Origin: Candidatus Woykebacteria bacterium
GTDB lineage: Bacteria > Patescibacteriota > Microgenomatia > Woykebacterales > RBG-16-39-9b
Direction: 5' to 3'
DNA length: 64,000 bases
Assembly: GCA_040876265.1 (NCBI GenBank)
Contig: JBBDPN010000001.1
Coordinates: forward strand, 246,208 to 310,207
The number at the start of each line of letters is the position of its first letter. Within the stretch, counting starts at the first letter, position 1. The position numbers were made by a program, and so were the translations under genes. Below the pieces are notes generated by a model. It searched no databases. It was not told the origin of the DNA and worked only from the letters and a program-made list of their open reading frames with translations. Below, piece after piece: positions 1 to 64,000 of the stretch.

Positions 1-79
1 TCGCTTTGCGATTTGCTACCACACGTAGACTAAATCGAGGCGATTATAACACGCTGCCGTGTAAATTCAATGTTACCCC

Positions 80-1123
80 TCAATCTTCCCAATATCCGTA
101 ACGCAGCCTTCGGTAGGCTCTCCTAAGCCGCTCAGCGCTTCTGTAAGCGTAATATTTAGGAGAAAGTGGGTAATCCTGGGCCCGTAGGTAACTATACTTA
201 AACCCTCCAAAACCACGCTTGAAAAGACTAAAACCGTACCAAGGGTGGCCTGGGCGAAAATTTTTATCTTTGACTACCCCCCAAAAATTGTAATATTTGC
301 AGCCGCGGCGTTTGGCCTCTTTTATTGCCGCCCACTGTAGTGAGTACCCCACGGATTGAGCTTGCTCGGGATTAGAAGCGGCGTGAAGATAATAACCCAT
401 CTCTCCGTAAAACATAATCATTGCCATGGAGAGTATTGTGTTGCCCTTCTTAGCGATAAATATTTTTTCCTGACTGTCTATGGAAAATACGGAAAATTGC
501 TTTATGTAGTAATCTTTTGGATGATTTACGAACTCTTTTCGGTCTGCGGTGGAGTAAAGTAAATCGACAAATTTCTCGATGTCCCCGGATTTATCCGAAA
601 TTTCGATTTTCACTCCTTGTTTTGGTTCATTTCTAATTAAATAGCGAGTGGTCTTGCGCATATCCGCCAAAAGCTGCTCTTCCGGTTTCTCCAAAGGAAG
701 TAACCAGGCGTCCTCTACTTGCACAAACGTGACAGCTGGTTGAAATCCTAATTTGGAAAAGATTTTTCTGTTATCTGTTGTTTCTTCAAGAAGTGGGTCA
801 AGTTTTATAAAAATGCAATTTTCTTCCGTACCAATTTTCTTTAATTCCTCAGAAATCGCTTCAAAAAGACTCACACCTTCCCAATTTAATAGCGGACCTC
901 GAGGGCAATAAAGGTAATTTCCAAATTTGGTTTCATACTTTACCATCAAGCAGATCGCGGCTAACTTGCCTTTTTCAAATGCCCCAAGCCGCCAAATTTT
1001 TCGGCCAAATCGTTTATTAAACTCTCCCCAATTCCAGGATTGCAGGAAAGTGTTTGGTGAAGCGGATAGTGAGAAATTTTCCCAGGAGTTTTTACTTTGC
1101 ACCTCTTTGATTTCGTAAGTCAT
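80..1123 (-). CDS. FemAB-family peptidoglycan interpeptide-bridge aminoacyltransferase (FemX-like)
   Basis: 347-aa ORF whose sequence resembles the FemAB/methicillin-resistance-factor family (PF02388), including a conserved W/F-rich C-terminus. It forms an operon with the downstream DegT-type aminotransferase. Confidence 0.55.
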   Translation of the reverse strand: MTYEIKEVQSKNSWENFSLSASPNTFLQSWNWGEFNKRFGRKIWRLGAFEKGKLAAICLMVKYETKFGNYLYCPRGPLLNWEGVSLFEAISEELKKIGTEENCIFIKLDPLLEETTDNRKIFSKLGFQPAVTFVQVEDAWLLPLEKPEEQLLADMRKTTRYLIRNEPKQGVKIEISDKSGDIEKFVDLLYSTADRKEFVNHPKDYYIKQFSVFSIDSQEKIFIAKKGNTILSMAMIMFYGEMGYYLHAASNPEQAQSVGYSLQWAAIKEAKRRGCKYYNFWGVVKDKNFRPGHPWYGFSLFKRGFGGFKYSYLRAQDYPLSPKYYAYRSAERLRRAYRRLRYGYWED

Positions 1124-1137
1124 GAGTTCAAAAATTT

Positions 1138-2334
1138 TTAATGAAAATTGTTTACAAATTCCACTATTTTCCTCGACTCCTCAAGGTCCATTCCCAAATG
1201 ATTTGGCAAGTTAATAGTTTGCTCAGCCGTAGTTTCGGCTACTGGGCAGTCTCCCATTTTGTAACCAAGTCTGCCTTCGTCTACTCCTTTTGGATAAACC
1301 GGAGTGTTGTACCAGTTTCCAAACCAAAACTTTCGCTTTTTAGCCTCGGAAAGCACTCTTGTGGCTTCTTTGTGCAGAGCTACCACTCTCAAATAGACTC
1401 CTTCGTGAGAGGAGAGCAACTTAAAGTCCGGATTTGAAACGTTCTCTAAATAAAATTCAGCAATTTTACGTCTGTTACTGTTGTATTTTTCCAAATTTTC
1501 AAACTCATCTGCGGCAATTTGGGCAAAAATGTTGGTCATACTTGCCGGGTACCAATTTGGTCTTTCGCCTATCTTTTCTTTTTTTGAAGTAACGACATTG
1601 AAAAAATCATATTTATTTAAGTTCTTAATTAGCTTTTCTCCGGGACCTCGAAAGTAAATCTTACGCAGTAGTAACCTCCAAGCAAAGAAATTGAAAAATT
1701 CCCCACCAGTTCGCGCGATTGGTAAGTTAGGAAGTTGAGAGGTTACTTTTATAACAGGCCTTAAAAGTTTAGTAGTTTTTACGAGAATCGCGCCACCGGC
1801 AAGAGAAGAGATCACTTTCTCTCTACCGAAAGAAACTATAGCTGCGTCACCAAAGGTACCGAGTTTCCTACCATTGTGTTTGCCGCCAAGGGCGTGAGCG
1901 CAATCTTCCAAAACCAACAAGTCGTGTTTTTTTGCAATTTCAAGTATTTCTTCTATGGGACCTGGCCTACCCATCGTGTGTTGAAGTATGACCGCACGGG
2001 TTTTACCAGAGATTTTTTTCTCTACCTCTGCCGGATCCACGTTTAAAGTATCCGATTTTATATCAGCGTAAATTGGTGTTGCCTCGGTCCAAACGACTGG
2101 ATTGGGAACGGCATTACAAGTGTAAGCCTGGATAATTACCTCATCTCCCTTGCCTATTTCCGCCGCTTTCAGAAAGAGATAAATAGCACTTCGGCCGCTA
2201 TTTACCGGGAAAACCCGAAGTGAAAAATACTGTTCCAAGATTTCTTTTAGTTTTTCGGTCGGTTCCAGAGCGCCCTCGGCATGCGGCTTGAAAGCATTTT
2301 TTAAAATATTTTTGAGGATTTGGGTTTTGGCCAT
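1138..2334 (-). CDS. DegT/DnrJ/EryC1/StrS-family PLP-dependent sugar aminotransferase
   Basis: 398-aa ORF with the family fold signature, including the SFGxxK Schiff-base lysine region (IVSFGREKVI). Confidence 0.7.
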   Translation of the reverse strand: MAKTQILKNILKNAFKPHAEGALEPTEKLKEILEQYFSLRVFPVNSGRSAIYLFLKAAEIGKGDEVIIQAYTCNAVPNPVVWTEATPIYADIKSDTLNVDPAEVEKKISGKTRAVILQHTMGRPGPIEEILEIAKKHDLLVLEDCAHALGGKHNGRKLGTFGDAAIVSFGREKVISSLAGGAILVKTTKLLRPVIKVTSQLPNLPIARTGGEFFNFFAWRLLLRKIYFRGPGEKLIKNLNKYDFFNVVTSKKEKIGERPNWYPASMTNIFAQIAADEFENLEKYNSNRRKIAEFYLENVSNPDFKLLSSHEGVYLRVVALHKEATRVLSEAKKRKFWFGNWYNTPVYPKGVDEGRLGYKMGDCPVAETTAEQTINLPNHLGMDLEESRKIVEFVNNFH

Positions 2335-2391
2335 TTGAGATTAGATTTGAGAATTATGATAGCACAAAATGGCGTTCAAGGAGAATTTGGC

Positions 2392-2460
2392 TGCCGGGCT
2401 AGGATTCGAACCTAGATAAACGGGTCCAGAACCCGTTGTCCTACCATTAGACGACCCGGC
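2392..2460 (-). tRNA. tRNA-Gln (anticodon CUG), no encoded CCA
   Basis: Reverse complement folds as a cloverleaf with T-loop GGTTCGAATCC and anticodon loop TTCTGGA. The D-arm is of the Glu/Gln type. Confidence 0.55.
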
Positions 2461-2471
2461 ACTGTCCTGGC

Positions 2472-2540
2472 TGGGGAACCAGGATTCGAACCTGGACTAA
2501 CGGCTTCAAAGGCCGCTGTGCTACCATTACACAATTCCCC
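2472..2540 (-). tRNA. tRNA-Gln (anticodon UUG), no encoded CCA
   Basis: Reverse complement GGGGAATTGTGTAATGGTAGCACAGCGGCCTTTGAAGCCGT...GGTTCGAATCC, with anticodon loop CTTTGAA. Confidence 0.6.
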
Positions 2541-2583
2541 ATTGTTTTGATTGGCTTGCCAACCGAAGCTTTATGCGAAGGTT

Positions 2584-2657
2584 GGTCGGGGTGACACGAA
2601 TCGAACGTGCGACCTCACGCTCCCAAAGCGCGCGCTCTGCCCCTGAGCTACACCCCG
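2584..2657 (-). tRNA. tRNA-Pro (anticodon UGG), CCA encoded
   Basis: Reverse complement CGGGGTGTAGCTCAGGGGCAGAGCGCGCGCTTTGGGAGCGTG..GTTCGATTC...CCCCGACCA, with anticodon loop TTTGGGA. Confidence 0.7.
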
Positions 2658-2660
2658 AAG

Positions 2661-2747
<87 letters not shown>

Positions 2748-2865
2748 AAATGAACCCAGTTATTCTACCAAACCTACGGTCTATTTTCAATTTAAATGAG
2801 AGCTGGTAAATAGTGGTTCGAAAATTTTCAACTAAGTCCAACCAACCTTATATTGACTGTCATAA

Positions 2866-2892
2866 CAAGAAAAACGGCTCATTTCTGAGTCG
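2866..2892 (-). terminator. Putative intrinsic terminator of the small zinc-ribbon gene
   Basis: On the minus strand, hairpin CGACTCA-GAAA-TGAGCCG followed by a TTTTT tract. Confidence 0.35.
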
Positions 2893-2925
2893 CTTTTCTT
2901 TTGCTTAAGTATCAAATCAAAGGTT

Positions 2926-3066
2926 TTAGCCTCCGATTTTAAACATCTTCGTTCCGCAGACAGGACAAGTACCCTTCAAGGCTTTTCTACCATTTTTCAT
3001 GGTTACTTGCTCTGGACTTGAAACTTCCCGCTTAGTTTTACACTTAACGCAGTACGCAGTCGACAT
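2926..3066 (-). CDS. 46-aa zinc-ribbon microprotein (DUF5679-like)
   Basis: Translation by hand: MSTAYCVKCKTKREVSSPEQVTMKNGRKALKGTCPVCGTKMFKIGG. It carries CxxC...CxxC and sits 14 nt downstream of a strong SD (GGAAGGAGGTG). The ORF is below the size cut-off of the supplied track. Confidence 0.5.
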   Translation of the reverse strand: MSTAYCVKCKTKREVSSPEQVTMKNGRKALKGTCPVCGTKMFKIGG

Positions 3067-3216
3067 ATTTCCGCTAGCACCTCCTTCCACATGTAAATAT
3101 TTTAACTTTCTTGTCTATTATCTTTAATCACAGCTGCTGTGTCAAACCCTTAACCAAAGCTAACTTCCTTCATTGAATTGACGTACGTAATATTCATTAT
3201 AATATAATTAAACTAA

Positions 3217-3627
3217 ATGAAATCTGATGAGGAACTACTAAGAAGTTTCAAACTTTATATTGGTGAAGATGACATTGCTTACTTGGAATTCCTTGGAGCA
3301 CAGGATGTCCCAGAAAACAATATCCGCCAAGCCGAGCTAATTCGTGACGGGTTGACTAAACTCTTAGAGGAGTCTCCGGAAAGAGACTACAACATGCTGA
3401 TTGATCTTACTGCCACGTCTGTGGTGACAAACATTCCAGATCGTTCAAAAGAGATATACGCGAAATCCCCTGTCTTTAAAAAGATGTACAAAATTGCAGT
3501 CGTCACCCCAAGCCTACTTTTAAAAATATTAACCTCCGCGGTTTCGCTCATTGGTGGCAAATACGAGGGTATAAAATCGTTTGATAACCGAGAAGAAGCG
3601 TTGGGTTGGCTAAAACCTGGCAAATAG
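3217..3627 (+). CDS. Hypothetical protein, possible STAS-like fold
   Basis: 136-aa ORF with no strong motif. The C-terminus (GIKSFDNREEALGWL) is reminiscent of STAS/anti-sigma-antagonist-like domains. Confidence 0.35.
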   Translation: MKSDEELLRSFKLYIGEDDIAYLEFLGAQDVPENNIRQAELIRDGLTKLLEESPERDYNMLIDLTATSVVTNIPDRSKEIYAKSPVFKKMYKIAVVTPSLLLKILTSAVSLIGGKYEGIKSFDNREEALGWLKPGK

Positions 3628-3628
3628 C

Positions 3629-4042
3629 TCATTTTTCTTTGTTTGGGTTGAGGGAAACGCAGTTTACACAGTATCTTTTTCCCGTTGCCTGTTTGCCGCC
3701 AGGTAAAGTTTTCGGCCCGTCATCGAAAACATGGCCCAGGTGAGCCCCGCATTTGCCGCAAGTTATCTCTGTTCGACTAATACCCAAACTTTTATCCTGA
3801 GCATATTCAACCGCGCTAGGAGTAATTGGTCCATAAAAACTCGGCCAGCCAGTACCGCTTTCGAATTTCGCCTCTTCCGAAAACAGCTCATTACCACACA
3901 CATTGCAACGATAAATCCCGTCTTTAGCAGGATCTAGAGTTTTTGAAAATGGAGCCTCCGTACCTTTCTCAAAGGCTATATGATACAGCTGTGGATCCAG
4001 TTTCCTTTTCAACTCGGCATCGCTTTTTGAAATTTTTTTCAT
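3629..4042 (-). CDS. msrB: Peptide-methionine (R)-S-oxide reductase MsrB
   Basis: Has GWPSF, the RTEITCGKCGAHLGHVF catalytic region, and two CxxC zinc pairs. Confidence 0.9.
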   Translation of the reverse strand: MKKISKSDAELKRKLDPQLYHIAFEKGTEAPFSKTLDPAKDGIYRCNVCGNELFSEEAKFESGTGWPSFYGPITPSAVEYAQDKSLGISRTEITCGKCGAHLGHVFDDGPKTLPGGKQATGKRYCVNCVSLNPNKEK

Positions 4043-4109
4043 ATCCTAAATATATATTGACACGGGAAATGTGTTTGTTCAATAACTTTTAAAAATCTAT
4101 AATGAACCT

Positions 4110-4751
4110 ATGGACTTCATTCGCGCCAACAAAGCAGCCAGTTGGTTATTTTTAGGGTTTTTAACCGCACTCCTCCTATTAACTGCATTGGTTGCGGTAG
4201 GTGAGACAGAGACTTTTGATTATAACGCACTTTCCTACGTGACCAATATAGACTCCTACCCGCTCAGCTGGTTTATGATTTTTATTTCCAGTTTTGGCGA
4301 CGGGTTTTTCCCTATAATCTTCTTCTTCGCTTTTGCCTTTGCTCTACTGCTCAAGGGTTATAAGCGGCAATCTTACTTCTCTTTTTTAACATGGATCGGC
4401 CCGCTAATATCTTTTATTCTAAAGATAGTCGTTGCCCGACCACGACCAGAAGGTTTTTTAGACGCAAATTACTTTCTACTTGCTGATTTTGGTTACCCCA
4501 GTGGTCACGTTGTCTTTTATACAGTTTTCTTTGGCTTGGTTTTTCTTTACGCTCTTAGCCTACCCAAAATAGCTAGATTTGGAAGAATACTACTTAGTGC
4601 TGTCTCGCTAAGTTTAATTTTTTTAATTGGATTTTCTCGAATTTTTTTGGGAGTTCACTACCCTACCGATGTAATTGGTGGTTACCTATTGGGGTTTATC
4701 GTCTGGTTTATGCTTGCAATCGCTTATAAAAAATTCATTTACCTAGAATAA
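4110..4751 (+). CDS. PAP2-family phosphatase (undecaprenyl-diphosphatase / phosphatidic acid phosphatase-like)
   Basis: PAP2 motifs are present: KxxxxxxRP (RPRPEG), PSGH, SRxxxxxHxxxD (SRIFLGVHYPTD). Six predicted TM helices. Confidence 0.8.
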   Translation: MDFIRANKAASWLFLGFLTALLLLTALVAVGETETFDYNALSYVTNIDSYPLSWFMIFISSFGDGFFPIIFFFAFAFALLLKGYKRQSYFSFLTWIGPLISFILKIVVARPRPEGFLDANYFLLADFGYPSGHVVFYTVFFGLVFLYALSLPKIARFGRILLSAVSLSLIFLIGFSRIFLGVHYPTDVIGGYLLGFIVWFMLAIAYKKFIYLE

Positions 4752-5111
4752 GTGCGGGATAAAAAGTATCAACCCAACAATTGCCGCGAAAAAGGACATC
4801 AGTAGCACGGCGGCAGCAGAAACATCTTTTGCCAGCCCGGCATCTGGTATCAATTTTTCCTTTACGGCTAGATCAACAACGACCTCGATAACGGTGTTTA
4901 GTAGTTCGGCAGTTAACACTAAAGCGATAGTGATAATGAGGATCAACCATTCAAAACGGCTAAAACCAAGTACCAAGGCTAGAAACACGGCAATAATCCC
5001 AATTATTGCTTGGCTTTGAAAGTTTTTTTGATGAATCAGCGCGTGAATTAAACCTTGGTGAGCTGCTTTAAAACTACTCAATCTTGTTTTGTTATTATTT
5101 TTTCCAATCAT
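4743..5111 (-). CDS. dgkA: Diacylglycerol kinase family protein (DgkA-like)
   Basis: Prokaryotic DAGK fold: three TM helices and an ELLNTxIExxVD motif. The start was trimmed to Met-38 (MIGKNNN) because the longer ORF would run into tRNA-Leu. Confidence 0.7.
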   Translation of the reverse strand: MIGKNNNKTRLSSFKAAHQGLIHALIHQKNFQSQAIIGIIAVFLALVLGFSRFEWLILIITIALVLTAELLNTVIEVVVDLAVKEKLIPDAGLAKDVSAAAVLLMSFFAAIVGLILFIPHLF

Positions 5112-5169
5112 TTTCCCTATTATACTACCAAATAATGCGCAATTTTGGTAAAATAGCTTTTCTACGAGC

Positions 5170-5256
5170 GCGGACGTGGCGGAATCGGTAGACGCGCAGC
5201 CTTGAGGAGGCTGTGGGAGCAATCCTGTGGAGGTTCAAGTCCTCTCGTCCGCACCA
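5170..5256 (+). tRNA. tRNA-Leu (anticodon GAG), CCA encoded
   Basis: GCGGACGTGGCGGAATCGGTAGACGCGCAGCCTTGAGGAGGCTG + long variable arm + GGTTCAAGTCC...CCGCACCA. Confidence 0.75.
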
Positions 5257-5334
5257 GGGACGGTTAGCTCAGTTGGCCAGAGCGCCTCGTTTACACCGAG
5301 GAGGTCGCAGGTTCAAGTCCTGCACCGTCCACCA
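5257..5334 (+). tRNA. tRNA-Val (anticodon UAC), CCA encoded
   Basis: GGGACGGTTAGCTCAGTTGG...CCTCGTTTACACCGAGG...GGTTCAAGTCC...CCACCA. Confidence 0.75.
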
Positions 5335-5335
5335 C

Positions 5336-5410
5336 GCCGGGATAGCTCAGTGGTAGAGCGTCCGCCTGAAGAGCGGAGCGTGGGCGGTTCGATTCCGTCT
5401 CCCGGCACCA
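5336..5410 (+). tRNA. tRNA-Phe (anticodon GAA), CCA encoded
   Basis: GCCGGGATAGCTCAGTGGTAGAGCGTCCGCCTGAAGAGCGGAG...GGTTCGATTCC...CCCGGCACCA. Confidence 0.8.
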
Positions 5411-5417
5411 CCAATTT

Positions 5418-5801
5418 ATGGGTAGGGTGATTAGAAACACTTACATAGTCGCAGCTCCAGTCCAAAAAGTTTGGCGCGCTCTTGTAGATCCCGAGGAAAT
5501 TGCTGGCTGGGGTGCTGGACCAGCGGTGATGAGCGAGCAAAAGGATGTAGAATTCAAGCTTTGGGGTGGTGATATTTACGGCAGAAATACTCAAGTTGTT
5601 AAAAATAAAAAAATCACTCAAGATTGGTACGCCGGTGACTGGAAACATCCTTCAAAAGTAACCATTGAGTTGGCATCTCAACAAGACAAAACTAAAGTAA
5701 CCCTCCATCAGGAAAACGTCCCTGAAGATGAATTTAAAGAAATCAATGACGGGTGGGATCGGTACTATTTTGGTGAAATAAAGAAGTATCTTGAGGACTA
5801 A
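5418..5801 (+). CDS. SRPBCC-superfamily protein (AHSA1/activator-of-Hsp90-ATPase-like)
   Basis: 127-aa ORF with the typical AHSA1-like start (IRNTYIVAAPVQKVWRAL...W). Confidence 0.55.
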   Translation: MGRVIRNTYIVAAPVQKVWRALVDPEEIAGWGAGPAVMSEQKDVEFKLWGGDIYGRNTQVVKNKKITQDWYAGDWKHPSKVTIELASQQDKTKVTLHQENVPEDEFKEINDGWDRYYFGEIKKYLED

Positions 5802-5802
5802 A

Positions 5803-6489
5803 TCATTTTTTTGCTTCAATAGTCCTTTCCACTTCCCTCCTTGCTTTATAAAATTTAAGCAGGATGTAAGTGATTAGGCTACCCAGGGTCATACCGGCAA
5901 GATTGAAGATAAAAACCAGAAGATAAAAATTTATCAACCTCTGATCGCCAGAGCTGAGTGAGATACCTACCAAAGATAGGGGTGGCGTCAAGGAGACTGC
6001 TATGGCAATTCCCGGCAATACATCGGTCAAGTCTTTATGAGCCCAAGCTAAAGTAGCAGCTATACCTGAGGAAAGAGCTACAAAAGAGTAGAGAACAAAA
6101 ATTCGGGTTGGATCGCCCTCGAGCAGAAATTTTAACTGCCCAACGCCCACAGCCTGGGCTAAAATCCAGGATATCAAAAGAACAACCAAAAACGAAATCA
6201 CCATTAAAAATCCAGCTTTTCTAATTGCTTTTGATTCTACGATAGAAAGCCCAAGTGCGAAGAGAAGAACAGGTGTCATCACTGGAGTAACCAACATACC
6301 ACCGATAACAATCGGGTTGTTGCCTAGCAGGAGGCCAGCTGAAATAATTACTGCGGAAAGGATAAGGAGGGTGTAATAAATTGAATTTGGCTGACTTTTG
6401 GATATTAATTCATCGACAGTGTGATATTGTTCGGATTTATCAACCTTTAGGACATTCCCACTGTCGCGTCTTCCTATGGAGAGAAACAT
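5803..6489 (-). CDS. DUF389 (TIGR00341) family integral membrane protein
   Basis: Multi-TM protein with GGMLVTPVM and PGIAIAVSLTPPL motifs characteristic of DUF389. Confidence 0.5.
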   Translation of the reverse strand: MFLSIGRRDSGNVLKVDKSEQYHTVDELISKSQPNSIYYTLLILSAVIISAGLLLGNNPIVIGGMLVTPVMTPVLLFALGLSIVESKAIRKAGFLMVISFLVVLLISWILAQAVGVGQLKFLLEGDPTRIFVLYSFVALSSGIAATLAWAHKDLTDVLPGIAIAVSLTPPLSLVGISLSSGDQRLINFYLLVFIFNLAGMTLGSLITYILLKFYKARREVERTIEAKK

Positions 6490-6600
6490 AAATTTATTAT
6501 AAAGTTACCTTGTTAAAAATTCCACCGCCCCTCACTTGACTGCTTGAAGTTTAGCTATTATTTTTGATAGACTTCAAAAACCTGAGAGGAGGTGGTAGTA

Positions 6601-6798
6601 ATGACTTACTCCTTTACATGTGAACAAGGACACGAACCAAAGACCTTTACAGTTGACGCCGAGAATGAAGATGAGGCTGTACAGAAACTTCTCGAACAGA
6701 CCGGTCCACACGTAGCCGAAGCTCACCCTGATATGGCAAATATGTCCCCAGCGGAAGCGGAACAGATGATAAGAAACGGCATGAAGGCTGAAGGTTAG
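6601..6798 (+). CDS. DUF1059-like small protein
   Basis: 65-aa ORF starting at the ATG that follows GGAGG at a spacing of 8 nt. The pattern YxFxCxxxGHE...DEA...H....AH is like DUF1059. Confidence 0.45.
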   Translation: MTYSFTCEQGHEPKTFTVDAENEDEAVQKLLEQTGPHVAEAHPDMANMSPAEAEQMIRNGMKAEG

Positions 6799-6826
6799 TT
6801 AGAGTTTCCGAATAGATTTTAAAGAG

Positions 6827-6858
6827 AAGCGGTCCAGCCCAGGACCGCTTTTCATCTT
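6827..6858. terminator. Bidirectional intrinsic terminator between convergent genes
   Basis: AAGCGGTCC-agccca-GGACCGCTT hairpin, flanked by a T-run on the + strand and A-rich sequence on the other side. Confidence 0.6.
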
Positions 6859-6871
6859 AGCACTCTGCTGT

Positions 6872-7141
6872 TTAGCTAAAAATAGAGGTTTGATCAAAAG
6901 CTCCAGATAAAAGACTCCAGACTACGAACCCAATCACAACCAAATAAAGAACACCCATTAAGAACCACAAAAATTTATCAAAAACTTTAGCTAAAGGACC
7001 TGGTTGGTTTATTATTTGAGGTGTTTCAGCGGACTGTGGTGAAGATACAGCTAAGTTTTGGCCAACATAGATACGATCATAGGGACACCAATAAGTATTA
7101 CTTACTCGTGTTACAGTACTACCACACACCGGGCAGTTCAT
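6872..7141 (-). CDS. Zinc-ribbon plus single-TM hypothetical protein
   Basis: CPVCG...CPYD zinc ribbon at the N-terminus and a hydrophobic helix at the C-terminus. Confidence 0.45.
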   Translation of the reverse strand: MNCPVCGSTVTRVSNTYWCPYDRIYVGQNLAVSSPQSAETPQIINQPGPLAKVFDKFLWFLMGVLYLVVIGFVVWSLLSGAFDQTSIFS

Positions 7142-7208
7142 AACACTATTTTACGTCGATTTCCAATCGATGTAAAACATCTTCTTATAGATATTCTATT
7201 TAGTATAA

Positions 7209-7295
7209 TGGTGGGGACGGTGGGAATCGAACCCACACGAGCTTTTAGCTCCCAGGATTTTAAGTCCTGTGCGTCTACCGTTCCGCCACATCCCC
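7209..7295 (-). tRNA. tRNA-Leu (anticodon UAA), long variable arm, CCA encoded
   Basis: Reverse complement GGGGATGTGGCGGAACGGTAGACGCACAGGACTTAAAATCCTG + variable arm + GGTTCGATTCC..CCCCACCA. Confidence 0.8.
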
Positions 7296-7506
7296 AGTTG
7301 GCTAAAGCCGTAGCGTATCCTTAGCAACTCTAGTTGTGCAGGATCTGAAAGGGTACTTAGCTCACAAAGTGGTCGCAAATCGCTGAAGCGATTTATTTTC
7401 AACACCCCTGCAAATTGACTTTCGGATTATACCAATTCTAGGTTTGCTCGGCAACCGTTTCTGTACCCAAATTCCCGGCTCGATATATTGCACAGTTGTA
7501 TATATA

Positions 7507-8085
7507 ATGTATTTAATGGACCAGCGTAGAATTATCCTGCTACCAGCGGGCGGGGCTTTGGTGTTCTTAGTGTTAGTCTTCGGAGTCCTTTTCTTTACTG
7601 GAGGCGCTGGTGGTGGTCGTAGTGATGAACAAGAACAGGAAATAGTTGAGCAACAGAAAAATAGCTTGATTAGTGCAAACGATAAAGATGGTGATACCAT
7701 CCCGGATAACATTGATCAATTTCCCCTTGATCACGATAATGACGGAATAAGTGACAACAAAGATCAAGATCATGACAACGACGGAATTGTCAATTCTAGC
7801 GATGCCAGCCCGTTTGATCACGATAATGACGGGATCCTTGATGGGTTGGATACAGATGATGATAACGACGGTGTCCCAGATAGCGTGGATAAAAATCCAA
7901 AGGACTATGACAATGACGGGATTCCAGATTCCCAAGATCCAGACGGTGATAATGACGGTGTCCCAGATGGGGAAGACGACACTCCACAGGGTGACGGTTC
8001 TGGAAATGGTGGGGATGGTGGTGACGATGGTTCCTCAGGTGGCTCTTCAGGCGGCTCATCCGACCAACCACTTAGGATTCCTTAA
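7507..8085 (+). CDS. Secreted or anchored acidic protein with thrombospondin type-3-like Ca-binding repeats
   Basis: N-terminal TM helix followed by at least seven tandem DxDNDGIxDxxD repeats and a G/S-rich tail. Start assigned to the ATG at 7507. Antisense and off-frame ORFs in this stretch are repeat artefacts. Confidence 0.55.
   Translation: MYLMDQRRIILLPAGGALVFLVLVFGVLFFTGGAGGGRSDEQEQEIVEQQKNSLISANDKDGDTIPDNIDQFPLDHDNDGISDNKDQDHDNDGIVNSSDASPFDHDNDGILDGLDTDDDNDGVPDSVDKNPKDYDNDGIPDSQDPDGDNDGVPDGEDDTPQGDGSGNGGDGGDDGSSGGSSGGSSDQPLRIP
7705..7990 (+). repeat. Tandem 36-39-nt coding repeats (TSP3-like motif)
   Basis: Repeated gatcacgataatgacgg(a/g)at units are visible directly in the sequence. 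Confidence 0.6.
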
Positions 8086-8092
8086 TTAATCT

Positions 8093-8809
8093 ATGTTCAG
8101 CTCCCTTTATAGTCTTTGGTTGGAGGTTCTTTATAAACCAATATACAACTTAGTAATAATTACTTATAACCTTACCCCTGGACCCAGTTTTGGGTTGGCT
8201 ATAATTGGTTTGGCACTACTTATAAGGTTTGTATTCCTTTACTTTACTCTTTTGGGCTTCAGGCATGAAGAACAGCTGGGGAGTGTCCAGCCCACTATTG
8301 CGAAAATCGAAAATGACAAGACCCTAAGTAGTCGGGAAAAACTAGGTAAGGTTTCGGCGGTTACTAAACCTTTTGGGATAAACCCGTTCCTTACGTCGCT
8401 GCCTCTTTTTGCCCAAATAATTTTCTTAGGAGTTCTCTACCAAATTATTCAGGTGGGTATATATAGTAATGGTTTTTCTAATCTATATGGCTTTGTGAGC
8501 CATCCCCAACAAATCAATACCTATTTTCTTGGTACTAACCTGGCAAATCCAAATATATTATTGGCTTTAGTCGCCGCCGGAGTACTTTTTTTGGAAAGAA
8601 TCTGGGAATACAATCAAAAAAAAGAAATTGGGCAGAGTTTCTCCCAAAAATGGGACCCGTTGATTTGGCCTCTTGGGACGTTTATAATCTTACTCATACT
8701 ACCTAGCGCGAAAGCGATATTTGCCATGACATCAGTTGCTTTTTCATTTATTATAAAGAGTATTATTCATTTAAGTAGGTCTAAGCCAGAAAAAGTGGCG
8801 GTAAGGTGA
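8093..8809 (+). CDS. yidC: YidC/Oxa1-family membrane protein insertase (short form)
   Basis: Has GLAIIGLALLIRFVFLY...QP...ENDKTLSSREKLGKVS...GINPF..LPLFAQIIF, which matches the YidC core. Confidence 0.65.
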   Translation: MFSSLYSLWLEVLYKPIYNLVIITYNLTPGPSFGLAIIGLALLIRFVFLYFTLLGFRHEEQLGSVQPTIAKIENDKTLSSREKLGKVSAVTKPFGINPFLTSLPLFAQIIFLGVLYQIIQVGIYSNGFSNLYGFVSHPQQINTYFLGTNLANPNILLALVAAGVLFLERIWEYNQKKEIGQSFSQKWDPLIWPLGTFIILLILPSAKAIFAMTSVAFSFIIKSIIHLSRSKPEKVAVR

Positions 8810-8818
8810 ACTATATAA

Positions 8819-9388
8819 ATGGCATCATTTGATCAACTAGTAATTTCCTTCCTGGTCGACGAGGTTGCTGGGGGGTTTTTTGCAGATGTTCCCCCAGGGC
8901 ACGTCGCGACCGTATATGACCGTGGTCGTGGGGTTCTGAATAAAACTTGGGGACCTGGGTTGCACTTCAAATTACCGTTCTGGCAAAAAGCAAAAATATT
9001 CAATGCCCAGACTCTCGAATATACCATTAGGGAGGGCTTTAACGCTGACAACCACAAAGAGGTGCTCGGGGATGACCCTATTAGCGCTGTTACGGCTGAT
9101 AACATTAACCTCCAAATAAAGGGGACAATCTTGGTGAGAGTAAACAAAAATAACGTTGTCTCTTTGTGGGAAAATATTGGCGAGGATTTTGTTTCAAAAA
9201 TAGTACGACCAGTTTCCAGAAGCAGAATACGTGGTGTGATATCGCAAGTAACTTTTAATCAAATTAATAGCCATCGACATGATGTCGAAGGCAAGATGAA
9301 GGAAATGCTCGAGAGTGAATTTGCTCCAAAGGGTTTGATAGTTGAAAACGTGTTGCTTTCGGATGTAAACCCCGCTCCAACTAATTAG
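8819..9388 (+). CDS. SPFH/Band-7 (prohibitin/HflC-like) domain protein
   Basis: Band-7 core: GPGLHFKLPF...Q...TADNINLQIKGTILVRV. Confidence 0.5.
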   Translation: MASFDQLVISFLVDEVAGGFFADVPPGHVATVYDRGRGVLNKTWGPGLHFKLPFWQKAKIFNAQTLEYTIREGFNADNHKEVLGDDPISAVTADNINLQIKGTILVRVNKNNVVSLWENIGEDFVSKIVRPVSRSRIRGVISQVTFNQINSHRHDVEGKMKEMLESEFAPKGLIVENVLLSDVNPAPTN

Positions 9389-9394
9389 AACACG

Positions 9395-9471
9395 TGGGGT
9401 GGCTGACGGGACTTGAACCCGCGACATCCGGCTCCACAAGCCAGCGCTCTACCAACTGAGCTACAGCCACC
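9395..9471 (-). tRNA. tRNA-His (anticodon GUG) with G-1, CCA encoded
   Basis: Reverse complement GGTGGCTGTAGCTCAGTTGGTAGAGCGCTGGCTTGTGGAGCCGG...GGTTCAAGTCC..CAGCCACCCCA, almost collinear with E. coli tRNA-His. Confidence 0.8.
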
Positions 9472-9474
9472 ATG

Positions 9475-9551
9475 TGGCGCGCCCGGGAGGACTCGAACCC
9501 CCAACCTTGTGGTCCGAAGCCACACGCTCTATCCGATTGAGCTACAGGCGC
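9475..9551 (-). tRNA. tRNA-Arg (anticodon UCG), CCA encoded
   Basis: Reverse complement GCGCCTGTAGCTCAATCGGATAGAGCGTGTGGCTTCGGACCACA...GGTTCGAGTCC..GGCGCGCCA. Confidence 0.7.
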
Positions 9552-9554
9552 ATC

Positions 9555-9630
9555 TGGAGCGCGAGAAGGGATTCGAACCCTCAACCTTCTCCTTGGAAGG
9601 GAGACGCTCTAGCCATTGAGCTACTCGCGC
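9555..9630 (-). tRNA. tRNA-Gly (anticodon UCC), CCA encoded
   Basis: Reverse complement GCGCGAGTAGCTCAATGGCTAGAGCGTCTCCCTTCCAAGGAGA...GGTTCGAATCC..CGCGCTCCA. Confidence 0.8.
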
Positions 9631-9725
9631 GCAAGGAGTAAATTATAACAAATTATGGACTGCCCTTCAATAAAAATTATTAGGCAACTAGCAGTCCATT
9701 GACAAAACTGCTAAAATAAACGCGT

Positions 9726-12107
9726 ATGGAAAAAAGAGAACCTAAACAAAAGCTTCCGCTGATCCCCGTAAAAAATGTGGTTATTCTCCCAGGTGCAAAC
9801 GTTCCGATCTCGCTAAAAAGGGAGAAATCTGTACGTGCTTTAGAAGACTCGTTATCCAAGAACAAAACTCTTTTTATGGTGATGCAAAAATCCCAAGATG
9901 TGGAAAACCCGACCACAACTGACCTATTTGACGTCGGAACTATATCCAAAGTGACTTCTGTACAAAGGCTTCCCGATGGAGTAATAAATATTTCGGTTGA
10001 TGGTCAAACCAAAGCAAAGGTACTGCAACACACAAAAATAACACCTTATTTTGAGGCTGAAATAACAGAGATAGCCGAAACGACTTACTCACAAGAAGAA
10101 CTCGAAACAATGGTACGACCAGTCATCGAGCAGTTTCGCCAAATCATTTCTCTTGGTAAAGCCGTACCCTTGGACCTCATACCCACTATTTTTGATGTTT
10201 CCAAACCCACTCAAACCATAGATATGATAATTTACAATTTGGATCTTAAATCCATTGAAAAGCAGGCTCTTCTTGAAGCTCCAAACTTTAAATCTAGAGT
10301 AAAGATACTCTCAGAGTACCTTTCGAAAGAAATTTCAATAAATAGAACCGCTCGGAGAATACAGGACCAAACAGCCGAGGAGCTTGGTAAAAGCGCAAAA
10401 GAAGCCTTTCTAAGAGAACAGTTGAAGACGATTGAAAAGGAGTTGGGGGTTAAGGAGGAAAGAGAAGAATTTGCGGGTTTGGAAAAGAAAATTAAAACCG
10501 CCGGTATGCCTGAAGAGGTTGAAGCAAAAGCATTTAAGGAACTAGATAGGCTCAGAAAAATGCCCCAATTCTCACCTGAAACCTCCTATATTCGGGCGTA
10601 TTTAGATTGGCTCGTGGAAGTGCCTTGGACCAAAAAAAGCGAAAGTAAGATTGACGTAAAAGAAGCTGAGAAGATACTAAATAAGGATCACTACGGTCTG
10701 AAGAAAGTTAAGGAAAGAATACTAGAATATCTAGCTGTTCACAAACTCACCGGTAAGATAAAGGGCCCTATACTGTGTTTTGCTGGCCCGCCTGGAACGG
10801 GTAAAACTTCAGTGGGACGCTCTATCGCCCATTCCTTGGGCAGAAAATTTGTAAAAGTTTCTTTAGGAGGTATACGTGACGAGGCTGAAATACGTGGCCA
10901 CAGAAGGACGTATGTTGGTGCCCTTCCCGGAAGAATAGTCCAAGCGATGAAAGAAGCGGGGACAAAAAACCCTGTGTTTATGCTCGATGAGATCGACAAA
11001 GTCGGTTATGATTTTCGTGGCGACCCATCCTCAGCTCTACTGGAAGCTCTGGACCCTGAGCAAAACCACTCTTTTTCCGACCATTACCTAGAAGTGGCGT
11101 ACGATCTTTCTGACGTTATGTTTATAACTACCGCAAACGTGCTAGATACTATCCCAGCTCCTTTGCGAGATAGGATGGAGATAACTGAATTCCCGGGCTA
11201 TACCGAGGAAGAGAAATTTCATATTGCAACCGGCTACTTATGGCCAAAACAACTCGAAACCCACGGCTTAGAAAAAACTAAACTGGCTATTAGTGACAAG
11301 GCCTTGAAAGAGGTTATTTCGAAATATACGCGAGAAGCTGGGGTGAGAAATTTGGAAAGAGAACTTGCGGCTGTGTGTCGTAAAGTAGCCAAAGAACTCG
11401 CCGAAGCAAAAATTAAAAAAACTGAAGTGACACACAAAAATATTAGAAAATACTTGGGCCCTGAGAAATTTGAGCCGTGGGCTGCGGAGAAAAAAGATGA
11501 GGTAGGTGTTACCACTGGCCTAGCTTGGACAGAAGCCGGAGGCTCGGTTCTTGGTGTCGAGGTCACTGCTATGCCTGGTAAAGGTTCATTGATATTAACC
11601 GGTCATCTTGGAGAGGTGATGAAAGAGAGTGCCCAAACTTCGTTATCTTATGCAAGGAGTCGGGCAAATTCGTTCGGTATAAAAGAGAATTTCCTTAAAA
11701 ACAAAGACGTTCACATTCATGTACCAGCTGGTGCGATACCAAAGGATGGTCCTAGCGCTGGTGTTACAATGGCTACAGCTTTAGTAAGCCTATTTACTCA
11801 AACTCCCGTCCGTCGTGACGTTGGAATGACTGGGGAAGTTACCCTAAGGGGTAAGATACTTGAAATAGGTGGAGTAAAGGAAAAAATCTTGGCGGCTCAC
11901 CGTGCCGGACTAAAAGAAGTGATATTGCCTAGGAAAAACAAGAAGGATCTAGAGGATATACCAGCAAAAACTCGTCGGGAGTTAAAATTTTCCTTTGTAG
12001 AAAGTATGGATGAGGTGCTAAGGGCCTCACTAACCCGAGATCCGTTTAAATACGGCTCCACTAGACCGGCTGCTCCAATAAGCTCTCCCCCACTCCCAGC
12101 CGCATAA
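9726..12107 (+). CDS. lon: ATP-dependent Lon protease
   Basis: LON N-domain, AAA+ domain with Walker A GPPGTGKTS, and S16 protease domain with PKDGPSAG. Confidence 0.95.
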   Translation: MEKREPKQKLPLIPVKNVVILPGANVPISLKREKSVRALEDSLSKNKTLFMVMQKSQDVENPTTTDLFDVGTISKVTSVQRLPDGVINISVDGQTKAKVLQHTKITPYFEAEITEIAETTYSQEELETMVRPVIEQFRQIISLGKAVPLDLIPTIFDVSKPTQTIDMIIYNLDLKSIEKQALLEAPNFKSRVKILSEYLSKEISINRTARRIQDQTAEELGKSAKEAFLREQLKTIEKELGVKEEREEFAGLEKKIKTAGMPEEVEAKAFKELDRLRKMPQFSPETSYIRAYLDWLVEVPWTKKSESKIDVKEAEKILNKDHYGLKKVKERILEYLAVHKLTGKIKGPILCFAGPPGTGKTSVGRSIAHSLGRKFVKVSLGGIRDEAEIRGHRRTYVGALPGRIVQAMKEAGTKNPVFMLDEIDKVGYDFRGDPSSALLEALDPEQNHSFSDHYLEVAYDLSDVMFITTANVLDTIPAPLRDRMEITEFPGYTEEEKFHIATGYLWPKQLETHGLEKTKLAISDKALKEVISKYTREAGVRNLERELAAVCRKVAKELAEAKIKKTEVTHKNIRKYLGPEKFEPWAAEKKDEVGVTTGLAWTEAGGSVLGVEVTAMPGKGSLILTGHLGEVMKESAQTSLSYARSRANSFGIKENFLKNKDVHIHVPAGAIPKDGPSAGVTMATALVSLFTQTPVRRDVGMTGEVTLRGKILEIGGVKEKILAAHRAGLKEVILPRKNKKDLEDIPAKTRRELKFSFVESMDEVLRASLTRDPFKYGSTRPAAPISSPPLPAA

Positions 12108-12135
12108 AATTACCCGCTTCTGTTACAATTTTAAT

Positions 12136-13101
12136 ATGCAAGAGGAGCTAGGACCAACTGGTGAAGATATAGAACAATACCTACCCCAGAACGAAGTTAT
12201 TTCATCCCCTGAGCTTGCAGACAATAAGTTAGCTGGGATGTGGTCTGGTCAAATTGATATTGAGAGGTTAAAAAGCCAATTTAAATCGCGGGCGGAGAAA
12301 CAAATAATAGAAACCGCTCAAGAGGACCCATTTTTAGGTTCAGTCACTTCTCCCACTGGAAATGTCGAGGTAGAACCATTCGATCGAATAATCTTAGCCA
12401 CATCTTCTCCGATTAAACAGACAATAGCTGCCGAAGTCGCGGAGGAAACTGGTGTTAATATTCAACCTACTCTACAGACCGAGATAACTACTGAAAATAA
12501 GTTAAAGGAGTTCCTCGTTGGAGCACAAACCGGTCCAGAAATAAAGGCTATTGATATCGCTGAGTTAAAACCCCCTGAACTTCCGGATCAAAAGGCACCA
12601 GTACTTTCTATGGATACTATTGTTATTAGTTCCTATAATCGGGTCTTAGAAAAACCAGAGGACCAGGAACAAGCTGCGGATATGCTCAGATCTATGTCGG
12701 GTCAAAACATCCGAATAGTTACTGCTCTTGTTATGCAATATAATTTGCCTTCTGGGAAACGATTGACTTTACGTGAGGGTGTAGAAATAGGACTAAAACT
12801 TCGCCGCTTGCCAGACGAAGAAATTAAAGAATATTGTGAGACACAGAAAGATAGAATGCTGAAAATTGCGGGTGCAATAGATTTTGCTAGTAATGAAGGA
12901 AGGAATTTAATTGATGATACAGAAGAGATAGTGGTTAAATCAGTCCAATTACCTGGTATCTCTGGTATTACCCCTCAGAATCTGCGATTATCTGTCTCCG
13001 CAATCCAGGCTTTGGATACATATTTTCGCGGTGCTCCAAAACACCCAATTAGGTTTTTGATTGAAGAATTAAAACAGATATCTGAAGGTTTTAACTGGTG
13101 A
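12136..13101 (+). CDS. Maf-like nucleoside-triphosphate pyrophosphatase with N-terminal extension
   Basis: ILATSSPIKQ..., ...DTIVIS...EKPEDQEQAADMLRSMSGQNIRIVTALVM matches the Maf/YhdE core. The first ~80 aa have no assignable function. Confidence 0.45.
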   Translation: MQEELGPTGEDIEQYLPQNEVISSPELADNKLAGMWSGQIDIERLKSQFKSRAEKQIIETAQEDPFLGSVTSPTGNVEVEPFDRIILATSSPIKQTIAAEVAEETGVNIQPTLQTEITTENKLKEFLVGAQTGPEIKAIDIAELKPPELPDQKAPVLSMDTIVISSYNRVLEKPEDQEQAADMLRSMSGQNIRIVTALVMQYNLPSGKRLTLREGVEIGLKLRRLPDEEIKEYCETQKDRMLKIAGAIDFASNEGRNLIDDTEEIVVKSVQLPGISGITPQNLRLSVSAIQALDTYFRGAPKHPIRFLIEELKQISEGFNW

Positions 13102-13170
13102 GCCCGGAGAGATTCGAACTCTCAACCCACTGCTTAAGAGGCAGTTGCTCTGCCATTGAGCTACGGGCCC
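13096..13170 (-). tRNA. tRNA-Lys (anticodon CUU), CCA encoded
   Basis: Reverse complement GGGCCCGTAGCTCAATGGCAGAGCAACTGCCTCTTAAGCAGT...GGTTCGAATC..GGGCTCACCA. Its 3' end overlaps the stop codon of the upstream CDS. Confidence 0.75.
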
Positions 13171-13196
13171 GTACTTGTGCGCAGTTAGCCGAATTA

Positions 13197-13273
13197 TGGC
13201 GCGCTTGGTGAGACTCGAACTCACAACCTGCTCCTTAGAAGGGAGCTGCTCTATCCGATTGAGCTACAAGCGC
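13197..13273 (-). tRNA. tRNA-Arg (anticodon UCU), CCA encoded
   Basis: Reverse complement GCGCTTGTAGCTCAATCGGATAGAGCAGCTCCCTTCTAAGGAGCAG...GGTTCGAGTC..AAGCGCGCCA. Confidence 0.75.
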
Positions 13274-13413
13274 TCGCAAAACTCTCAACTTCCCACGTAA
13301 CTTAGCCTTCGGCTGCTCTATAGATCGCTCCATACTTCGAAACCTCCTAGTTTCTCAGTATTCTTGCGCTCTGCGTCCACTAAAGTGGTCTACCGATCGA
13401 GTTACAAGCGCCT
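13274..13413 (-). pseudogene. Decayed tRNA-Arg-like remnant
   Basis: Fragments GGCGCTTGTAACTCGATCGGTAGACC, ..ATAGAGCAGCCGAAGGCTAAG.. and ..GTTGAGAGTTTTGCGAGCGC lie in the same order as the intact tRNA-Arg(UCU) next to them, but they cannot fold into a cloverleaf. Confidence 0.3.
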
Positions 13414-13448
13414 AGGAGCCTTAAATTATACCAAAGTGAGGTAAAATT

Positions 13449-13706
13449 TTAAATCTTTTGCTGCTTTGATTCTTCAATTATAAGTTTGAACAGCTTTGTT
13501 ATAAATTTGGTACCCAACCCAAGTTGTTTGGCTTCTACCGCAATATAATTAAAAATCTCTTTCTCCCTCTCTAGATCTTCCAAAGGTAAATTCTTTATTC
13601 GCTTCCATTTTCTAACCTTGGCAGCAGTATTAAATCGCCTCCTCAGGATCTTTATTAACTGCCCATCTATCCTATCTATCTCATTTCGCAAAGAATCGAT
13701 ACCCAT
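13449..13706 (-). CDS. Chorismate mutase (AroQ class)
   Basis: 85-aa all-helical ORF with LRNEIDRIDGQLIKILRRRFNTAAKV....K....P..D..RE.E, the AroQ pattern. Confidence 0.55.
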   Translation of the reverse strand: MGIDSLRNEIDRIDGQLIKILRRRFNTAAKVRKWKRIKNLPLEDLEREKEIFNYIAVEAKQLGLGTKFITKLFKLIIEESKQQKI

Positions 13707-15288
13707 GTTCTATCTCCCAATTTCTATAGGAATTAAACCTATCAGACGTGAAAGCGAAATTTGTTAAATCAATGCCACTTACCTTATCTGATACCGACCA
13801 TATATACTGCGGATAGTAAAGAAATATTGCTGGAGCCTCATCTAAAAGTAGAGTCGTAAACAATTTATACTCCTCTTTTCTTTTTTCTTGAGAAGAACTC
13901 TTGCGCGCTTCTTCAAGAAGTTTATCTAGCTGCGGACTGGCGATCGCAGTGATATTTGCTTTTTGTTGTTGGGTTGTGTGCCAAAGTACGTATTGATCTG
14001 GATCCAGAGGGACTTTCTGGAAGTTAATTAGCACTTCGAAATTTCTATCGGGTATTGTGTTATCCCTTAGAGTATCTATTTCGGTAATTTTGACCGATAC
14101 TTTTATCCCTAGTCTGCCCCAAAATTCTTTCAGCAGATTTGCTATTGAATTTAGCTCAGGATCGTCAGCAGTAACTATAGTTAATACCAAAGGCCCTTCT
14201 TTATTTTCCCAAGTTTCTTCCCCCTTGCTATAACCAGCTGCTTCCAAAGCGCGGCGAGCTTTATTGAGGTTATAGGTGTATCTTTCTTTAGAAACTCCCA
14301 CCCAACTCCCAAGGGCCAGATGATTTGATGCTAATTTCGCTGTCGCGCCACCAACCAATTCCCGTACAGTTTTTTTATCAACCGCAAAGCTAAGGGCCTG
14401 ACGTACATTTTTATCCCTTAGGGCTCGATGTTTGGTGTTAAAAAACACCACAACTTGTCTAAAAGGAAGTACGTGGCTATAAAAATTTTTACCGCCAAAT
14501 TTTTTAATCATTTCTATCTCCTGTGGAGATAAACCACCCAAAGCATGGATCTCACCCAATTTTAAGGCTGTTCTTGCTTCCTCAAACGAAGGGTAAAATC
14601 TAAATTTTAAGTTCATTTTCGGGTTCGTCAAAATTATTTCTCGATCGCCAATCTTGACTACTCTAAAGTCACCAGTACCAATTGGCTTATACCCACTTAG
14701 GGGTATATGCTCGGGGATTATTCCAACAGCAGTCGAGTAGGGAAACGGTGTAAAAGCTTCGTTAAGTCCGAACCTTACTGTGTATTGGTCTATCTTCTCA
14801 ATTTCCACATCCCTAAAATTCTCAACTAATATACTGTCGTAGTCGGGGTTTTGGGCCAGCTTTACCGTATAGACCACGTCGTCAGCAGTAAATTTCTCCC
14901 CGTCATGCCAATAAACATCCTCACGTAGATAAAAAATAAATTCAGTTTCGCTTTTCTTCTCGTAACTTTCAGCTAAGTCTGGTAGCAAATTTCCGTCTGC
15001 TCCTATTCTTGTTAAACCACGAAAGATCAAACTACTTATGTCTCTTTGGGTTTCTGTTGAATCGAACAACGGGTTCGGATGAGCTGGGTTCCCAACCACA
15101 CCTTCGATGAAGGTGGCCTTACCAGTTTCCCGATAGACTGATAAAACACTCGGTGCTAAGGACGGTATTAGAATTTTTACGGCAAAGATTACAAGTAAAA
15201 GTGCTATAAACGAAAATGTGGCGTACTTTCGGTTTCTGTTTAAAAATACTGAGCCCAGTACCAAATAGAACCTAATTTTTTTAAACAT
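13681..15288 (-). CDS. ABC transporter substrate-binding protein, family 5 (Opp/Dpp-like)
   Basis: Signal anchor plus SBP_bac_5-type sequence over about 500 aa. Confidence 0.7.
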   Translation of the reverse strand: MFKKIRFYLVLGSVFLNRNRKYATFSFIALLLVIFAVKILIPSLAPSVLSVYRETGKATFIEGVVGNPAHPNPLFDSTETQRDISSLIFRGLTRIGADGNLLPDLAESYEKKSETEFIFYLREDVYWHDGEKFTADDVVYTVKLAQNPDYDSILVENFRDVEIEKIDQYTVRFGLNEAFTPFPYSTAVGIIPEHIPLSGYKPIGTGDFRVVKIGDREIILTNPKMNLKFRFYPSFEEARTALKLGEIHALGGLSPQEIEMIKKFGGKNFYSHVLPFRQVVVFFNTKHRALRDKNVRQALSFAVDKKTVRELVGGATAKLASNHLALGSWVGVSKERYTYNLNKARRALEAAGYSKGEETWENKEGPLVLTIVTADDPELNSIANLLKEFWGRLGIKVSVKITEIDTLRDNTIPDRNFEVLINFQKVPLDPDQYVLWHTTQQQKANITAIASPQLDKLLEEARKSSSQEKRKEEYKLFTTLLLDEAPAIFLYYPQYIWSVSDKVSGIDLTNFAFTSDRFNSYRNWEIEHGYRFFAK

Positions 15289-15299
15289 AAGTAGTAGAC

Positions 15300-15518
15300 C
15301 TACTTAATAAAGATCAAGGAAAAGGAGACTAATGAGAAAAGGGCCGCCAGAAATATAGTCAGACGGTGGAAGATTTTTTCGACGCCGCGCCTGCTTCGGT
15401 AGACCTCACCGCCTCCTCCGAAAACTGCTCCAGCTCCGCCGCCGCGTTGTTGCGCTAAAACTAAAACAATTATGGAGACAGAAATTACTATCAAGAGGAC
15501 TAACATTGCCAATCTCAT
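15300..15518 (-). CDS. secG: Preprotein translocase subunit SecG
   Basis: Two TM helices flank LAQQRGGGAGAVFGGGG, a canonical SecG Gly-rich loop. Confidence 0.7.
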   Translation of the reverse strand: MRLAMLVLLIVISVSIIVLVLAQQRGGGAGAVFGGGGEVYRSRRGVEKIFHRLTIFLAALFSLVSFSLIFIK

Positions 15519-15559
15519 CGGGGCAAAATTTTACCACAAGTGGATGATAATTGTAAACG

Positions 15560-15958
15560 TTAGGAGAAGATCCAGAAAAACGTAGATGACAAAAATCCAA
15601 GCAACACTGATGCCGCCGCTGCACTAAAAAACGCATTTAAGTCGGTGCCAGTGAGTTCAATACTAAAAACACTTAGCCCAGAAAAGCGATAACCGACTAT
15701 ATCAAATCCCGGCACAAAATAAGCTATTAAATACAAAATACCGACGTTTAAAATTAAGCTGAAAAATCCAAAAGTAAGAAAATTCAATGGTAGGGAAAGG
15801 ATAGAAAATATTGGTCTTACAAACAAGTAAATAACTGCAAATACCAGTGTAGCAACCAAAATCGTCTTTGGCTCCGCAAACTGAAAGCCAGGGTAGCTGT
15901 AGGCAAGTATTAGAAAGGAAAGGCTAGCGTAGAACGCATTACGAAACCTTTTTCTCAT
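15560..15958 (-). CDS. Phage-holin-4_2 (PF04020/DUF360) family membrane protein
   Basis: Has RPIFSILSLPLNFLTFGFFSLILNVGILYLIAYFVPGF, matching the family. Confidence 0.5.
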   Translation of the reverse strand: MRKRFRNAFYASLSFLILAYSYPGFQFAEPKTILVATLVFAVIYLFVRPIFSILSLPLNFLTFGFFSLILNVGILYLIAYFVPGFDIVGYRFSGLSVFSIELTGTDLNAFFSAAAASVLLGFLSSTFFWIFS

Positions 15959-17222
15959 TAGCTTTTAGATTATCAAAGCCGCTGACAACAGTCAAAAAAT
16001 CCCGGTTGCGAAGATTCCTGTGGTATGTTATAGCAAATCGATGAGACTCGTCTCTCATTCTCTGGACAAGTTTCAAAGCCGGATTACTACGATCCAGCCT
16101 CAAGGGATGAGGCTTACCTACTTGGTAAATTTCTTCTAACCTCTTTGCTAATGAAATTACCGGAATATCCAAATGGTTTTTCCCCAAGACTCCAATAGCA
16201 GAATTTAATTGGCCTTTGCCACCATCTATGACGATCAAATCCGGTCTCTGCCAATCGTTTTTAAACCGCCTCGTCAAAACCTCTGCGATCATTGCCGTAT
16301 CATTTATACCCTTCACTGACTTTATTCTGAACCTTCTGTAACTATTATGATCGGCGATTGCCTGGGAAAAAACAACCATGGACCCAGTTGCCTCTTTTCC
16401 ACGAATATTTGAAATATCGTAACACTCAATTCTCTCAGGGTCCTCCGAAAGATTTAAAACAGCAGCCAACTCTTTCAGCTCTCGTTCTCTGGTCTCCTGT
16501 AACCCTAGCCCCAAATCTTCTATATCTCGGTAAACTTTAGTCACATAGTTTAGGGAATCGAGTTGCTTTTGAATTTGTCCTGCCTTTTCAAACTCCAGGT
16601 TTCTTATAGCGCTTTGCACTTCTTGCATCAGACTTCTCGTTACCTTGCTAGTTTCTCCCCTTAGAAACATAACCAGCTTTCTGATATTCTTCCGATATTG
16701 CTCTGGTGTAGTAAGGCCAACACAAACACCTGGACAAAGACCCAAGTGATAGTAAAGACAAGGCCTTTTTTGATTGGGGCTACAGTTACCAAAGCGAAAT
16801 ATTTTTCGTAAAATCTTAATTGTCGTTCTGACCTTTGTTGCCGATGGGTAGGGCCCAAAATAAATCTTGGCGCCTTTTAAATCGCGTTTTCTAGCTGCTT
16901 TTACCTTTGCATATTGGTCGTCAGTAATTTTAATATAAAGGTAGTCTTTATCATCTTTTAGTTGGCTATTAAAGGCGGGTTTAAACTTCTTTATTAGGTT
17001 GGACTCAAGTATAAGGGCCTCTATATCAGAATCAACGCTTATAGTTTCAATCTTCTTTACCTTAGAAAGCATTGACATGTTTCTCGGATCTGTGTTGTTC
17101 TGCCTAAAATGGGATTTAACTCTGTTTTGGATGTTAATTGCTTTACCTATGTACACAGAATTTCCTTCTGCGTTTTTGAAAATGTAAACTCCAGAGTTTT
17201 TTGGTAGATCGGCTACTCTCAT
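15939..17222 (-). CDS. uvrC: Excinuclease ABC subunit C (short form without C-terminal HhH)
   Basis: GIY-YIG start (GVYIFKN..YIGKA), Cys-rich CLYYHLGLCPGVC, a UVR domain, and an RNase-H-like endonuclease domain. Only 427 aa. Confidence 0.8.
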   Translation of the reverse strand: MRVADLPKNSGVYIFKNAEGNSVYIGKAINIQNRVKSHFRQNNTDPRNMSMLSKVKKIETISVDSDIEALILESNLIKKFKPAFNSQLKDDKDYLYIKITDDQYAKVKAARKRDLKGAKIYFGPYPSATKVRTTIKILRKIFRFGNCSPNQKRPCLYYHLGLCPGVCVGLTTPEQYRKNIRKLVMFLRGETSKVTRSLMQEVQSAIRNLEFEKAGQIQKQLDSLNYVTKVYRDIEDLGLGLQETRERELKELAAVLNLSEDPERIECYDISNIRGKEATGSMVVFSQAIADHNSYRRFRIKSVKGINDTAMIAEVLTRRFKNDWQRPDLIVIDGGKGQLNSAIGVLGKNHLDIPVISLAKRLEEIYQVGKPHPLRLDRSNPALKLVQRMRDESHRFAITYHRNLRNRDFLTVVSGFDNLKANEKKVS

Positions 17223-17247
17223 ACGTCTATTTTAACATGAGGGTAGG

Positions 17248-19134
17248 TTATTTTTTGCGGTTTTTTAATAGTTTTGGGGCCCAAAAACCACCTAGAAGTA
17301 ACATAACTAATATGAACAATAGGGCTTGCTGAAACCCGAAAGTGAAAAACGCCTTAACGAGTACTTCAGTATCAGCAGATTTATCCACTTTTGTTGCTCC
17401 ACCAGTTAGATTTAGTTTGACATTAACACGACCTTTTGTGGAGTTAAACAAATCACCGGCTCGAATCTTAAATTTAAAAATTCTTTCCTCAAACGGAAAA
17501 ATCAATGGTAGATTCACTTCTGCCCTACCAAGCAGATCTATTTTTTCTCCAGCCAAAGTCAAACTGCCGCCTGTAAAGGTAATGCCACTTTCATTTTTTA
17601 TAGTTACGGTAAGTTCGACTGGAAAACCGGCAAATGCTTGGTCAGCTTCAACTTTGAGTCCAACATCTGGTTTAAATTCCACTGCCTCTTTTACTGCAGT
17701 AACTTCAATATTTTCGGCTAAGGAGGCTAATTGACTCAGATTATCCAGGTTATCCCCTGAGTTGCTGTAAAAAAGAGCTACTCTATCAGAAAAATTTTCA
17801 CTTCTATAATCGGCGCCGGTAGTTCTTGACCAGGTAGGGTCAATGTTGATCCAAATTTTCTTGTCAGTATCGTATATTTGCGCCCAAACGATCATCTTAT
17901 CTGTATTCAATGGGTCACCAACAAAAACCGGGGTACTCTGGCTAGAAGACTCAATTGTAAATCCTAAAACCTCTCTTGATGGGATACCGGCTGCTTTTGT
18001 TAAAGCAGTAAATAAATCAACAAATCCCAGGTTTGTTGTTCGTCCACCAGCACGAAGAAGTTTTGCTGCGCCTTTTCTTTGCTCCTTACCTGAGTTGAAG
18101 GCCGCCGTATCGAATTTCAAATACTTGATGACAAATTCGTGGATTGCCTGTGCGTTTTTTAGTTCCTTGGCCTTTTGCTGAATCAATACATCCTGGGCTT
18201 GAACATATTTCCCGCCTTTTTTATATAGTTCGACTTCTGCTTCTGTGAGGGCGCCTGGAAAGGTGAACCTACCATCAGCTCCAATAACCTTCGCGATACC
18301 TTCAATCTCAACTTGTTGGAGAGTCCCAGATCGCACTACGTAATGAGCTGAAATATTATCCTCGTTATCAACGCTCATTTTCGTTGGCCGAGGATTTAAT
18401 GCCCTAAATAAAATTTGTTGCTTTTGGGACTCTGGAGGTATAAAAATGGTAAATTCCTTACTAAGTAAATTCTTATTTTCAAAAGGTACTTTTAGTTTAA
18501 ATTTTATTTCCTGCTTGTCACCAAAATTTACCAAAATATTCTTTCCAAAAGCGCCCGACTTGTTGTAAGAGATACGGGTCTGGTTTTTACCATAGCTTAT
18601 TTTTTCAGCTGTCGGCTCGATTGTAAATATTTTTCCAAAATCTTTTGGTGCAGTAATTGTAAGTTTGTACGATGTTACTTTCTCATCCGTAGCAATCTGG
18701 GGAACGGTTACATACCAGATTAATCCTTGTCTTTCAGCCAAATCTTCAATTGTGTATGAAAGGTTAAGAACTGCGGTCTTGTTTTTACCAATAACCTCAT
18801 TATTGATCTTGGCGACTATTAACGAAGAAGGTTCACTCTTGACCACTTTTATCGCCATATTTCCGAGCGAATCCTTTCCAGATACTCTCTTTATCTTGGT
18901 AGAGTTTATTCGCAAGCTGTATTCCGAAGCAAAACAATCGCTAACCAAATTTTTCAAACTTACTATTTGAGACACTTTGGCGTCACCCTTTTTATCGAAG
19001 GAAAAGGTGAGTTTGTACGAACTGGAAAAGATTTTAGAGGCGTCGTCACAGCTCGCACTGAGAACTGACTGAAGTGGCGCAAGTGTAAAAATGAATAAAG
19101 CTGAGGTTAGGAGTGCAAAAACCGCCTTCTTCAT
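17248..19134 (-). CDS. Signal-peptide- and C-terminally anchored surface protein with a degenerate transglutaminase-like region
   Basis: Signal peptide and C-terminal TM. The central stretch ...TTNLGFVDLFTALTKAAGIPSREVLGF... is like the transglutaminase core, but the catalytic Cys is absent. Confidence 0.35.
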   Translation of the reverse strand: MKKAVFALLTSALFIFTLAPLQSVLSASCDDASKIFSSSYKLTFSFDKKGDAKVSQIVSLKNLVSDCFASEYSLRINSTKIKRVSGKDSLGNMAIKVVKSEPSSLIVAKINNEVIGKNKTAVLNLSYTIEDLAERQGLIWYVTVPQIATDEKVTSYKLTITAPKDFGKIFTIEPTAEKISYGKNQTRISYNKSGAFGKNILVNFGDKQEIKFKLKVPFENKNLLSKEFTIFIPPESQKQQILFRALNPRPTKMSVDNEDNISAHYVVRSGTLQQVEIEGIAKVIGADGRFTFPGALTEAEVELYKKGGKYVQAQDVLIQQKAKELKNAQAIHEFVIKYLKFDTAAFNSGKEQRKGAAKLLRAGGRTTNLGFVDLFTALTKAAGIPSREVLGFTIESSSQSTPVFVGDPLNTDKMIVWAQIYDTDKKIWINIDPTWSRTTGADYRSENFSDRVALFYSNSGDNLDNLSQLASLAENIEVTAVKEAVEFKPDVGLKVEADQAFAGFPVELTVTIKNESGITFTGGSLTLAGEKIDLLGRAEVNLPLIFPFEERIFKFKIRAGDLFNSTKGRVNVKLNLTGGATKVDKSADTEVLVKAFFTFGFQQALLFILVMLLLGGFWAPKLLKNRKK

Positions 19135-19147
19135 AAATGTAGTAGTG

Positions 19148-19540
19148 TTAATTCTCTTTTGTCCAGGTTTTAACTTTCGCCGAAATATCTTCAGGGGTAA
19201 ACTGGGACTTTATAAGGTATTCGTTGGCACCTAAGGTAAGACCTTTTTCAATCAAATCCTCCTCATCAAAATTTGACAAGATAATGATCGGTGTCGATTC
19301 TGTCTTTGGATTTTTTCGCAATTTTTTAAGTACATCAAAACCGTCCATCTCCGGCATTTTTATGTCTAAAAAAATTAATTCAGGGCTTTCCTTAAACGCT
19401 TTATCCAACCCTAACTGTCCTCGATCAGCCACTAAAACCTCGTACCCATCCAACCCAAGTTTCAGCTTGTAAAGCTGAGCAACCTCCTGTTCGTCCTCAA
19501 TTAAGAGTACTTTTATTTTATCTTCTTTTCCCTCTGCCAT
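19148..19540 (-). CDS. Response regulator, receiver domain only (CheY-like)
   Basis: Has DD..D phospho-acceptor (LIFLDIKMPEMDG) and the conserved K. Confidence 0.8.
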   Translation of the reverse strand: MAEGKEDKIKVLLIEDEQEVAQLYKLKLGLDGYEVLVADRGQLGLDKAFKESPELIFLDIKMPEMDGFDVLKKLRKNPKTESTPIIILSNFDEEDLIEKGLTLGANEYLIKSQFTPEDISAKVKTWTKEN

Positions 19541-19567
19541 AAGCGGAAGTTAGTCTATCACAAAAAT

Positions 19568-21832
19568 TTATTTACCCGCAACCAAGGGAATATAAAAATT
19601 AAATGTTGTACCTGCACCCACCCTGGAATCAACCCATATTTTGCCGTCGTGAAGCTCGACTAAAGACTTGACTATAAACAAACCAAGTCCAGTCCCTTTA
19701 TTTTCCTTTAAATATGACCCCGGGACTTGCTGAAATTTATCAAATATTCTGGAACGCATTTTTTCTGGAATCCCAAACCCGCTATCCTGGACACTAAAAA
19801 AGACCTTACCGTTGCTTTTATAACAGCCGATACGTACATCACCCCCATTTCCGCTGTATTTAATTGCATTGTCGATTAAGTTTACTAAAATCTCTTTGAA
19901 CCTATTTCTATCCACTTCGACTAAAAAACCGTCAATTTTGCTATTGATCTGCGAATCCAGATTGAGTCTTACACCCTTCATAGCAGCTATGGGGGTAAAC
20001 TCTTCCCTCACTTCATTAATAATGTTCAGTACTGAGACTTTGCGTAAATTCAATCTCAACCTACCCTCTTCGATTCTGGAAACATTAAGTAGCTCCGCAA
20101 CTAGTTTTGTTAGCCTGGTAGTCTCATTTTGAACCTTTTGTAGTACTGTTAGAAAATTTGTCCGGGCGTTTTCGTTTTTTAAATCTCCCAGATCTCCATT
20201 TAGCAACAGGCTTAAGTAACCATTGACGATAGTTAAAGGGGTTCTAAGTTCGTGGCTGGCCATGGATACAAACTCACTTTTAGACTTTTCCAATTCTTTA
20301 ATCGCAGTGATGTCCCGGACAATACTAATAACTTGTTCGATGTTGCCTTTCGCGTTGAATATTGGGTTGTAACTGACGCCAACCCAAATCTCCTTTTTAT
20401 CTTGACTCGTATGTAAGTGCTCGTCATAAGGAACCGCTTCGCCTGTAACAAACACTTTTGTAACTGGGTCAAAATCTGGATAGTAGTGACCAAATCTATC
20501 GTGACATTTAAAAACGTCATGGTAGTATTTGCCGACCATCTCTTCCTCACTAGAAGCTGCCATTAATTCGCAAGCGCTGTTTGTTCTAATTATTTTTAGA
20601 CTTTGGTCAAATATAAATACCGCCTCTTCAACGTTTTCAAATATAGCCCTCATTCTGTTTCTCTGTCTCTCGACCTCCAAAAGCTGCCTAGATATTTTCT
20701 CGGCTTGGTTTTTCAGAAGAGTGACGTCTCTAAAGCTTGCGCTCATCGCAACAACAGTACCCTCCTTATCTTTGATTGGAACGTAATTGGCTTCGATATA
20801 TTTTGGTGGTTTTGAGTGCAGCTTCATCAGGATATTGGACACTGGTTTTCCAGAATAAACTCTTTCTTGAGTTTTCAAAGAATTGTCGTACCTTTCTAAA
20901 TAGTATTTAAAATATTTACGTCTATTTTTTACTATTTTTTCTCTAGCCACACCAACCAAATTAGTTTTAACCGAAAACAATTTTTTAAGTGAAGGGTTCA
21001 TGAATAAAACCCGACCGTCCTTATCATAGAGAGCTAGACCTTCCTTCACTGTTTTATAGATAGCGTCTAGCTTTTTCTTCTCCTCTTGCAAATCCAGTTC
21101 TGCTTCATGGCGCTCCGTTATATCCCTGATCAGAGCCATAATCGCTTTTCGGCCCCTATGATTTATTAATGACGCACTTATTTCAACTGGCACCTTCTTC
21201 CCCATTTTTGTCAAAAGATCAACTTCGTAGGTCTTGGGTACCGGCTTACCGGACAACCTTTTTTTGTGGATCTGCAGTGCCAAGCTTCTAAACTCAGGCG
21301 CGATGAATTTGGTAAACTGCTTCCTAATTGCATCTGAGAGCTTAAAACCGGTCAGTTTTTCCATCCTTGTATTTGCAAATTTCAAAAGACCATCCTGAAT
21401 TATTACAATTCCATCATTACCTTTTTCTACTAAAGTCGCATACCTCCCCTGAGACTCCATTAGCGCTCTCTCAGTCTTTTTGTGAGCTCTTAATTCTTTT
21501 CGTAAGGCCTTACCACTAAGAGTAGTTTTCTCTGTACGAGCCTCAATTTTTTTAGTGAGCTTTTTATTAAGTTCTTTTAGTTCGCCAACATTTCCTCTAA
21601 TAACCTGCAGTATTTCGTTGACACCAGTGAAAACTGACGTGAATTCGTTTTCTTTTCCGGGTAGTTTGAGTCGTTTTGAGAAATCTCCTACTGCAGCTTT
21701 CGAGAAAACCGGAAATAATTTAGCAATTTGCTTTGCAACGAAGTTTTTGTATTTTTTTAATTCTTTATTTTTGGGCTCATATTTATTATCAACCATCTTT
21801 ACTTTAGTAACCTTTAAAATTGTATTCCTCAT
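19568..21832 (-). CDS. Sensor histidine kinase with PAS/PAC domains
   Basis: HisKA H-box ASHELRTPLT, then N, G1 and G2 boxes (DSGFGIP...GTGLGL), and at least two PAS repeats. The track ORF begins at a TTG. The start used here is the first ATG (MRNTILK). Confidence 0.85.
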   Translation of the reverse strand: MRNTILKVTKVKMVDNKYEPKNKELKKYKNFVAKQIAKLFPVFSKAAVGDFSKRLKLPGKENEFTSVFTGVNEILQVIRGNVGELKELNKKLTKKIEARTEKTTLSGKALRKELRAHKKTERALMESQGRYATLVEKGNDGIVIIQDGLLKFANTRMEKLTGFKLSDAIRKQFTKFIAPEFRSLALQIHKKRLSGKPVPKTYEVDLLTKMGKKVPVEISASLINHRGRKAIMALIRDITERHEAELDLQEEKKKLDAIYKTVKEGLALYDKDGRVLFMNPSLKKLFSVKTNLVGVAREKIVKNRRKYFKYYLERYDNSLKTQERVYSGKPVSNILMKLHSKPPKYIEANYVPIKDKEGTVVAMSASFRDVTLLKNQAEKISRQLLEVERQRNRMRAIFENVEEAVFIFDQSLKIIRTNSACELMAASSEEEMVGKYYHDVFKCHDRFGHYYPDFDPVTKVFVTGEAVPYDEHLHTSQDKKEIWVGVSYNPIFNAKGNIEQVISIVRDITAIKELEKSKSEFVSMASHELRTPLTIVNGYLSLLLNGDLGDLKNENARTNFLTVLQKVQNETTRLTKLVAELLNVSRIEEGRLRLNLRKVSVLNIINEVREEFTPIAAMKGVRLNLDSQINSKIDGFLVEVDRNRFKEILVNLIDNAIKYSGNGGDVRIGCYKSNGKVFFSVQDSGFGIPEKMRSRIFDKFQQVPGSYLKENKGTGLGLFIVKSLVELHDGKIWVDSRVGAGTTFNFYIPLVAGK

Positions 21833-21924
21833 ACAAATACCACCCAACGTATTGAGTAGATTAAATACTAATCAAACTTTAAGTAAATATTATAGTAGTA
21901 CTATAAAGTGGCTTTTGAGGAAAA

Positions 21925-24774
21925 TCAAGAGGCAGCTATACGATCGGCCGCCAATAACTTCTTGAGGTAACCACCAGTGTAAGATTTTTCGTTCCTAGCC
22001 ACGGACTCGGGCTGGCCGCTAGCAACCACCTGACCACCAGAGTCTCCTCCATCAGGGCCCAAGTCAATAATCCAATCGGCGGTTTTTATAACTTCTAAAT
22101 TATGCTCTATCACGACCACAGTGTTGCCAATATCCACAAGACGATGGAGAACGTTTAGGAGGTTTTCTATATCGGCAAAATGCAACCCTGTCGTCGGTTC
22201 GTCAAGTATGTACAAAGTTTTCCCGGTACTTTTTCGAGACAGCTCCGTGGAGAGTTTAACTCTTTGGGCTTCCCCTCCAGAAAGAGTTGTGGCTGGCTGG
22301 CCCAACTTCATATAGCCTAGACCAACATCATAAAGAGTTGAAAGTTTATTTTTTATTGCCGGAATGTTTTTGAAAAACTTTAATGCCTCGGAAATAGTCG
22401 TATCTAAAACATCGGCAATTGTTTTGTCCTTGTAGAATATTTCTAAAGCTTCGCGGTTGTACCTTTTTCCGCCACAAACCTCGCAGGTAACGTAAACGTC
22501 AGGTAAAAATTGCATCTCAATTTTTACAGCTCCGTCACCCTGGCATGCTTCGCACCGACCCCCCTTAACATTAAAGGAAAATCTCCCTGACTTGTAACCT
22601 CGAATTCTAGCGACAGAGGTTTTCGCGAAAAGCTCTCTTACATGAGAAAAAGCCCCTGTGTAGGTAGCTGGGTTTGACCGAGGTGTCCTTCCAATGGGTG
22701 ACTGATCAATATCAACGACTTTATCGATAAATTCTATACCAGTTATTTTTTTAAACCTACCGGGTTTTATTTTAGAGTTGTAAAAATAATTGGAGAGAGC
22801 TTTATGCAGTATGTCCTCGGCTAGACTGGACTTACCACTACCAGATACACCAGTTATGCAGACAAATTTGCCCAAAGGGATACTTACGTTAATATTTTTT
22901 AAATTATTCTCCATTGCCCCGATAATTTGCAGGTCCTTGCCGATACCACTTCTGATTTTTGCTTGCCTCATTACTTGACGTTTTCCAGAAATATATTCTC
23001 CTGTAAGCGAGTTTTTGCTCTTTACAATTTCAGCCGGTGGCCCGGAGTAAATTACTTCACCGCCCTTCTCTCCAGCAGCCGGACCGATATCAACTAGCCA
23101 GTCCGAAGATTCTATAGTCTCTTTATCATGCTCAACTACGACAACACTGTTACCGAGACCTCTAAGATTTTTCAGCGTACTGATTAATTTGAGGTTATCT
23201 TTTTGGTGCAAACCAATTGAGGGCTCATCTAGGCAATAAAGTACCCCAGAAAGACCCGAACCTATTTGACTTGCCAATCTTATTCGTTGGGCCTCACCAC
23301 CAGCTAAAGTTGCGCTTGTTCTATTTATGGCCAGGTAGTCCAGACCAACGTCGACAAGAAATTTAAGCCTAGCCTGTATTTCTTTTAGTACCTGTTTTAC
23401 TATTTGCTGCTCTTTTTCGGTTAAAGTTAGAGACCAAAACCAACTCTTCACATCTGAAATTGACATACCCGAGATCTCTCCAATTGATTTCCCATTCACA
23501 CTTACATATTGGGCTTCTTTTTTCAATCGACTACCTAGGCAAGTGCCGCAGATTTCTTCCCGCATGTATTTTTGAATTTCCCGTCTGGTCCAATCACTAT
23601 CGGTTTCTTTATATCGACGCATCAGCTCTGGGATCACCCCCTCAAAGCTTGTGTTAAAACTTATCTGTTTTCCAAACCGATTTCTCCCTGACACAACAAA
23701 GGCTTCCGAACTTGATCCGTAAAGAATTACCTTTAATGTTGTCTCGGGAAGTTTACCCAACGGACTACTTAGAGAAAAACCCAAATGATCTGCCAGCGCT
23801 TCCAATCGTCGACTTGTCCAAGTATCGTGAGCCAGGAGTCTTTGCCAAGGAATAATAGCCCCTTCTGTGATTGAAAGCTTTCTATTTGGGATGACTAAGT
23901 CTGGATCAACTGTAAGTTTTGTGCCAATCCCTTGACAGCTTTCGCAAGCTCCGCGAGGAGAATTAAAAGAAAAGGTTCGTGGTTCTAGTTCCGGAAGAGT
24001 GACTTCGTGATCAGGACAAGAGTACTTCTCGGAAAACGTCCGATCTTTTTTTAACGTTGGGCCGCTTACTACTACCACACCGTCGCCCAAACGTAAAGCA
24101 GTTTCGACTGATTCGGTGAGCCTTTGTCTATCCACTGGTAGTTCTATCCTATCGACAACTACTTCTATATCATGTATCTTGTATCTATCCAAGGATGGCA
24201 CTTCACCTATCTCGAAAACTCGACCATCTACCCTCACTCTAACAAACCCCTTTTTTCTCAAATCGCTAAAAATCTCCTCGTAAATACCTTTCCGACCTTT
24301 AATAACCGGCGCTAAAATTACTACCTTTAATCCTTTTTTACCACCGATTTTCATTATTTGATCAACAATCTCTTGCGGGGACTGGGCCTCGATCTTCTTA
24401 CCATCGACTGGGCAATGTGGTGTGCCTATCCTGGCCCAAAGCAATCTCATGTAATCGTAGATTTCAGTGATCGTACCTACGGTAGATCTGGGGTTTTTTG
24501 AAGCGCTTTTCTGGTCAATAGAAATTGCTGGCGAGAGGCCCTCAATTTGATCCACATCTGGCTTTTCCATGAGACCTAGGAACTGCCTGGCGTAAGCGGA
24601 AAGAGACTCTACATAGCGTCTTTGGCCTTCGGCGTAGAGGGTATCGAAAGCTAGGGAACTTTTCCCGGAGCCGCTAATCCCGGTTATAACTACGAGTTTA
24701 TTTTTTGGGATTTCTAAACTGATATTTTTGAGGTTGTGCTCGCGGGCACCTTTTATAATTATCTTATCCTGCAT
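21925..24774 (-). CDS. uvrA: Excinuclease ABC subunit A
   Basis: Two ABC ATPase modules ([10 protein letters not shown] / [10 protein letters not shown]), zinc fingers and an LSGGE signature. Confidence 0.95.
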
Positions 24775-24871
24775 CTTTACTCCAAATAGTGATCAGTTAG
24801 TTTACTACGCTTTGCAAATTTTGACAAGAGTAGTAGAATACTCCTCACGAAAAAAGGAAGGAGGGATTACT

Positions 24872-25171
24872 GTGGACACCATCGAGAAACAGTGGTCGCT
24901 AGTATCTGGTCACGGCTCTGTTCTTTTCTACATCGCCGTGTGCCCTGGTTGTACCACCAAAGACATTGCTGACGCCATGTCGCTGACCCGTCGGACTGTC
25001 TGGGGTGTAATCGGAGATCTTCGCCGTAAGAAGATGATTAACGTCCGGAAGGAAGGTCGCCGCCATCACTACACAGTCAACCTGAATGACGAGTCAAGGT
25101 TCACCCACCCTATCATGGATTGGCCCATGAATCTTGTCCTGGGCGGGATAGTTCATCAGCACTCTAAATAA
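24872..25171 (+). CDS. Winged-HTH DNA-binding protein (MarR/wHTH-like), foreign GC-rich
   Basis: GTG start 7 nt after AAGGAGGG. Sequence ..TTKDIADAMSLTRRTVWGVIGDLRRKKMINVRKEGRRHHYTVNL.. About 52% GC, against roughly 38% for the flanking genes. Confidence 0.5.
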   Translation: MDTIEKQWSLVSGHGSVLFYIAVCPGCTTKDIADAMSLTRRTVWGVIGDLRRKKMINVRKEGRRHHYTVNLNDESRFTHPIMDWPMNLVLGGIVHQHSK

Positions 25172-25760
25172 ACTAAAGATAGGAGATGATCCGTGATATA
25201 ATCTAAACACCAGAGAGACATCATTCGAACTTCCTACTCATGGAGCCGAGCCCAGGCTTGGTAGCCTCTATCTTCGAAAAGAGATTCCCTGAAGGGTGTC
25301 TGGGTTGGGCTCCACCATACCGACTCCGGGGTGAGACTGGGTCCAAGCTCGCGACATTGTGGGCATCCACCACGGGGTCGGTTCCAAAACCTTGAAGAAA
25401 GTTGAGATATCATCATGGACGTGAGAGACAGGAAAACCCCTGTCTCACTGAGGGAAAAGGCACAGTTACCTCAGGTCGCAGACGGCCCCCCTTGCGGTTG
25501 ACCTCCTCTCACGTCCTCCAAACTTTGGGTTCCATCGCGTTGTCCGCAACGACAGAGTAGGCCAGTGGCAATGTGGGACCACCGGCGGGAGTGTTGGGAG
25601 CTTTGGTTCTCAGAAGATGCACCTTCAGTGCCTGGGCTCAAGACTCTCCCGCTCCAAATCGGCTTCAAAACCGTTCTCCTGGGAGTGCCCAACCGGCATA
25701 ATGGAGGAGATGGTTTTGAGGAGTCAACAACGGGTTTAACGGTGGACACACTAACGCTAA
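25172..25760 (+). ncRNA. Candidate large structured RNA or structured 3'UTR, class unknown
   Basis: About 590 nt at roughly 55% GC with no credible ORF. Many strong local hairpins (for example GTGAGAGACAGG..CCTGTCTCAC) and long-range complements (GAGCCCAGGC at ~25246 against GCCTGGGCTC at ~25640). Same strand as the wHTH ORF. Ends at an intrinsic terminator. Confidence 0.3.
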
Positions 25761-25800
25761 GGTTCCAGTATCGCCTCCCTACTGGAACCTTTCTCTATTT
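25761..25800 (+). terminator. Intrinsic terminator closing the GC-rich unit
   Basis: GGTTCCAGTA-tcgcctccc-TACTGGAACC followed by TTTCTCTATTTCT. Confidence 0.55.
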
Positions 25801-27822
25801 CTAAGTAATTTTATTAGCTTCTTTTGCTGTCACAGTTTTTGGAACTTTGAGTTGTTGGTTTTTTAGCTCTAGCATTTGATCGCGGAGGATCGCGGCGCGT
25901 TCAAAGTCCGTTTCTTTAGCAGCCGCCATCATCTCTGCTGTCAAATCTCGGATAAGCCTTTTCACCTGATCTTTCGGTACTTTTGTTAGATCTAATTCCT
26001 GCGTAGTCTCTGCTTCAGGCTGCAATTCCTTTAATCTTTCGCCGATATCGCGAATGGTTTTTTGGATAGTTGCTGGAGTGATATTGTGCTTTCTGTTGTA
26101 AGAGAGCTGAGTTTTTCTTCGACGACTTGTTTCCTCTATTGCCCCCTTCATAGATTTGGTAACTTCGTCTGCATACATGATTACTTTTCCCTCCACGTGT
26201 CGTGCGGCTCTACCAATGGTCTGAACTAGTGAGGTCTTGCTGCGTAAAAACCCTTCCTTATCCGCGTCAAGAATGGCAACTAAAGTAACCTCGGGAAGGT
26301 CTAAACCCTCTCGGAGTAAATTAATTCCCACCAAAACATCGTATTTACCAGTCCGTAAATCTCTGAGGATGTCGATTCGCTCCAATGTATCAACCATATG
26401 ATGAATGTACATAACCTTCATTTCTCTCTCCTGAAGATATTCAGTAAGATCCTCAGCCATTCTTTTTGTTAGAGTAGTAACCAAGACACGCTGGCCCCTT
26501 TTCACTCGGGCCCGAATTTCTTTTATCAAATCTGGAATTTGCCCTTCCGTATCCCTTATTTCTACCTCCGGATCCACAATTCCAGTTGGACGGATGATTT
26601 GTTCTGCAACTTGCTTTGAGATTGAAAGTTCATAGTCCCTAGGGGTAGCTGAAACATAAATAATCGGGCCGATTTTTCGCATCGCCTCCTCAAACGTGAG
26701 CGGCCTATTATCCATGGCAGAAGGAAGCCTAAAACCGTTCTCAATTAGCAACTCTTTGCGTTTTTTCTCCCCATGCCACATCCCTCTTATCTGAGGAATA
26801 CTCATGTGCGATTCATCAATGAACGTAATAAAGTCTTTTGGAAAATAATCTAGTAGGGAAAAGGGGGGCTCGCCCGGTTTTCGACCGTCAAAAAACCGAG
26901 AGTAGTTCTCTATCCCCTTAACAAAGCCCACCTCACGCAGCATCTCAAGATCATAATTAACCCTGTTTGTAATTCTCTGAAGCTCAACCAATTTGTTTTG
27001 CTTTTTTAAACGACTGCCCCACTCATCGAACTCTTCTTGTATTTTTGCCAGGGGATCGTAGGAAAGATCGACCGGGGCGTTATAATGGCGGGCCGGAAAA
27101 ACCATCAACTCGTTCATTTCTTCGATTCTTTCGAAGCTAATCGGGTCTACCTTAGTAATTTTCTCCACCTTATCACTAAGTAGTGAAACTCTGACGGCGA
27201 ACTCTTCGTAGGCTGGATGCAACTCCAACGTGTCTCCCTTTACCCTAAAGGTGGATCTTTTCAAATCCTGATCGTTTCGCTCATACTGCATGTGAGCCAG
27301 GGTTTCTTTGATTTTTTCTATTGGTATTATTTGATCCTTGAACAACGTGAGCGTACTTTGTCGATAGGCATCAGGCGAACCAATATTGTAGATACAGGAG
27401 ACGCTGGCGACTATCAAAACATCTCGTCGGGTAAGCAAGGATTTTGTTGCGGCAAGTCGCAGTCTATCAATCTCTTGGTTTATATCTGAATCCTTTTCAA
27501 TATAAAGATCGATCTGTGGGACGTATGACTCGGGCTGATAATAGTCGTAGTAAGATACAAAATATTCCACAGAGTTGTTTGGAAAGAACTCGCGAAATTC
27601 GGCAGCAAGTTGGGCTGCCAATGTTTTATTGTGAGCAATAATAAGGGTGGGTTTGTTTAGATTGGCCACTATATTGGCCATAGTGAAGGTTTTTCCAGTA
27701 CCGGTAGCACCAAGTAGGGTCTGGTGTCGCAAACCCCTCTCTAGACCGTCTGAGAGCTTTACAACGGCTTCAGGTTGGTCACCTGTCGGTGGCCAAGGAG
27801 CTTTTAATTCAAACTTAGACAT
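25801..27822 (-). CDS. uvrB: Excinuclease ABC subunit B
   Basis: Helicase motifs (GATGTGKTF), beta-hairpin, and a C-terminal UVR domain. Confidence 0.95.
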   Translation of the reverse strand: MSKFELKAPWPPTGDQPEAVVKLSDGLERGLRHQTLLGATGTGKTFTMANIVANLNKPTLIIAHNKTLAAQLAAEFREFFPNNSVEYFVSYYDYYQPESYVPQIDLYIEKDSDINQEIDRLRLAATKSLLTRRDVLIVASVSCIYNIGSPDAYRQSTLTLFKDQIIPIEKIKETLAHMQYERNDQDLKRSTFRVKGDTLELHPAYEEFAVRVSLLSDKVEKITKVDPISFERIEEMNELMVFPARHYNAPVDLSYDPLAKIQEEFDEWGSRLKKQNKLVELQRITNRVNYDLEMLREVGFVKGIENYSRFFDGRKPGEPPFSLLDYFPKDFITFIDESHMSIPQIRGMWHGEKKRKELLIENGFRLPSAMDNRPLTFEEAMRKIGPIIYVSATPRDYELSISKQVAEQIIRPTGIVDPEVEIRDTEGQIPDLIKEIRARVKRGQRVLVTTLTKRMAEDLTEYLQEREMKVMYIHHMVDTLERIDILRDLRTGKYDVLVGINLLREGLDLPEVTLVAILDADKEGFLRSKTSLVQTIGRAARHVEGKVIMYADEVTKSMKGAIEETSRRRKTQLSYNRKHNITPATIQKTIRDIGERLKELQPEAETTQELDLTKVPKDQVKRLIRDLTAEMMAAAKETDFERAAILRDQMLELKNQQLKVPKTVTAKEANKIT

Positions 27823-27858
27823 AAGCTCCCATTTTATCTTAAATCAACCAATTAATAA

Positions 27859-27875
27859 AACCTCAGGTGTAGGTT
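27859..27875. promoter_or_regulatory. Candidate operator (AACCT-N7-AGGTT inverted repeat) in the divergent uvrB-lexA region
   Basis: The inverted repeat aacctcaggtgtaggtt lies about 35 nt from the uvrB start. It is proposed only because of its position. The SOS-box consensus for this lineage is not known to me. Confidence 0.2.
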
Positions 27876-27979
27876 GATATACTTTTACCCAGTTGACAAA
27901 TAACCGAAAATTTGACGATAATATAACCAGAAAAAAGACGAAGAAATTACTTATTAGCTCTTAAAGGTAATTTAATTAT

Positions 27980-28597
27980 ATGGCCCCAGTAATTTACAAA
28001 AGAGAACGTGACCTTCTAAATTTTATCTCCCAATTTATGCAAAAGCGTGGTTTTGCGCCTACTCTTGCTGAAATCTGTGATGGCTTGGGTTTAAGATCTC
28101 CAGCCACTGTCCATGAACACATCCAAAATTTAATCGATAAAGGAGTTTTGAAAAAAGATGAAGGCGTTAGAAGAGGTTTGGAGATCGTAGATCAGAAGAT
28201 CATGGGTTGGGTACAAAATATAGTCGAGATTCCTTTGGTGGGTAGGATCGCGGCTGGCGAGCCAATTGAAGCAATTAGCGACCACACTTCGGTCGTAAAT
28301 GTCCCACCCGAGATGGTTGGGAAAAAGAAGTGTTTTTCCCTGCAGGTACGCGGTAACAGTATGGTTGAGGCGGCCATACTCGACGGTGATTTCGTAATTT
28401 GTGAAGAAACAAGCGAGGCTAATAATGGTGAGATCGTTGTGGCGCTGCTCAATGAAAATTTTGCAACTCTGAAAAGATTTTTTAAAGAGCCTACTCACAT
28501 CCGACTGGAACCAGCCAACTCCTCCATGAATCCGATTATTACCAAAAATGTCACTATTCAAGGAAAGGTAGTTGGAGTAATCCGTCGGTACCACTAG
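27980..28597 (+). CDS. lexA: LexA repressor (S24 peptidase)
   Basis: N-terminal wHTH, Ala-Gly cleavage site (RIAAGEPIEA), and Ser/Lys dyad (RGNSM ... KR). Confidence 0.9.
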   Translation: MAPVIYKRERDLLNFISQFMQKRGFAPTLAEICDGLGLRSPATVHEHIQNLIDKGVLKKDEGVRRGLEIVDQKIMGWVQNIVEIPLVGRIAAGEPIEAISDHTSVVNVPPEMVGKKKCFSLQVRGNSMVEAAILDGDFVICEETSEANNGEIVVALLNENFATLKRFFKEPTHIRLEPANSSMNPIITKNVTIQGKVVGVIRRYH

Positions 28598-29841
28598 ACA
28601 AAGATCAAGCCTACCACAGCAGCTGTCATTATCACGAAAGTGATCGTCCCAAGTGTATTTGAAATAATCCCATTAGTATTAACACCCATAATAGATTTCT
28701 GATTTCCCATGTGTAAAATCAGCAATATAATGACCGGCGAGATAAATCCATAAATGACCGCCGTGTAAAAAAGGGCATCAAATGGGTTGATGTTTAGTAG
28801 ATTCATAAAAAATCCTAATATAGTTGACGCAATAATAATCAGATAAAAAGCTTTTGCCTCGCGGAATTTTTTATTCAGCCCTTCCGACCAACCAAACGCT
28901 TCACTCAAAGCGTAGGCGGCACTTCCAGCCAAAACCGGTATGGCTAGCAACCCAGTTCCCACTATCCCTAAAGTAAACAGCAGCCCTGAAGCATCGCCAG
29001 CCAAGGGCTTGAGCGCTACTGCAGCCTGATCGGCTGTCTGGATATCGTGAATACCGTTGGCAAAGAGAGTTGAAGCGGTTGTGGCGATAATAAAAAACAT
29101 CACTAAGTTCGAAAAAAACATACCAGTTGTAACATCACCTCTCATATTTTTTAGCTCGTGCTTGGTCACAATATGCCGTTTTAATTTTCTTATCCTTTTT
29201 TCCTCATCTACTTCTTCAACTTCCTCACTAGCTTGCCAGAAGAAAAGATAGGGAGATATAGTGGTACCAAAGATAGCGACAATTAAAATTATGTATTCGG
29301 GCTTAAAGCTAATCTGCGGCAGTATCGTGTCTCGTATTATTTCCAGCCAATCCTGTTTGGTAATTATCGCTGCTAAAACATAGGTGAAAAGGGCGAGTGT
29401 AAGCCACTTCAGATACCTAGAAAAAATGTGATAGGGAACAAAGAGCATCGTCAAGACGATAAACCCAGTGTAAAAAATTCCGTAGATCAGGGGATTTATA
29501 TCTAAAAGAAGCTTACTAGCTGCCGCCATACCTCCAAGATCTGCACCAATGTTTATTGTGTTGGCTACTACCACCATTGATGCAATGGCGTAGAGGAAAA
29601 TCTTGGGGTAATGAAGCTTCATGTTCCCAACCAACCCGCGATCTGTAACCAACCCAATTCGAGCACTCATTTCTTGAACAGCACTCATCAAAGGAAAGGT
29701 AAACAAAACAGTCCAGAGGGTGGTGTACCCGGACTGGGCTCCGGCTATGGAATATGTGGCTATACCAGATGGGTCATCGTCACTTGCTCCCGTTATTAAA
29801 CCTGGACCAAAAGAGGAAAAAAATTTTTTAATTTTTCTCAT
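28594..29841 (-). CDS. mntH: NRAMP-family divalent metal (Mn2+/Fe2+) transporter
   Basis: Has GPGLITGASDDDPSGIATYSIAGAQSGYTTLW ... MSARIGLVT, the Nramp consensus. Confidence 0.85.
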   Translation of the reverse strand: MRKIKKFFSSFGPGLITGASDDDPSGIATYSIAGAQSGYTTLWTVLFTFPLMSAVQEMSARIGLVTDRGLVGNMKLHYPKIFLYAIASMVVVANTINIGADLGGMAAASKLLLDINPLIYGIFYTGFIVLTMLFVPYHIFSRYLKWLTLALFTYVLAAIITKQDWLEIIRDTILPQISFKPEYIILIVAIFGTTISPYLFFWQASEEVEEVDEEKRIRKLKRHIVTKHELKNMRGDVTTGMFFSNLVMFFIIATTASTLFANGIHDIQTADQAAVALKPLAGDASGLLFTLGIVGTGLLAIPVLAGSAAYALSEAFGWSEGLNKKFREAKAFYLIIIASTILGFFMNLLNINPFDALFYTAVIYGFISPVIILLILHMGNQKSIMGVNTNGIISNTLGTITFVIMTAAVVGLIFV

Positions 29842-30213
29842 TTAAACTCCAAGTATAGACCGTACTTCGGCCACTACTTGAGCTGGGGTATATAAACTTT
29901 TTATAATGTAAGCTTTGGCACCAATTTGGAGAGCCTGTTTTATCAACTCATCTTGGCCCAAGTTACTTAGAACAATAACATCTATTTTTTTGGTAGAAGA
30001 GGATGACTTAATCTGTTTTAGGACCTCAAGACCATCAATTTTTGGTATCATTATATCCAAAAGCACTACGTCAAACTGCTCTTCCTTAATAGAATTTAGA
30101 GCGGCTTCCCCATCGGCAGCTGTTTTTGTATCAAATCCGTGCTTGGAAAATTGGTGGGTGTAAAGTTCGGAGACAAAATTGTCGTCTTCAACAATCAATA
30201 TCTTTTTTGCCAT
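29842..30213 (-). CDS. Response regulator, receiver domain only
   Basis: Has ILIVEDD..., DVVLLDIMIPKIDG, and K near the C-terminus. Confidence 0.75.
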   Translation of the reverse strand: MAKKILIVEDDNFVSELYTHQFSKHGFDTKTAADGEAALNSIKEEQFDVVLLDIMIPKIDGLEVLKQIKSSSSTKKIDVIVLSNLGQDELIKQALQIGAKAYIIKSLYTPAQVVAEVRSILGV

Positions 30214-30272
30214 ATCCTAATTCATTATACCGATTTACCAGGGGCCGATGTCAAACCAATCTTTAAGAGAAC

Positions 30273-30854
30273 CTAAACTTTCTTTTTTAAAAGCTGGTTA
30301 AATAGGTAAAGACCGCCTACTAGAAGTATTACGATGCCAATCGTAAATATTTCAAAGTACTCCGACAAATATCTTTGAATTGTTGGACCAAAAATAAATA
30401 TGAGAGTCGCGATAAGAAAAAACCGCCCCGCCCGTCCTATAAAAGACGCGATAATAAATCTCTTTAAATCCAAATCAAAAAGGCCCGCCGAAATAGTAAA
30501 TATTTTATAAGGTATAGGACTAAAAGCCGCGATTAGTATGGCCCAGACGTCATAACGGTGGTAATATAGCCTAACTTTATATAACTTTTCTTCGCTGATA
30601 AAGCGCTTGACTAAAGGCTTACCTCCTTTATTACCTAAAAAGTAGCCAACTAAACCCCCAGAAAGCGAAGCGACGGTGGTAATTAAGGCTAATAGAAATG
30701 ACAGCGGGGGGTTTAGTAAAGCTAAGGGAATTAAGAAAATATCCGGAGGTAATGGCAGAAATATTGATTCAGAGGCCGCTACCAGCGCCAAAAGAGCTAC
30801 ACTATAATTTGAGTTTACGACAGAATCTATGGAAGGACCAAAAGCTTCAAACAT
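30273..30854 (-). CDS. DedA/YqaA (SNARE-associated, PF09335) family membrane protein
   Basis: Has ESIFLPLPPDIFLIPLAL....GGLVGYFLG...RYDVWAILIAAFSPIPYKIFTISAG. Confidence 0.6.
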   Translation of the reverse strand: MFEAFGPSIDSVVNSNYSVALLALVAASESIFLPLPPDIFLIPLALLNPPLSFLLALITTVASLSGGLVGYFLGNKGGKPLVKRFISEEKLYKVRLYYHRYDVWAILIAAFSPIPYKIFTISAGLFDLDLKRFIIASFIGRAGRFFLIATLIFIFGPTIQRYLSEYFEIFTIGIVILLVGGLYLFNQLLKKKV

Positions 30855-30908
30855 TTAAATTGATTTACAAGAATAACTTGGGCCAATGAATATGATATCA
30901 TAGTCACC

Positions 30909-31580
30909 GTGTCGACTCTGTACCTAGTTTCAACACCAATTGGAAATATGGGCGATATCACTCTAAGGGCTTTGGACATTCTATCGGAGGTAGATTTGAT
31001 TTTGGCTGAAGACACAAGGAAAACAGGGCAACTATTATCTAAACACAGTATTAAAAAACGGCTCGAGTCTTTTCATGAACATAACGAAGAGATAAAAATT
31101 GACTCTATTCTCACCAAATTAAAATCCAAACAAGATATTGCTCTTGTTTCTGACGCTGGCACTCCCCTCATATCAGATCCCGGGTATAAACTAATCCGGG
31201 AAGCGATAAAAATAGGTATAAAAATCGTGTCTGTACCAGGCGCAAGTGCAGTCACCGCAGCCCTTATTGCTTCTGGTCTGCCGACTGATAAATTTATTTT
31301 TTTAGGGTATTTCCCAAAAAAGAAATCAAAACAGGAACAGACTCTTAAACTTTTACAGAGCTTGTGGAGCCAGGTACGTATCACAGCTGTTTTTTTCGAC
31401 TCTCCATTTAGAGTGCGTAAAACTTTGGATACAATAAACGCTATGTTTCCAGAAATCGATGTGGTTCTGGCCAGAGAAATAACTAAAATTCACGAGGAGT
31501 TCGTCAGAGGAAAGGTAAAAGATGTCGTCGCCAAAAATCTAAAAACCAAAGGGGAATTTACGCTACTGTTGAAGCAATAA
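30909..31580 (+). CDS. rsmI: 16S rRNA (cytidine1402-2'-O)-methyltransferase RsmI
   Basis: Has LYLVSTPIGNMGDITLRALDIL..LILAEDTRKTGQLL, the tetrapyrrole-methylase fold. GTG start. Confidence 0.85.
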   Translation: MSTLYLVSTPIGNMGDITLRALDILSEVDLILAEDTRKTGQLLSKHSIKKRLESFHEHNEEIKIDSILTKLKSKQDIALVSDAGTPLISDPGYKLIREAIKIGIKIVSVPGASAVTAALIASGLPTDKFIFLGYFPKKKSKQEQTLKLLQSLWSQVRITAVFFDSPFRVRKTLDTINAMFPEIDVVLAREITKIHEEFVRGKVKDVVAKNLKTKGEFTLLLKQ

Positions 31581-31593
31581 ATTTCGGTTGCAA

Positions 31594-32859
31594 TTAGTAG
31601 TTGGCTCCAGCTATTTCCCTCTCAATTTCGAGCAAACGATCGTACTTTACTTTCCTTTCTTTTTTTAACGGCGAGCCTATTTTAATATGATCAGCGTTTA
31701 TCGCTACAGCTAAGTCACAAATGAACGTATCATCTGTTTCCCCGCTTCTGTGGGAAACAGCTGTTTTCAACCCAGCTTGTTTTGCCACTGTAATAAAATT
31801 TAGAGTTTCCGATAAAGTACCGATTTGGTTAGGTTTAATGACCACCCCAGTTACTGACTTTCGCGAAATAGCGATCTCCAATCGAGCCGTGTTTGTGGTC
31901 GTCAGGTCATCACCGATAACAAGAGTTTCGGGCGATAAATGTTTTGTCAATCGAGACCATCCATCCCAATCGTCATCTACGACAGGATCCTCAATTGAAT
32001 ACAATTTATATTTCTTGCTTATTTTTTCAACAAAATCAAGGTACTCATCCTTTCCAACGGCTTGTGTAAAATCTTGCGTTTGGTAACCACTTTTCCCGAA
32101 AATATTTGTTGCGGCGATATCCAGGCCAAAGCCAAAACCTTCTTTATACAATTTTACCTCATCTATTGCCGCTTCTATCAACTCTATAGCGTCGGTATTT
32201 TTGCGAAGGTGGGCAGCAAAACCTCCCTCCATACCCAAGGAGTGATTTAGACGCTTTTGCTTGATCTTTTCCCGCAAGCTATCGATTAATTTTTTTATGT
32301 TCGTATAGCCTTCACTGAAAAATCTAAATCCTTTTGGTAGCACAAGAAATTCTTGGAAATCCAACCCGTGAGTGACGTGCTGCCCGCCCTCAATTACGTT
32401 CGCCATTAAAAGCGGGAGGTCGAACACCTTATTTGGATCGTTTAAAATGTTTTTCCGGATGTGGCGATATAGAGGAATCTGTTGATTATTTGCTTGCGCG
32501 ACAGCGTTGGCCAGCGAAACTGACAACATCGCATTTGCCCCGAGCCTCATTTTCTTTTCTGTCCCGTCCAATTCAATAAGGGATTTATCAACTCTTTTTT
32601 GATCGGAAGCCTCTAAACCGCGCACAGATTGAAGTATGACCCCTTGTATATTAGCAACTGCCTTTTGGACTCCAAGACCGGAGTAATGCTTCGGATCGCG
32701 ATCACGCAACTCGTATGCTTCATGAGCCCCAGTAGAAGTTCCTGAAGGAACAGAAGTCTCACCAATCGCACCTCCTTGGAGAAAGACGGAGGTCTTTAAA
32801 GTAGGAACACCTCGACTATCTATTATTTCCTCGCTTTTTATATTCTCAATCCGGGCCAT
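31594..32859 (-). CDS. eno: Enolase
   Basis: Has IIDSRGVPTLK, SGTSTGAHEA, and the Mg-site DDDW. Start trimmed to MARIENIK. Confidence 0.95.
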   Translation of the reverse strand: MARIENIKSEEIIDSRGVPTLKTSVFLQGGAIGETSVPSGTSTGAHEAYELRDRDPKHYSGLGVQKAVANIQGVILQSVRGLEASDQKRVDKSLIELDGTEKKMRLGANAMLSVSLANAVAQANNQQIPLYRHIRKNILNDPNKVFDLPLLMANVIEGGQHVTHGLDFQEFLVLPKGFRFFSEGYTNIKKLIDSLREKIKQKRLNHSLGMEGGFAAHLRKNTDAIELIEAAIDEVKLYKEGFGFGLDIAATNIFGKSGYQTQDFTQAVGKDEYLDFVEKISKKYKLYSIEDPVVDDDWDGWSRLTKHLSPETLVIGDDLTTTNTARLEIAISRKSVTGVVIKPNQIGTLSETLNFITVAKQAGLKTAVSHRSGETDDTFICDLAVAINADHIKIGSPLKKERKVKYDRLLEIEREIAGANY

Positions 32860-32963
32860 TAATTTTATCTTAGCCGCTAGCGCGAACATTTTACAAGTGT
32901 AACTAAAACTTCTCAGAAAGACCCCTAGACAGTACTTGAAGTCTTTGTTAATATATTTCATTC

Positions 32964-33329
32964 ATGAAAATTTCGCACAAGGCTAAAGCCTTAGTAATTT
33001 CTTGTATAGATTTTCGATTTGTAAGTAAGGTGAGAGACTTTCTAGTGGAAAAAGGGTTAAAGAATAGCTATGATTTAATTACCGTGCCTGGAGCTTCTTT
33101 AGCGCTTGATAGCATAGCGGCTAATATTTTAACCTCATTGGAGCTCCACGATCCAGATGAAATCCACATATTCGATCATGAAGAATGTGGGGCCTACGGA
33201 AAAAGCAATTCGAAAAAGGCCCACGTTGGTAATTTGAAGAGAGCACAACAAATACTCTCACAAGGCAGCCCAGGTAAAAAAATTAAAACCTATATTGCCG
33301 GTTTCGAAAATATCGAGGAGATAAATTAA
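32964..33329 (+). CDS. Small beta-carbonic-anhydrase-like protein (putative)
   Basis: C-x-D-x-R (SCIDFRF) and H-x-x-C (HEECG) zinc-ligand spacing as in beta-CA, but only 121 aa. Confidence 0.3.
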   Translation: MKISHKAKALVISCIDFRFVSKVRDFLVEKGLKNSYDLITVPGASLALDSIAANILTSLELHDPDEIHIFDHEECGAYGKSNSKKAHVGNLKRAQQILSQGSPGKKIKTYIAGFENIEEIN

Positions 33330-34070
33330 ATGGAAGTTACCCTTTTCGCTGAGAAATTACTTAGTATTGGTCCTGTCCCAATAACAAATACTCTTTTGAC
33401 TACAGTAATTACTACTTCCATATTAGCTTTTTTTGCGGTCGCTGTATCTGGCAAAGTGTCACTGTTGCCAACCAGCAAGCTTCAGCTATTTTCAGAAATT
33501 ATAATTGAGTTTATTTTTAATACAATTGAAGGCCTGTCCGACAGAACCCGGGCCTACAGATTTTTTCCAACCGTGGCGACTTTTTTTCTTTTTATCATCC
33601 TCGCAAACTATTTGGGTCTTTTCCCTGGGTTTAACACGATAGGTATCCGTGAGATCCATCACGGTAAGGAGGTGCTCGTTCCAATTCTACGTAGTATCAA
33701 CAGCGATTTAAACGTCACCCTGGCCTTGGCTCTAATATCCGTTGGTATGACTCACTACTACTCAATCTCGGCTCTAGGCCCTGTAAATTACCTAAAACGT
33801 TACTTTAGTTTAAATCCAGTTAATCTGTTTGTTGGTTTGCTGGAAATAATTGCTGAAATTACGAAAATTATTTCCCTATCTTTTCGTTTATTTGGTAATA
33901 TTTTTGCCGGCGAGACGCTACTGGTAACCATATCAGCACTTTTCGCCTTTGTACTACCACTACCATTCTTGTTTTTGGAAATAATTGTTGGTTTTGTGCA
34001 GGCGGCTATTTTTATGATGCTTACATTAGTATTTATGGTGATCCTGACGGAAAAGTCAGCCAGCCACTAA
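33330..34070 (+). CDS. atpB: F-type ATP synthase subunit a
   Basis: Multi-TM protein with ..LSFRLFGNIFAGE.. (essential Arg). Confidence 0.9.
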   Translation: MEVTLFAEKLLSIGPVPITNTLLTTVITTSILAFFAVAVSGKVSLLPTSKLQLFSEIIIEFIFNTIEGLSDRTRAYRFFPTVATFFLFIILANYLGLFPGFNTIGIREIHHGKEVLVPILRSINSDLNVTLALALISVGMTHYYSISALGPVNYLKRYFSLNPVNLFVGLLEIIAEITKIISLSFRLFGNIFAGETLLVTISALFAFVLPLPFLFLEIIVGFVQAAIFMMLTLVFMVILTEKSASH

Positions 34071-34086
34071 GAGAGGAGGTGTATTT

Positions 34087-34293
34087 ATGGAATTTTCAGT
34101 TACTGGTGGTCTAATAGTTGCTCTTGGGGGTGCTACCCCAGCCTTGGCGGTTGGTCTCATCGGAGCTAAGGCGATGGAAGCGATTGGAAGAAATCCCGAA
34201 GCCCAGGCGAAAGTACTACCGGCCATGCTTTTGGGAATGGCGTTTGCAGAGGCAATCGCAATCTACGCATTAGTTCTAGCATTTACTGGCTAA
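34087..34293 (+). CDS. atpE: F-type ATP synthase subunit c
   Basis: 68-aa hairpin proteolipid with AIGRNPE..., ..AFAEAIAIYALV. SD GAGGAGG upstream. Confidence 0.9.
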   Translation: MEFSVTGGLIVALGGATPALAVGLIGAKAMEAIGRNPEAQAKVLPAMLLGMAFAEAIAIYALVLAFTG

Positions 34294-34294
34294 A

Positions 34295-34798
34295 ATGGAA
34301 ATTTTGAAGAGTTTTGGTGTGGAGCCAATTTTACTTTTGGCTCAAATAGTAAATTTTGTAATACTCTTGTTTTTATTGCAACGGTTTCTTTACAAACCAA
34401 TACTTAAAGTTTTGGAGGAAAGACGGAAAAAAATTGAAGCCTCGATAAAGCAAGCTGAGGATATTGAAAAACGTTACGAAGAAAGTTCTAAAAAACAGGC
34501 AGAAATACTGATCAAAGCTCGCGGGGAAGCTGCCGAGATAGTGGATAGCGCTAAAAAGGAGGCTAAATCTCTATCAGAACAAATGCAGGCTGAAGCCAAA
34601 AAGTCAATTGATGAAACCATAAAACGTACCCAAGAATCTTTGACACTAGAGAAGCAAAAAATCATCGCCGAAGCCCGCAGCAATATTGTTGATTTAGTCG
34701 CTACCGCCACCCAGAAAGTAGTGTCCAAGACTCTTAAAGGAGTTGAAAAAGAGAAATTAATAAAAGAGGCTGTGCAAGAGGTAGGACATGAAAATTAA
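34295..34798 (+). CDS. atpF: F-type ATP synthase subunit b
   Basis: N-terminal TM helix plus a long charged coiled coil. Confidence 0.85.
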   Translation: MEILKSFGVEPILLLAQIVNFVILLFLLQRFLYKPILKVLEERRKKIEASIKQAEDIEKRYEESSKKQAEILIKARGEAAEIVDSAKKEAKSLSEQMQAEAKKSIDETIKRTQESLTLEKQKIIAEARSNIVDLVATATQKVVSKTLKGVEKEKLIKEAVQEVGHEN

Positions 34799-35189
34799 TA
34801 AAAAAGAAGTTGCGCAAAGGGCCAAACAGCTTTACTCTACCAGTTTCGTTAGGGAAGAATTAGATATAAAAAAAATCAGGGAAAATATAAATATGGTGAA
34901 AAAAACTTTCAAAAGCAGGGCTCTGGAGGTATTAAAACAATATTTATATTTAATAAAAAAACACTTAAACAACGATACTCTGGTGATAGAGTCTGCCCAA
35001 AAGCTACCGACAACTTTCTTGAAGCAAATAGAGAAACATTACTCAAAGAAAGCTGGACGAAAGATAAAAATTGAAACAGATGTTAACCCCGAGATTATCG
35101 GCGGTTTAAGATTACGTCTGGGAAATAATGAGTGGGATTACTCTACTATTGGCCGAATTAATCAATTAAAGGAGGCGTTGCGTGGCTGA
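34788..35189 (+). CDS. atpH: F-type ATP synthase subunit delta (short OSCP-like)
   Basis: Called from its position between the b and alpha genes. Short and divergent, with [11 protein letters not shown] near the C-terminus. Confidence 0.5.
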
Positions 35190-36699
35190 TATCGTGCAGG
35201 AGCTAACAAGAGAAATAGAAAAAATTAAAATTAGTCCAGGACAAAAAAACATTGGCGTAGTAACCGAAATCGGTGATGGGGTCGCCCGTATCGAAGGTCT
35301 TTCAGATGTTGCCTACAACGAACTTGTCCAGTTACCTAAGGGCCTGTACGGACTGGCTCTAAACTTGGAGGAAAATGGCGTTGGTATTATCATCTTTGGC
35401 GACTACAAACTGATAAAGGAAGGCGATAGCGCAAAAACTACAGGCAAAATTCTTTCTGTTCCAGTTGGTGAGAAGCTCCTAGGTAGGACAGTGGATGCAT
35501 TAGGCTCCCCGAAAGATGGTCACGGATCGATTGCTTCTACAAAAACCTACCCAATCGAAAAGATAGCTCCAGGGGTCATAACCCGCCAATCAGTAAACAC
35601 CCCTTTGCAAACAGGGTTAAAAGCAATCGACTCGATGATTCCAATCGGCCGTGGTCAGCGAGAACTAATTATTGGTGATCGCGGACTTGGGAAAACAGCA
35701 ATTACCCTTGATACCATTATTAATCAAAAAGCTTCTGGCGTAATTTGCATTTACGTTGCCATTGGTCAAAAAACCTCAAAGATTGCCCAAGTAATAGGCA
35801 CTTTAGAAAAACACGGCGCTATGAAGCACACGGTTATAGTTTCTGCCAGCGCTGATGATACTGCTGCTATGCAGTTTGTAGCTCCATACGCTGGCTGTAG
35901 CATTGGTGAGTATTTCATGGACGCAGGCAAAGATGCTCTTGTGATTTACGATGATCTTTCTAAACACGCCTGGGCCTACCGACAACTATCGCTAACTTTG
36001 CGGCGGCCGTCGGGCCGAGAGGCCTACCCCGGTGATATTTTTTATCTTCACAGCCGTCTCCTAGAGAGAGCAGCAAGACTTAATAAGGATTACGGTGGAG
36101 GCTCACTTACCGCTCTACCCATCATCGAAACTCAAGCAGGAGATGTTTCCGCCTACATACCAACCAACGTTATTTCAATCACAGACGGGCAAATTTATCT
36201 TGAAAGCGATCTCTTTTTTGCTGGTACCAGACCAGCGGTAAACGTTGGTTTATCTGTATCCAGAGTTGGCGGTGCCGCCCAAATAAAGGCAATGAAAGCT
36301 GTAGCAGGCAGTTTAAGACTCGATCTGGCTCAATATCGAGAGCTGGCTTCTTTTGCCCAGTTTGGTAGCGACCTCGATGAAGCGACCCGAAATAGACTCG
36401 AACGTGGTAAAAGAATTGTTGAAGTCCTCAAACAACCTCAATACGTCCCCATGCCAGTGGAGCAACAAATTGTCATCATCTGGGCAGCTACAAAGGGACT
36501 TTTGGATGATATACCAGTTGAAAATATCGAGGAATTCGAGGAAAAATTTATCGATTTCCTCAAAACAAGAAAGGAAAAACTACTCTCACAAATAGCTAAA
36601 GAAAAAATGCTCGATGAAAAAACATCTAGAGAAATTGAAAAAACAATCGTAGAGTTCAGAAAAAATGTTAAGTTCACAGTAAGAAGTAAGGAAGCTTAA
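35182..36699 (+). CDS. atpA: F-type ATP synthase subunit alpha
   Basis: Walker A GDRGLGKT, plus the alpha signature. Confidence 0.95.
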
Positions 36700-36702
36700 T
36701 CT

Positions 36703-37563
36703 ATGGCCAGTTTAAGAGAAATCAAAAGAAGAATAGGCTCTGTTCAAAATACAGCCAAAATCACTCACGCGATGGAGCTTGTTGCTGCTGCCAAGATGAA
36801 GCGGGCTCAGGATCTAGCCAACTCGGGTAAACCTTATTCTCAACTGGTTAACGGTCTTATCCGCTCTATCGCCAATTCGATCGACCCCTCAGCACATCCT
36901 CTACTTACGCAAAACGAAGGACCAAAAAGTTTAATTTTGGTATTTTCAACTGATCGAGGTCTGGCCGGCCCCTTGAACAGCAATTTATTTCGAGAAATCG
37001 AAAAATTCAGCACGGATGTGAGATACGTCAGCCTGGGGAAAAAATCTCGCCAGTTCCTAGTTAAAACTGGTCGAGAATTGGTTGCGGATTTTACACTCAC
37101 CGAAAGGCCAGATCTAGCTTCTTGCCGACCTGTATCCAAATTGCTAATTGACGGGTTTCTAAATGGAGACTTTGATCAGGCGCATGTACTATACACGGAA
37201 TTTATATCTACCTTGCGCCAAGTAGCTGCTGTAAAACAACTTTTGCCGATCATAGATAAAGAAATTTTGGAAGAATTGATAAAGGAGGCCGAAGAGGACT
37301 TTCGTTTGGAGCCCCTATTTGAACCGGGCGCTGATACAGTCTTGGCAGAAATACTTCCTCAGTATATTTTGATGGAAGTTTACCAAATCATGCTTGAAAC
37401 CAAAGCCAGTGAACACTCTGCCCGAATGGTTTCGATGAAAAATGCAACCGATGCTGCTGATGAACTATCTGAGGATCTAACTCTCGCTTATAACGGCTTG
37501 AGGCAAGAAGCAATTACAAAAGAAATACTTGATATTAGCACTGCCGCAATTGCACTAGAATGA
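36703..37563 (+). CDS. atpG: F-type ATP synthase subunit gamma
   Basis: Has MASLREIKRRI..TAKITHAMELVAAAKM. Confidence 0.9.
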   Translation: MASLREIKRRIGSVQNTAKITHAMELVAAAKMKRAQDLANSGKPYSQLVNGLIRSIANSIDPSAHPLLTQNEGPKSLILVFSTDRGLAGPLNSNLFREIEKFSTDVRYVSLGKKSRQFLVKTGRELVADFTLTERPDLASCRPVSKLLIDGFLNGDFDQAHVLYTEFISTLRQVAAVKQLLPIIDKEILEELIKEAEEDFRLEPLFEPGADTVLAEILPQYILMEVYQIMLETKASEHSARMVSMKNATDAADELSEDLTLAYNGLRQEAITKEILDISTAAIALE

Positions 37564-37629
37564 GGAAGTTATAACTAATGAATAAAGGAAAAATTTTACA
37601 GATTGTAGCCTGCTTATCGCACGATGTAA

Positions 37630-39021
<1,392 letters not shown>

Positions 39022-39026
39022 TTTGA

Positions 39027-39431
39027 ATGAAAATTGAAATTGTAACACCAGAGAAAATCGCTTATTCTGATGAAGCTGATCTGATCAGCTTACCCACCCC
39101 TGAGGGCGAAATTACAGTACTACCCGGACACGTTTCGCTGGTTACGCAACTTCTCCCTGGAGAAATCACCGCAAAAAGAGGTTCGCAATACATTATTTTG
39201 GCTAGTGGGGGTGGTTTTGCCAAAATATCTAAGGACAAGGTGTCGGTCGTGACAGATCTGGCTCAGCGACCGGAAGAAATAGATGAGAGAGCTGCTGAAG
39301 AGGCTAGAAAACGGGCTGAAGAAGCTCTTACAGAAAGAGAGAGACTTTCAGAAGAAGAATTTGCTCTTGTTGCTGCCAGTTTGCAGAAAGCCTTGGCACA
39401 GCTACGGGTAAAGAGGCGACATAGGCACTAA
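39027..39431 (+). CDS. atpC: F-type ATP synthase subunit epsilon
   Basis: Beta-sandwich N-terminus and helical C-terminus. Last gene of the operon. Confidence 0.85.
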   Translation: MKIEIVTPEKIAYSDEADLISLPTPEGEITVLPGHVSLVTQLLPGEITAKRGSQYIILASGGGFAKISKDKVSVVTDLAQRPEEIDERAAEEARKRAEEALTERERLSEEEFALVAASLQKALAQLRVKRRHRH

Positions 39432-39432
39432 G

Positions 39433-39774
39433 TTAATCACTATTTGCAAGCTCTGTTTCAATAAGAGACTGGGATCCCCCTAGTTGTATTACACCCTGGT
39501 GTTTCTTACCGTTAATAAAAAACGTTGGTGTAGCCGTAACCCCCAGTTTACTCTCCTCGTCCATGTCCAGGAAAACTTTATCCTTAAACTTACTTGATTT
39601 TAAGGTCGTCTCAAGCTTGTCCATATCTAGACCTAATTCCTTTGCGTACCTTATTAGATGTTCTTCTTGTAAGTTCTTTTGATTGGCAAATAAAATATCG
39701 TGGTATCCCCAAAATTTACCTTGCTCAACGGCCGCCTCAGCAGCTTTTTTAGAAAGGGGATTATTTAGTTTGAA
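39433..39774 (-). pseudogene. Truncated DsbA-like thiol-disulfide oxidoreductase (C-terminal half only)
   Basis: Open frame encodes ...AAEAAVEQGKFWGYHDILFANQ...GVTATPTFFINGK..., the DsbA helical insert and C-terminal thioredoxin half. The CxxC-containing N-terminus is missing. The frame runs straight into the 3' end of the HigA-like gene. Confidence 0.5.
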
Positions 39775-40033
39775 TTATCAGTTCGGAATCTACTGCATTA
39801 GTCACTTTTTCAAGAAATTCAAGAGATGGATTGGCGTTACCAGATTCCAGTCTAGCAATAGCAGATTGTTTGGTTCCAATCTTTTTCGCAAGCTGTTCTT
39901 GGGTGACACCTTTATTTAATCTTGCCTCAATCAGTTGAGAGATGATTTGGTAGTGAGGTTTCAAACTTTTGTATTCGCCAGAAACCTTTTTATCCTGAAG
40001 TAATTCTTTTTTTAGAGTTCTCCAACTTTTCAT
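39761..40033 (-). CDS. XRE-family HTH antitoxin (HigA-like)
   Basis: Has LNKGVTQEQLAKKIGTKQSAIARLESG, the Cro/C1 HTH. It lies downstream of the toxin gene, as in higBA. Confidence 0.7.
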   Translation of the reverse strand: MKSWRTLKKELLQDKKVSGEYKSLKPHYQIISQLIEARLNKGVTQEQLAKKIGTKQSAIARLESGNANPSLEFLEKVTNAVDSELIIQTK

Positions 40034-40062
40034 AGTGAGATAAATATAACATATATGTTATA

Positions 40063-40395
40063 TTAAGTCAAACTGCTTAGTCGTTTCAAAGCAATATCAA
40101 TTTCTTTCCTGGGCGTTTTTTGTTGCTTTTTAATAAATCCATGAAGCAGATAGATATCTTTTCTAATAAAACTATATAAAATTCGTACCTCTTGTTTCCC
40201 TCGCACTCTTAACTCATATAAACCTGAAGTTAATTTCTTTGAATGCGGCATCCCAAGCTGGTTACCATATTTTTCTAATAAATCGATTATGTGAATTGTT
40301 TTGGCGATAGTTGACTTATCTAAAGACGCAATGAGTTCTTCAACAGGTTTTTCATCACGAGAGGTTTCAAATAAGATAATATTCCAAGGCATCAT
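40063..40395 (-). CDS. Type II toxin, RelE/ParE superfamily (HigB / phage Gp49-like, PF05973)
   Basis: Has ...LYELRVRGKQEVRILYSFIRKDIYLLHGFIKKQQKTPRKEIDIALKR, the Gp49/HigB consensus. Confidence 0.65.
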   Translation of the reverse strand: MMPWNIILFETSRDEKPVEELIASLDKSTIAKTIHIIDLLEKYGNQLGMPHSKKLTSGLYELRVRGKQEVRILYSFIRKDIYLLHGFIKKQQKTPRKEIDIALKRLSSLT

Positions 40396-40570
40396 TAATT
40401 ATTTTAACAAAGTTGAAACCTTAAGAATAGTTTGATTTATCAGTGCAATTTTTGGTGAACCTTAGTTTAATGCTGACAAACGAGATTATAGATCAATTGG
40501 TGGAAACTTTCAAAGGCTGGAGTACAGTTTTCAAGGCTTACCCTCTGCAAAACTCCGCTTGCTAGCTCAC

Positions 40571-40807
40571 CTAAGTGGTAGTAATTCCATCATTCCTGGT
40601 GGCTGATCTTATTTTCTCAACTAAGTCTTCTGTCGAGGTACCAGGTCCATATTCTACATCTAAATCTTCTGCGATGGACTTCAACTTCTCCTGTGCTTCA
40701 GGACTATCGTCTTTTGCAAGGGATTGGAGATATTCAAAATCCGGTTGGCCGTGCTCATTTCGCCAATCTTCCATCTCTTCTATTTTTTTATCATTATTTT
40801 GTTGCAT
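40571..40807 (-). CDS. Small acidic hypothetical protein
   Basis: 78-aa frame from the internal Met (MQQNNDKK...). No recognisable domain. Confidence 0.3.
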   Translation of the reverse strand: MQQNNDKKIEEMEDWRNEHGQPDFEYLQSLAKDDSPEAQEKLKSIAEDLDVEYGPGTSTEDLVEKIRSATRNDGITTT

Positions 40808-41153
40808 ATTTTTTAATATTATAACACCAAAGATAGAATTCTTACTTTGATATAACGGTTGTTTTTCTTTAGGTTCAAAGTTCGAATCAACAATGGTTGT
40901 AGTCTTTTTTGGCGAAAAACAGAGGCTAAAAATCTGCAAAAATTTGGTGAGCCTGCTGCCCCTAGAATGAAACTCGCTCGAGGCTCATTTACTTAAAGTT
41001 TACCACACTTTCAGGCAATATAACGTCGCTGCCTGACCAATCGGCATTTAAGTTGAATTTTCGCAAAAGAAAAACGACCATTAATAATAACCTATAATTT
41101 TACTTATAAGAATATTTTTGGTATAATTAGCTCTAATCTGCCCAAGTAAAATT

Positions 41154-43001
41154 ATGTTATTTGGGTTGAGCGCATTTCTTTCAGCTGCCTTTTTATACAG
41201 TTCTTTTGGCTTTGCTTTTGCAATTGTTCTTATCGCGATCCGTAACCTATACCGTACTAATTGGACTCTAAGTAAAGAACTTACTCTTTTGCTGCTTTCT
41301 CAAATAGGCTCACTAGGGTTTAGTTATCTTGCGGTCCAACATTTAGGTTTGTCTCTATTGTTTCCTTTATCAATAAATATAATATTTCTACTTGTTACGG
41401 TCAGATTTCTGTCAAATTATTCTTGGATTGGTAGATATTTTCTTATTTCCAATTTCTCCCTTCTTTTTTTTGGATTGCTGTGGAGTATTTGGTTTATTTA
41501 TTCGATACCAATAAGCCCTCTGACTCGTATGCTAATTCTTTTAGCGGCTCCACTTGCTGTACTAACTATTCCTAGTGCTATAGTTCAATTCATCGAACAA
41601 TTTGAAGTCTTGTGTCGTAAAAACTGGATTAGACCGAGAGAAAGCTTGCCAATTACTCCAAGAGATTATTATCCTAAAGTTTCCCTGCAGGTGCCGATTT
41701 ATTCTGAGCCACCTGAAATCGTGATAGAAACCTTAGAGGCTCTATCTAAAATAGATTACCCAAACTTCGAGGTATTGGTAGTAGATAACAACACAAAAGA
41801 TTTAAACCTCTGGAGACCTGTTAGGGAGCATTGTCAAAAGCTAGGGGATAAATTTAGGTTTTTCCATCTTGATTCCTTGCCAGGTGCAAAAGCGGGTGCA
41901 TTAAACTTTGCCTTGATGGTTGCCGCACCTGATGCGGAAATAATCGGGGTGATTGACGCTGATTATCACGCTCAGCCAGACTTTTTAAAATCGCTCATCG
42001 GTTACTTTGATGATCCTAAAATAGGTTTTGTGCAGGCTCCACACGACTACAGAGACTGGGAGAATAACGCCTATCTACGTATGTGTTATTACGAATACAA
42101 AATTTTCTTTCACACTACCATGGTAGCTATTAACGAACGTGATGCTGCCATGACAGTCGGGACGATGTGTTTAATTAGGCGTCAAGCATTAGAAGAGGCT
42201 GGCGGTTGGGCTGAGTGGTGTGTGACTGAAGATTCGGAACTAGCTATTCGTATTCATGCCGTTGGGTACTCCTCAGTTTATCTGACCGAGTCTTACGGTA
42301 AGGGGCTTATTCCCGAAACTTTCGAGGGTTACAAAAACCAGCGTTACCGCTGGACGGCTGGCCCTGTACAGGAATTTAAACACCATTTTAATCTTTTGAT
42401 GCTTTGGCCCTGGAAGAAACCTTCTTTGTTGACTCTAGTGCAGCAGACACACCACCTCAATCACGGTTTAGATAGGGTTACAGTTGGTTTGGGGTTTTTA
42501 CTTATTCCTTTAGGGTTTGGTGTTATAGCTTCAATGGTTTTCCACCGCGAGGTGGTCCAAGTACCTTTTGAACTGTGGCTAGCTGCCACTGTACTTCTGA
42601 TATCAGGAGTTTTTTTAAATTGGCTTCTCTACAAAGTTGTCCTGGGTGCTTCCTTGAAAGATACAATTGGGGCACTTATAGCAAGTAAGGCCTTAAGTCA
42701 CACTATTTCTTTGGCTAGCTTTAGGGCAATTTTCAAAGAAAAAATGCCTTGGAATAGAACCGACAAGTTTAAGGCTAGTTCAAGGCTACTTAGAGCATTA
42801 GAAACTACGAAGGTCGAATTGTTACTAGGCTCAGGCATTTTTGTATTTATAGTCTTTGCTTTTCTGTTAATGCCCTTACCAGGGTTGTTATTAATGTTTT
42901 TGATCGGGATGGGTTATAAAGGTTTTGATTACTTATCTGCTTCACTAGTAGCTGTTTTATCTGAATTAAGTATAAACAAAGATAAAACCAAGGTAATTTA
43001 G
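41154..43001 (+). CDS. Membrane-embedded family-2 glycosyltransferase (processive beta-glycan synthase-like)
   Basis: TM N-terminus and C-terminus around a GT-A core with the D, DAD, and Q(R/Q)xRW (QRYRW) motifs. Confidence 0.8.
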   Translation: MLFGLSAFLSAAFLYSSFGFAFAIVLIAIRNLYRTNWTLSKELTLLLLSQIGSLGFSYLAVQHLGLSLLFPLSINIIFLLVTVRFLSNYSWIGRYFLISNFSLLFFGLLWSIWFIYSIPISPLTRMLILLAAPLAVLTIPSAIVQFIEQFEVLCRKNWIRPRESLPITPRDYYPKVSLQVPIYSEPPEIVIETLEALSKIDYPNFEVLVVDNNTKDLNLWRPVREHCQKLGDKFRFFHLDSLPGAKAGALNFALMVAAPDAEIIGVIDADYHAQPDFLKSLIGYFDDPKIGFVQAPHDYRDWENNAYLRMCYYEYKIFFHTTMVAINERDAAMTVGTMCLIRRQALEEAGGWAEWCVTEDSELAIRIHAVGYSSVYLTESYGKGLIPETFEGYKNQRYRWTAGPVQEFKHHFNLLMLWPWKKPSLLTLVQQTHHLNHGLDRVTVGLGFLLIPLGFGVIASMVFHREVVQVPFELWLAATVLLISGVFLNWLLYKVVLGASLKDTIGALIASKALSHTISLASFRAIFKEKMPWNRTDKFKASSRLLRALETTKVELLLGSGIFVFIVFAFLLMPLPGLLLMFLIGMGYKGFDYLSASLVAVLSELSINKDKTKVI

Positions 43002-43297
43002 GCTTTAACTTTAGCCATATTTTCTTGATGTGTCGGTCTATTTACATTACCACATTTTTTTGAAGTGCCGGCGTAATGGTCCTCCCATAGGTTCATTTAA
43101 CTATAAACCTCTGCTTCAAGTTCCTTGCCAAGTTGAACTTTAAGAAGAGTTGTAAACCACTCTACGGCAGCCTCGCCTTGCTTTTTTTGGGCTTATATTC
43201 CAGGTGGCACCGACCTATCAAGAGCTGATCAATGGAACACCTAGATTAGCCTGTCTTTTCAGGCTAAATGACGCCTATAAAACCTCACCAAAACAAA

Positions 43298-43372
43298 TGG
43301 TGAGCCCGGTGGGATTCGAACCCACAACGCACAGCTTAAAAGGCTGTCGCTCTACCGTTGAGCTACGGGCCC
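43298..43372 (-). tRNA. tRNA-Lys (anticodon UUU), CCA encoded
   Basis: Reverse complement GGGCCCGTAGCTCAACGGTAGAGCGACAGCCTTTTAAGCTGT...GGTTCGAATCC..GGGCTCACCA. Confidence 0.8.
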
Positions 43373-43538
43373 AAGATCAGCCTATCTTACCAAATTAGCC
43401 TTAAACTTTCAATAAAATTGATGTAATCCTAGCATTTTTGGTGTAAGATACAAAATTTTTTGTTCCAGGTGGTATAATCCCATAACAAACTGGGTAGGCT
43501 GGGATGAATTCATATCACAACAACTGGAGGAAGAGATC

Positions 43539-44036
43539 ATGTCCGAATCGGTAAGGGATGTGTTGCGGAAACTCGCGCAGAGACAAGCAAGGCTAGAACG
43601 CCTACGCAACCTTGGAGCCCCAGACTTCGTTCTAAAGAACGAGGAAGAGCTCGTTAAGAGGTCCGAGAGGAAACTCTGGGAAATGATGGACCCAGCCATA
43701 AGTACGGAAAATCAGGAAACGCCACCTATGCTTGGCATCCTTGGTAGAGAAACTCTTTTCGCAAGGTGCGAGGCTCTGATAGAAGAGCTTCTTGATGAAC
43801 TACTTCTAAGCAACCTAATCCAAAAGATGGACGAGATGCTGGAGAAGAGGGTACGAGAAGCGGGGATGGATGTACCGATGGAAATAGTTGGGACTGATGA
43901 GGAAATCACGCTGTTCCAAGAACATGCACCCCAGCTCTTTGAATTCCGTGAGATGACGTGGGAGGTCTACTTTAATCTAAAGGAGAGACCTCTCACCCAA
44001 AAGTGGGAGGAAGCACGAAAGCTCCTTAACTTGTAA
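43539..44036 (+). CDS. GC-rich hypothetical helical protein (foreign composition)
   Basis: 165-aa ORF at about 49% GC. SD GGAGGAAG lies 6 nt upstream, and a TGgTATAAT extended -10 sits at ~43483. No known domain. An antisense ORF at 43409..43699 was rejected. Confidence 0.45.
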   Translation: MSESVRDVLRKLAQRQARLERLRNLGAPDFVLKNEEELVKRSERKLWEMMDPAISTENQETPPMLGILGRETLFARCEALIEELLDELLLSNLIQKMDEMLEKRVREAGMDVPMEIVGTDEEITLFQEHAPQLFEFREMTWEVYFNLKERPLTQKWEEARKLLNL

Positions 44037-44227
44037 CGACAACCCGCACAACATTAGCTTTGGAGAGGGTTTCAATTCCTGCCCTTTCCTTCCTTTAAAC
44101 CTTAAAGGTACGAGAACTTTTTGGCCAAACAACTTAAACTGTGTTACAAACTCCTTAAACCTGAACAAAAACTTTCGTGGATCCCCAACCTTATAGTTAT
44201 CAAAACTATTCCCCAACGAACTATAAA

Positions 44228-44257
44228 TGTATCAAGTTGACATATCTTATAGTATTG
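44228..44257 (+). promoter_or_regulatory. Sigma70-like promoter (TTGACA-18-TATAAT)
   Basis: Consensus TTGACA at 44228 and TATAAT at 44252. An AAGGAG SD follows, then the ATG at 44302. Confidence 0.45.
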
Positions 44258-44301
44258 GTGTATAATAATGTTCCAGTAGGGCCTGCTGGTAAGGAGAAGC
44301 T

Positions 44302-44640
44302 ATGGAAAAGAGAAGGCAGGATTACTACAAAGGAAGATGGAAACGATACGTAGTTGCCACCCTATATGCCCTATTGTTACTCGCCGAAGCCGGCGAGTTT
44401 TTTGTAGCCAATGAGACTCACTACCCTCAGAACCAACACACTGAAGCCGTCCACACTATGGATATACCCGACCACCTACCCGAAGGTAATGAAAAAAAGG
44501 AATTAAAGGCGGTAAAAGTTTGTACTATCAACAGAGCATACCGTGTCCACAGTGTCTCTGCAAATAAATCTTGCTGTATGGAAACCATTTTCACAGATAC
44601 CGAGCTTTCAGCTAATACCCTTGCGGAAAATATCGCTTGA
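44302..44640 (+). CDS. Small signal-anchored hypothetical protein
   Basis: Served by the consensus promoter and SD upstream. One N-terminal hydrophobic helix. Confidence 0.35.
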   Translation: MEKRRQDYYKGRWKRYVVATLYALLLLAEAGEFFVANETHYPQNQHTEAVHTMDIPDHLPEGNEKKELKAVKVCTINRAYRVHSVSANKSCCMETIFTDTELSANTLAENIA

Positions 44641-44687
44641 TTACCTATTGACAAATAATAATCGAAAAAGGTATTGTGGAGAAAGCT

Positions 44688-45233
44688 ATGAGGTTTACCA
44701 GATATTTCAAAAAATTCCAATCAAAGCTGGTTTTACCGATGATAGCCACTGCTATTTTACTCGTCCTCTTAGCTGTCAACCCATCCAGTACTAATCCGAC
44801 TAACGCAGGGAAAATGATTAATTCTGAAGATACAAAAGTCTTGGCAGAACAATCGGAAGAAGCCTCGTCGCAATCAACCAAAAGTTCTACAGAAAGCCAA
44901 AACATCAATTCAGAGGTCGATGAACAATCCTCCCGATCTTCTACAAACTCAAGTTTTAGTCTTTCTATAAACGCCAGCTCTTTCACCACTAACGGTGAAA
45001 CTACAGGGTCCACAGATATCTCTGCAAAAATTAACGAAAACAATCTAGGTGACGTATTCGACGAGTGTATGGAAAATGGTGATGTGAAAATAAACGCGGA
45101 CAGAACAAAGGTCGATTGTGAGTATAATGATGGAACGTTAGAAATAGATTTTAGGTCAGACAACCGGACAAGAACAAAAAATAAAAGCGAGTTTAGTTCA
45201 AAGATAGAAACTAAGAACAATCACGACGATTAA
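44688..45233 (+). CDS. Secreted Ser/Thr-rich low-complexity protein
   Basis: Signal peptide, S/T/N-rich middle, Cys-containing C-terminus. The opposite-strand ORF 44645..45220 was judged less protein-like. Confidence 0.3.
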   Translation: MRFTRYFKKFQSKLVLPMIATAILLVLLAVNPSSTNPTNAGKMINSEDTKVLAEQSEEASSQSTKSSTESQNINSEVDEQSSRSSTNSSFSLSINASSFTTNGETTGSTDISAKINENNLGDVFDECMENGDVKINADRTKVDCEYNDGTLEIDFRSDNRTRTKNKSEFSSKIETKNNHDD

Positions 45234-45286
45234 ACCACAAATCTTCTTTTTGACTTTTTTCCTAGTTTAAAAGATAATAATTTCAA

Positions 45287-45793
45287 ATGGCAGACCCTGC
45301 CCCGGACAGAGATATAGAATTTCTAGGACCAGAGTTCTCTAGCCCAAAGGATATCTTCAGGCAGATAGATCCTTCTGTCTACAAGCAACTTCTCATTTTT
45401 TTGGGAATATCCATATTACTCGCTGCCGGATTTTATATTTACCTTCAAATTAGCCAGAACGCACAAGTAAATAGGGAAACTGGTAGACCCCAAAGCCAGG
45501 TCCAGACAACAAATAAAGAAGCAGAAGAAGTGATAAAGCAGATTTTTAGTCGGGATCAACAGCGAAAAAATGACGTGGCGACAATAAATTCCGCGTTGAA
45601 AAGTTTCTTTTTAGATAATAAGAAAGCACCAGAAACATTAGATGAACTTGTTCCTGAAATTCTTGCCCAGCTGCCAACGGACCCCGAGACCAGTGAGAAC
45701 TATAAGTATGAGCCGGCGGCTGATCTCACCAACTGGAAAATTTCGGCGATACTGTCAAAAGATAAAATGTTTGAAGTAGAAGGCCCTAGATAA
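45287..45793 (+). CDS. Type IV pilin/pseudopilin-like protein with non-canonical N-terminus
   Basis: FSRDQQRKNDVATINSALKSFFLDNKKAPETLDEL...LPTDP matches the pilin globular-domain start, but the canonical G|FTLIE leader is absent. Confidence 0.4.
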   Translation: MADPAPDRDIEFLGPEFSSPKDIFRQIDPSVYKQLLIFLGISILLAAGFYIYLQISQNAQVNRETGRPQSQVQTTNKEAEEVIKQIFSRDQQRKNDVATINSALKSFFLDNKKAPETLDELVPEILAQLPTDPETSENYKYEPAADLTNWKISAILSKDKMFEVEGPR

Positions 45794-45794
45794 A

Positions 45795-48089
45795 TTACGC
45801 TGAACGCTTACCGACTAGCTCTTTTTCCGCCTCGTGAACTATCTTCCGGGTTTTTTCAATTGCATCGGGCGATACCGAAACTGAAGATATACCCCAACCT
45901 ACTAATTTTTTAGTCAACTCTGGATAAACTGAAGGGGCTTGACCGCAAATACACGAATAGAGCCTTCTTTTCTGGCATTCCTTTATCACCCGCTCAATGC
46001 TAGCTAAAACAGATGGATCCAGCTCATTGAACTCTCCGGAAATTTTAGCATTATCTCTATCCAGACCTAAAAGCAGCATTGTCAAATCATTGCTACCAAT
46101 GGAAATACCGTCTATCCCCAAATCTAAAAACTTATCGATCAAAACTACGTTCGAGGGTATTTCGACCATCATCAGCAGTTTAAAGCTACTGCTGCGGTGT
46201 AGACCGGACGCGGAAACAAGTTTTTTTACCTTTTCCATCTCATCGACAGTTCTCACAAAGGGTATCATGAGCCATATATTTTTGAATCCTTTTTTGTTCC
46301 GGACGATTTTGATGGCCTCTAGTTCCATTTCGAAAACCTGTGGATCAGAGACGTACCGATAGGCTCCCCGATATCCCAGAAGTGGATTTACCTCATCCTC
46401 TTCATACTTTTCCCCACCTTTTAAATTTTTGTATTCGTTTGTCTTAAAATCTGTTGCTCGGTAGATAACTGGCCGGGGCTCAAAGGCAGAAGCAAAAAGT
46501 TCTAAACCTTCTGCTAGTTTATTGATAAAAACTTTTTGTTTTCCATCGCTTATCATTTTTCTTGGGTGGGTACCGATTTCGGCAATCATAAACTCGGCTC
46601 TCAAAAGCCCCACTCCATCCACATGCCTAGTGGCTACTTCTTGAGCGAGCTGTTTTTCGCCAAGATTTACGAGCACCTTAGTAGCTGTTTTCAAAAATCG
46701 AGTTTGAGCTCCTTCTTTCTTCTCAGCAAACTCCATCGCGGCAAGCCGATTTTGACTTAAAGCGCCCTTGTAAACCAAACCCGCTTCCCCATTAACCGTT
46801 ACTACACTTCGGTTATTGTGTAATAATTTCGTAGCTGTATCTGTACCGACCACACAGGGTATCCCTAGCTCTCGTGAGACGATAGCAGCGTGGGAAGTAC
46901 GGCCGCCTTTGTCCGTTATTATCGCCGCTGCTTTTTTCATAGCCGGTACGTAGTCTGGGTCGGTCATTGTTGCTACCAGTACATCACCGTTTTTAATTTT
47001 ATGAATTTCCTTTGCGCTCTTGAGGATTTTTGACGTACCAACACCAATCCCTGGCGACGCTGGTGATCCTTTTAGCAAAATCGGTAGATCAATTGTTATA
47101 CTCTGCCGACTACCCTCTTTTGTTTTACCAATTGTGGTGACTGCTCTTGCTTGAACTATATAAAGTTTTTCTTCCTCCAAGGCCCACTCAATATCCTGAG
47201 GAAAACCATAGTGACTTTCAATTTTTTTGCCAAGTCTAGCCAGTGACTTTATGAACCTGTCGGGAAGTTTTTGGACAGAGCGGTATTTTTTACCAACCAA
47301 AATTTCTTTATTGCTCTTCCCAATCTTTATCAGTTGCTTATCCTGAGCCGCAATTTGTTTTTCAGTGAGCTTTAAATCCTCTTTATCAAGCTCGTAGTGA
47401 TCAGGGTTTACTGTACCCTGAACCATAAACTCCCCCAACCCCCAAACGGCCTCAATAATTACTTTCTTTTTATTATTCTGGACTGGGTCAACAGTAAACA
47501 TTACCCCTGATACCTCAGACTGAACCATTTCCTGAACAACAACCGCAATACCAACTTTGAAATGATCAAATTTTTTCTCTTCCCGGTAAAAAATCGCCCG
47601 TGGCTCGTATAATGAAGCCCAGCATCTACTTACAGCGTCAAGCAATTCCCTCTCTCCCTGTACATTAAGAAAAGTCTCTTGTTGACCAGCGAAAGAAGCA
47701 TCGGGTAGATCCTCAGCGGTAGCAGAAGAACGAACCGCTACTAGAGCTGGCCCTTGTTTAGATAATTTTCGATAATTGGTAACTATTTTGGTGGTTAATT
47801 CTTTTGGAACTGGCGATTTTCTTATTAAATCTTTTATTAGTGAGGAGGCTTCGTTGAGAAGTTCGGACTCGTTTGGATCTACTTTATCCAGTAACTTTTT
47901 GAACTTACTTTTTAGGTCAGCCTTTTCTAAAAAATCAAAATAGGCACCGGCGGTAATAGTAAAGCCATCAGGAACAGGAACGTTTATTTTTGCAAGTTCA
48001 CCAAGATTGGCGGCTTTACCACCAACCAAAGGAACGTCCTCTTTATCGGTTTGAGAAAACCAAAGAATAGATTCGGGCATGTAAAGCAA
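45795..48089 (-). CDS. ppsA: Phosphoenolpyruvate synthase (pyruvate, water dikinase)
   Basis: ATP-grasp N-terminus, mobile His domain (GGRTSHAAIVSRELGIP), and PEP-utilising C-terminus with a catalytic Cys (CGQAPSVYPE). Confidence 0.85.
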   Translation of the reverse strand: MLYMPESILWFSQTDKEDVPLVGGKAANLGELAKINVPVPDGFTITAGAYFDFLEKADLKSKFKKLLDKVDPNESELLNEASSLIKDLIRKSPVPKELTTKIVTNYRKLSKQGPALVAVRSSATAEDLPDASFAGQQETFLNVQGERELLDAVSRCWASLYEPRAIFYREEKKFDHFKVGIAVVVQEMVQSEVSGVMFTVDPVQNNKKKVIIEAVWGLGEFMVQGTVNPDHYELDKEDLKLTEKQIAAQDKQLIKIGKSNKEILVGKKYRSVQKLPDRFIKSLARLGKKIESHYGFPQDIEWALEEEKLYIVQARAVTTIGKTKEGSRQSITIDLPILLKGSPASPGIGVGTSKILKSAKEIHKIKNGDVLVATMTDPDYVPAMKKAAAIITDKGGRTSHAAIVSRELGIPCVVGTDTATKLLHNNRSVVTVNGEAGLVYKGALSQNRLAAMEFAEKKEGAQTRFLKTATKVLVNLGEKQLAQEVATRHVDGVGLLRAEFMIAEIGTHPRKMISDGKQKVFINKLAEGLELFASAFEPRPVIYRATDFKTNEYKNLKGGEKYEEDEVNPLLGYRGAYRYVSDPQVFEMELEAIKIVRNKKGFKNIWLMIPFVRTVDEMEKVKKLVSASGLHRSSSFKLLMMVEIPSNVVLIDKFLDLGIDGISIGSNDLTMLLLGLDRDNAKISGEFNELDPSVLASIERVIKECQKRRLYSCICGQAPSVYPELTKKLVGWGISSVSVSPDAIEKTRKIVHEAEKELVGKRSA

Positions 48090-48148
48090 ATTTTAACACG
48101 CTCCTTAAGCGCTAATCAATGTCTATTACAAGAGAGACGCTACCTTAT

Positions 48149-48835
48149 CTATTCCAAGATTCGATCGAAGAATTTCTTCAGAACTTTTTCGGCAGTCTCC
48201 TTACCGCCAAGTCCAAAAGCGAGACCACCAGAAAGAGCAAGCATAGCGACTAGACCGGTAAAGAGTATTCTTATAAGGTCGGTAGCAACCCCAAGTTGGT
48301 TTAAAGCAGCCAGGAAGGAAAAGATAATTATCGCCCACCTTGCTACCTCACCAACGATCTGGGAAAGTTGAGCTCCAAGACCTGTAGCTGTCGCCGTAAC
48401 AAAATCACGGGCGATCTTCGCAAAAATCGCTCCAATTGCGACAATGATAACGGCAACTACCACGTTAGGAATATACAAGAGCAATGATTTGAGTATGTCG
48501 TTTACCTCGCCTAGCCCCAGTTGATCTACCGCTGGTATTAAGAAGATTAGGATCACAAACCAACGCAGTAATTCCCCAAGCAAGCTAGAAATTGTAAGTG
48601 AAGTTTCCGTTTTTTTTAGAGCATGAGTAATTCCGGTGGTTGACAGAGCTTGTTCGAAATTGACCGTCTCCAAAATCCTTAACAAGATCCTACGCAGTAT
48701 CGAAGCAACAATTACGCCAACTATAAAGATAACAAACGCAGCGAGCAGATTTGGCAAAAAGTTGGCTGTTGCTACCAAAGAATCGCTTAGAGCAGAGGTC
48801 ACACTACTTCCAATGTCGTTTATCAAGATTTTCAC
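48149..48835 (-). CDS. TM-helix-repeat (PF05552-like) membrane protein, paralog A
   Basis: Repeated amphipathic TM pairs. About 35% identical in architecture to the neighbouring paralog. Confidence 0.45.
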   Translation of the reverse strand: MKILINDIGSSVTSALSDSLVATANFLPNLLAAFVIFIVGVIVASILRRILLRILETVNFEQALSTTGITHALKKTETSLTISSLLGELLRWFVILIFLIPAVDQLGLGEVNDILKSLLLYIPNVVVAVIIVAIGAIFAKIARDFVTATATGLGAQLSQIVGEVARWAIIIFSFLAALNQLGVATDLIRILFTGLVAMLALSGGLAFGLGGKETAEKVLKKFFDRILE

Positions 48836-48945
48836 CTCCCATCTACCATATAGTATATTAGTAAATCCATTATTATGTCAACATAAAAACACAGCCCCGC
48901 TCTTTTCGCGGGACCATGTTTAAATTTTTGAGAGAGTCTCTTATG

Positions 48946-49620
48946 TTACTTGGCCCTATCCATGAATCTTTTAACTAGATCAGCAGCTGCATCTTTGCCA
49001 GCCAAACCAAAAGCTAAAGCACCAGCGGCAAGAGCAGCAATTATAAGTAGTCTTACCACTTCGACTGTTACTCCTAAGGCGCTAAGTGACTTCAAACCAG
49101 CGAACACTAGGATAGCTACGTAGGCAACATTAGCAATAATATGGGCCGGATTAGTTCCAACTATCATGCCTACAGATGCTATTACACGATGGATAAACCA
49201 AGCAATGACGAACCCGAAAAGTAGGTACAGTGCTGCGATTATTACGCTAGTTATGTAACCAAAAACTTGCGAAAAAACGACGTCGGCCCCTCCGATCTGA
49301 AGGCTACCAACCGCTGCGACCAAGAAGACAACAATTGCAATCCAGCGCACTGCCTCCCCAATAAGAGTTGTTACGTCAGTGTTTTCATGCGACTTAACCA
49401 CCGCTGAGTAGAAAGGTAGCCCTGATAGAGCTCTTTCTAGGCTGACTGCCTTGGAAACCTCTTCCACTACTCTCTTTAACACCCAACCGACGATAACACC
49501 GACAGCAACGGCGATAATTGCAGCAATTATGTTGGTGAGTGTGGGTACGAAATTATCGAAGAAGTTAGAAACGGAAGACTGGGATAGTTCAATATATTCT
49601 TGAATGGTCAATTTTTTCAC
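48946..49620 (-). CDS. TM-helix-repeat (PF05552-like) membrane protein, paralog B
   Basis: Tandem paralog of 48149..48835, with the same domain organisation (...LGEAVRW..IVVFL... / ...LGELLRWFVILIFL...). Confidence 0.45.
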   Translation of the reverse strand: MKKLTIQEYIELSQSSVSNFFDNFVPTLTNIIAAIIAVAVGVIVGWVLKRVVEEVSKAVSLERALSGLPFYSAVVKSHENTDVTTLIGEAVRWIAIVVFLVAAVGSLQIGGADVVFSQVFGYITSVIIAALYLLFGFVIAWFIHRVIASVGMIVGTNPAHIIANVAYVAILVFAGLKSLSALGVTVEVVRLLIIAALAAGALAFGLAGKDAAADLVKRFMDRAK

Positions 49621-49737
49621 CCCCTTTCATGCAATCTCGGACTTTGTATCTGTCTGCGCACCCGGGGGCAGATAAATTTCACTTTTAGTCTACAAACAAA
49701 ATCTAATATTGTCAAATTTCACAAGAAAAATCAGTCA

Positions 49738-50850
49738 CTACATCTGTTCAACATTTTCCCAGGGGAATATATCCCTGCCAAAGTGTCCATAGGCGGCCGT
49801 TCTTTGGTAAATGGGACTTCTTAGTTTTAAGCTATCTAGTATTCCTGGAACAGATAGGTCTATTAAATCTTTGGCGAATTTTTCGATAGAAGTCAATTTG
49901 GTTTTCTCGGTCCCAAATGTCTCAATTGAAAACGCCACCGGCCGCCTCTGCCCAATCGCATAAGCTATCTGAACCTCTGCTTTATCGGCCAATCCTTGAG
50001 CGACAATGTTTTTCGCAATATATCTAGTTGCATACGCACCGGATCTATCAACTTTGGTTGGGTCTTTTCCGGAAAAACAACCTCCGCCTACACGCGCTTG
50101 ACCACCGTAAGTGTCAACTACAATTTTTCGTCCAGTTACACCGGTATCTGACTGGGGACCTGGTGTTGTCCAGTTTTCACCAGCTCCGTTAATAATTACC
50201 CTACTCTCGGATATCTTATAACCAAACTCATCCAACACAGGCCTAATCAAAAGCCTAAGTAGATCATTTTTTAATTGCCCACGTCCCAATTTTGATGAGG
50301 CAGCCACTGCCATCACTACGTTTTCTACTCTGATGGGACTGCCTTCCTCATAAGAAACTGTTACCTGACTTTTACCATCTGGATAAAGGTAATTTAATTT
50401 TCTGGTTTCTCTTAAGCTATCCAATTTTTCTACCAAAAGGTGGGCGATAGCAATTGGGGCAGGCATCAACTGCTTTGTTTCGTTTGTCGCATAGCCAAAC
50501 ACCATACCTTGATCACCAGCTCCACCTGCTTCGACTCCATGACTTATCTGTGGTGACTGCTCATGAACATATATATCTATAGGGGAATTGCTACCAAAGT
50601 TAAACTCTCCCTTAGTGTAGCCAAGTTTCGATATCGTCGCCTTGGCAATATTTGTGTAATTTAGCTTTGATTTACACGTGACTTCTCCAGCGATAAACAC
50701 CCGATTTTTGGTCACCATTGTTTCTACTGCCACACGTGAGTTTGTATCCTCTCTTAAGGCAGCATCTAGGATGGCGTCGGAAACCTGATCACAAATTTTA
50801 TCGGGGTGGCCGGCAGCGACTGATTCTGAGGTAAAAAGTTTATAATTCAT
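49738..50850 (-). CDS. metK: S-adenosylmethionine synthetase
   Basis: Has GHPDKICDQVSDAILDA, GAGDQG, and DTYGG. Start trimmed to MNYKLF, which carries SD AGGAAA. Confidence 0.9.
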   Translation of the reverse strand: MNYKLFTSESVAAGHPDKICDQVSDAILDAALREDTNSRVAVETMVTKNRVFIAGEVTCKSKLNYTNIAKATISKLGYTKGEFNFGSNSPIDIYVHEQSPQISHGVEAGGAGDQGMVFGYATNETKQLMPAPIAIAHLLVEKLDSLRETRKLNYLYPDGKSQVTVSYEEGSPIRVENVVMAVAASSKLGRGQLKNDLLRLLIRPVLDEFGYKISESRVIINGAGENWTTPGPQSDTGVTGRKIVVDTYGGQARVGGGCFSGKDPTKVDRSGAYATRYIAKNIVAQGLADKAEVQIAYAIGQRRPVAFSIETFGTEKTKLTSIEKFAKDLIDLSVPGILDSLKLRSPIYQRTAAYGHFGRDIFPWENVEQM

Positions 50851-50965
50851 TGGATTTCCTTTTCGTCTCAAAGGACGTATCCCCCACACATGGTGGGATG
50901 GCACCCTACTCCAAAAGGGTTGCCGGTCCGATACCAAATCGGACTCTCCTGATACTTGGGAAGTA
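50851..50965 (-). promoter_or_regulatory. SAM-I (S-box) riboswitch in the metK leader
   Basis: The minus-strand RNA has AAGUAUCAGGAGAG (P1/P2), a UCCGAUUUGGUAUCGGA hairpin (P3), CCGGCAACC, GGUGCCAUCCC, a CCCAC..GUGGG hairpin (P4), and GGAUAC closing P1. A UCCUUU anti-SD can pair with the SD AAAGGA. Confidence 0.55.
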
Positions 50966-51024
50966 TTTTGACAAGCGGGAGCACCCTTGTCAAGGTGAGA
51001 AATATATTGTAAGTTTATCCAGAC

Positions 51025-53061
51025 ATGGAAATCGCTCCGGTTCAAAATCTCGTTATAGCCGCTGGTTTTGCTGCTTTGATTTACGCAGTTATCCTTACAA
51101 TTTTGGTGCTAAGAGAACCCTCTGGAGACAAAATAATGCAGGAAATTGCCCTTGCCATCCAGCAGGGGGCCGCTGCTTATTTGAACAAGCAATACACAAT
51201 TATCTCCTTGGTCGGAATTGTAATTTTCCTACTTCTTTGGTTCGTGTTGGGAAAACCACTCACAGCGGCCGGGTTTGCTACCGGAGCAATATCTAGTGCT
51301 CTTGCTGGCTACATTGGTATGAATGTAGCTGTTCGCGCTAACGTCCGAACTGCCCAGGCTGCAAAACGCGGCGTCGCAAAGGCACTTTCAGTGGCTTTTC
51401 GAGGAGGTGCTGTTACCGGTTTAGCAGTGGTGGGCCTAGCTCTACTTTCAGTTTCAATTTTTTATTTCCTCACTAAAGATCTTCAGGCTCTAGTCGGTTT
51501 AGGCTTTGGTGGTAGTTTGATTTCAGTCTTTGCCCGTCTGGGTGGGGGAATATATACCAAGGGAGCTGACGTAGGAGCTGATTTAGTTGGGAAGTTAGAG
51601 GCTGAAATTCCAGAGGATGATCCAAGAAATCCGGCTGTCATTGCCGATAATGTTGGTGACAACGTGGGCGATGACGCTGGTATGGCCGCCGATCTTTTCG
51701 AAACTTACGCCGTGACCGCGATAGCCGCTATGCTTTTGGGGTCTCTAGTTTACCCGGGAAGTGAAAACGTACTTATCTATCCGCTTGCTCTTGGCGCGGT
51801 CTCAGTTGTTGCTTCAATAATTGGAACCCTCTTTGTTCGAATGGTCGGGAACAGCATTATGGGAGCATTATACCTAGGACTCATTGTTTCGGGTATTTTG
51901 GCAGCTGTTGGCTTTTTCTTTGTAAGTGTACAACTACCCATTCTATTTACAAGCACTGACATCAGTTCAGGACTCCAAATCGTACACTCTGACGGACCAG
52001 ATCTAAGATTTTTCTTTGCCTCTTTAATTGGATTATTTGTAACACTTGGAATGGTAGTCATTACTGAAATTTACACCTCAAAGGGCTTTGGATCTGTAAA
52101 AAATATCGCTAAGGCTTCTGAAACGGGGCACGCCACTAACATTATCTCTGGATTGGCAATTTCAATGAAATCTACTCTTCTACCTATTCTCCTTATCTGT
52201 ACTGCTATTTTAATCTCCTTCAATTTGGCTGGACTCTACGGAATTGCCGTAGCTGCAATGAGCATGTTGTCGATGACTGGAATAATTGTGGCGATTGACG
52301 CTTTTGGCCCTATAACTGATAACGCTGGTGGAATTGCAGAAATGAGTGGTTTAGATGCAAATACCAGGAAAGTCACCGACGCCTTGGATTCGGTAGGTAA
52401 CACGACAAAAGCAGTTACCAAGTCTTACGCGATTGCATCGGCTGGGTTGGCAGCCTTGGTTTTATTTGCTTCCTACTCAGAGGAGTTGGCTGCCGCTGGA
52501 AAGAACTTAGCTTTCAAACTTGACGATCCAAGAGTAATTGTGGGTTTATTCATCGGTGCGGCCCTACCTTACATTTTTGGAGCCTTGGCTATGGAAGCAG
52601 TTGGTAAAGCAGCTGCTGCCGTAGTAGAAGAGGTGAGAAGGCAATTTAGACAAATAAAAGGGATAATGAGCGGCGAGTCAAAACCTGATTATGCGAAGGC
52701 GGTTGCTATCGTTACTGCTGCGGCTCAAAGGGAGATGATACTACCAGCTCTTATCCCAGTAATTTCCCCGATCGTAGTTGGCCTATGGCTCGGTCCAGAG
52801 GCGCTAGGTGGTTTACTGGTGGGAAGCATCGTCACTGGCCTTTTTGTGGCTATTTCCATGACCACCGGAGGTGCCGCCTGGGATAACGCTAAAAAGTATA
52901 TCGAGGAAGGAAATCTGGGAGGGAAAGGAAGCCCCGCCCACAAAGCGGCTGTAACTGGCGACACGGTTGGAGATCCCTATAAGGATACAGCAGGACCCGC
53001 AATTAATCCTATGATTAAGGTAATAAATATTGTTGCTCTTTTACTAGTACCTTTCCTTTAA
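51025..53061 (+). CDS. hppA: Membrane-bound proton/sodium-translocating pyrophosphatase
   Basis: About 16 TM helices, with DNVGDNVGD and GGxxKG motifs. Confidence 0.95.
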
Positions 53062-53597
53062 CCACTTGACAGAAATTTCCTGTAAGCTTTCTCCAAAGCC
53101 TCTTGCTCACTAGTATTTCTCGTGTCCATTACCAAGTGAAAGTATTTGGGATTTTCGTAATTGTCGCTGCTGTAAAGTTTTTTAAATTTGTCCCTAAGTT
53201 GCTTTCTCCTCTCCTCAATTTCTTCTGGAGTTTCTTTGTGAGTGTGTTGCCTTTCTAAAATACGTTTAGTAGCGGTGTCCTTATCGCAAACCAGAAGAAT
53301 TCGAAATACACCCGGTAGATCTCTCCCAAACCAACCACCATAGTGGCTGTCAAATACGATATTTTTTTCTACTCTCATTTTTTCGTAGGATTCTTGATCT
53401 ACTTTTTTATCCAAGTCATCAGGTATCCCTGACTTATTCCAAAGCGGGATATTGTGTTTTCGGTGGTACTCTCTGAATATTTGGCCAGCGCTAACATGTC
53501 CCCAACCAAGCTTTTTTGCCAACCCTTCTGAAAGGGTGGTGGTACCGGTTCCTACGTCACCACAAACCACTATATTTTTGAATTCTCCGGTGCTCAT
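53058..53597 (-). CDS. P-loop kinase, cytidylate-kinase-like family
   Basis: Walker [11 protein letters not shown], with an AAA/CMP-kinase-like arrangement. Confidence 0.45.
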
Positions 53598-53815
53598 CTT
53601 TTGAAAATAAAATCCAGTAAAAATGTCAGGATGATCGAGATTATAATTGAGCTAGTAAACGGAAAGGCAAAAATAAAGCCGGGTTTATGAATTATTATAT
53701 CACCAGGTAGCTTTGGCCACTTCAAACCCAAAGCTATAGCGGTACCCAGAAGGCTGAACATTATAACTGCTGTAAGAGAAAGTCTTCCCAGGTCCATATA
53801 AAAATTATACCTCAT
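53594..53815 (-). CDS. DUF2905-like small membrane protein
   Basis: Two TM helices around LPGDIIIHKPGFIFAFPFTSSI. Confidence 0.4.
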   Translation of the reverse strand: MRYNFYMDLGRLSLTAVIMFSLLGTAIALGLKWPKLPGDIIIHKPGFIFAFPFTSSIIISIILTFLLDFIFKR

Positions 53816-53864
53816 GGAATTAACATGATGGAGATAGTAGTTGGCCCACGGCAGAAAGAGCCAA

Positions 53865-54518
53865 CTACCAAAGGTCAGTCCTCTCCTCTTCTCTCCTGGC
53901 CATACGTTTGACGTTGTCTTTGTGCATGATCACTATGTAAGCGCTTGCCAAGAGTGCAGCCAGACCATACCACCAAGAAATTTTCCGGCGGGCAGCCAAG
54001 CGTACCGCGTAGTAGCCGCCGACAATGGATCCAGTGATAGAACCCAGGGACACAATCCGGCTCGAGGCGATTACACCGGTAAACACTCCGACTGCCAGCT
54101 GGATGATATCCCAGAGTCTTCTTTCCCGGTGGGCGGCTGCGAAGAACGTCCCCGCCGTGGTCGAGACTGCTTTCCCACCTTGGAACTTCAGGAAAATCGG
54201 TTTTGTATGTCCAAGGGTTGCGGCGCCTCCAACAAGAAGATGCAACCGGTGATCATTAGGACGAAGCTTTATGGCTACTCGGACCGGTATGTATGCTTTG
54301 GCAACGTCGCAACCGGCCGCAACGATAGCCCAGAAAAGGGCCCGACGAGTACCTAACTTGTACCGTAGCACCCGGAATACGTTTGTACCACCGGTTGCGC
54401 CACTTCCATTCTCTCGAAGATCAGTGCTAGTTAGGATCTTGGTTATGATCCACCCAAAGGGGATGGAACCAAGAAGATATGCACTGGCCAGAAGCATAAT
54501 TCGACCCACTCGAACCAC
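53865..54518 (-). CDS. plsY: Glycerol-3-phosphate acyltransferase PlsY
   Basis: Has GSIPFGW..., GSGATGGTN, and H..KPIFLKFQGGKAVST. About 54% GC, well above the local background. Confidence 0.8.
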   Translation of the reverse strand: MVRVGRIMLLASAYLLGSIPFGWIITKILTSTDLRENGSGATGGTNVFRVLRYKLGTRRALFWAIVAAGCDVAKAYIPVRVAIKLRPNDHRLHLLVGGAATLGHTKPIFLKFQGGKAVSTTAGTFFAAAHRERRLWDIIQLAVGVFTGVIASSRIVSLGSITGSIVGGYYAVRLAARRKISWWYGLAALLASAYIVIMHKDNVKRMARREEERTDLW

Positions 54519-54558
54519 TCCCCTTTCCGTTGAGATTTGCGGTATTGTATGCTAAAAT

Positions 54559-54609
54559 AGGTTGCTTTGCAACCTGCGTTAAGAAACAAACCTAAGGTTG
54601 CTTTGCAAT
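54559..54609. repeat. Duplicated hairpin element (AGGTTGC-TTT-GCAACCT, then a partial copy)
   Basis: Perfect 7-bp-stem hairpin at 54559-54575. The unit aggttgctttgcaa repeats at 54595-54608. Confidence 0.4.
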
Positions 54610-54654
54610 TTGAATCTTCGTATCTTTAGAACTTTGAATTTTGAACTTAAACTC

Positions 54655-54731
54655 GGCCCCGTCGTCTAGTGGCCTAGGATACCTGGTTTTCATCCAGGAG
54701 ATCGCGGGTTCGAATCCCGCCGGGGTCACCA
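54655..54731 (+). tRNA. tRNA-Glu (anticodon UUC), CCA encoded
   Basis: GGCCCCGTCGTCTAGTGGCCTAGGATACCTGGTTTTCATCCAGG...GGTTCGAATCC..GGGGTCACCA. Confidence 0.8.
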
Positions 54732-54734
54732 ATA

Positions 54735-54765
54735 CGAACACCTTGAGGTGTTCGGGGTGCTTAAA
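54735..54765 (+). terminator. Putative terminator after tRNA-Glu
   Basis: CGAACACC-TTGA-GGTGTTCG hairpin followed by a weak U-tract. Confidence 0.3.
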
Positions 54766-54913
54766 TTAGCCTCAACGGTCTTGCAGTATCTCACTTTTCT
54801 AATCCCAATGTTCGAACCAAAATCGGCCACTTTGCTTCCTTTCCAGCTTCAAATCTGCTAAAATGGACAGGCTTTATCTTGCCTGAACGACATAAAATTT
54901 CTTACTAGTTAAT

Positions 54914-57900
54914 ATGAAAGAGTTCTTAGAGAACTATATAAAATCAATTTCAACTAAATTTTCCCACGAGGAAACCAGTGAAATGGGTTACCGTTCAGAC
55001 TTTGAGACCCTACTCAAAAAGATATTTGAATCTATTAATGTTAAGCGGATAGATCACGACGCACGGGCCAGGGAAGGCAATAAACCTGATTTTATTGTTA
55101 TCAAGGGAGAGGTGCCTATCTTATATATTGAAGCAAAAAATATCGGTACTTCTCTAGACCAAGTGGAAAAATCAGAGCAGATGGCCCGATACTTTGGTTA
55201 TGCCAATCTGGTGCTTACGGATTATGTGGAGTTTCGCTTTTATAGAAACGGTATCCGCTATGGCGAACCGGTAAAAATTGCTAATTACGATGTAAAAGGC
55301 AGAACAATTATCCCTTTACCAAAAAATTACGAATATCTTGCTAGGACACTACTAGATTTTACTCAAACACATAAGGAGCCTATAAAATCCGGTGAACATC
55401 TTTCCAAAATAATGGGTGGTAAAGCGCAAAGAATCCGCGATAATGTCCGCCAGTTCTTAGCGACAGAATCGGATAAAAACGCGGAACTTACTCGAGTTTA
55501 CGAAACTATCAAAAAGCTTCTTGTGCATGATCTAACCAAAGAATCGTTTGCCGATATGTACGCTCAAACCCTCGTTTATGGACTTTTTGCCGCCCGCTAT
55601 CACGATAAAGAGCCGGAGACTTTTTCTCGCCAGGAAGCGCGAGATCTCATTCCAAATTCTAACCCACTTCTTAGACATTTCTTTGATCACATAGTAGGTC
55701 CCAACTTTGATAAACGACTCGAACACATCGTTAACGAACTTTGCGAAGTCTTTTCCCACGCTGATGTAAACCAGCTAATGCAGGAATACTTTAAAAATGG
55801 GTCTAAAGAAAAAACCCAAAAAGGCGTAGACCCTGTTATTCACTTTTACGAAGATTTCCTAAAAGAATATAATCCTGCACTACGGAAAAGAATGGGAGCC
55901 TACTATACACCGCTTCCGGTGGTACAGTTTATAGTACGCTCTGTTGATTATTTACTTAAAAAAGAGTTTGATTTGCCTGGTGGTCTTGCTGACACCTCAA
56001 AGACAACCGATGGTCTCCATAAAGTTCAGATACTTGATCCAGCATGTGGCACCGGCACCTTTATCAGCGCAGTCATCGGCACAATTTACGCGGAGCTAAT
56101 AAAGAATGGGCAAAAAGGTCGTTGGCCGGCTTATGTCCATCATGATTTATTACCTCGTATATACGGGTTTGAGCTAATGATGGCTCCCTATACGATAGCC
56201 CATCTAAAGCTTGGAATAGCTTTCAGACAAACAAAGTTCTGGGACTTCCACCGGCGTCTTGGGATTTATCTTACAAATTCCCTTGAAGAAACTCCAATCC
56301 AAGAAGATTTATTTACGGCCTTTGGTTTTGCTGAAAGTATTGCTGAGGAGTCGAGAGAAGCTTCAATCATAAAGAACGAAACTCCAATTATGGTAGTTAT
56401 CGGCAATCCTCCATATGCTGGTATAAGTAGCAACGAAACCCCATACGCTAATAGTTTGGTTGAGCGTTACAAGGTTGAACCCGGTGGTCAGCAGAAGTTG
56501 CAAGAGCGTAAGCACTGGCTTAATGATGATTATGTGAAATTTATTGGTATGGCCGAGAGCATGATCGAAAAGACTGGTATTGGTATCGTTGCAATGATTA
56601 CCAACAACGGTTATTTAGATAACCCAACTTTTAGAGGAATGCGTTGGCATATTGCAAAAACATTTGACAAGGTTTTTTTACTGGATTTACATGGTAATTC
56701 AAAGAAAAAGGAAACTGCTCCTGATGGTACTAAGGACGAAAATGTTTTCGATATTATGCAGGGGGTTGGTATTATGCTAGCGGTCAAGATGAGTAGAAAA
56801 AGTCCTGATAAATTAGGAGAAATCTATCATGCTGAACTCTATGGAACACGACAACATAAATTTAAGGAGCTGTCAAAATCGCCGAATTGGGAAAAAATTA
56901 CCCTCGATTCCAAAATGGCCTATTTCGTACCAAAGAATACCAAGGGACAAGGTGAATACGAAAAAGGCATTAGACTTGAAGAATTGTTTTCTGTTAATAG
57001 TGTCGGGATAGTCACAGGTAAGGACAAGATAAACATCGGCTTTAGCAAGAATGAAATTATTGAACGCTTTAGGTTCATTTCAGAAAACGGCGAACAATCA
57101 ATAAGGGATAGATTTCACTTGTCGAGCAAGGACGCTCGGGATTGGACAGTATCTACTGCAAAAAGAGATGCAGAGAATAATTTTTCGGAGAATAAAGTAG
57201 TTAAGTGTTCATACAGACCTTTCGATGACAGATACACCTTTTATTCTGGAAATTCGCGAGGGGTATATGCAAGCCCACAAAGAACGGTAATGCGACATTA
57301 TTTACTAGGCGAAAACTACGGCCTCTTGTTCAGTAGAATGACAAAAGGAAAACCTTTTGCTCACGCATTTATCACTAGTCATATCTCAGAGGTGATTTTT
57401 CTATCCCCACTAACTGGAACCAATGCTTTTAATGCCCCTCTCTATATCTATTCTGAGGATGGTTTACGAACAACTAATCTAAAAAAGGAAGTTGTTTTGG
57501 AGATTGAAAAGATTGTTGGAAAATCTTCCCCGGAGGATATTTTTGACTATGTTTATGCTGTTCTTTACTTACCTAATTATCGTGAGAAGTACCAAGAATT
57601 TCTGAAAATTGATTTTCCGAGAGTTCCGTATCCAAAAGATAAAAAACAATTTCAATCGCTAATTAAACTTGGAAGAGAATTAAGAGCGTTGCATTTACTT
57701 GAATCACCAAAGTTGAATAAATTTATCACCACTTACCCTGAAAGTGGCGATGATGTCGTAGAAAAAGTTGAGTACAAGGATGGTAATGTATTTATCAATG
57801 CAAAACAGTATTTTGGGAAGGTACCGGAGGTAGCTTGGAACTTTTGGATCGGTGGTTATCAGCCAGCCCAAAAATGGCTAAAGGATCGCAAAGGTAGAAC

Positions 57901-57997
57901 CCTCACCAATGAAGATATAGAACATTATCAGAAGATAATAGTTGCACTAACGGAAACAGGTAAGATAATGGGGGAGATAGATAAAGTAGTTCAGTAA
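54914..57997 (+). CDS. Fused Type IIG (MmeI/PglX-like) restriction endonuclease / N6-adenine DNA methyltransferase
   Basis: 1027 aa. N-terminal PD-(D/E)xK-like motif (PDFIVIKG...YIEAK). Gamma-class MTase motif I DPACGTGTF and motif IV NPPY (VIGNPPYAGISS). C-terminal WNFWIGGYQPAQKWLKDRKGR..L...D..HY region, typical of this family. Confidence 0.55.
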   Translation: MKEFLENYIKSISTKFSHEETSEMGYRSDFETLLKKIFESINVKRIDHDARAREGNKPDFIVIKGEVPILYIEAKNIGTSLDQVEKSEQMARYFGYANLVLTDYVEFRFYRNGIRYGEPVKIANYDVKGRTIIPLPKNYEYLARTLLDFTQTHKEPIKSGEHLSKIMGGKAQRIRDNVRQFLATESDKNAELTRVYETIKKLLVHDLTKESFADMYAQTLVYGLFAARYHDKEPETFSRQEARDLIPNSNPLLRHFFDHIVGPNFDKRLEHIVNELCEVFSHADVNQLMQEYFKNGSKEKTQKGVDPVIHFYEDFLKEYNPALRKRMGAYYTPLPVVQFIVRSVDYLLKKEFDLPGGLADTSKTTDGLHKVQILDPACGTGTFISAVIGTIYAELIKNGQKGRWPAYVHHDLLPRIYGFELMMAPYTIAHLKLGIAFRQTKFWDFHRRLGIYLTNSLEETPIQEDLFTAFGFAESIAEESREASIIKNETPIMVVIGNPPYAGISSNETPYANSLVERYKVEPGGQQKLQERKHWLNDDYVKFIGMAESMIEKTGIGIVAMITNNGYLDNPTFRGMRWHIAKTFDKVFLLDLHGNSKKKETAPDGTKDENVFDIMQGVGIMLAVKMSRKSPDKLGEIYHAELYGTRQHKFKELSKSPNWEKITLDSKMAYFVPKNTKGQGEYEKGIRLEELFSVNSVGIVTGKDKINIGFSKNEIIERFRFISENGEQSIRDRFHLSSKDARDWTVSTAKRDAENNFSENKVVKCSYRPFDDRYTFYSGNSRGVYASPQRTVMRHYLLGENYGLLFSRMTKGKPFAHAFITSHISEVIFLSPLTGTNAFNAPLYIYSEDGLRTTNLKKEVVLEIEKIVGKSSPEDIFDYVYAVLYLPNYREKYQEFLKIDFPRVPYPKDKKQFQSLIKLGRELRALHLLESPKLNKFITTYPESGDDVVEKVEYKDGNVFINAKQYFGKVPEVAWNFWIGGYQPAQKWLKDRKGRTLTNEDIEHYQKIIVALTETGKIMGEIDKVVQ

Positions 57998-58019
57998 GAA
58001 AAGTGGTTCCGAAGTAAAT

Positions 58020-59318
58020 TTAGTTTATGGTTGCGGTTTCTCTATCTATCGGTATTTCAGGTTTGCTTTCTTCAACTATCTTAGTTTTTACCCGTGCCTT
58101 TTCATCTTTAGAAATTTCATCTGCCATATCATCAACTATCGAAAAGACTTCCAGCTTTAAATCTTCAAGATTACCTTTTGTTTTTTCTATCCCAGTACCA
58201 ATACTAGATAGAGAACTTTTTATAGATGAAATCGAGTTTATCTTACTTCTTATTTGTCCTAGATAACCTTCCAATTTAACTAGATTAACCTTTTTATCTT
58301 CGGTTTTTATTTCGTTGAGCGCTTCCAACCTAGCAAACTTATAGGCAACCTCTAGGGCGGTGGAATCCTTGGTTTCTTTATCAAAAACGCATAATATTCT
58401 TCCACCTGGATAGGCTCTAAAGTTTCCACTCTCTCCAGGAGCGTTTTCTAATTTACTAAAGACTCCTATCGCGACTTGAGCATCCCTATTTTGTTTAGCT
58501 TCATCTAGTTCTTTCAAAATTGAAGGAAGGGTTTTCTGTTGATCCTTCGCTTCCAGTACAATACTCAAACTGTTTCCACCTGAATGGTGCGGATTTATCT
58601 TCGACAGCACATCACCCGTCTTAGAATTAAGAATTTTTCCATTTATGTTACTAGTATCAATGACATTATCATCTAAAATTTTTGCTATATTGTTGATAAT
58701 CTGTAACACTAAGTCTTGATAAACAACACCCTTAGCCGTTCCTTTTTCTTCAACCTCTGCCACAGCCTCTTTAATTTTGAGAGCTTTTTCGATATTGTCT
58801 ATTTTATCCGTCAATTCTTTTTTTAATCTAAATATTGGACTACCTGGATCTGAACTATCTAGTAGTTTATATATTACAGATCCGTCACCTTCAAAGTGCC
58901 TTTTGAAAATATCGGAAAGCTTACCTAGGGCGCTGTTCCTTTGGTTCTCATCAAAAAGATCCTGTAGCTTACCACCTTCGCCAAGATACTCTTTTAAAAC
59001 AAGAGGCATAACACCGTTTTCGCTAAAAATTTTATCTAGTCTATTGTCTATTTCTGTGGTGGTATCCTCTAAAAGTTTTTCAACGTGATTTTTTACCTTG
59101 CTAAATTCTTTTTCTACATAATCTACATTTTCAGTTACGCCCACATTTTTCATAGCAATCAAACCCACCTTTAGGGCCTTCCTTACTGTTTCTGCCTTTT
59201 CCTTTTCGGCTAAACCTTCAACTATTGAGGCTACTTCAGCATCCTCAATAATCAAATCTGAAATATATACCTGATTTTTCTCGACTTTTAATTTCATAAG
59301 GTGTTTATTATAAGACAC
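58020..59318 (-). CDS. RmuC-like coiled-coil protein with PD-(D/E)xK-type C-terminal domain
   Basis: 432 aa. Coiled-coil N-terminal half. The C-terminus (KGVVYQDLVLQIINNI..., GDVLSKI...SIVLEAKDQQ, VAIGVFSKLENAPGE) resembles the RmuC nuclease-like core. A TTGAAC-16-TTATAAT promoter lies just upstream. Confidence 0.35.
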   Translation of the reverse strand: MSYNKHLMKLKVEKNQVYISDLIIEDAEVASIVEGLAEKEKAETVRKALKVGLIAMKNVGVTENVDYVEKEFSKVKNHVEKLLEDTTTEIDNRLDKIFSENGVMPLVLKEYLGEGGKLQDLFDENQRNSALGKLSDIFKRHFEGDGSVIYKLLDSSDPGSPIFRLKKELTDKIDNIEKALKIKEAVAEVEEKGTAKGVVYQDLVLQIINNIAKILDDNVIDTSNINGKILNSKTGDVLSKINPHHSGGNSLSIVLEAKDQQKTLPSILKELDEAKQNRDAQVAIGVFSKLENAPGESGNFRAYPGGRILCVFDKETKDSTALEVAYKFARLEALNEIKTEDKKVNLVKLEGYLGQIRSKINSISSIKSSLSSIGTGIEKTKGNLEDLKLEVFSIVDDMADEISKDEKARVKTKIVEESKPEIPIDRETATIN

Positions 59319-59453
59319 TTAAGCCAGGCGTTCAATAGCCAGCACAGTAACACTTCACAATCTTGACAGTCTCTTTTAGACTTTCCATTAATGCGCTATC
59401 TCAATGACGAGCCAATAATGAATGGTGAAAAAGGGCCAATTTATTAGTCTGGG

Positions 59454-59609
59454 CTAGTCTTTCCAGACATATTTGTATCCTATTGGCGCAATCGGTTTTA
59501 TAGGCCGAATTGGTTTAATCGGTTTGATTGGTTTGATTGGCTGGATTGGCCTAATCGGCTTTATAGTCTTTATTTTGAATTTATTATCCCTTACCAGTTT
59601 CCACGGCAT
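59454..59609 (-). CDS. 51-aa (KPI)n tripeptide-repeat micropeptide
   Basis: Translation by hand: MPWKLVRDNKFKIKTIKPIRPIQPIKPIKPIKPIRPIKPIAPIGYKYVWKD. A GGGGGTGA SD-like sequence lies 8 nt upstream. Same strand as the lexA-like and DUF3892 genes, and directly downstream of them. Confidence 0.35.
   Translation of the reverse strand: MPWKLVRDNKFKIKTIKPIRPIQPIKPIKPIKPIRPIKPIAPIGYKYVWKD
59481..59570. repeat. Ten tandem 9-bp repeats (consensus aatcggttt/gattggttt)
   Basis: Directly visible in the sequence. These units encode the KPI repeats on the minus strand. Confidence 0.75.
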
Positions 59610-59636
59610 AACTTATTCACCCCCAACCCAAATTCG

Positions 59637-59930
59637 TTAGATGGGACATTCGTCCAAAGCAAGTAAATTGTTTGGATAATCTCCATCAGCGGTTGTTTTA
59701 ATGTATTTATTCCCTTTAGCACTAATAGCAACGATGACTTTCACAGGGTCGTTGTTAACATCAACGTAAAAATCATACTTACCGTTTTCTATGTAGTTTA
59801 TTGCTTCCTGTTGGGTAATCTTCCATCGACTACCGTCTGGATTTACACCTCCAACATGGGTAATTGCCTCGTATGGGCTGTTTCTATTGTCTTTGTGGAT
59901 ACAAGATATTCTTACTGACATCTGATACAC
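59637..59930 (-). CDS. DUF3892 domain protein
   Basis: Has ITHVGG....G..W..T..EAI..IE.G...FYV......V.V......G..Y..T..DG...NNLL.L.EC, the DUF3892 consensus. Confidence 0.65.
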
Positions 59931-59937
59931 TTCCTTA

Positions 59938-60564
59938 TCAATCTAAATTTGGAATAGTTGTAACGACTACCCCCTGAATTCTAAAGTTGCCTTCTAAAAT
60001 TATTGGCTTGTGAGATTTGTTTGACGATCTGGGTTTCAAAACCACCACATTTCCAGTACGTTGAAATTCCTTGATTGTTGCATCATCATCAATAAGGGCT
60101 ACAACTTTATCCCCGTCTTTTGCTACAGCTTGCTGTCGGATTAGTACCAGGTCGCCATCTTTAATTCCAACCTCATCCATGGAATCACCACTTACCTTTA
60201 GCAAGAAGTACTTAGATCCAGGTTCTGCTATGGTCGTGGAAACAGGTAAATACCCTTCAACGTTTTCCTCTGCAAATAGTGGATTACCACATGAAACCAT
60301 ACCAACTATCGGTACATCAATTGTTTGATATATGTGCTGTCCCAGATCCGGGTTTAAAACTAGTTTGTAATGCCCGTCTTCAAATTTTTTGATGATGCCT
60401 TTTTGTTGCAGGGTAAAGAGTATCTCCTGAACAGATTTTATTGATTTCGACTCCAAAAGCCCCATCAGCTCCCTTATTGAGGGGCTTCTTCCCTTATGAA
60501 CTGTGTGGTTTCTAATATGTTTTATTGCCTCTATTTGTTTCGGCGTGAACTCATCGGGGTTCAT
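59938..60564 (-). CDS. Second LexA-like S24-peptidase repressor (UmuD-like Cys-Gly cleavage site)
   Basis: N-terminal wHTH (about 75 aa). Cleavage region ...VSCGNPLF with Cys-Gly, as in UmuD, in place of the Ala-Gly of the housekeeping LexA. Ser nucleophile in SGDSM and Lys in ATIKEF. Confidence 0.8.
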
Positions 60565-60566
60565 AT

Positions 60567-60582
60567 TGGTACGATTGTACCA
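60567..60582. promoter_or_regulatory. Palindromic operator TGGTAC-gatt-GTACCA directly upstream of the lexA-like start
   Basis: 16-bp near-perfect palindrome located 3 nt upstream of the ATG, overlapping a TACAAT -10-like hexamer. The GTAC-N4-GTAC architecture resembles the cyanobacterial-type LexA box RGTAC-N3-DGTWCB. Confidence 0.45.
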
Positions 60583-60748
60583 TAGAAGTCAAATTTTGGG
60601 AAGTAGCATTTTTTATACTGTCTCATTTGTCTCACTTCGGTATCCTCAGTGTAAACACTTCGACTTCACTCAGTACAAGCATTTAGCCTTGACAATGAGA
60701 CACTATTCCTGCGACTATAGATGCGGAAGGGTTCAACACCCATATGCT

Positions 60749-61117
60749 TCACCAACCAACTGCGGCGTTTTGGATGATTTCTTTTCGTGTCACTTTGCCC
60801 TGGATACCCATCTCTATTGCAACTACGTCAATTCTGTGAGCCTCAGGCAAACTGCCTTTGTGCGACATCCGAAAATATTCTCCCACTTTTTGGATAGAGT
60901 GTAGCTTACGTTTGCCAACAGCCTCTTCTGGCAACCCAAATTCCTTACTCCAACGGGTTTTTACCTCTACAAATACCAAGGTGTCTTTATCTTGAGCGAT
61001 TATATCTATTTCGCCCAGGCGGCAACGAAAATTTTTTACTAAAATTTTATAACCTTGGCAGCGCAGCAGTGAGACTGCAATGGCCTCGCCTTTAGCACCC
61101 AAATCTTTCTTATCCAT
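60749..61117 (-). CDS. yraN: YraN-family (UPF0102) endonuclease
   Basis: Has GE.IA...L...GY.IL..N.R...GEIDIIA......LVFVEVKTR. Confidence 0.8.
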   Translation of the reverse strand: MDKKDLGAKGEAIAVSLLRCQGYKILVKNFRCRLGEIDIIAQDKDTLVFVEVKTRWSKEFGLPEEAVGKRKLHSIQKVGEYFRMSHKGSLPEAHRIDVVAIEMGIQGKVTRKEIIQNAAVGW

Positions 61118-61727
61118 TTAAGTACGCCGACAGGTTGAAAGACTTGCGGTGAATTTTAGAAAGTTTGTAATGAGCAATTGCCTGCTGATGCGCTTTAGTA
61201 CCATAACCTTTGTGCCTGTGTAGTTCGTACATCGGAAATCTAGTAGCGAGACGCTTCATCAAATTATCTCGGTAAACCTTGCCTACTACTGAAGCTGCGG
61301 CTATCGAAGCACAGTATTTATCCCCACTCTTTAATGCGATTTGGATATCCCTTGGCCAATTTTTAATATAAAATGCATCTATCAGATACCTGTCACAATT
61401 CACGACAAGATTTTTGACTGCGTACTTAAAGGCTTTTTGAGTAGCATTGCCAATACCAATTTTATCAATCGTTGGCACCTGGACTACTCCAATGCCAATC
61501 TTACCTACTGCTCGGATTTTTTTAGCTAATTCTTCCCTAGCGTGTGGGAGTAAAAGCTTAGAATCAAAAATCTTAAAGTGGGGCTCAAACATAGAAGGGA
61601 AAATCACCGCTGCTGCTACCACTGGTCCGGCCCAAGCTCCTCGGCCGACTTCGTCAATACCAGCGATTTGCCTGGCACCATCCTGCCAAAGCACTTTTTC
61701 GTAATCAAAAGTGGCCTCTATTTTCAT
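61110..61727 (-). CDS. rnhB: Ribonuclease HII
   Basis: Has IAGIDEVGRGAWAGPVVAAAVIF, DSK, and the rest of the RNase HII active-site series. Confidence 0.9.
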   Translation of the reverse strand: MKIEATFDYEKVLWQDGARQIAGIDEVGRGAWAGPVVAAAVIFPSMFEPHFKIFDSKLLLPHAREELAKKIRAVGKIGIGVVQVPTIDKIGIGNATQKAFKYAVKNLVVNCDRYLIDAFYIKNWPRDIQIALKSGDKYCASIAAASVVGKVYRDNLMKRLATRFPMYELHRHKGYGTKAHQQAIAHYKLSKIHRKSFNLSAYLNG

Positions 61728-61747
61728 AAAGCTGCTAACTACAGTTA

Positions 61748-62077
61748 TTATAGCGCAGCGCCAGTGGCTTCTTTACCAGTAAGTTTTCGAATGTAGTAGA
61801 GTTTGGCTCTTTTTTGCGGCCTTTTTTTAATTATCTTTATTTCGGCAATTGAGGGAGAATTAAGTGGCCAGATTCTTTCAACCCCGATACCGCCGGCAGC
61901 AATTTTCCTTACCGTGAAAGTACGGGAGTTTCCAGAACCTTTTGTGGCTATTACAGTGCCTTCAAAGGCTTGAACTCTTTCTTTGCCACCTTCGCGAACC
62001 TTAGCACTAACTCGGACTAAGTCACCTGGTGAAACAATGTTTTTCTGTATCTTTTCTTCTGCAACCGGTTTTTCCAT
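61748..62077 (-). CDS. rplS: 50S ribosomal protein L19
   Basis: Has ..GDLVRVSAKVREGGKERVQAFEGTVIA.KG.G...TFTVRKI..G.GVERIWPL.SP. Start trimmed to MEKPVAEEK. Confidence 0.85.
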   Translation of the reverse strand: MEKPVAEEKIQKNIVSPGDLVRVSAKVREGGKERVQAFEGTVIATKGSGNSRTFTVRKIAAGGIGVERIWPLNSPSIAEIKIIKKRPQKRAKLYYIRKLTGKEATGAAL

Positions 62078-62123
62078 AAATTTAGAAGTCAAAATTTTAA
62101 CTTGAGCAGCGTACTTTGTCAAA

Positions 62124-62429
62124 TCATCTAAAAATAAAAACGAACGCAAGGCCAAGTAATATTAGCAGACTCACCACTAAATACTCCACGACATGAGAGC
62201 GGGTAAGATTTTTTTCTTCAAAGTGGTGCCAGAGACCCCAGAAAAAATAGAAAACTGGGAACAAAAATATGGCAACAAGTCTCAAAGTAAAATTCTCCAA
62301 TTGGAGTAATATGGTAACCGAAAAAACAAATATTAATATTAGGAACCCGTATTGAAGGAAATGCTCCCGACGGTGCTTGCCAGCGTTTTCAATTTTCTGG
62401 TTTTTACTAAATGGTTGTTCCTCTTCCAT
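62124..62429 (-). CDS. Small 3-TM hypothetical membrane protein
   Basis: Hydrophobic helices only. No recognisable motif. Confidence 0.3.
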   Translation of the reverse strand: MEEEQPFSKNQKIENAGKHRREHFLQYGFLILIFVFSVTILLQLENFTLRLVAIFLFPVFYFFWGLWHHFEEKNLTRSHVVEYLVVSLLILLGLAFVFIFR

Positions 62430-63381
62430 ACAAAAAGCTTACAATTATAAGCAGAACTATCATCGTCGCGTGGGCTAGTGAGTGACTCCCTTTTCGCACG
62501 TGTCTTTTTCGAAATACAACCACCGAATCTAGGATAAAAAGTAGTGCTATCATTGCTAAAAGGGAAATAGTTACCTTCTGACTTGTAGTGGAATCCCTAA
62601 ATAAAGATAGCACAGAGATATTATCTGCACCCAGGTTTGTACTTACCACCGGGCCAGCTAAACTGGTCTCACTTCCTTCCTGAGGAGGCTCTGCAATTTT
62701 TTCCGGAACATTGGCTTTTGCTTCGATTTTCGCTGGCTGCGCTCCGCTCGTTTGGTTATTAGGAGATGCTTCTACTGCAGCAGCGGCCACAACCGGTTTA
62801 GCGAATAGTTGAACCACCAAAGTAGTGTCTTCCCCCTGAAGGTTTCCATTCGCTACTGCAACACCAATCTCGGTAAAATTTCCATTCAAAATGTTGGCCC
62901 TATGCCCGGAGCTATCCATCCACGCTGAAACAACACCAGAAGAAGTGGCAAAGTCTCGAGCTAAATTTTCCCCCGCCCAAGTATATTTGTATCCAACCAA
63001 CCCAAAAAAATACCAAGGAGATGTGCCGTCGGGAGCGAAATGATCCCAATAGTCATCTTGGAACATATCTTTAGCCTTGAGAGCCGCCGCCTGACTCAAA
63101 GCCGAATTTGCTTTCAAAGAAGAGAGATTATTAACTTTCCTTTCTGAGTTGGTGAGATGGATAACGTCGCTAACAGTAATGTTGGTTGCAAAACCTAACA
63201 CCGAACCACTTTTAGTTGTAATATTGGCTATCGCTTGGGCTAAGATCAAGATAACTAACATTGCTACCAAGCCGTAGCTTTGTAGTGCCCATGGCCGATG
63301 ATTATTATGCTCGTGAGGATAGGTAATTTTGAGAACTAGCCTACCAAATTCATCAAAATATTTTTCAACATTCGAAATCAT
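62407..63381 (-). CDS. CAP/SCP/PR-1 (YkwD-like) domain protein with N-terminal and C-terminal TM anchors
   Basis: Has LTNSER...L..L..N..L...A...A.DM......HF......SPW....G.......GEN.A........V..WM.S.GHR.NIL...F.EIGVAV, the CAP-domain pattern. Confidence 0.65.
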   Translation of the reverse strand: MISNVEKYFDEFGRLVLKITYPHEHNNHRPWALQSYGLVAMLVILILAQAIANITTKSGSVLGFATNITVSDVIHLTNSERKVNNLSSLKANSALSQAAALKAKDMFQDDYWDHFAPDGTSPWYFFGLVGYKYTWAGENLARDFATSSGVVSAWMDSSGHRANILNGNFTEIGVAVANGNLQGEDTTLVVQLFAKPVVAAAAVEASPNNQTSGAQPAKIEAKANVPEKIAEPPQEGSETSLAGPVVSTNLGADNISVLSLFRDSTTSQKVTISLLAMIALLFILDSVVVFRKRHVRKGSHSLAHATMIVLLIIVSFLYGRGTTI

Positions 63382-63387
63382 AGTCAG

Positions 63388-64000
63388 CTAACCTTTTTCC
63401 CAACAATCAGAGATATGAATATCTACTTTTACTGGAACTTTTTTCAACAACTTTTCTCCGCCTCTTATCATCTGCTCCTCAATCATTTTTGCCACGTCTT
63501 CGACTATGTCCTCCCTAGCTTCAGCTACAATTTCGTCGTGAACAGTATGGATTAAATGAGCATCAAGCTTTTTCTCTCGAATTTCCCGGCTGATATAGGC
63601 AAGAGCATATTTTGTAATATCAGCACTAGTACCCTGAATGGGCATATTCTTTCCTTGTCTTTCTATTGAAGATATAAGCCTTTCGTACTCTGGATGGGCT
63701 CGATCGGGTACGGAAAAAAGTCTTCTCCGCCCTCCCAAGGTTCTTACTCCTCCATTTCTGATAGCCGAATGGCCAACATCATCCAACCACCTTTTCACTT
63801 TCTTGTAGCTATTAAAATAAACCTCTAATAGTTTTCTCGCTTCATCTACCGACAAACCTATTTGAGCGCTCAGCGAAACCGGTCCGCGACCATACATCAA
63901 ACCAAAATTTATTGATTTGGCTTGAAATCGTTTATCTTTATCTACTTTGTCTTGTGGTACCCGAAACATCTGACTAGCTGTAAGGGTATGCAAATCGAGG
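63388..64000 (-). CDS. polA: DNA polymerase I, C-terminal polymerase domain (partial; 5' end beyond the window)
   Basis: Family-A motifs B and C: ...RRRAK.INFG..YG...L..., ..QGTSADI.K.A., ...HDE.V.E. Confidence 0.85.
   Translation of the reverse strand, partial: LDLHTLTASQMFRVPQDKVDKDKRFQAKSINFGLMYGRGPVSLSAQIGLSVDEARKLLEVYFNSYKKVKRWLDDVGHSAIRNGGVRTLGGRRRLFSVPDRAHPEYERLISSIERQGKNMPIQGTSADITKYALAYISREIREKKLDAHLIHTVHDEIVAEAREDIVEDVAKMIEEQMIRGGEKLLKKVPVKVDIHISDCWEKG

Follow-up and report, generated by a model that had tools for sequence, protein, structure and literature searches.

A 51-residue open reading frame (ORF) composed largely of x-Pro-Ile triplets, found within 64,000 nucleotides of a Candidatus Woykebacteria MAG from the Candidate Phyla Radiation (CPR) (the window), is, by the pattern of its conservation, a genuine protein-coding gene. 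It belongs to a previously undescribed family of mini-proteins, common to phyla as far apart as CPR, Acidobacteriota and Gammaproteobacteria, which combines an unusual architecture with clear selection on the protein and recurs at the ends of operons that damage-cleavable repressors control, and at those of restriction and anti-phage systems. In the window, the gene is the third of a block that opens with lexA and continues with a DUF3892 gene. The explanation that we tentatively favor, giving it slightly less than an even chance, is that this gene of a horizontally moving family encodes an accessory, or an effector, of damage-derepressed defence modules, and that its product would act inside the cell.

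The gene and its family

Translation of the ORF gives MPWKLVRDNKFKIKTI(xPI)9GYKYVWKD, exactly as originally predicted (Table 1). The ATG, at 59609-59607, is in frame and follows a Shine-Dalgarno (SD)-like site, as had been proposed; however, the spacer is one nucleotide shorter than the 8 nt claimed. Locus group L001 has the same GGTGAATAAGTT-ATG context, and L009 differs from it by a single spacer substitution. The label of a cationic polyproline peptide agrees with the composition of the product (net charge +12, pI 10.7), whose sequence contains no hydrophobic segment. Neither the public annotation of its genome nor that of two related assemblies includes the gene.

Table 1. Positions of the mini-protein gene and of nearby features in the window.
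Feature	Position	Strand	Remarks
tRNA-Glu	54655..54731	+	borders low-GC restriction-modification segment
Type IIG / Type ISP restriction-modification enzyme	54914..57997	+	Pfam; PADLOC REase_MTase_IIG E 8e-276
432-aa ORF (425 aa from ATG 59297, as called in L034)	58020..59318	-	matches no family
xPI-repeat mini-protein CDS, 51 codons	59454..59609	-	6.1 kDa, pI 10.7, net charge +12; homologues; same-length ortholog
Ten in-frame 9-bp units, KTI then nine xPI	59481..59570	-	nine distinct 9-mers; residues 14-43
SD-like GGGGGTGA	59617..59624	-	7-nt spacer to mini-protein ATG
DUF3892 protein, 94 aa from ATG	59637..59921	-	PF13031 E 2.8e-19; phrog_8224
LexA (LexA DNA-binding domain + S24 peptidase)	59938..60564	-	Pfam; TIGR00498 lexA equivalog 156.6 bits, cut-off 110.95
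Extended -10-like TGgTACAAT + overlapping palindrome GGTAC-N4-GTACC	60568..60582	-	directly before lexA ATG

A word-indexed search returned 27 homologues, and an exhaustive HMM search gave 134 matches, about 60 of them full-length (39-77 aa); at 50% identity the family forms about 60 clusters. Its members begin with M-x-W-x-L-[RV]-K and end with RP[IV]KP[IVL]AP[IVL]G-x-x-Y-x-W, and residues M1, W3, L5, R35, K38, P39, P42, G44 and W49 are invariant. Matches in Prevotella and Bacteroidaceae, like the long proteins in the HMM list, contain the repeat without both termini and were not accepted as members. The family is represented in CPR, Acidobacteriota, Actinobacteriota, Gammaproteobacteria, Chloroflexia and Verrucomicrobiota, its loci range in GC content from 0.29 to 0.65, and it moves horizontally between bacterial phyla. 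No match to it was obtained in phages, plasmids or IMG/VR, and literature searches, which covered both the repeat itself and small proline-rich proteins of defence islands, yielded nothing on it.

That the micropeptide gene is real, as originally predicted, is borne out by several features of the alignments. Counts of selection and neighborhood were made on 63 locus groups and on the 57 distinct peptides that these yield. Among the 57 peptides, differences at codon positions 1, 2 and 3 number 1651, 898 and 4461, respectively, and 3242 codon changes are synonymous against 1948 non-synonymous. Third-position changes thus dominate, and over the whole range of GC contents amino acids are conserved more than nucleotides. 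Between loci, similarity ends at the coding sequence and its ribosome-binding site. The start codon and this site are kept, most of 15 inspected homologues having an SD-type sequence ahead of the ATG, whereas the other frames are not. In particular, an antisense (IGL)n ORF (59473-59640, plus strand) was rejected, as 7 of the 15 homologues have stop codons within it and as it turns the conservative K/R/Q changes of the sense strand into L/W/C/R. Pseudogenised copies occur in L016, L021 and L077/78, and some cluster representatives are frameshifted. Some members of the family are weakly basic, and in two representatives from the HMM search (P0044 and P0048) the repeat positions are alternately acidic; both features make it less likely that the protein binds nucleic acid simply as a polycation.

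The repeat array

The ten in-frame 9-bp units of the original prediction were recovered, one encoding KTI and nine xPI, with residue registers KKRQKKKRKA, TPPPPPPPPP and IIIIIIIIII. Tandem Repeats Finder detects periods of 9 and 18 in the array, and a repeat search finds copies 9 apart. Across the six frames of the window, the longest x-P-[IVL] run is 9, compared with 2-3 in 100 shuffles. At the DNA level the array is degenerate: nine different 9-mers are found among its ten units, and exact period-9 repetition extends over no more than 20 nt. The corresponding sequence in an independent assembly (L034) is identical. The ortholog in L115, with 77% DNA identity, has exactly 51 codons, among which 21 changes are synonymous and 8 non-synonymous. 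Family-wide, the number of repeat units ranges from 3 to 11, and the two Trp residues are 45 residues apart in 31 of the 57 distinct members.

Predicted structure

AlphaFold2 models of two members of different length, moderately confident (pLDDT 76 and 69, pTM 0.35-0.38), share a layout of N- and C-terminal aromatic strands (3-7/45-49 and 2-7/48-53) around a proline-rich stretch without assigned secondary structure. The predicted fold would be a short two-stranded aromatic sheet, made by the conserved termini, which flank the x-Pro-[Ile/Val/Leu] repeats. If these adopted a polyproline-II (PPII) geometry, Lys/Arg, Pro and Ile would occupy three separate faces. No structural neighbor of the models was found, and the peptide has no match in the PDB; scans against Pfam, NCBIfam, PHROG and PADLOC gave sub-threshold low-complexity matches only. 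Two of these, to PF21784 (four-fold beta-flower; 23.1 bits against a threshold of 25) and to PF02948 (amelogenin; 19.6 bits, below the gathering threshold), cover residues 14-43, that is, only the low-complexity repeat, and were set aside. Beta-flowers are barrels of 8-12 strands with a [DNEQ]xxG hairpin motif (PMC10584680); the model has just two strands and the mini-protein lacks the motif. A collagen-like triple helix, which requires glycine at every third residue, was discarded as well, as the repeat contains none, its registers being K/R/Q, P and I.

The lexA-DUF3892-peptide block

In the window, lexA lies 16 nt ahead of the DUF3892 gene, itself 27 nt upstream of the peptide gene, and no terminator is predicted in the intergenic gaps; the three genes are probably co-transcribed. 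The DUF3892 protein is 100% identical to an NCBI protein from a Candidatus Woykebacteria MAG. The sole promoter-like site upstream of the block is overlapped by a candidate LexA operator, GGTACAATCGTACC (60568-60581), which is the only GGTAC-N4-GTACC palindrome in the window and is conserved in L115. From this overlap we infer LexA control of the peptide gene, with the peptide being produced upon LexA cleavage. Upstream of the 63 peptide genes, a scan detected no canonical SOS box.

The peptide gene had been predicted to be the last of the LexA-like/DUF3892 operon. Its place as third cistron is upheld by L115, a locus of a related genome, where the block is kept and the DNA 3' of the peptide is unrelated to that of the window. 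Its being the last is plausible rather than certain: 156 nt further on, with no terminator predicted in between, lies the 425/432-aa gene on the same strand, which is preceded by a promoter-like site of its own (TTGAAC-17-TATAAT, 59335-59307). The protein that it encodes matches nothing in Pfam, NCBIfam, PHROGs or PADLOC, and the gene is neither conserved beside the peptide elsewhere nor related to the L115 sequence 3' of the peptide. In a close relative (L116), lexA and DUF3892 are followed by a different gene, and a paralogous LexA-like/DUF3892/restriction-modification module from the same sample (L117) has no peptide.

The restriction-modification gene of the window is convergent with the peptide block, and GC content is 0.36-0.38 in the intervals covering 56500-59999. 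A search for the signature of a mobile element (flanking repeats, an att copy of the tRNA-Glu gene, an attC-like structure) revealed no tRNA-derived or att-like repeat; its only find was an inverted match of 10 nt, the SD sequence included.

Neighborhoods across the family

No single neighbor is conserved family-wide. Gene calls in the fetched loci followed a longest-ORF heuristic. A cleavable repressor, either LexA-like or made of an HTH domain with an M78 or CapP-like peptidase, is present within about 4.5 kb in 11 of the 63 locus groups, the window included, and so is not universal, many contigs being too short to judge. LexA-like neighbors are found in the window, L079, L087, L103 and L108, and M78 or CapP-like peptidases, some of them with an HTH domain, in L007, L010, L011, L015, L062 and L110; the regulators of L015 and L110 are HTH-M78 fusions, and those of L007, L010, L011 and L062 accompany E1/E2/JAB/Ubl operons. 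About 20 locus groups carry restriction-modification, Bil/ubiquitin-like, TIR, SIR2 or similar genes, with restriction-modification neighbors in 8 and BilD in 3; PDC-S08, Schlafen and SLATT genes are also found. Many of the nearest neighbors are housekeeping genes (ribonucleotide reductase, fumarase, thioredoxin, RNase HII). Since most metagenome contigs are short, and there is no matched neighborhood control, the association with defence genes and regulators is semi-quantitative.

The gene upstream is co-directional in 41 of 56 groups and at most 100 nt away in 28. Coupling is particularly tight (0-3 nt) in L079, L087 and L113, and in L113 the gene directly upstream again encodes DUF3892. Typically, the peptide gene is the last small cistron added to varied operons.

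Discussion

On the reading that we favor, DNA damage or phage attack would lead to cleavage of LexA, whereupon the peptide would be made and would serve the module that encodes it. What the mini-protein might do biochemically can be surmised from its sequence and distribution. A protein that has no signal peptide and no conserved partner, and that works in very different hosts, would most likely bind a universally conserved intracellular target, which could be the ribosome or RNA, a chaperone or a nucleic acid.

Other readings are to be weighed against this one. The original prediction suggested that the array might be prone to slippage, so that 9-bp slipped-strand mispairing would expand or contract it and thereby switch or resize the product. 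The tandem periodicity of 9 bp, the spread of unit counts over the whole family and the frameshifts in some relatives could be taken in its favor. But a phase-variable simple-sequence locus should have identical units in long succession and differ in length between close strains or assemblies, and neither is true of the array: the units are synonymously scrambled, which is the opposite of slippage-tract upkeep, the comparison of repeat numbers originally suggested reveals no polymorphism between the window, L034 and L115, and the Trp-to-Trp distance is the same in more than half of the members. We consider such a contingency locus hardly credible and conclude from these alignments that the repeat number is held constant by selection. 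Just as little credit is due to the idea that the repeats are iterons or another non-coding protein-binding array, a structured RNA or a RiPP precursor. Regular 9-bp spacing would suit an array of binding sites, and in one subfamily (c) the gene directly follows a radical-SAM-like gene and a 431-aa gene of unknown function in three locus groups. However, it is the amino acids that are conserved and not the nucleotides, the units show no conservation independent of frame, the predicted RNA fold is no better than that of shuffled sequences (z = -0.18) and Rfam matches are to tRNAs only; the radical-SAM-like neighbor is limited to that subfamily and scores below the Pfam threshold, whereas a RiPP precursor calls for an adjacent maturase conserved across the family. 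The antimicrobial type proposed at the outset, an exported or membrane-active, bacteriocin-like peptide, fits the positive charge and the proline at every third residue, which would make a PPII helix amphipathic, and there is a weak, non-significant likeness to a bacteriocin-transporter cargo peptide (E 0.32). It is nevertheless very improbable: no member has an N-terminal signal, a hydrophobic N-terminus or a double-glycine leader, transporter, immunity and maturase genes are not conserved nearby, and P0044 and P0048 carry acidic residues within the repeat.

A more serious contender, although we think it fairly unlikely, is a neutral or selfish small cargo, that is, a short horizontally transferred ORF residing in variable regions that accumulate defence genes and repressors as well, with no specific link to damage or defence. 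The absence of a family-wide neighbor, the very heterogeneous flanks, housekeeping genes included, and the pseudogenised or frameshifted copies agree with it, as does the lack of vehicle-defining matches in the phage, plasmid and IMG/VR collections. Against it stand the strong purifying selection across phyla, the recurrent 0-3 nt gaps to the upstream cistron and the persistence of the three-gene block in L115 although the downstream DNA has changed. In addition, S24 or M78/CapP-like regulators would be expected near only a few percent of loci from the general rarity of such genes, fewer than the 11 in 63 counted. Alternatively, the peptide, made upon cleavage of a LexA-like repressor, could tune or alleviate restriction so that unmethylated repair DNA stays uncut. 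That restriction is alleviated after DNA damage is well established (PMC4231737, PMC11109961). In the window-type subfamily, the window, L079, L087, L103 and L108 each bring together the peptide, a LexA-like gene and a restriction-modification system like type IIG/IIB; the stop codon of a specificity subunit precedes the peptide ATG by 2-3 nt in L079 and L087, and restriction genes are abutted in L001, L009 and L085. On the other hand, many members lie beside Bil, TIR, SIR2 or PDC-S08 genes, or have no restriction-modification system at all, and the L115 block has no adjacent restriction-modification gene within its contig. The mini-protein is basic and bears no similarity to known anti-restriction proteins, the familiar examples of which are acidic DNA mimics. 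This role seems to us improbable.

Returning to an accessory or effector acting inside the cell, one could go further and envision a new class of mini-protein effector, a proline-repeat segment framed by aromatic strands and released by cleavage of LexA-like or CapH/CapP-like repressors, that would act on a universally conserved machine. The most attractive candidate is the ribosome, in which case the peptide, together with DUF3892 or downstream of it, would halt translation during DNA damage or phage infection. The fold of DUF3892 has been likened to the dsRNA-binding domain and to ribosome hibernation factors (10.1101/2025.01.14.632903). This extension is speculative, and we regard it as rather a long shot.

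Gene callers routinely overlook small proteins, of which the one described here is an example. If it is a working part of the modules, it would represent an unrecognised component of LexA- and CapH/CapP-controlled immunity and offer a way into the uncharacterised DUF3892 systems. Otherwise, it is still a well-defined mini-protein built of repeats whose number selection appears to keep constant. The existence of homologues in cultivable groups (Rhodanobacter, Terracidiphilus, Streptomycetaceae) makes these ideas easy to test.

The closest parallels to the peptide-bearing loci are the defence operons, derepressed by DNA damage, under regulators of CapH/CapP or LexA type. Lau et al. (2022, 10.1101/2022.04.27.489752) describe DUF3892 operons and ubiquitin-like ones with CapH/CapP-like regulators at their flanks. 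The same types of module, namely "DUF3892 systems" and ubiquitin-like 6a/6e (Bil-type) operons, flank the peptide, with a cleavable repressor as regulator, and DUF3892 lies beside it in the window, L115 and L113. This likeness is one of gene content, and the mini-protein is not mentioned in the literature on CapH/CapP and DUF3892 systems that we examined. Unlike in CapH/CapP operons, the regulator slot of the window is filled by a bona fide LexA (S24) and not by an HTH and M78 pair. The SOS-induced small proteins SidA, YneA, TisB and DinQ are membrane peptides or contain a transmembrane or LysM segment. The mini-protein is likewise very small, linked genetically to lexA and presumably produced when LexA is cleaved; in contrast to them, it is predicted to be soluble, is basic, has no hydrophobic helix and is not confined to one lineage. 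A small membrane toxin or division inhibitor of the SOS type was rejected for want of a hydrophobic segment and of a canonical SOS box upstream of the stand-alone copies.

At the level of architecture, designed and plant amphipathic PPII helices, such as the VHLPPP repeat of gamma-zein and the "sweet arrow" peptides, have a three-residue period in common with the mini-protein; in a PPII helix, such a period would give charged residues, prolines and hydrophobic residues a face each. The mini-protein differs in having one proline per triplet instead of three, in being a natural bacterial product and in its predicted structured termini. Animal proline-rich antimicrobial peptides (Bac7, oncocin, apidaecin) are secreted for host defence, contain PRP/PPX motifs and act on the ribosome exit tunnel and on DnaK. 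They resemble the mini-protein in being short and cationic, with regularly placed proline beside basic and hydrophobic residues. There is no sequence homology between the two, and the mini-protein stands apart by its bacterial origin, the absence of an export signal, its strict x-P-[IVL] period of three and its conserved Trp/Tyr termini, an aromatic clasp that the animal peptides lack. Their conserved intracellular targets would nonetheless fit a protein that functions in unrelated hosts. Should the mini-protein prove to act on the ribosome, it would be a bacterial, endogenous counterpart of the ribosome-targeting proline-rich peptides of animals.

A short tandem repeat encodes a protein

Behind lexA and a DUF3892 gene lies a 51-codon frame (hereafter the peptide) that is a real protein gene, under selection and unannotated: it is uncalled in the public records of the window genome and its relatives. 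The original prediction of in-frame 9-bp tandem repeats in an ORF with an ATG and a Shine-Dalgarno site was borne out by translation, by Tandem Repeats Finder and by a separate repeat finder, both of which picked up a 9/18-bp periodicity; the ribosome-binding site is present as claimed, seven bases rather than eight ahead of the ATG. Read in three registers, the ten units give KKRQKKKRKA, TPPPPPPPPP and IIIIIIIIII. The resulting run of nine x-P-[IVL] triplets, against at most three in 100 shuffles of the window, is far beyond chance. The product has a mass of 6.1 kDa, a pI of 10.7 and a net charge of +12.

Features around the peptide gene (window coordinates)
Feature	Position	Strand	Remarks
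lexA	59938-60564	-	TIGR00498 equivalog, 156.6 bits
GGTAC-N4-GTACC palindrome	60568-60582		directly ahead of lexA ATG
DUF3892 gene	59637-59921	-	16 nt after lexA
Ribosome-binding site	59624-59617	-	GGGGGTGA
Peptide ORF	ATG 59609 to TAG 59454	-	MPWKLVRDNKFKIKTIKPIRPIQPIKPIKPIKPIRPIKPIAPIGYKYVWKD; 27 nt after DUF3892 gene
Ten 9-bp units	59481-59570	-	peptide residues 14-43
Antisense 55-aa ORF	59473-59640	+	(IGL)n
425/432-aa gene	58020-59318	-	156 nt after peptide; own promoter-like TTGAAC-17-TATAAT ahead
Type IIG/ISP restriction-modification gene	54914-57997	+	convergent on lexA-DUF3892-peptide
14-nt direct repeat	54559 and 54595		AGGTTGCTTTGCAA; upstream of tRNA-Glu (54655-54731)

Across 155 gap-free pairwise comparisons within the family, codon positions 1, 2 and 3 differ 1651, 898 and 4461 times, with 3242 synonymous and 1948 non-synonymous codon changes. 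In a four-locus alignment, similarity starts at the ribosome-binding site and stops at the stop codon, and in most of 15 homologues inspected a GGAGG- or GGTGA-type site stands ahead of the ATG. The hydrophobic antisense frame was checked because its third-codon positions coincide with those of the sense frame; 7 of 15 homologues have stops within it, and it follows from the sense repeat as a by-product. A structured RNA was likewise rejected, the fold being no better than shuffled (z = -0.18). An iteron array, offered originally as the fallback should the repeats be non-coding, is rejected too, since conservation lies in the amino acids and not in the nucleotides.

Repeat number is stable

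The frame had also been read as a phase-variable, slippage-prone repeat. This reading did not survive. Nine different 9-mers occur among the ten units, and the longest exact period-9 tract is 20 nt. The gene and its flanks are identical base for base in L034, an independent assembly of the same organism. More telling is the orthologous locus L115, whose peptide gene, at 77% DNA identity, retains exactly 51 codons, 21 of them differing synonymously and 8 non-synonymously. The first and last tryptophans lie 45 residues apart in 31 of 57 members, the range being 37-54; a handful of representatives from the HMM search are shorter, down to 39 aa. Frameshifted or truncated copies (L016, L021, L077/78; representatives P0028, P0060, P0063, P0064, P0093) make up only a small fraction and suggest decay or assembly error rather than a switch.

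A new family with conserved termini

A word-indexed search over 5.8 billion proteins matched 27 small proteins of 49-82 aa, and an HMM search run exhaustively over 1.84 billion cluster representatives gave 134 matches, about 60 of them full-length at 39-77 aa; the others are long proteins aligned at the repeat alone and were not counted as members. Scanning the genomes of GTDB and the metagenomes of JGI turned up 88 loci, which fall into 63 distinct groups and encode 57 different full-length peptides. True members open with M-[PSA]-W-x-L-[RV]-K-[KD], continue with the x-P-[IVL] run and close with RP[IV]KP[IVL]AP[IVL]G-[YHQK]-x-Y-x-W-[RK]-D; M1, W3, L5, R35, K38, P39, P42, G44 and W49 are invariant. 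Carriers, assigned from titled genomes, include Acidobacteriota (Terracidiphilus, Sulfotelmatobacter, Silvibacterium), Actinobacteriota (Streptomycetaceae, Solirubrobacterales), Gammaproteobacteria (including Rhodanobacter), Chloroflexia and Verrucomicrobiota, the window's own member being from a CPR genome (Candidatus Woykebacteria MAG); some of these carriers are cultivable. The assignment of the window to that MAG follows from its DUF3892 protein, which has 100% identity to one that NCBI lists under it. The GC content of the loci spans 0.29-0.65. The family was absent from the phage, plasmid and IMG/VR collections searched, and in searches of family libraries, structures and the literature the peptide matched no curated family or solved structure, nor did any paper cover it.

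AlphaFold2 models built with the family alignment for the window protein and a 59-residue member are of moderate confidence (pLDDT 76 and 69; pTM 0.35-0.38) and alike in layout: an N-terminal strand (3-7 and 2-7, respectively), a C-terminal strand (45-49 and 48-53) and, between them, a proline-rich stretch left unclassified by DSSP. Going by the secondary structure, which is all that the tool reports, the terminal strands may pair and would then close the proline stretch into a loop. Foldseek found nothing similar in PDB or BFVD. Judging from the strict three-residue period, a polyproline-II (PPII) helix would sort basic, proline and aliphatic side chains onto three faces. In two representatives from the HMM search (P0044, P0048), alternating repeat positions are acidic; thus the scaffold, the last two repeats and the aromatic tail are conserved, but charge is not.

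The lexA-DUF3892-peptide block

In the window lineage this block is conserved, and no terminator is predicted within it. The palindrome, the only one of its kind in the window, overlaps an extended -10-like TGgTACAAT and is conserved in L115 and in part in the close relative L116. It is a candidate CPR LexA operator; its position leaves room for a very short leader or none.

L115 (DUF3892 84% identical) retains all three genes, with unrelated DNA beyond the peptide. L116 (85%) has lexA and DUF3892 with a nuclease-like gene where the peptide would be. A second, paralogous module from the same sample (L117; Logan SRR27977662, 1-5822) also lacks the peptide: on one strand lie genes for an Alw26I-type endonuclease, for C5 and N6/Eco57I-type methylases and for a LexA-like repressor, and the divergent side carries a DUF3892 gene with 74% identity to that of the window and, after it, ORFs of 104 and 61 aa. 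Loci L103 and L108 share its LexA-like and methylase layout, with the tripeptide-repeat gene in the divergent slot. The peptide thus moves with lexA-DUF3892 in this lineage yet is dispensable.

Downstream, the 425/432-aa gene, seen only at the window genome's locus, separates the peptide from the restriction-modification gene; its product matched nothing in Pfam, NCBIfam, PADLOC or PHROGs. GC is 0.36-0.38 in windows spanning 56500-59999 and 0.41-0.46 in the flanks. A tRNA-Glu lies 182 nt before the restriction-modification start, and neither an integrase nor an att repeat was seen around this segment. Elsewhere, tRNAs form several tight clusters (2388-2747, 5170-5410, 9395-9630, 13096-13273), 13 of the window's 15 lying in the first 13 kb.

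In a Coriobacteriia MAG (L119-L121), a YdjM-family gene comes after a DUF3892 homologue. In E. coli, YdjM is part of the LexA regulon, and this adjacency would be another hint tying DUF3892 to the DNA-damage response.

Neighbors across the family

In 41 of 56 groups the gene upstream runs in the same direction as the peptide, and in 28 it lies within 100 nt, several gaps being 0-3 nt; usually, the peptide gene is a terminal passenger. Cleavable repressors and restriction or defense genes recur beside it. Restriction-modification genes (type IIG, BcgI-like A+S, GmrSD with methylase) occur in eight groups (the window, L001, L009, L079, L085, L087, L103, L108). LexA-like S24 repressors occur in five, co-directional in the window (with its ortholog L115), L079 and L087 and divergent in L103 and L108. 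M78 or CapP-like peptidases, with or without HTH, are found in six (L007, L010, L011, L015, L062, L110), and BilD/ThiF-E1 ubiquitin-like systems in L007, L010, L011, L021 and L062. DUF3892 lies immediately upstream in L113 as well (0-nt gap). Various groups have CAP12/ThsB-type TIR, SIR2, PDC-S08 5'-nucleotidase, Schlafen/AlbA_2, SLATT, PD-(D/E)XK or HNH genes. Stand-alone copies have no canonical SOS box upstream.

Other arrangements were also noted. In L001, L009 and L024, a gene converging on the peptide (restriction-modification, GmrSD, or a 350-379-aa protein common to L024 and L035) has its stop 0-3 nt from the peptide's; no terminator could fit between the closest of these pairs, whose transcripts would therefore overlap. 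The corresponding gap is about 10-80 nt in L035 and L085. In three groups of the MSWKLRKDPNHPMWG... subfamily (L036, L037, L046/L056), about 39 nt separate the peptide from a conserved pair ahead of it, encoding a 431-aa protein and a 264-aa radical-SAM-like protein (weak PF04055 and DUF5131 matches; phrog_13321). Homologous 88-89-aa proteins immediately upstream in L041 (1070-1336) and L085 (236-505) match phrog_17428 and by eye resemble the KTSC domain.

Discussion

The main rival explanation casts the peptide as neutral cargo in variable regions. No neighbor is universal across the loci, and ribonucleotide reductase, fumarase, RecG and RuvA are also found beside it; on the other side of the balance are the codon-level selection and the recurrence of repressor and defense neighbors. 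An exported antimicrobial was rejected because no member has a signal or double-glycine leader and no exporter, immunity or maturase gene is conserved, and a RiPP because the radical-SAM-like neighbor is confined to one subfamily.

We favor a role inside the cell. The peptide would be co-transcribed from the lexA promoter, derepressed once LexA is cleaved, and would act on an intracellular, host-independent target; candidate activities are ribosome, RNA or chaperone binding, or restriction modulation. Its architecture and genomic behavior fit no described kind of small protein.

A resemblance of the DUF3892 fold to the dsRNA-binding domain and to ribosome hibernation factors has been pointed out, and a sensor role was proposed (10.1101/2025.01.14.632903). 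CapH/CapP-like DNA-damage-responsive regulators flank DUF3892 proteins, ubiquitin-like 6a/6e systems and HTH-metallopeptidase pairs (10.1101/2022.04.27.489752). Neither paper mentions a tripeptide-repeat mini-protein. The neighbors of the peptide are exactly the assortment found in the CapH/CapP-flanked operons of the latter.
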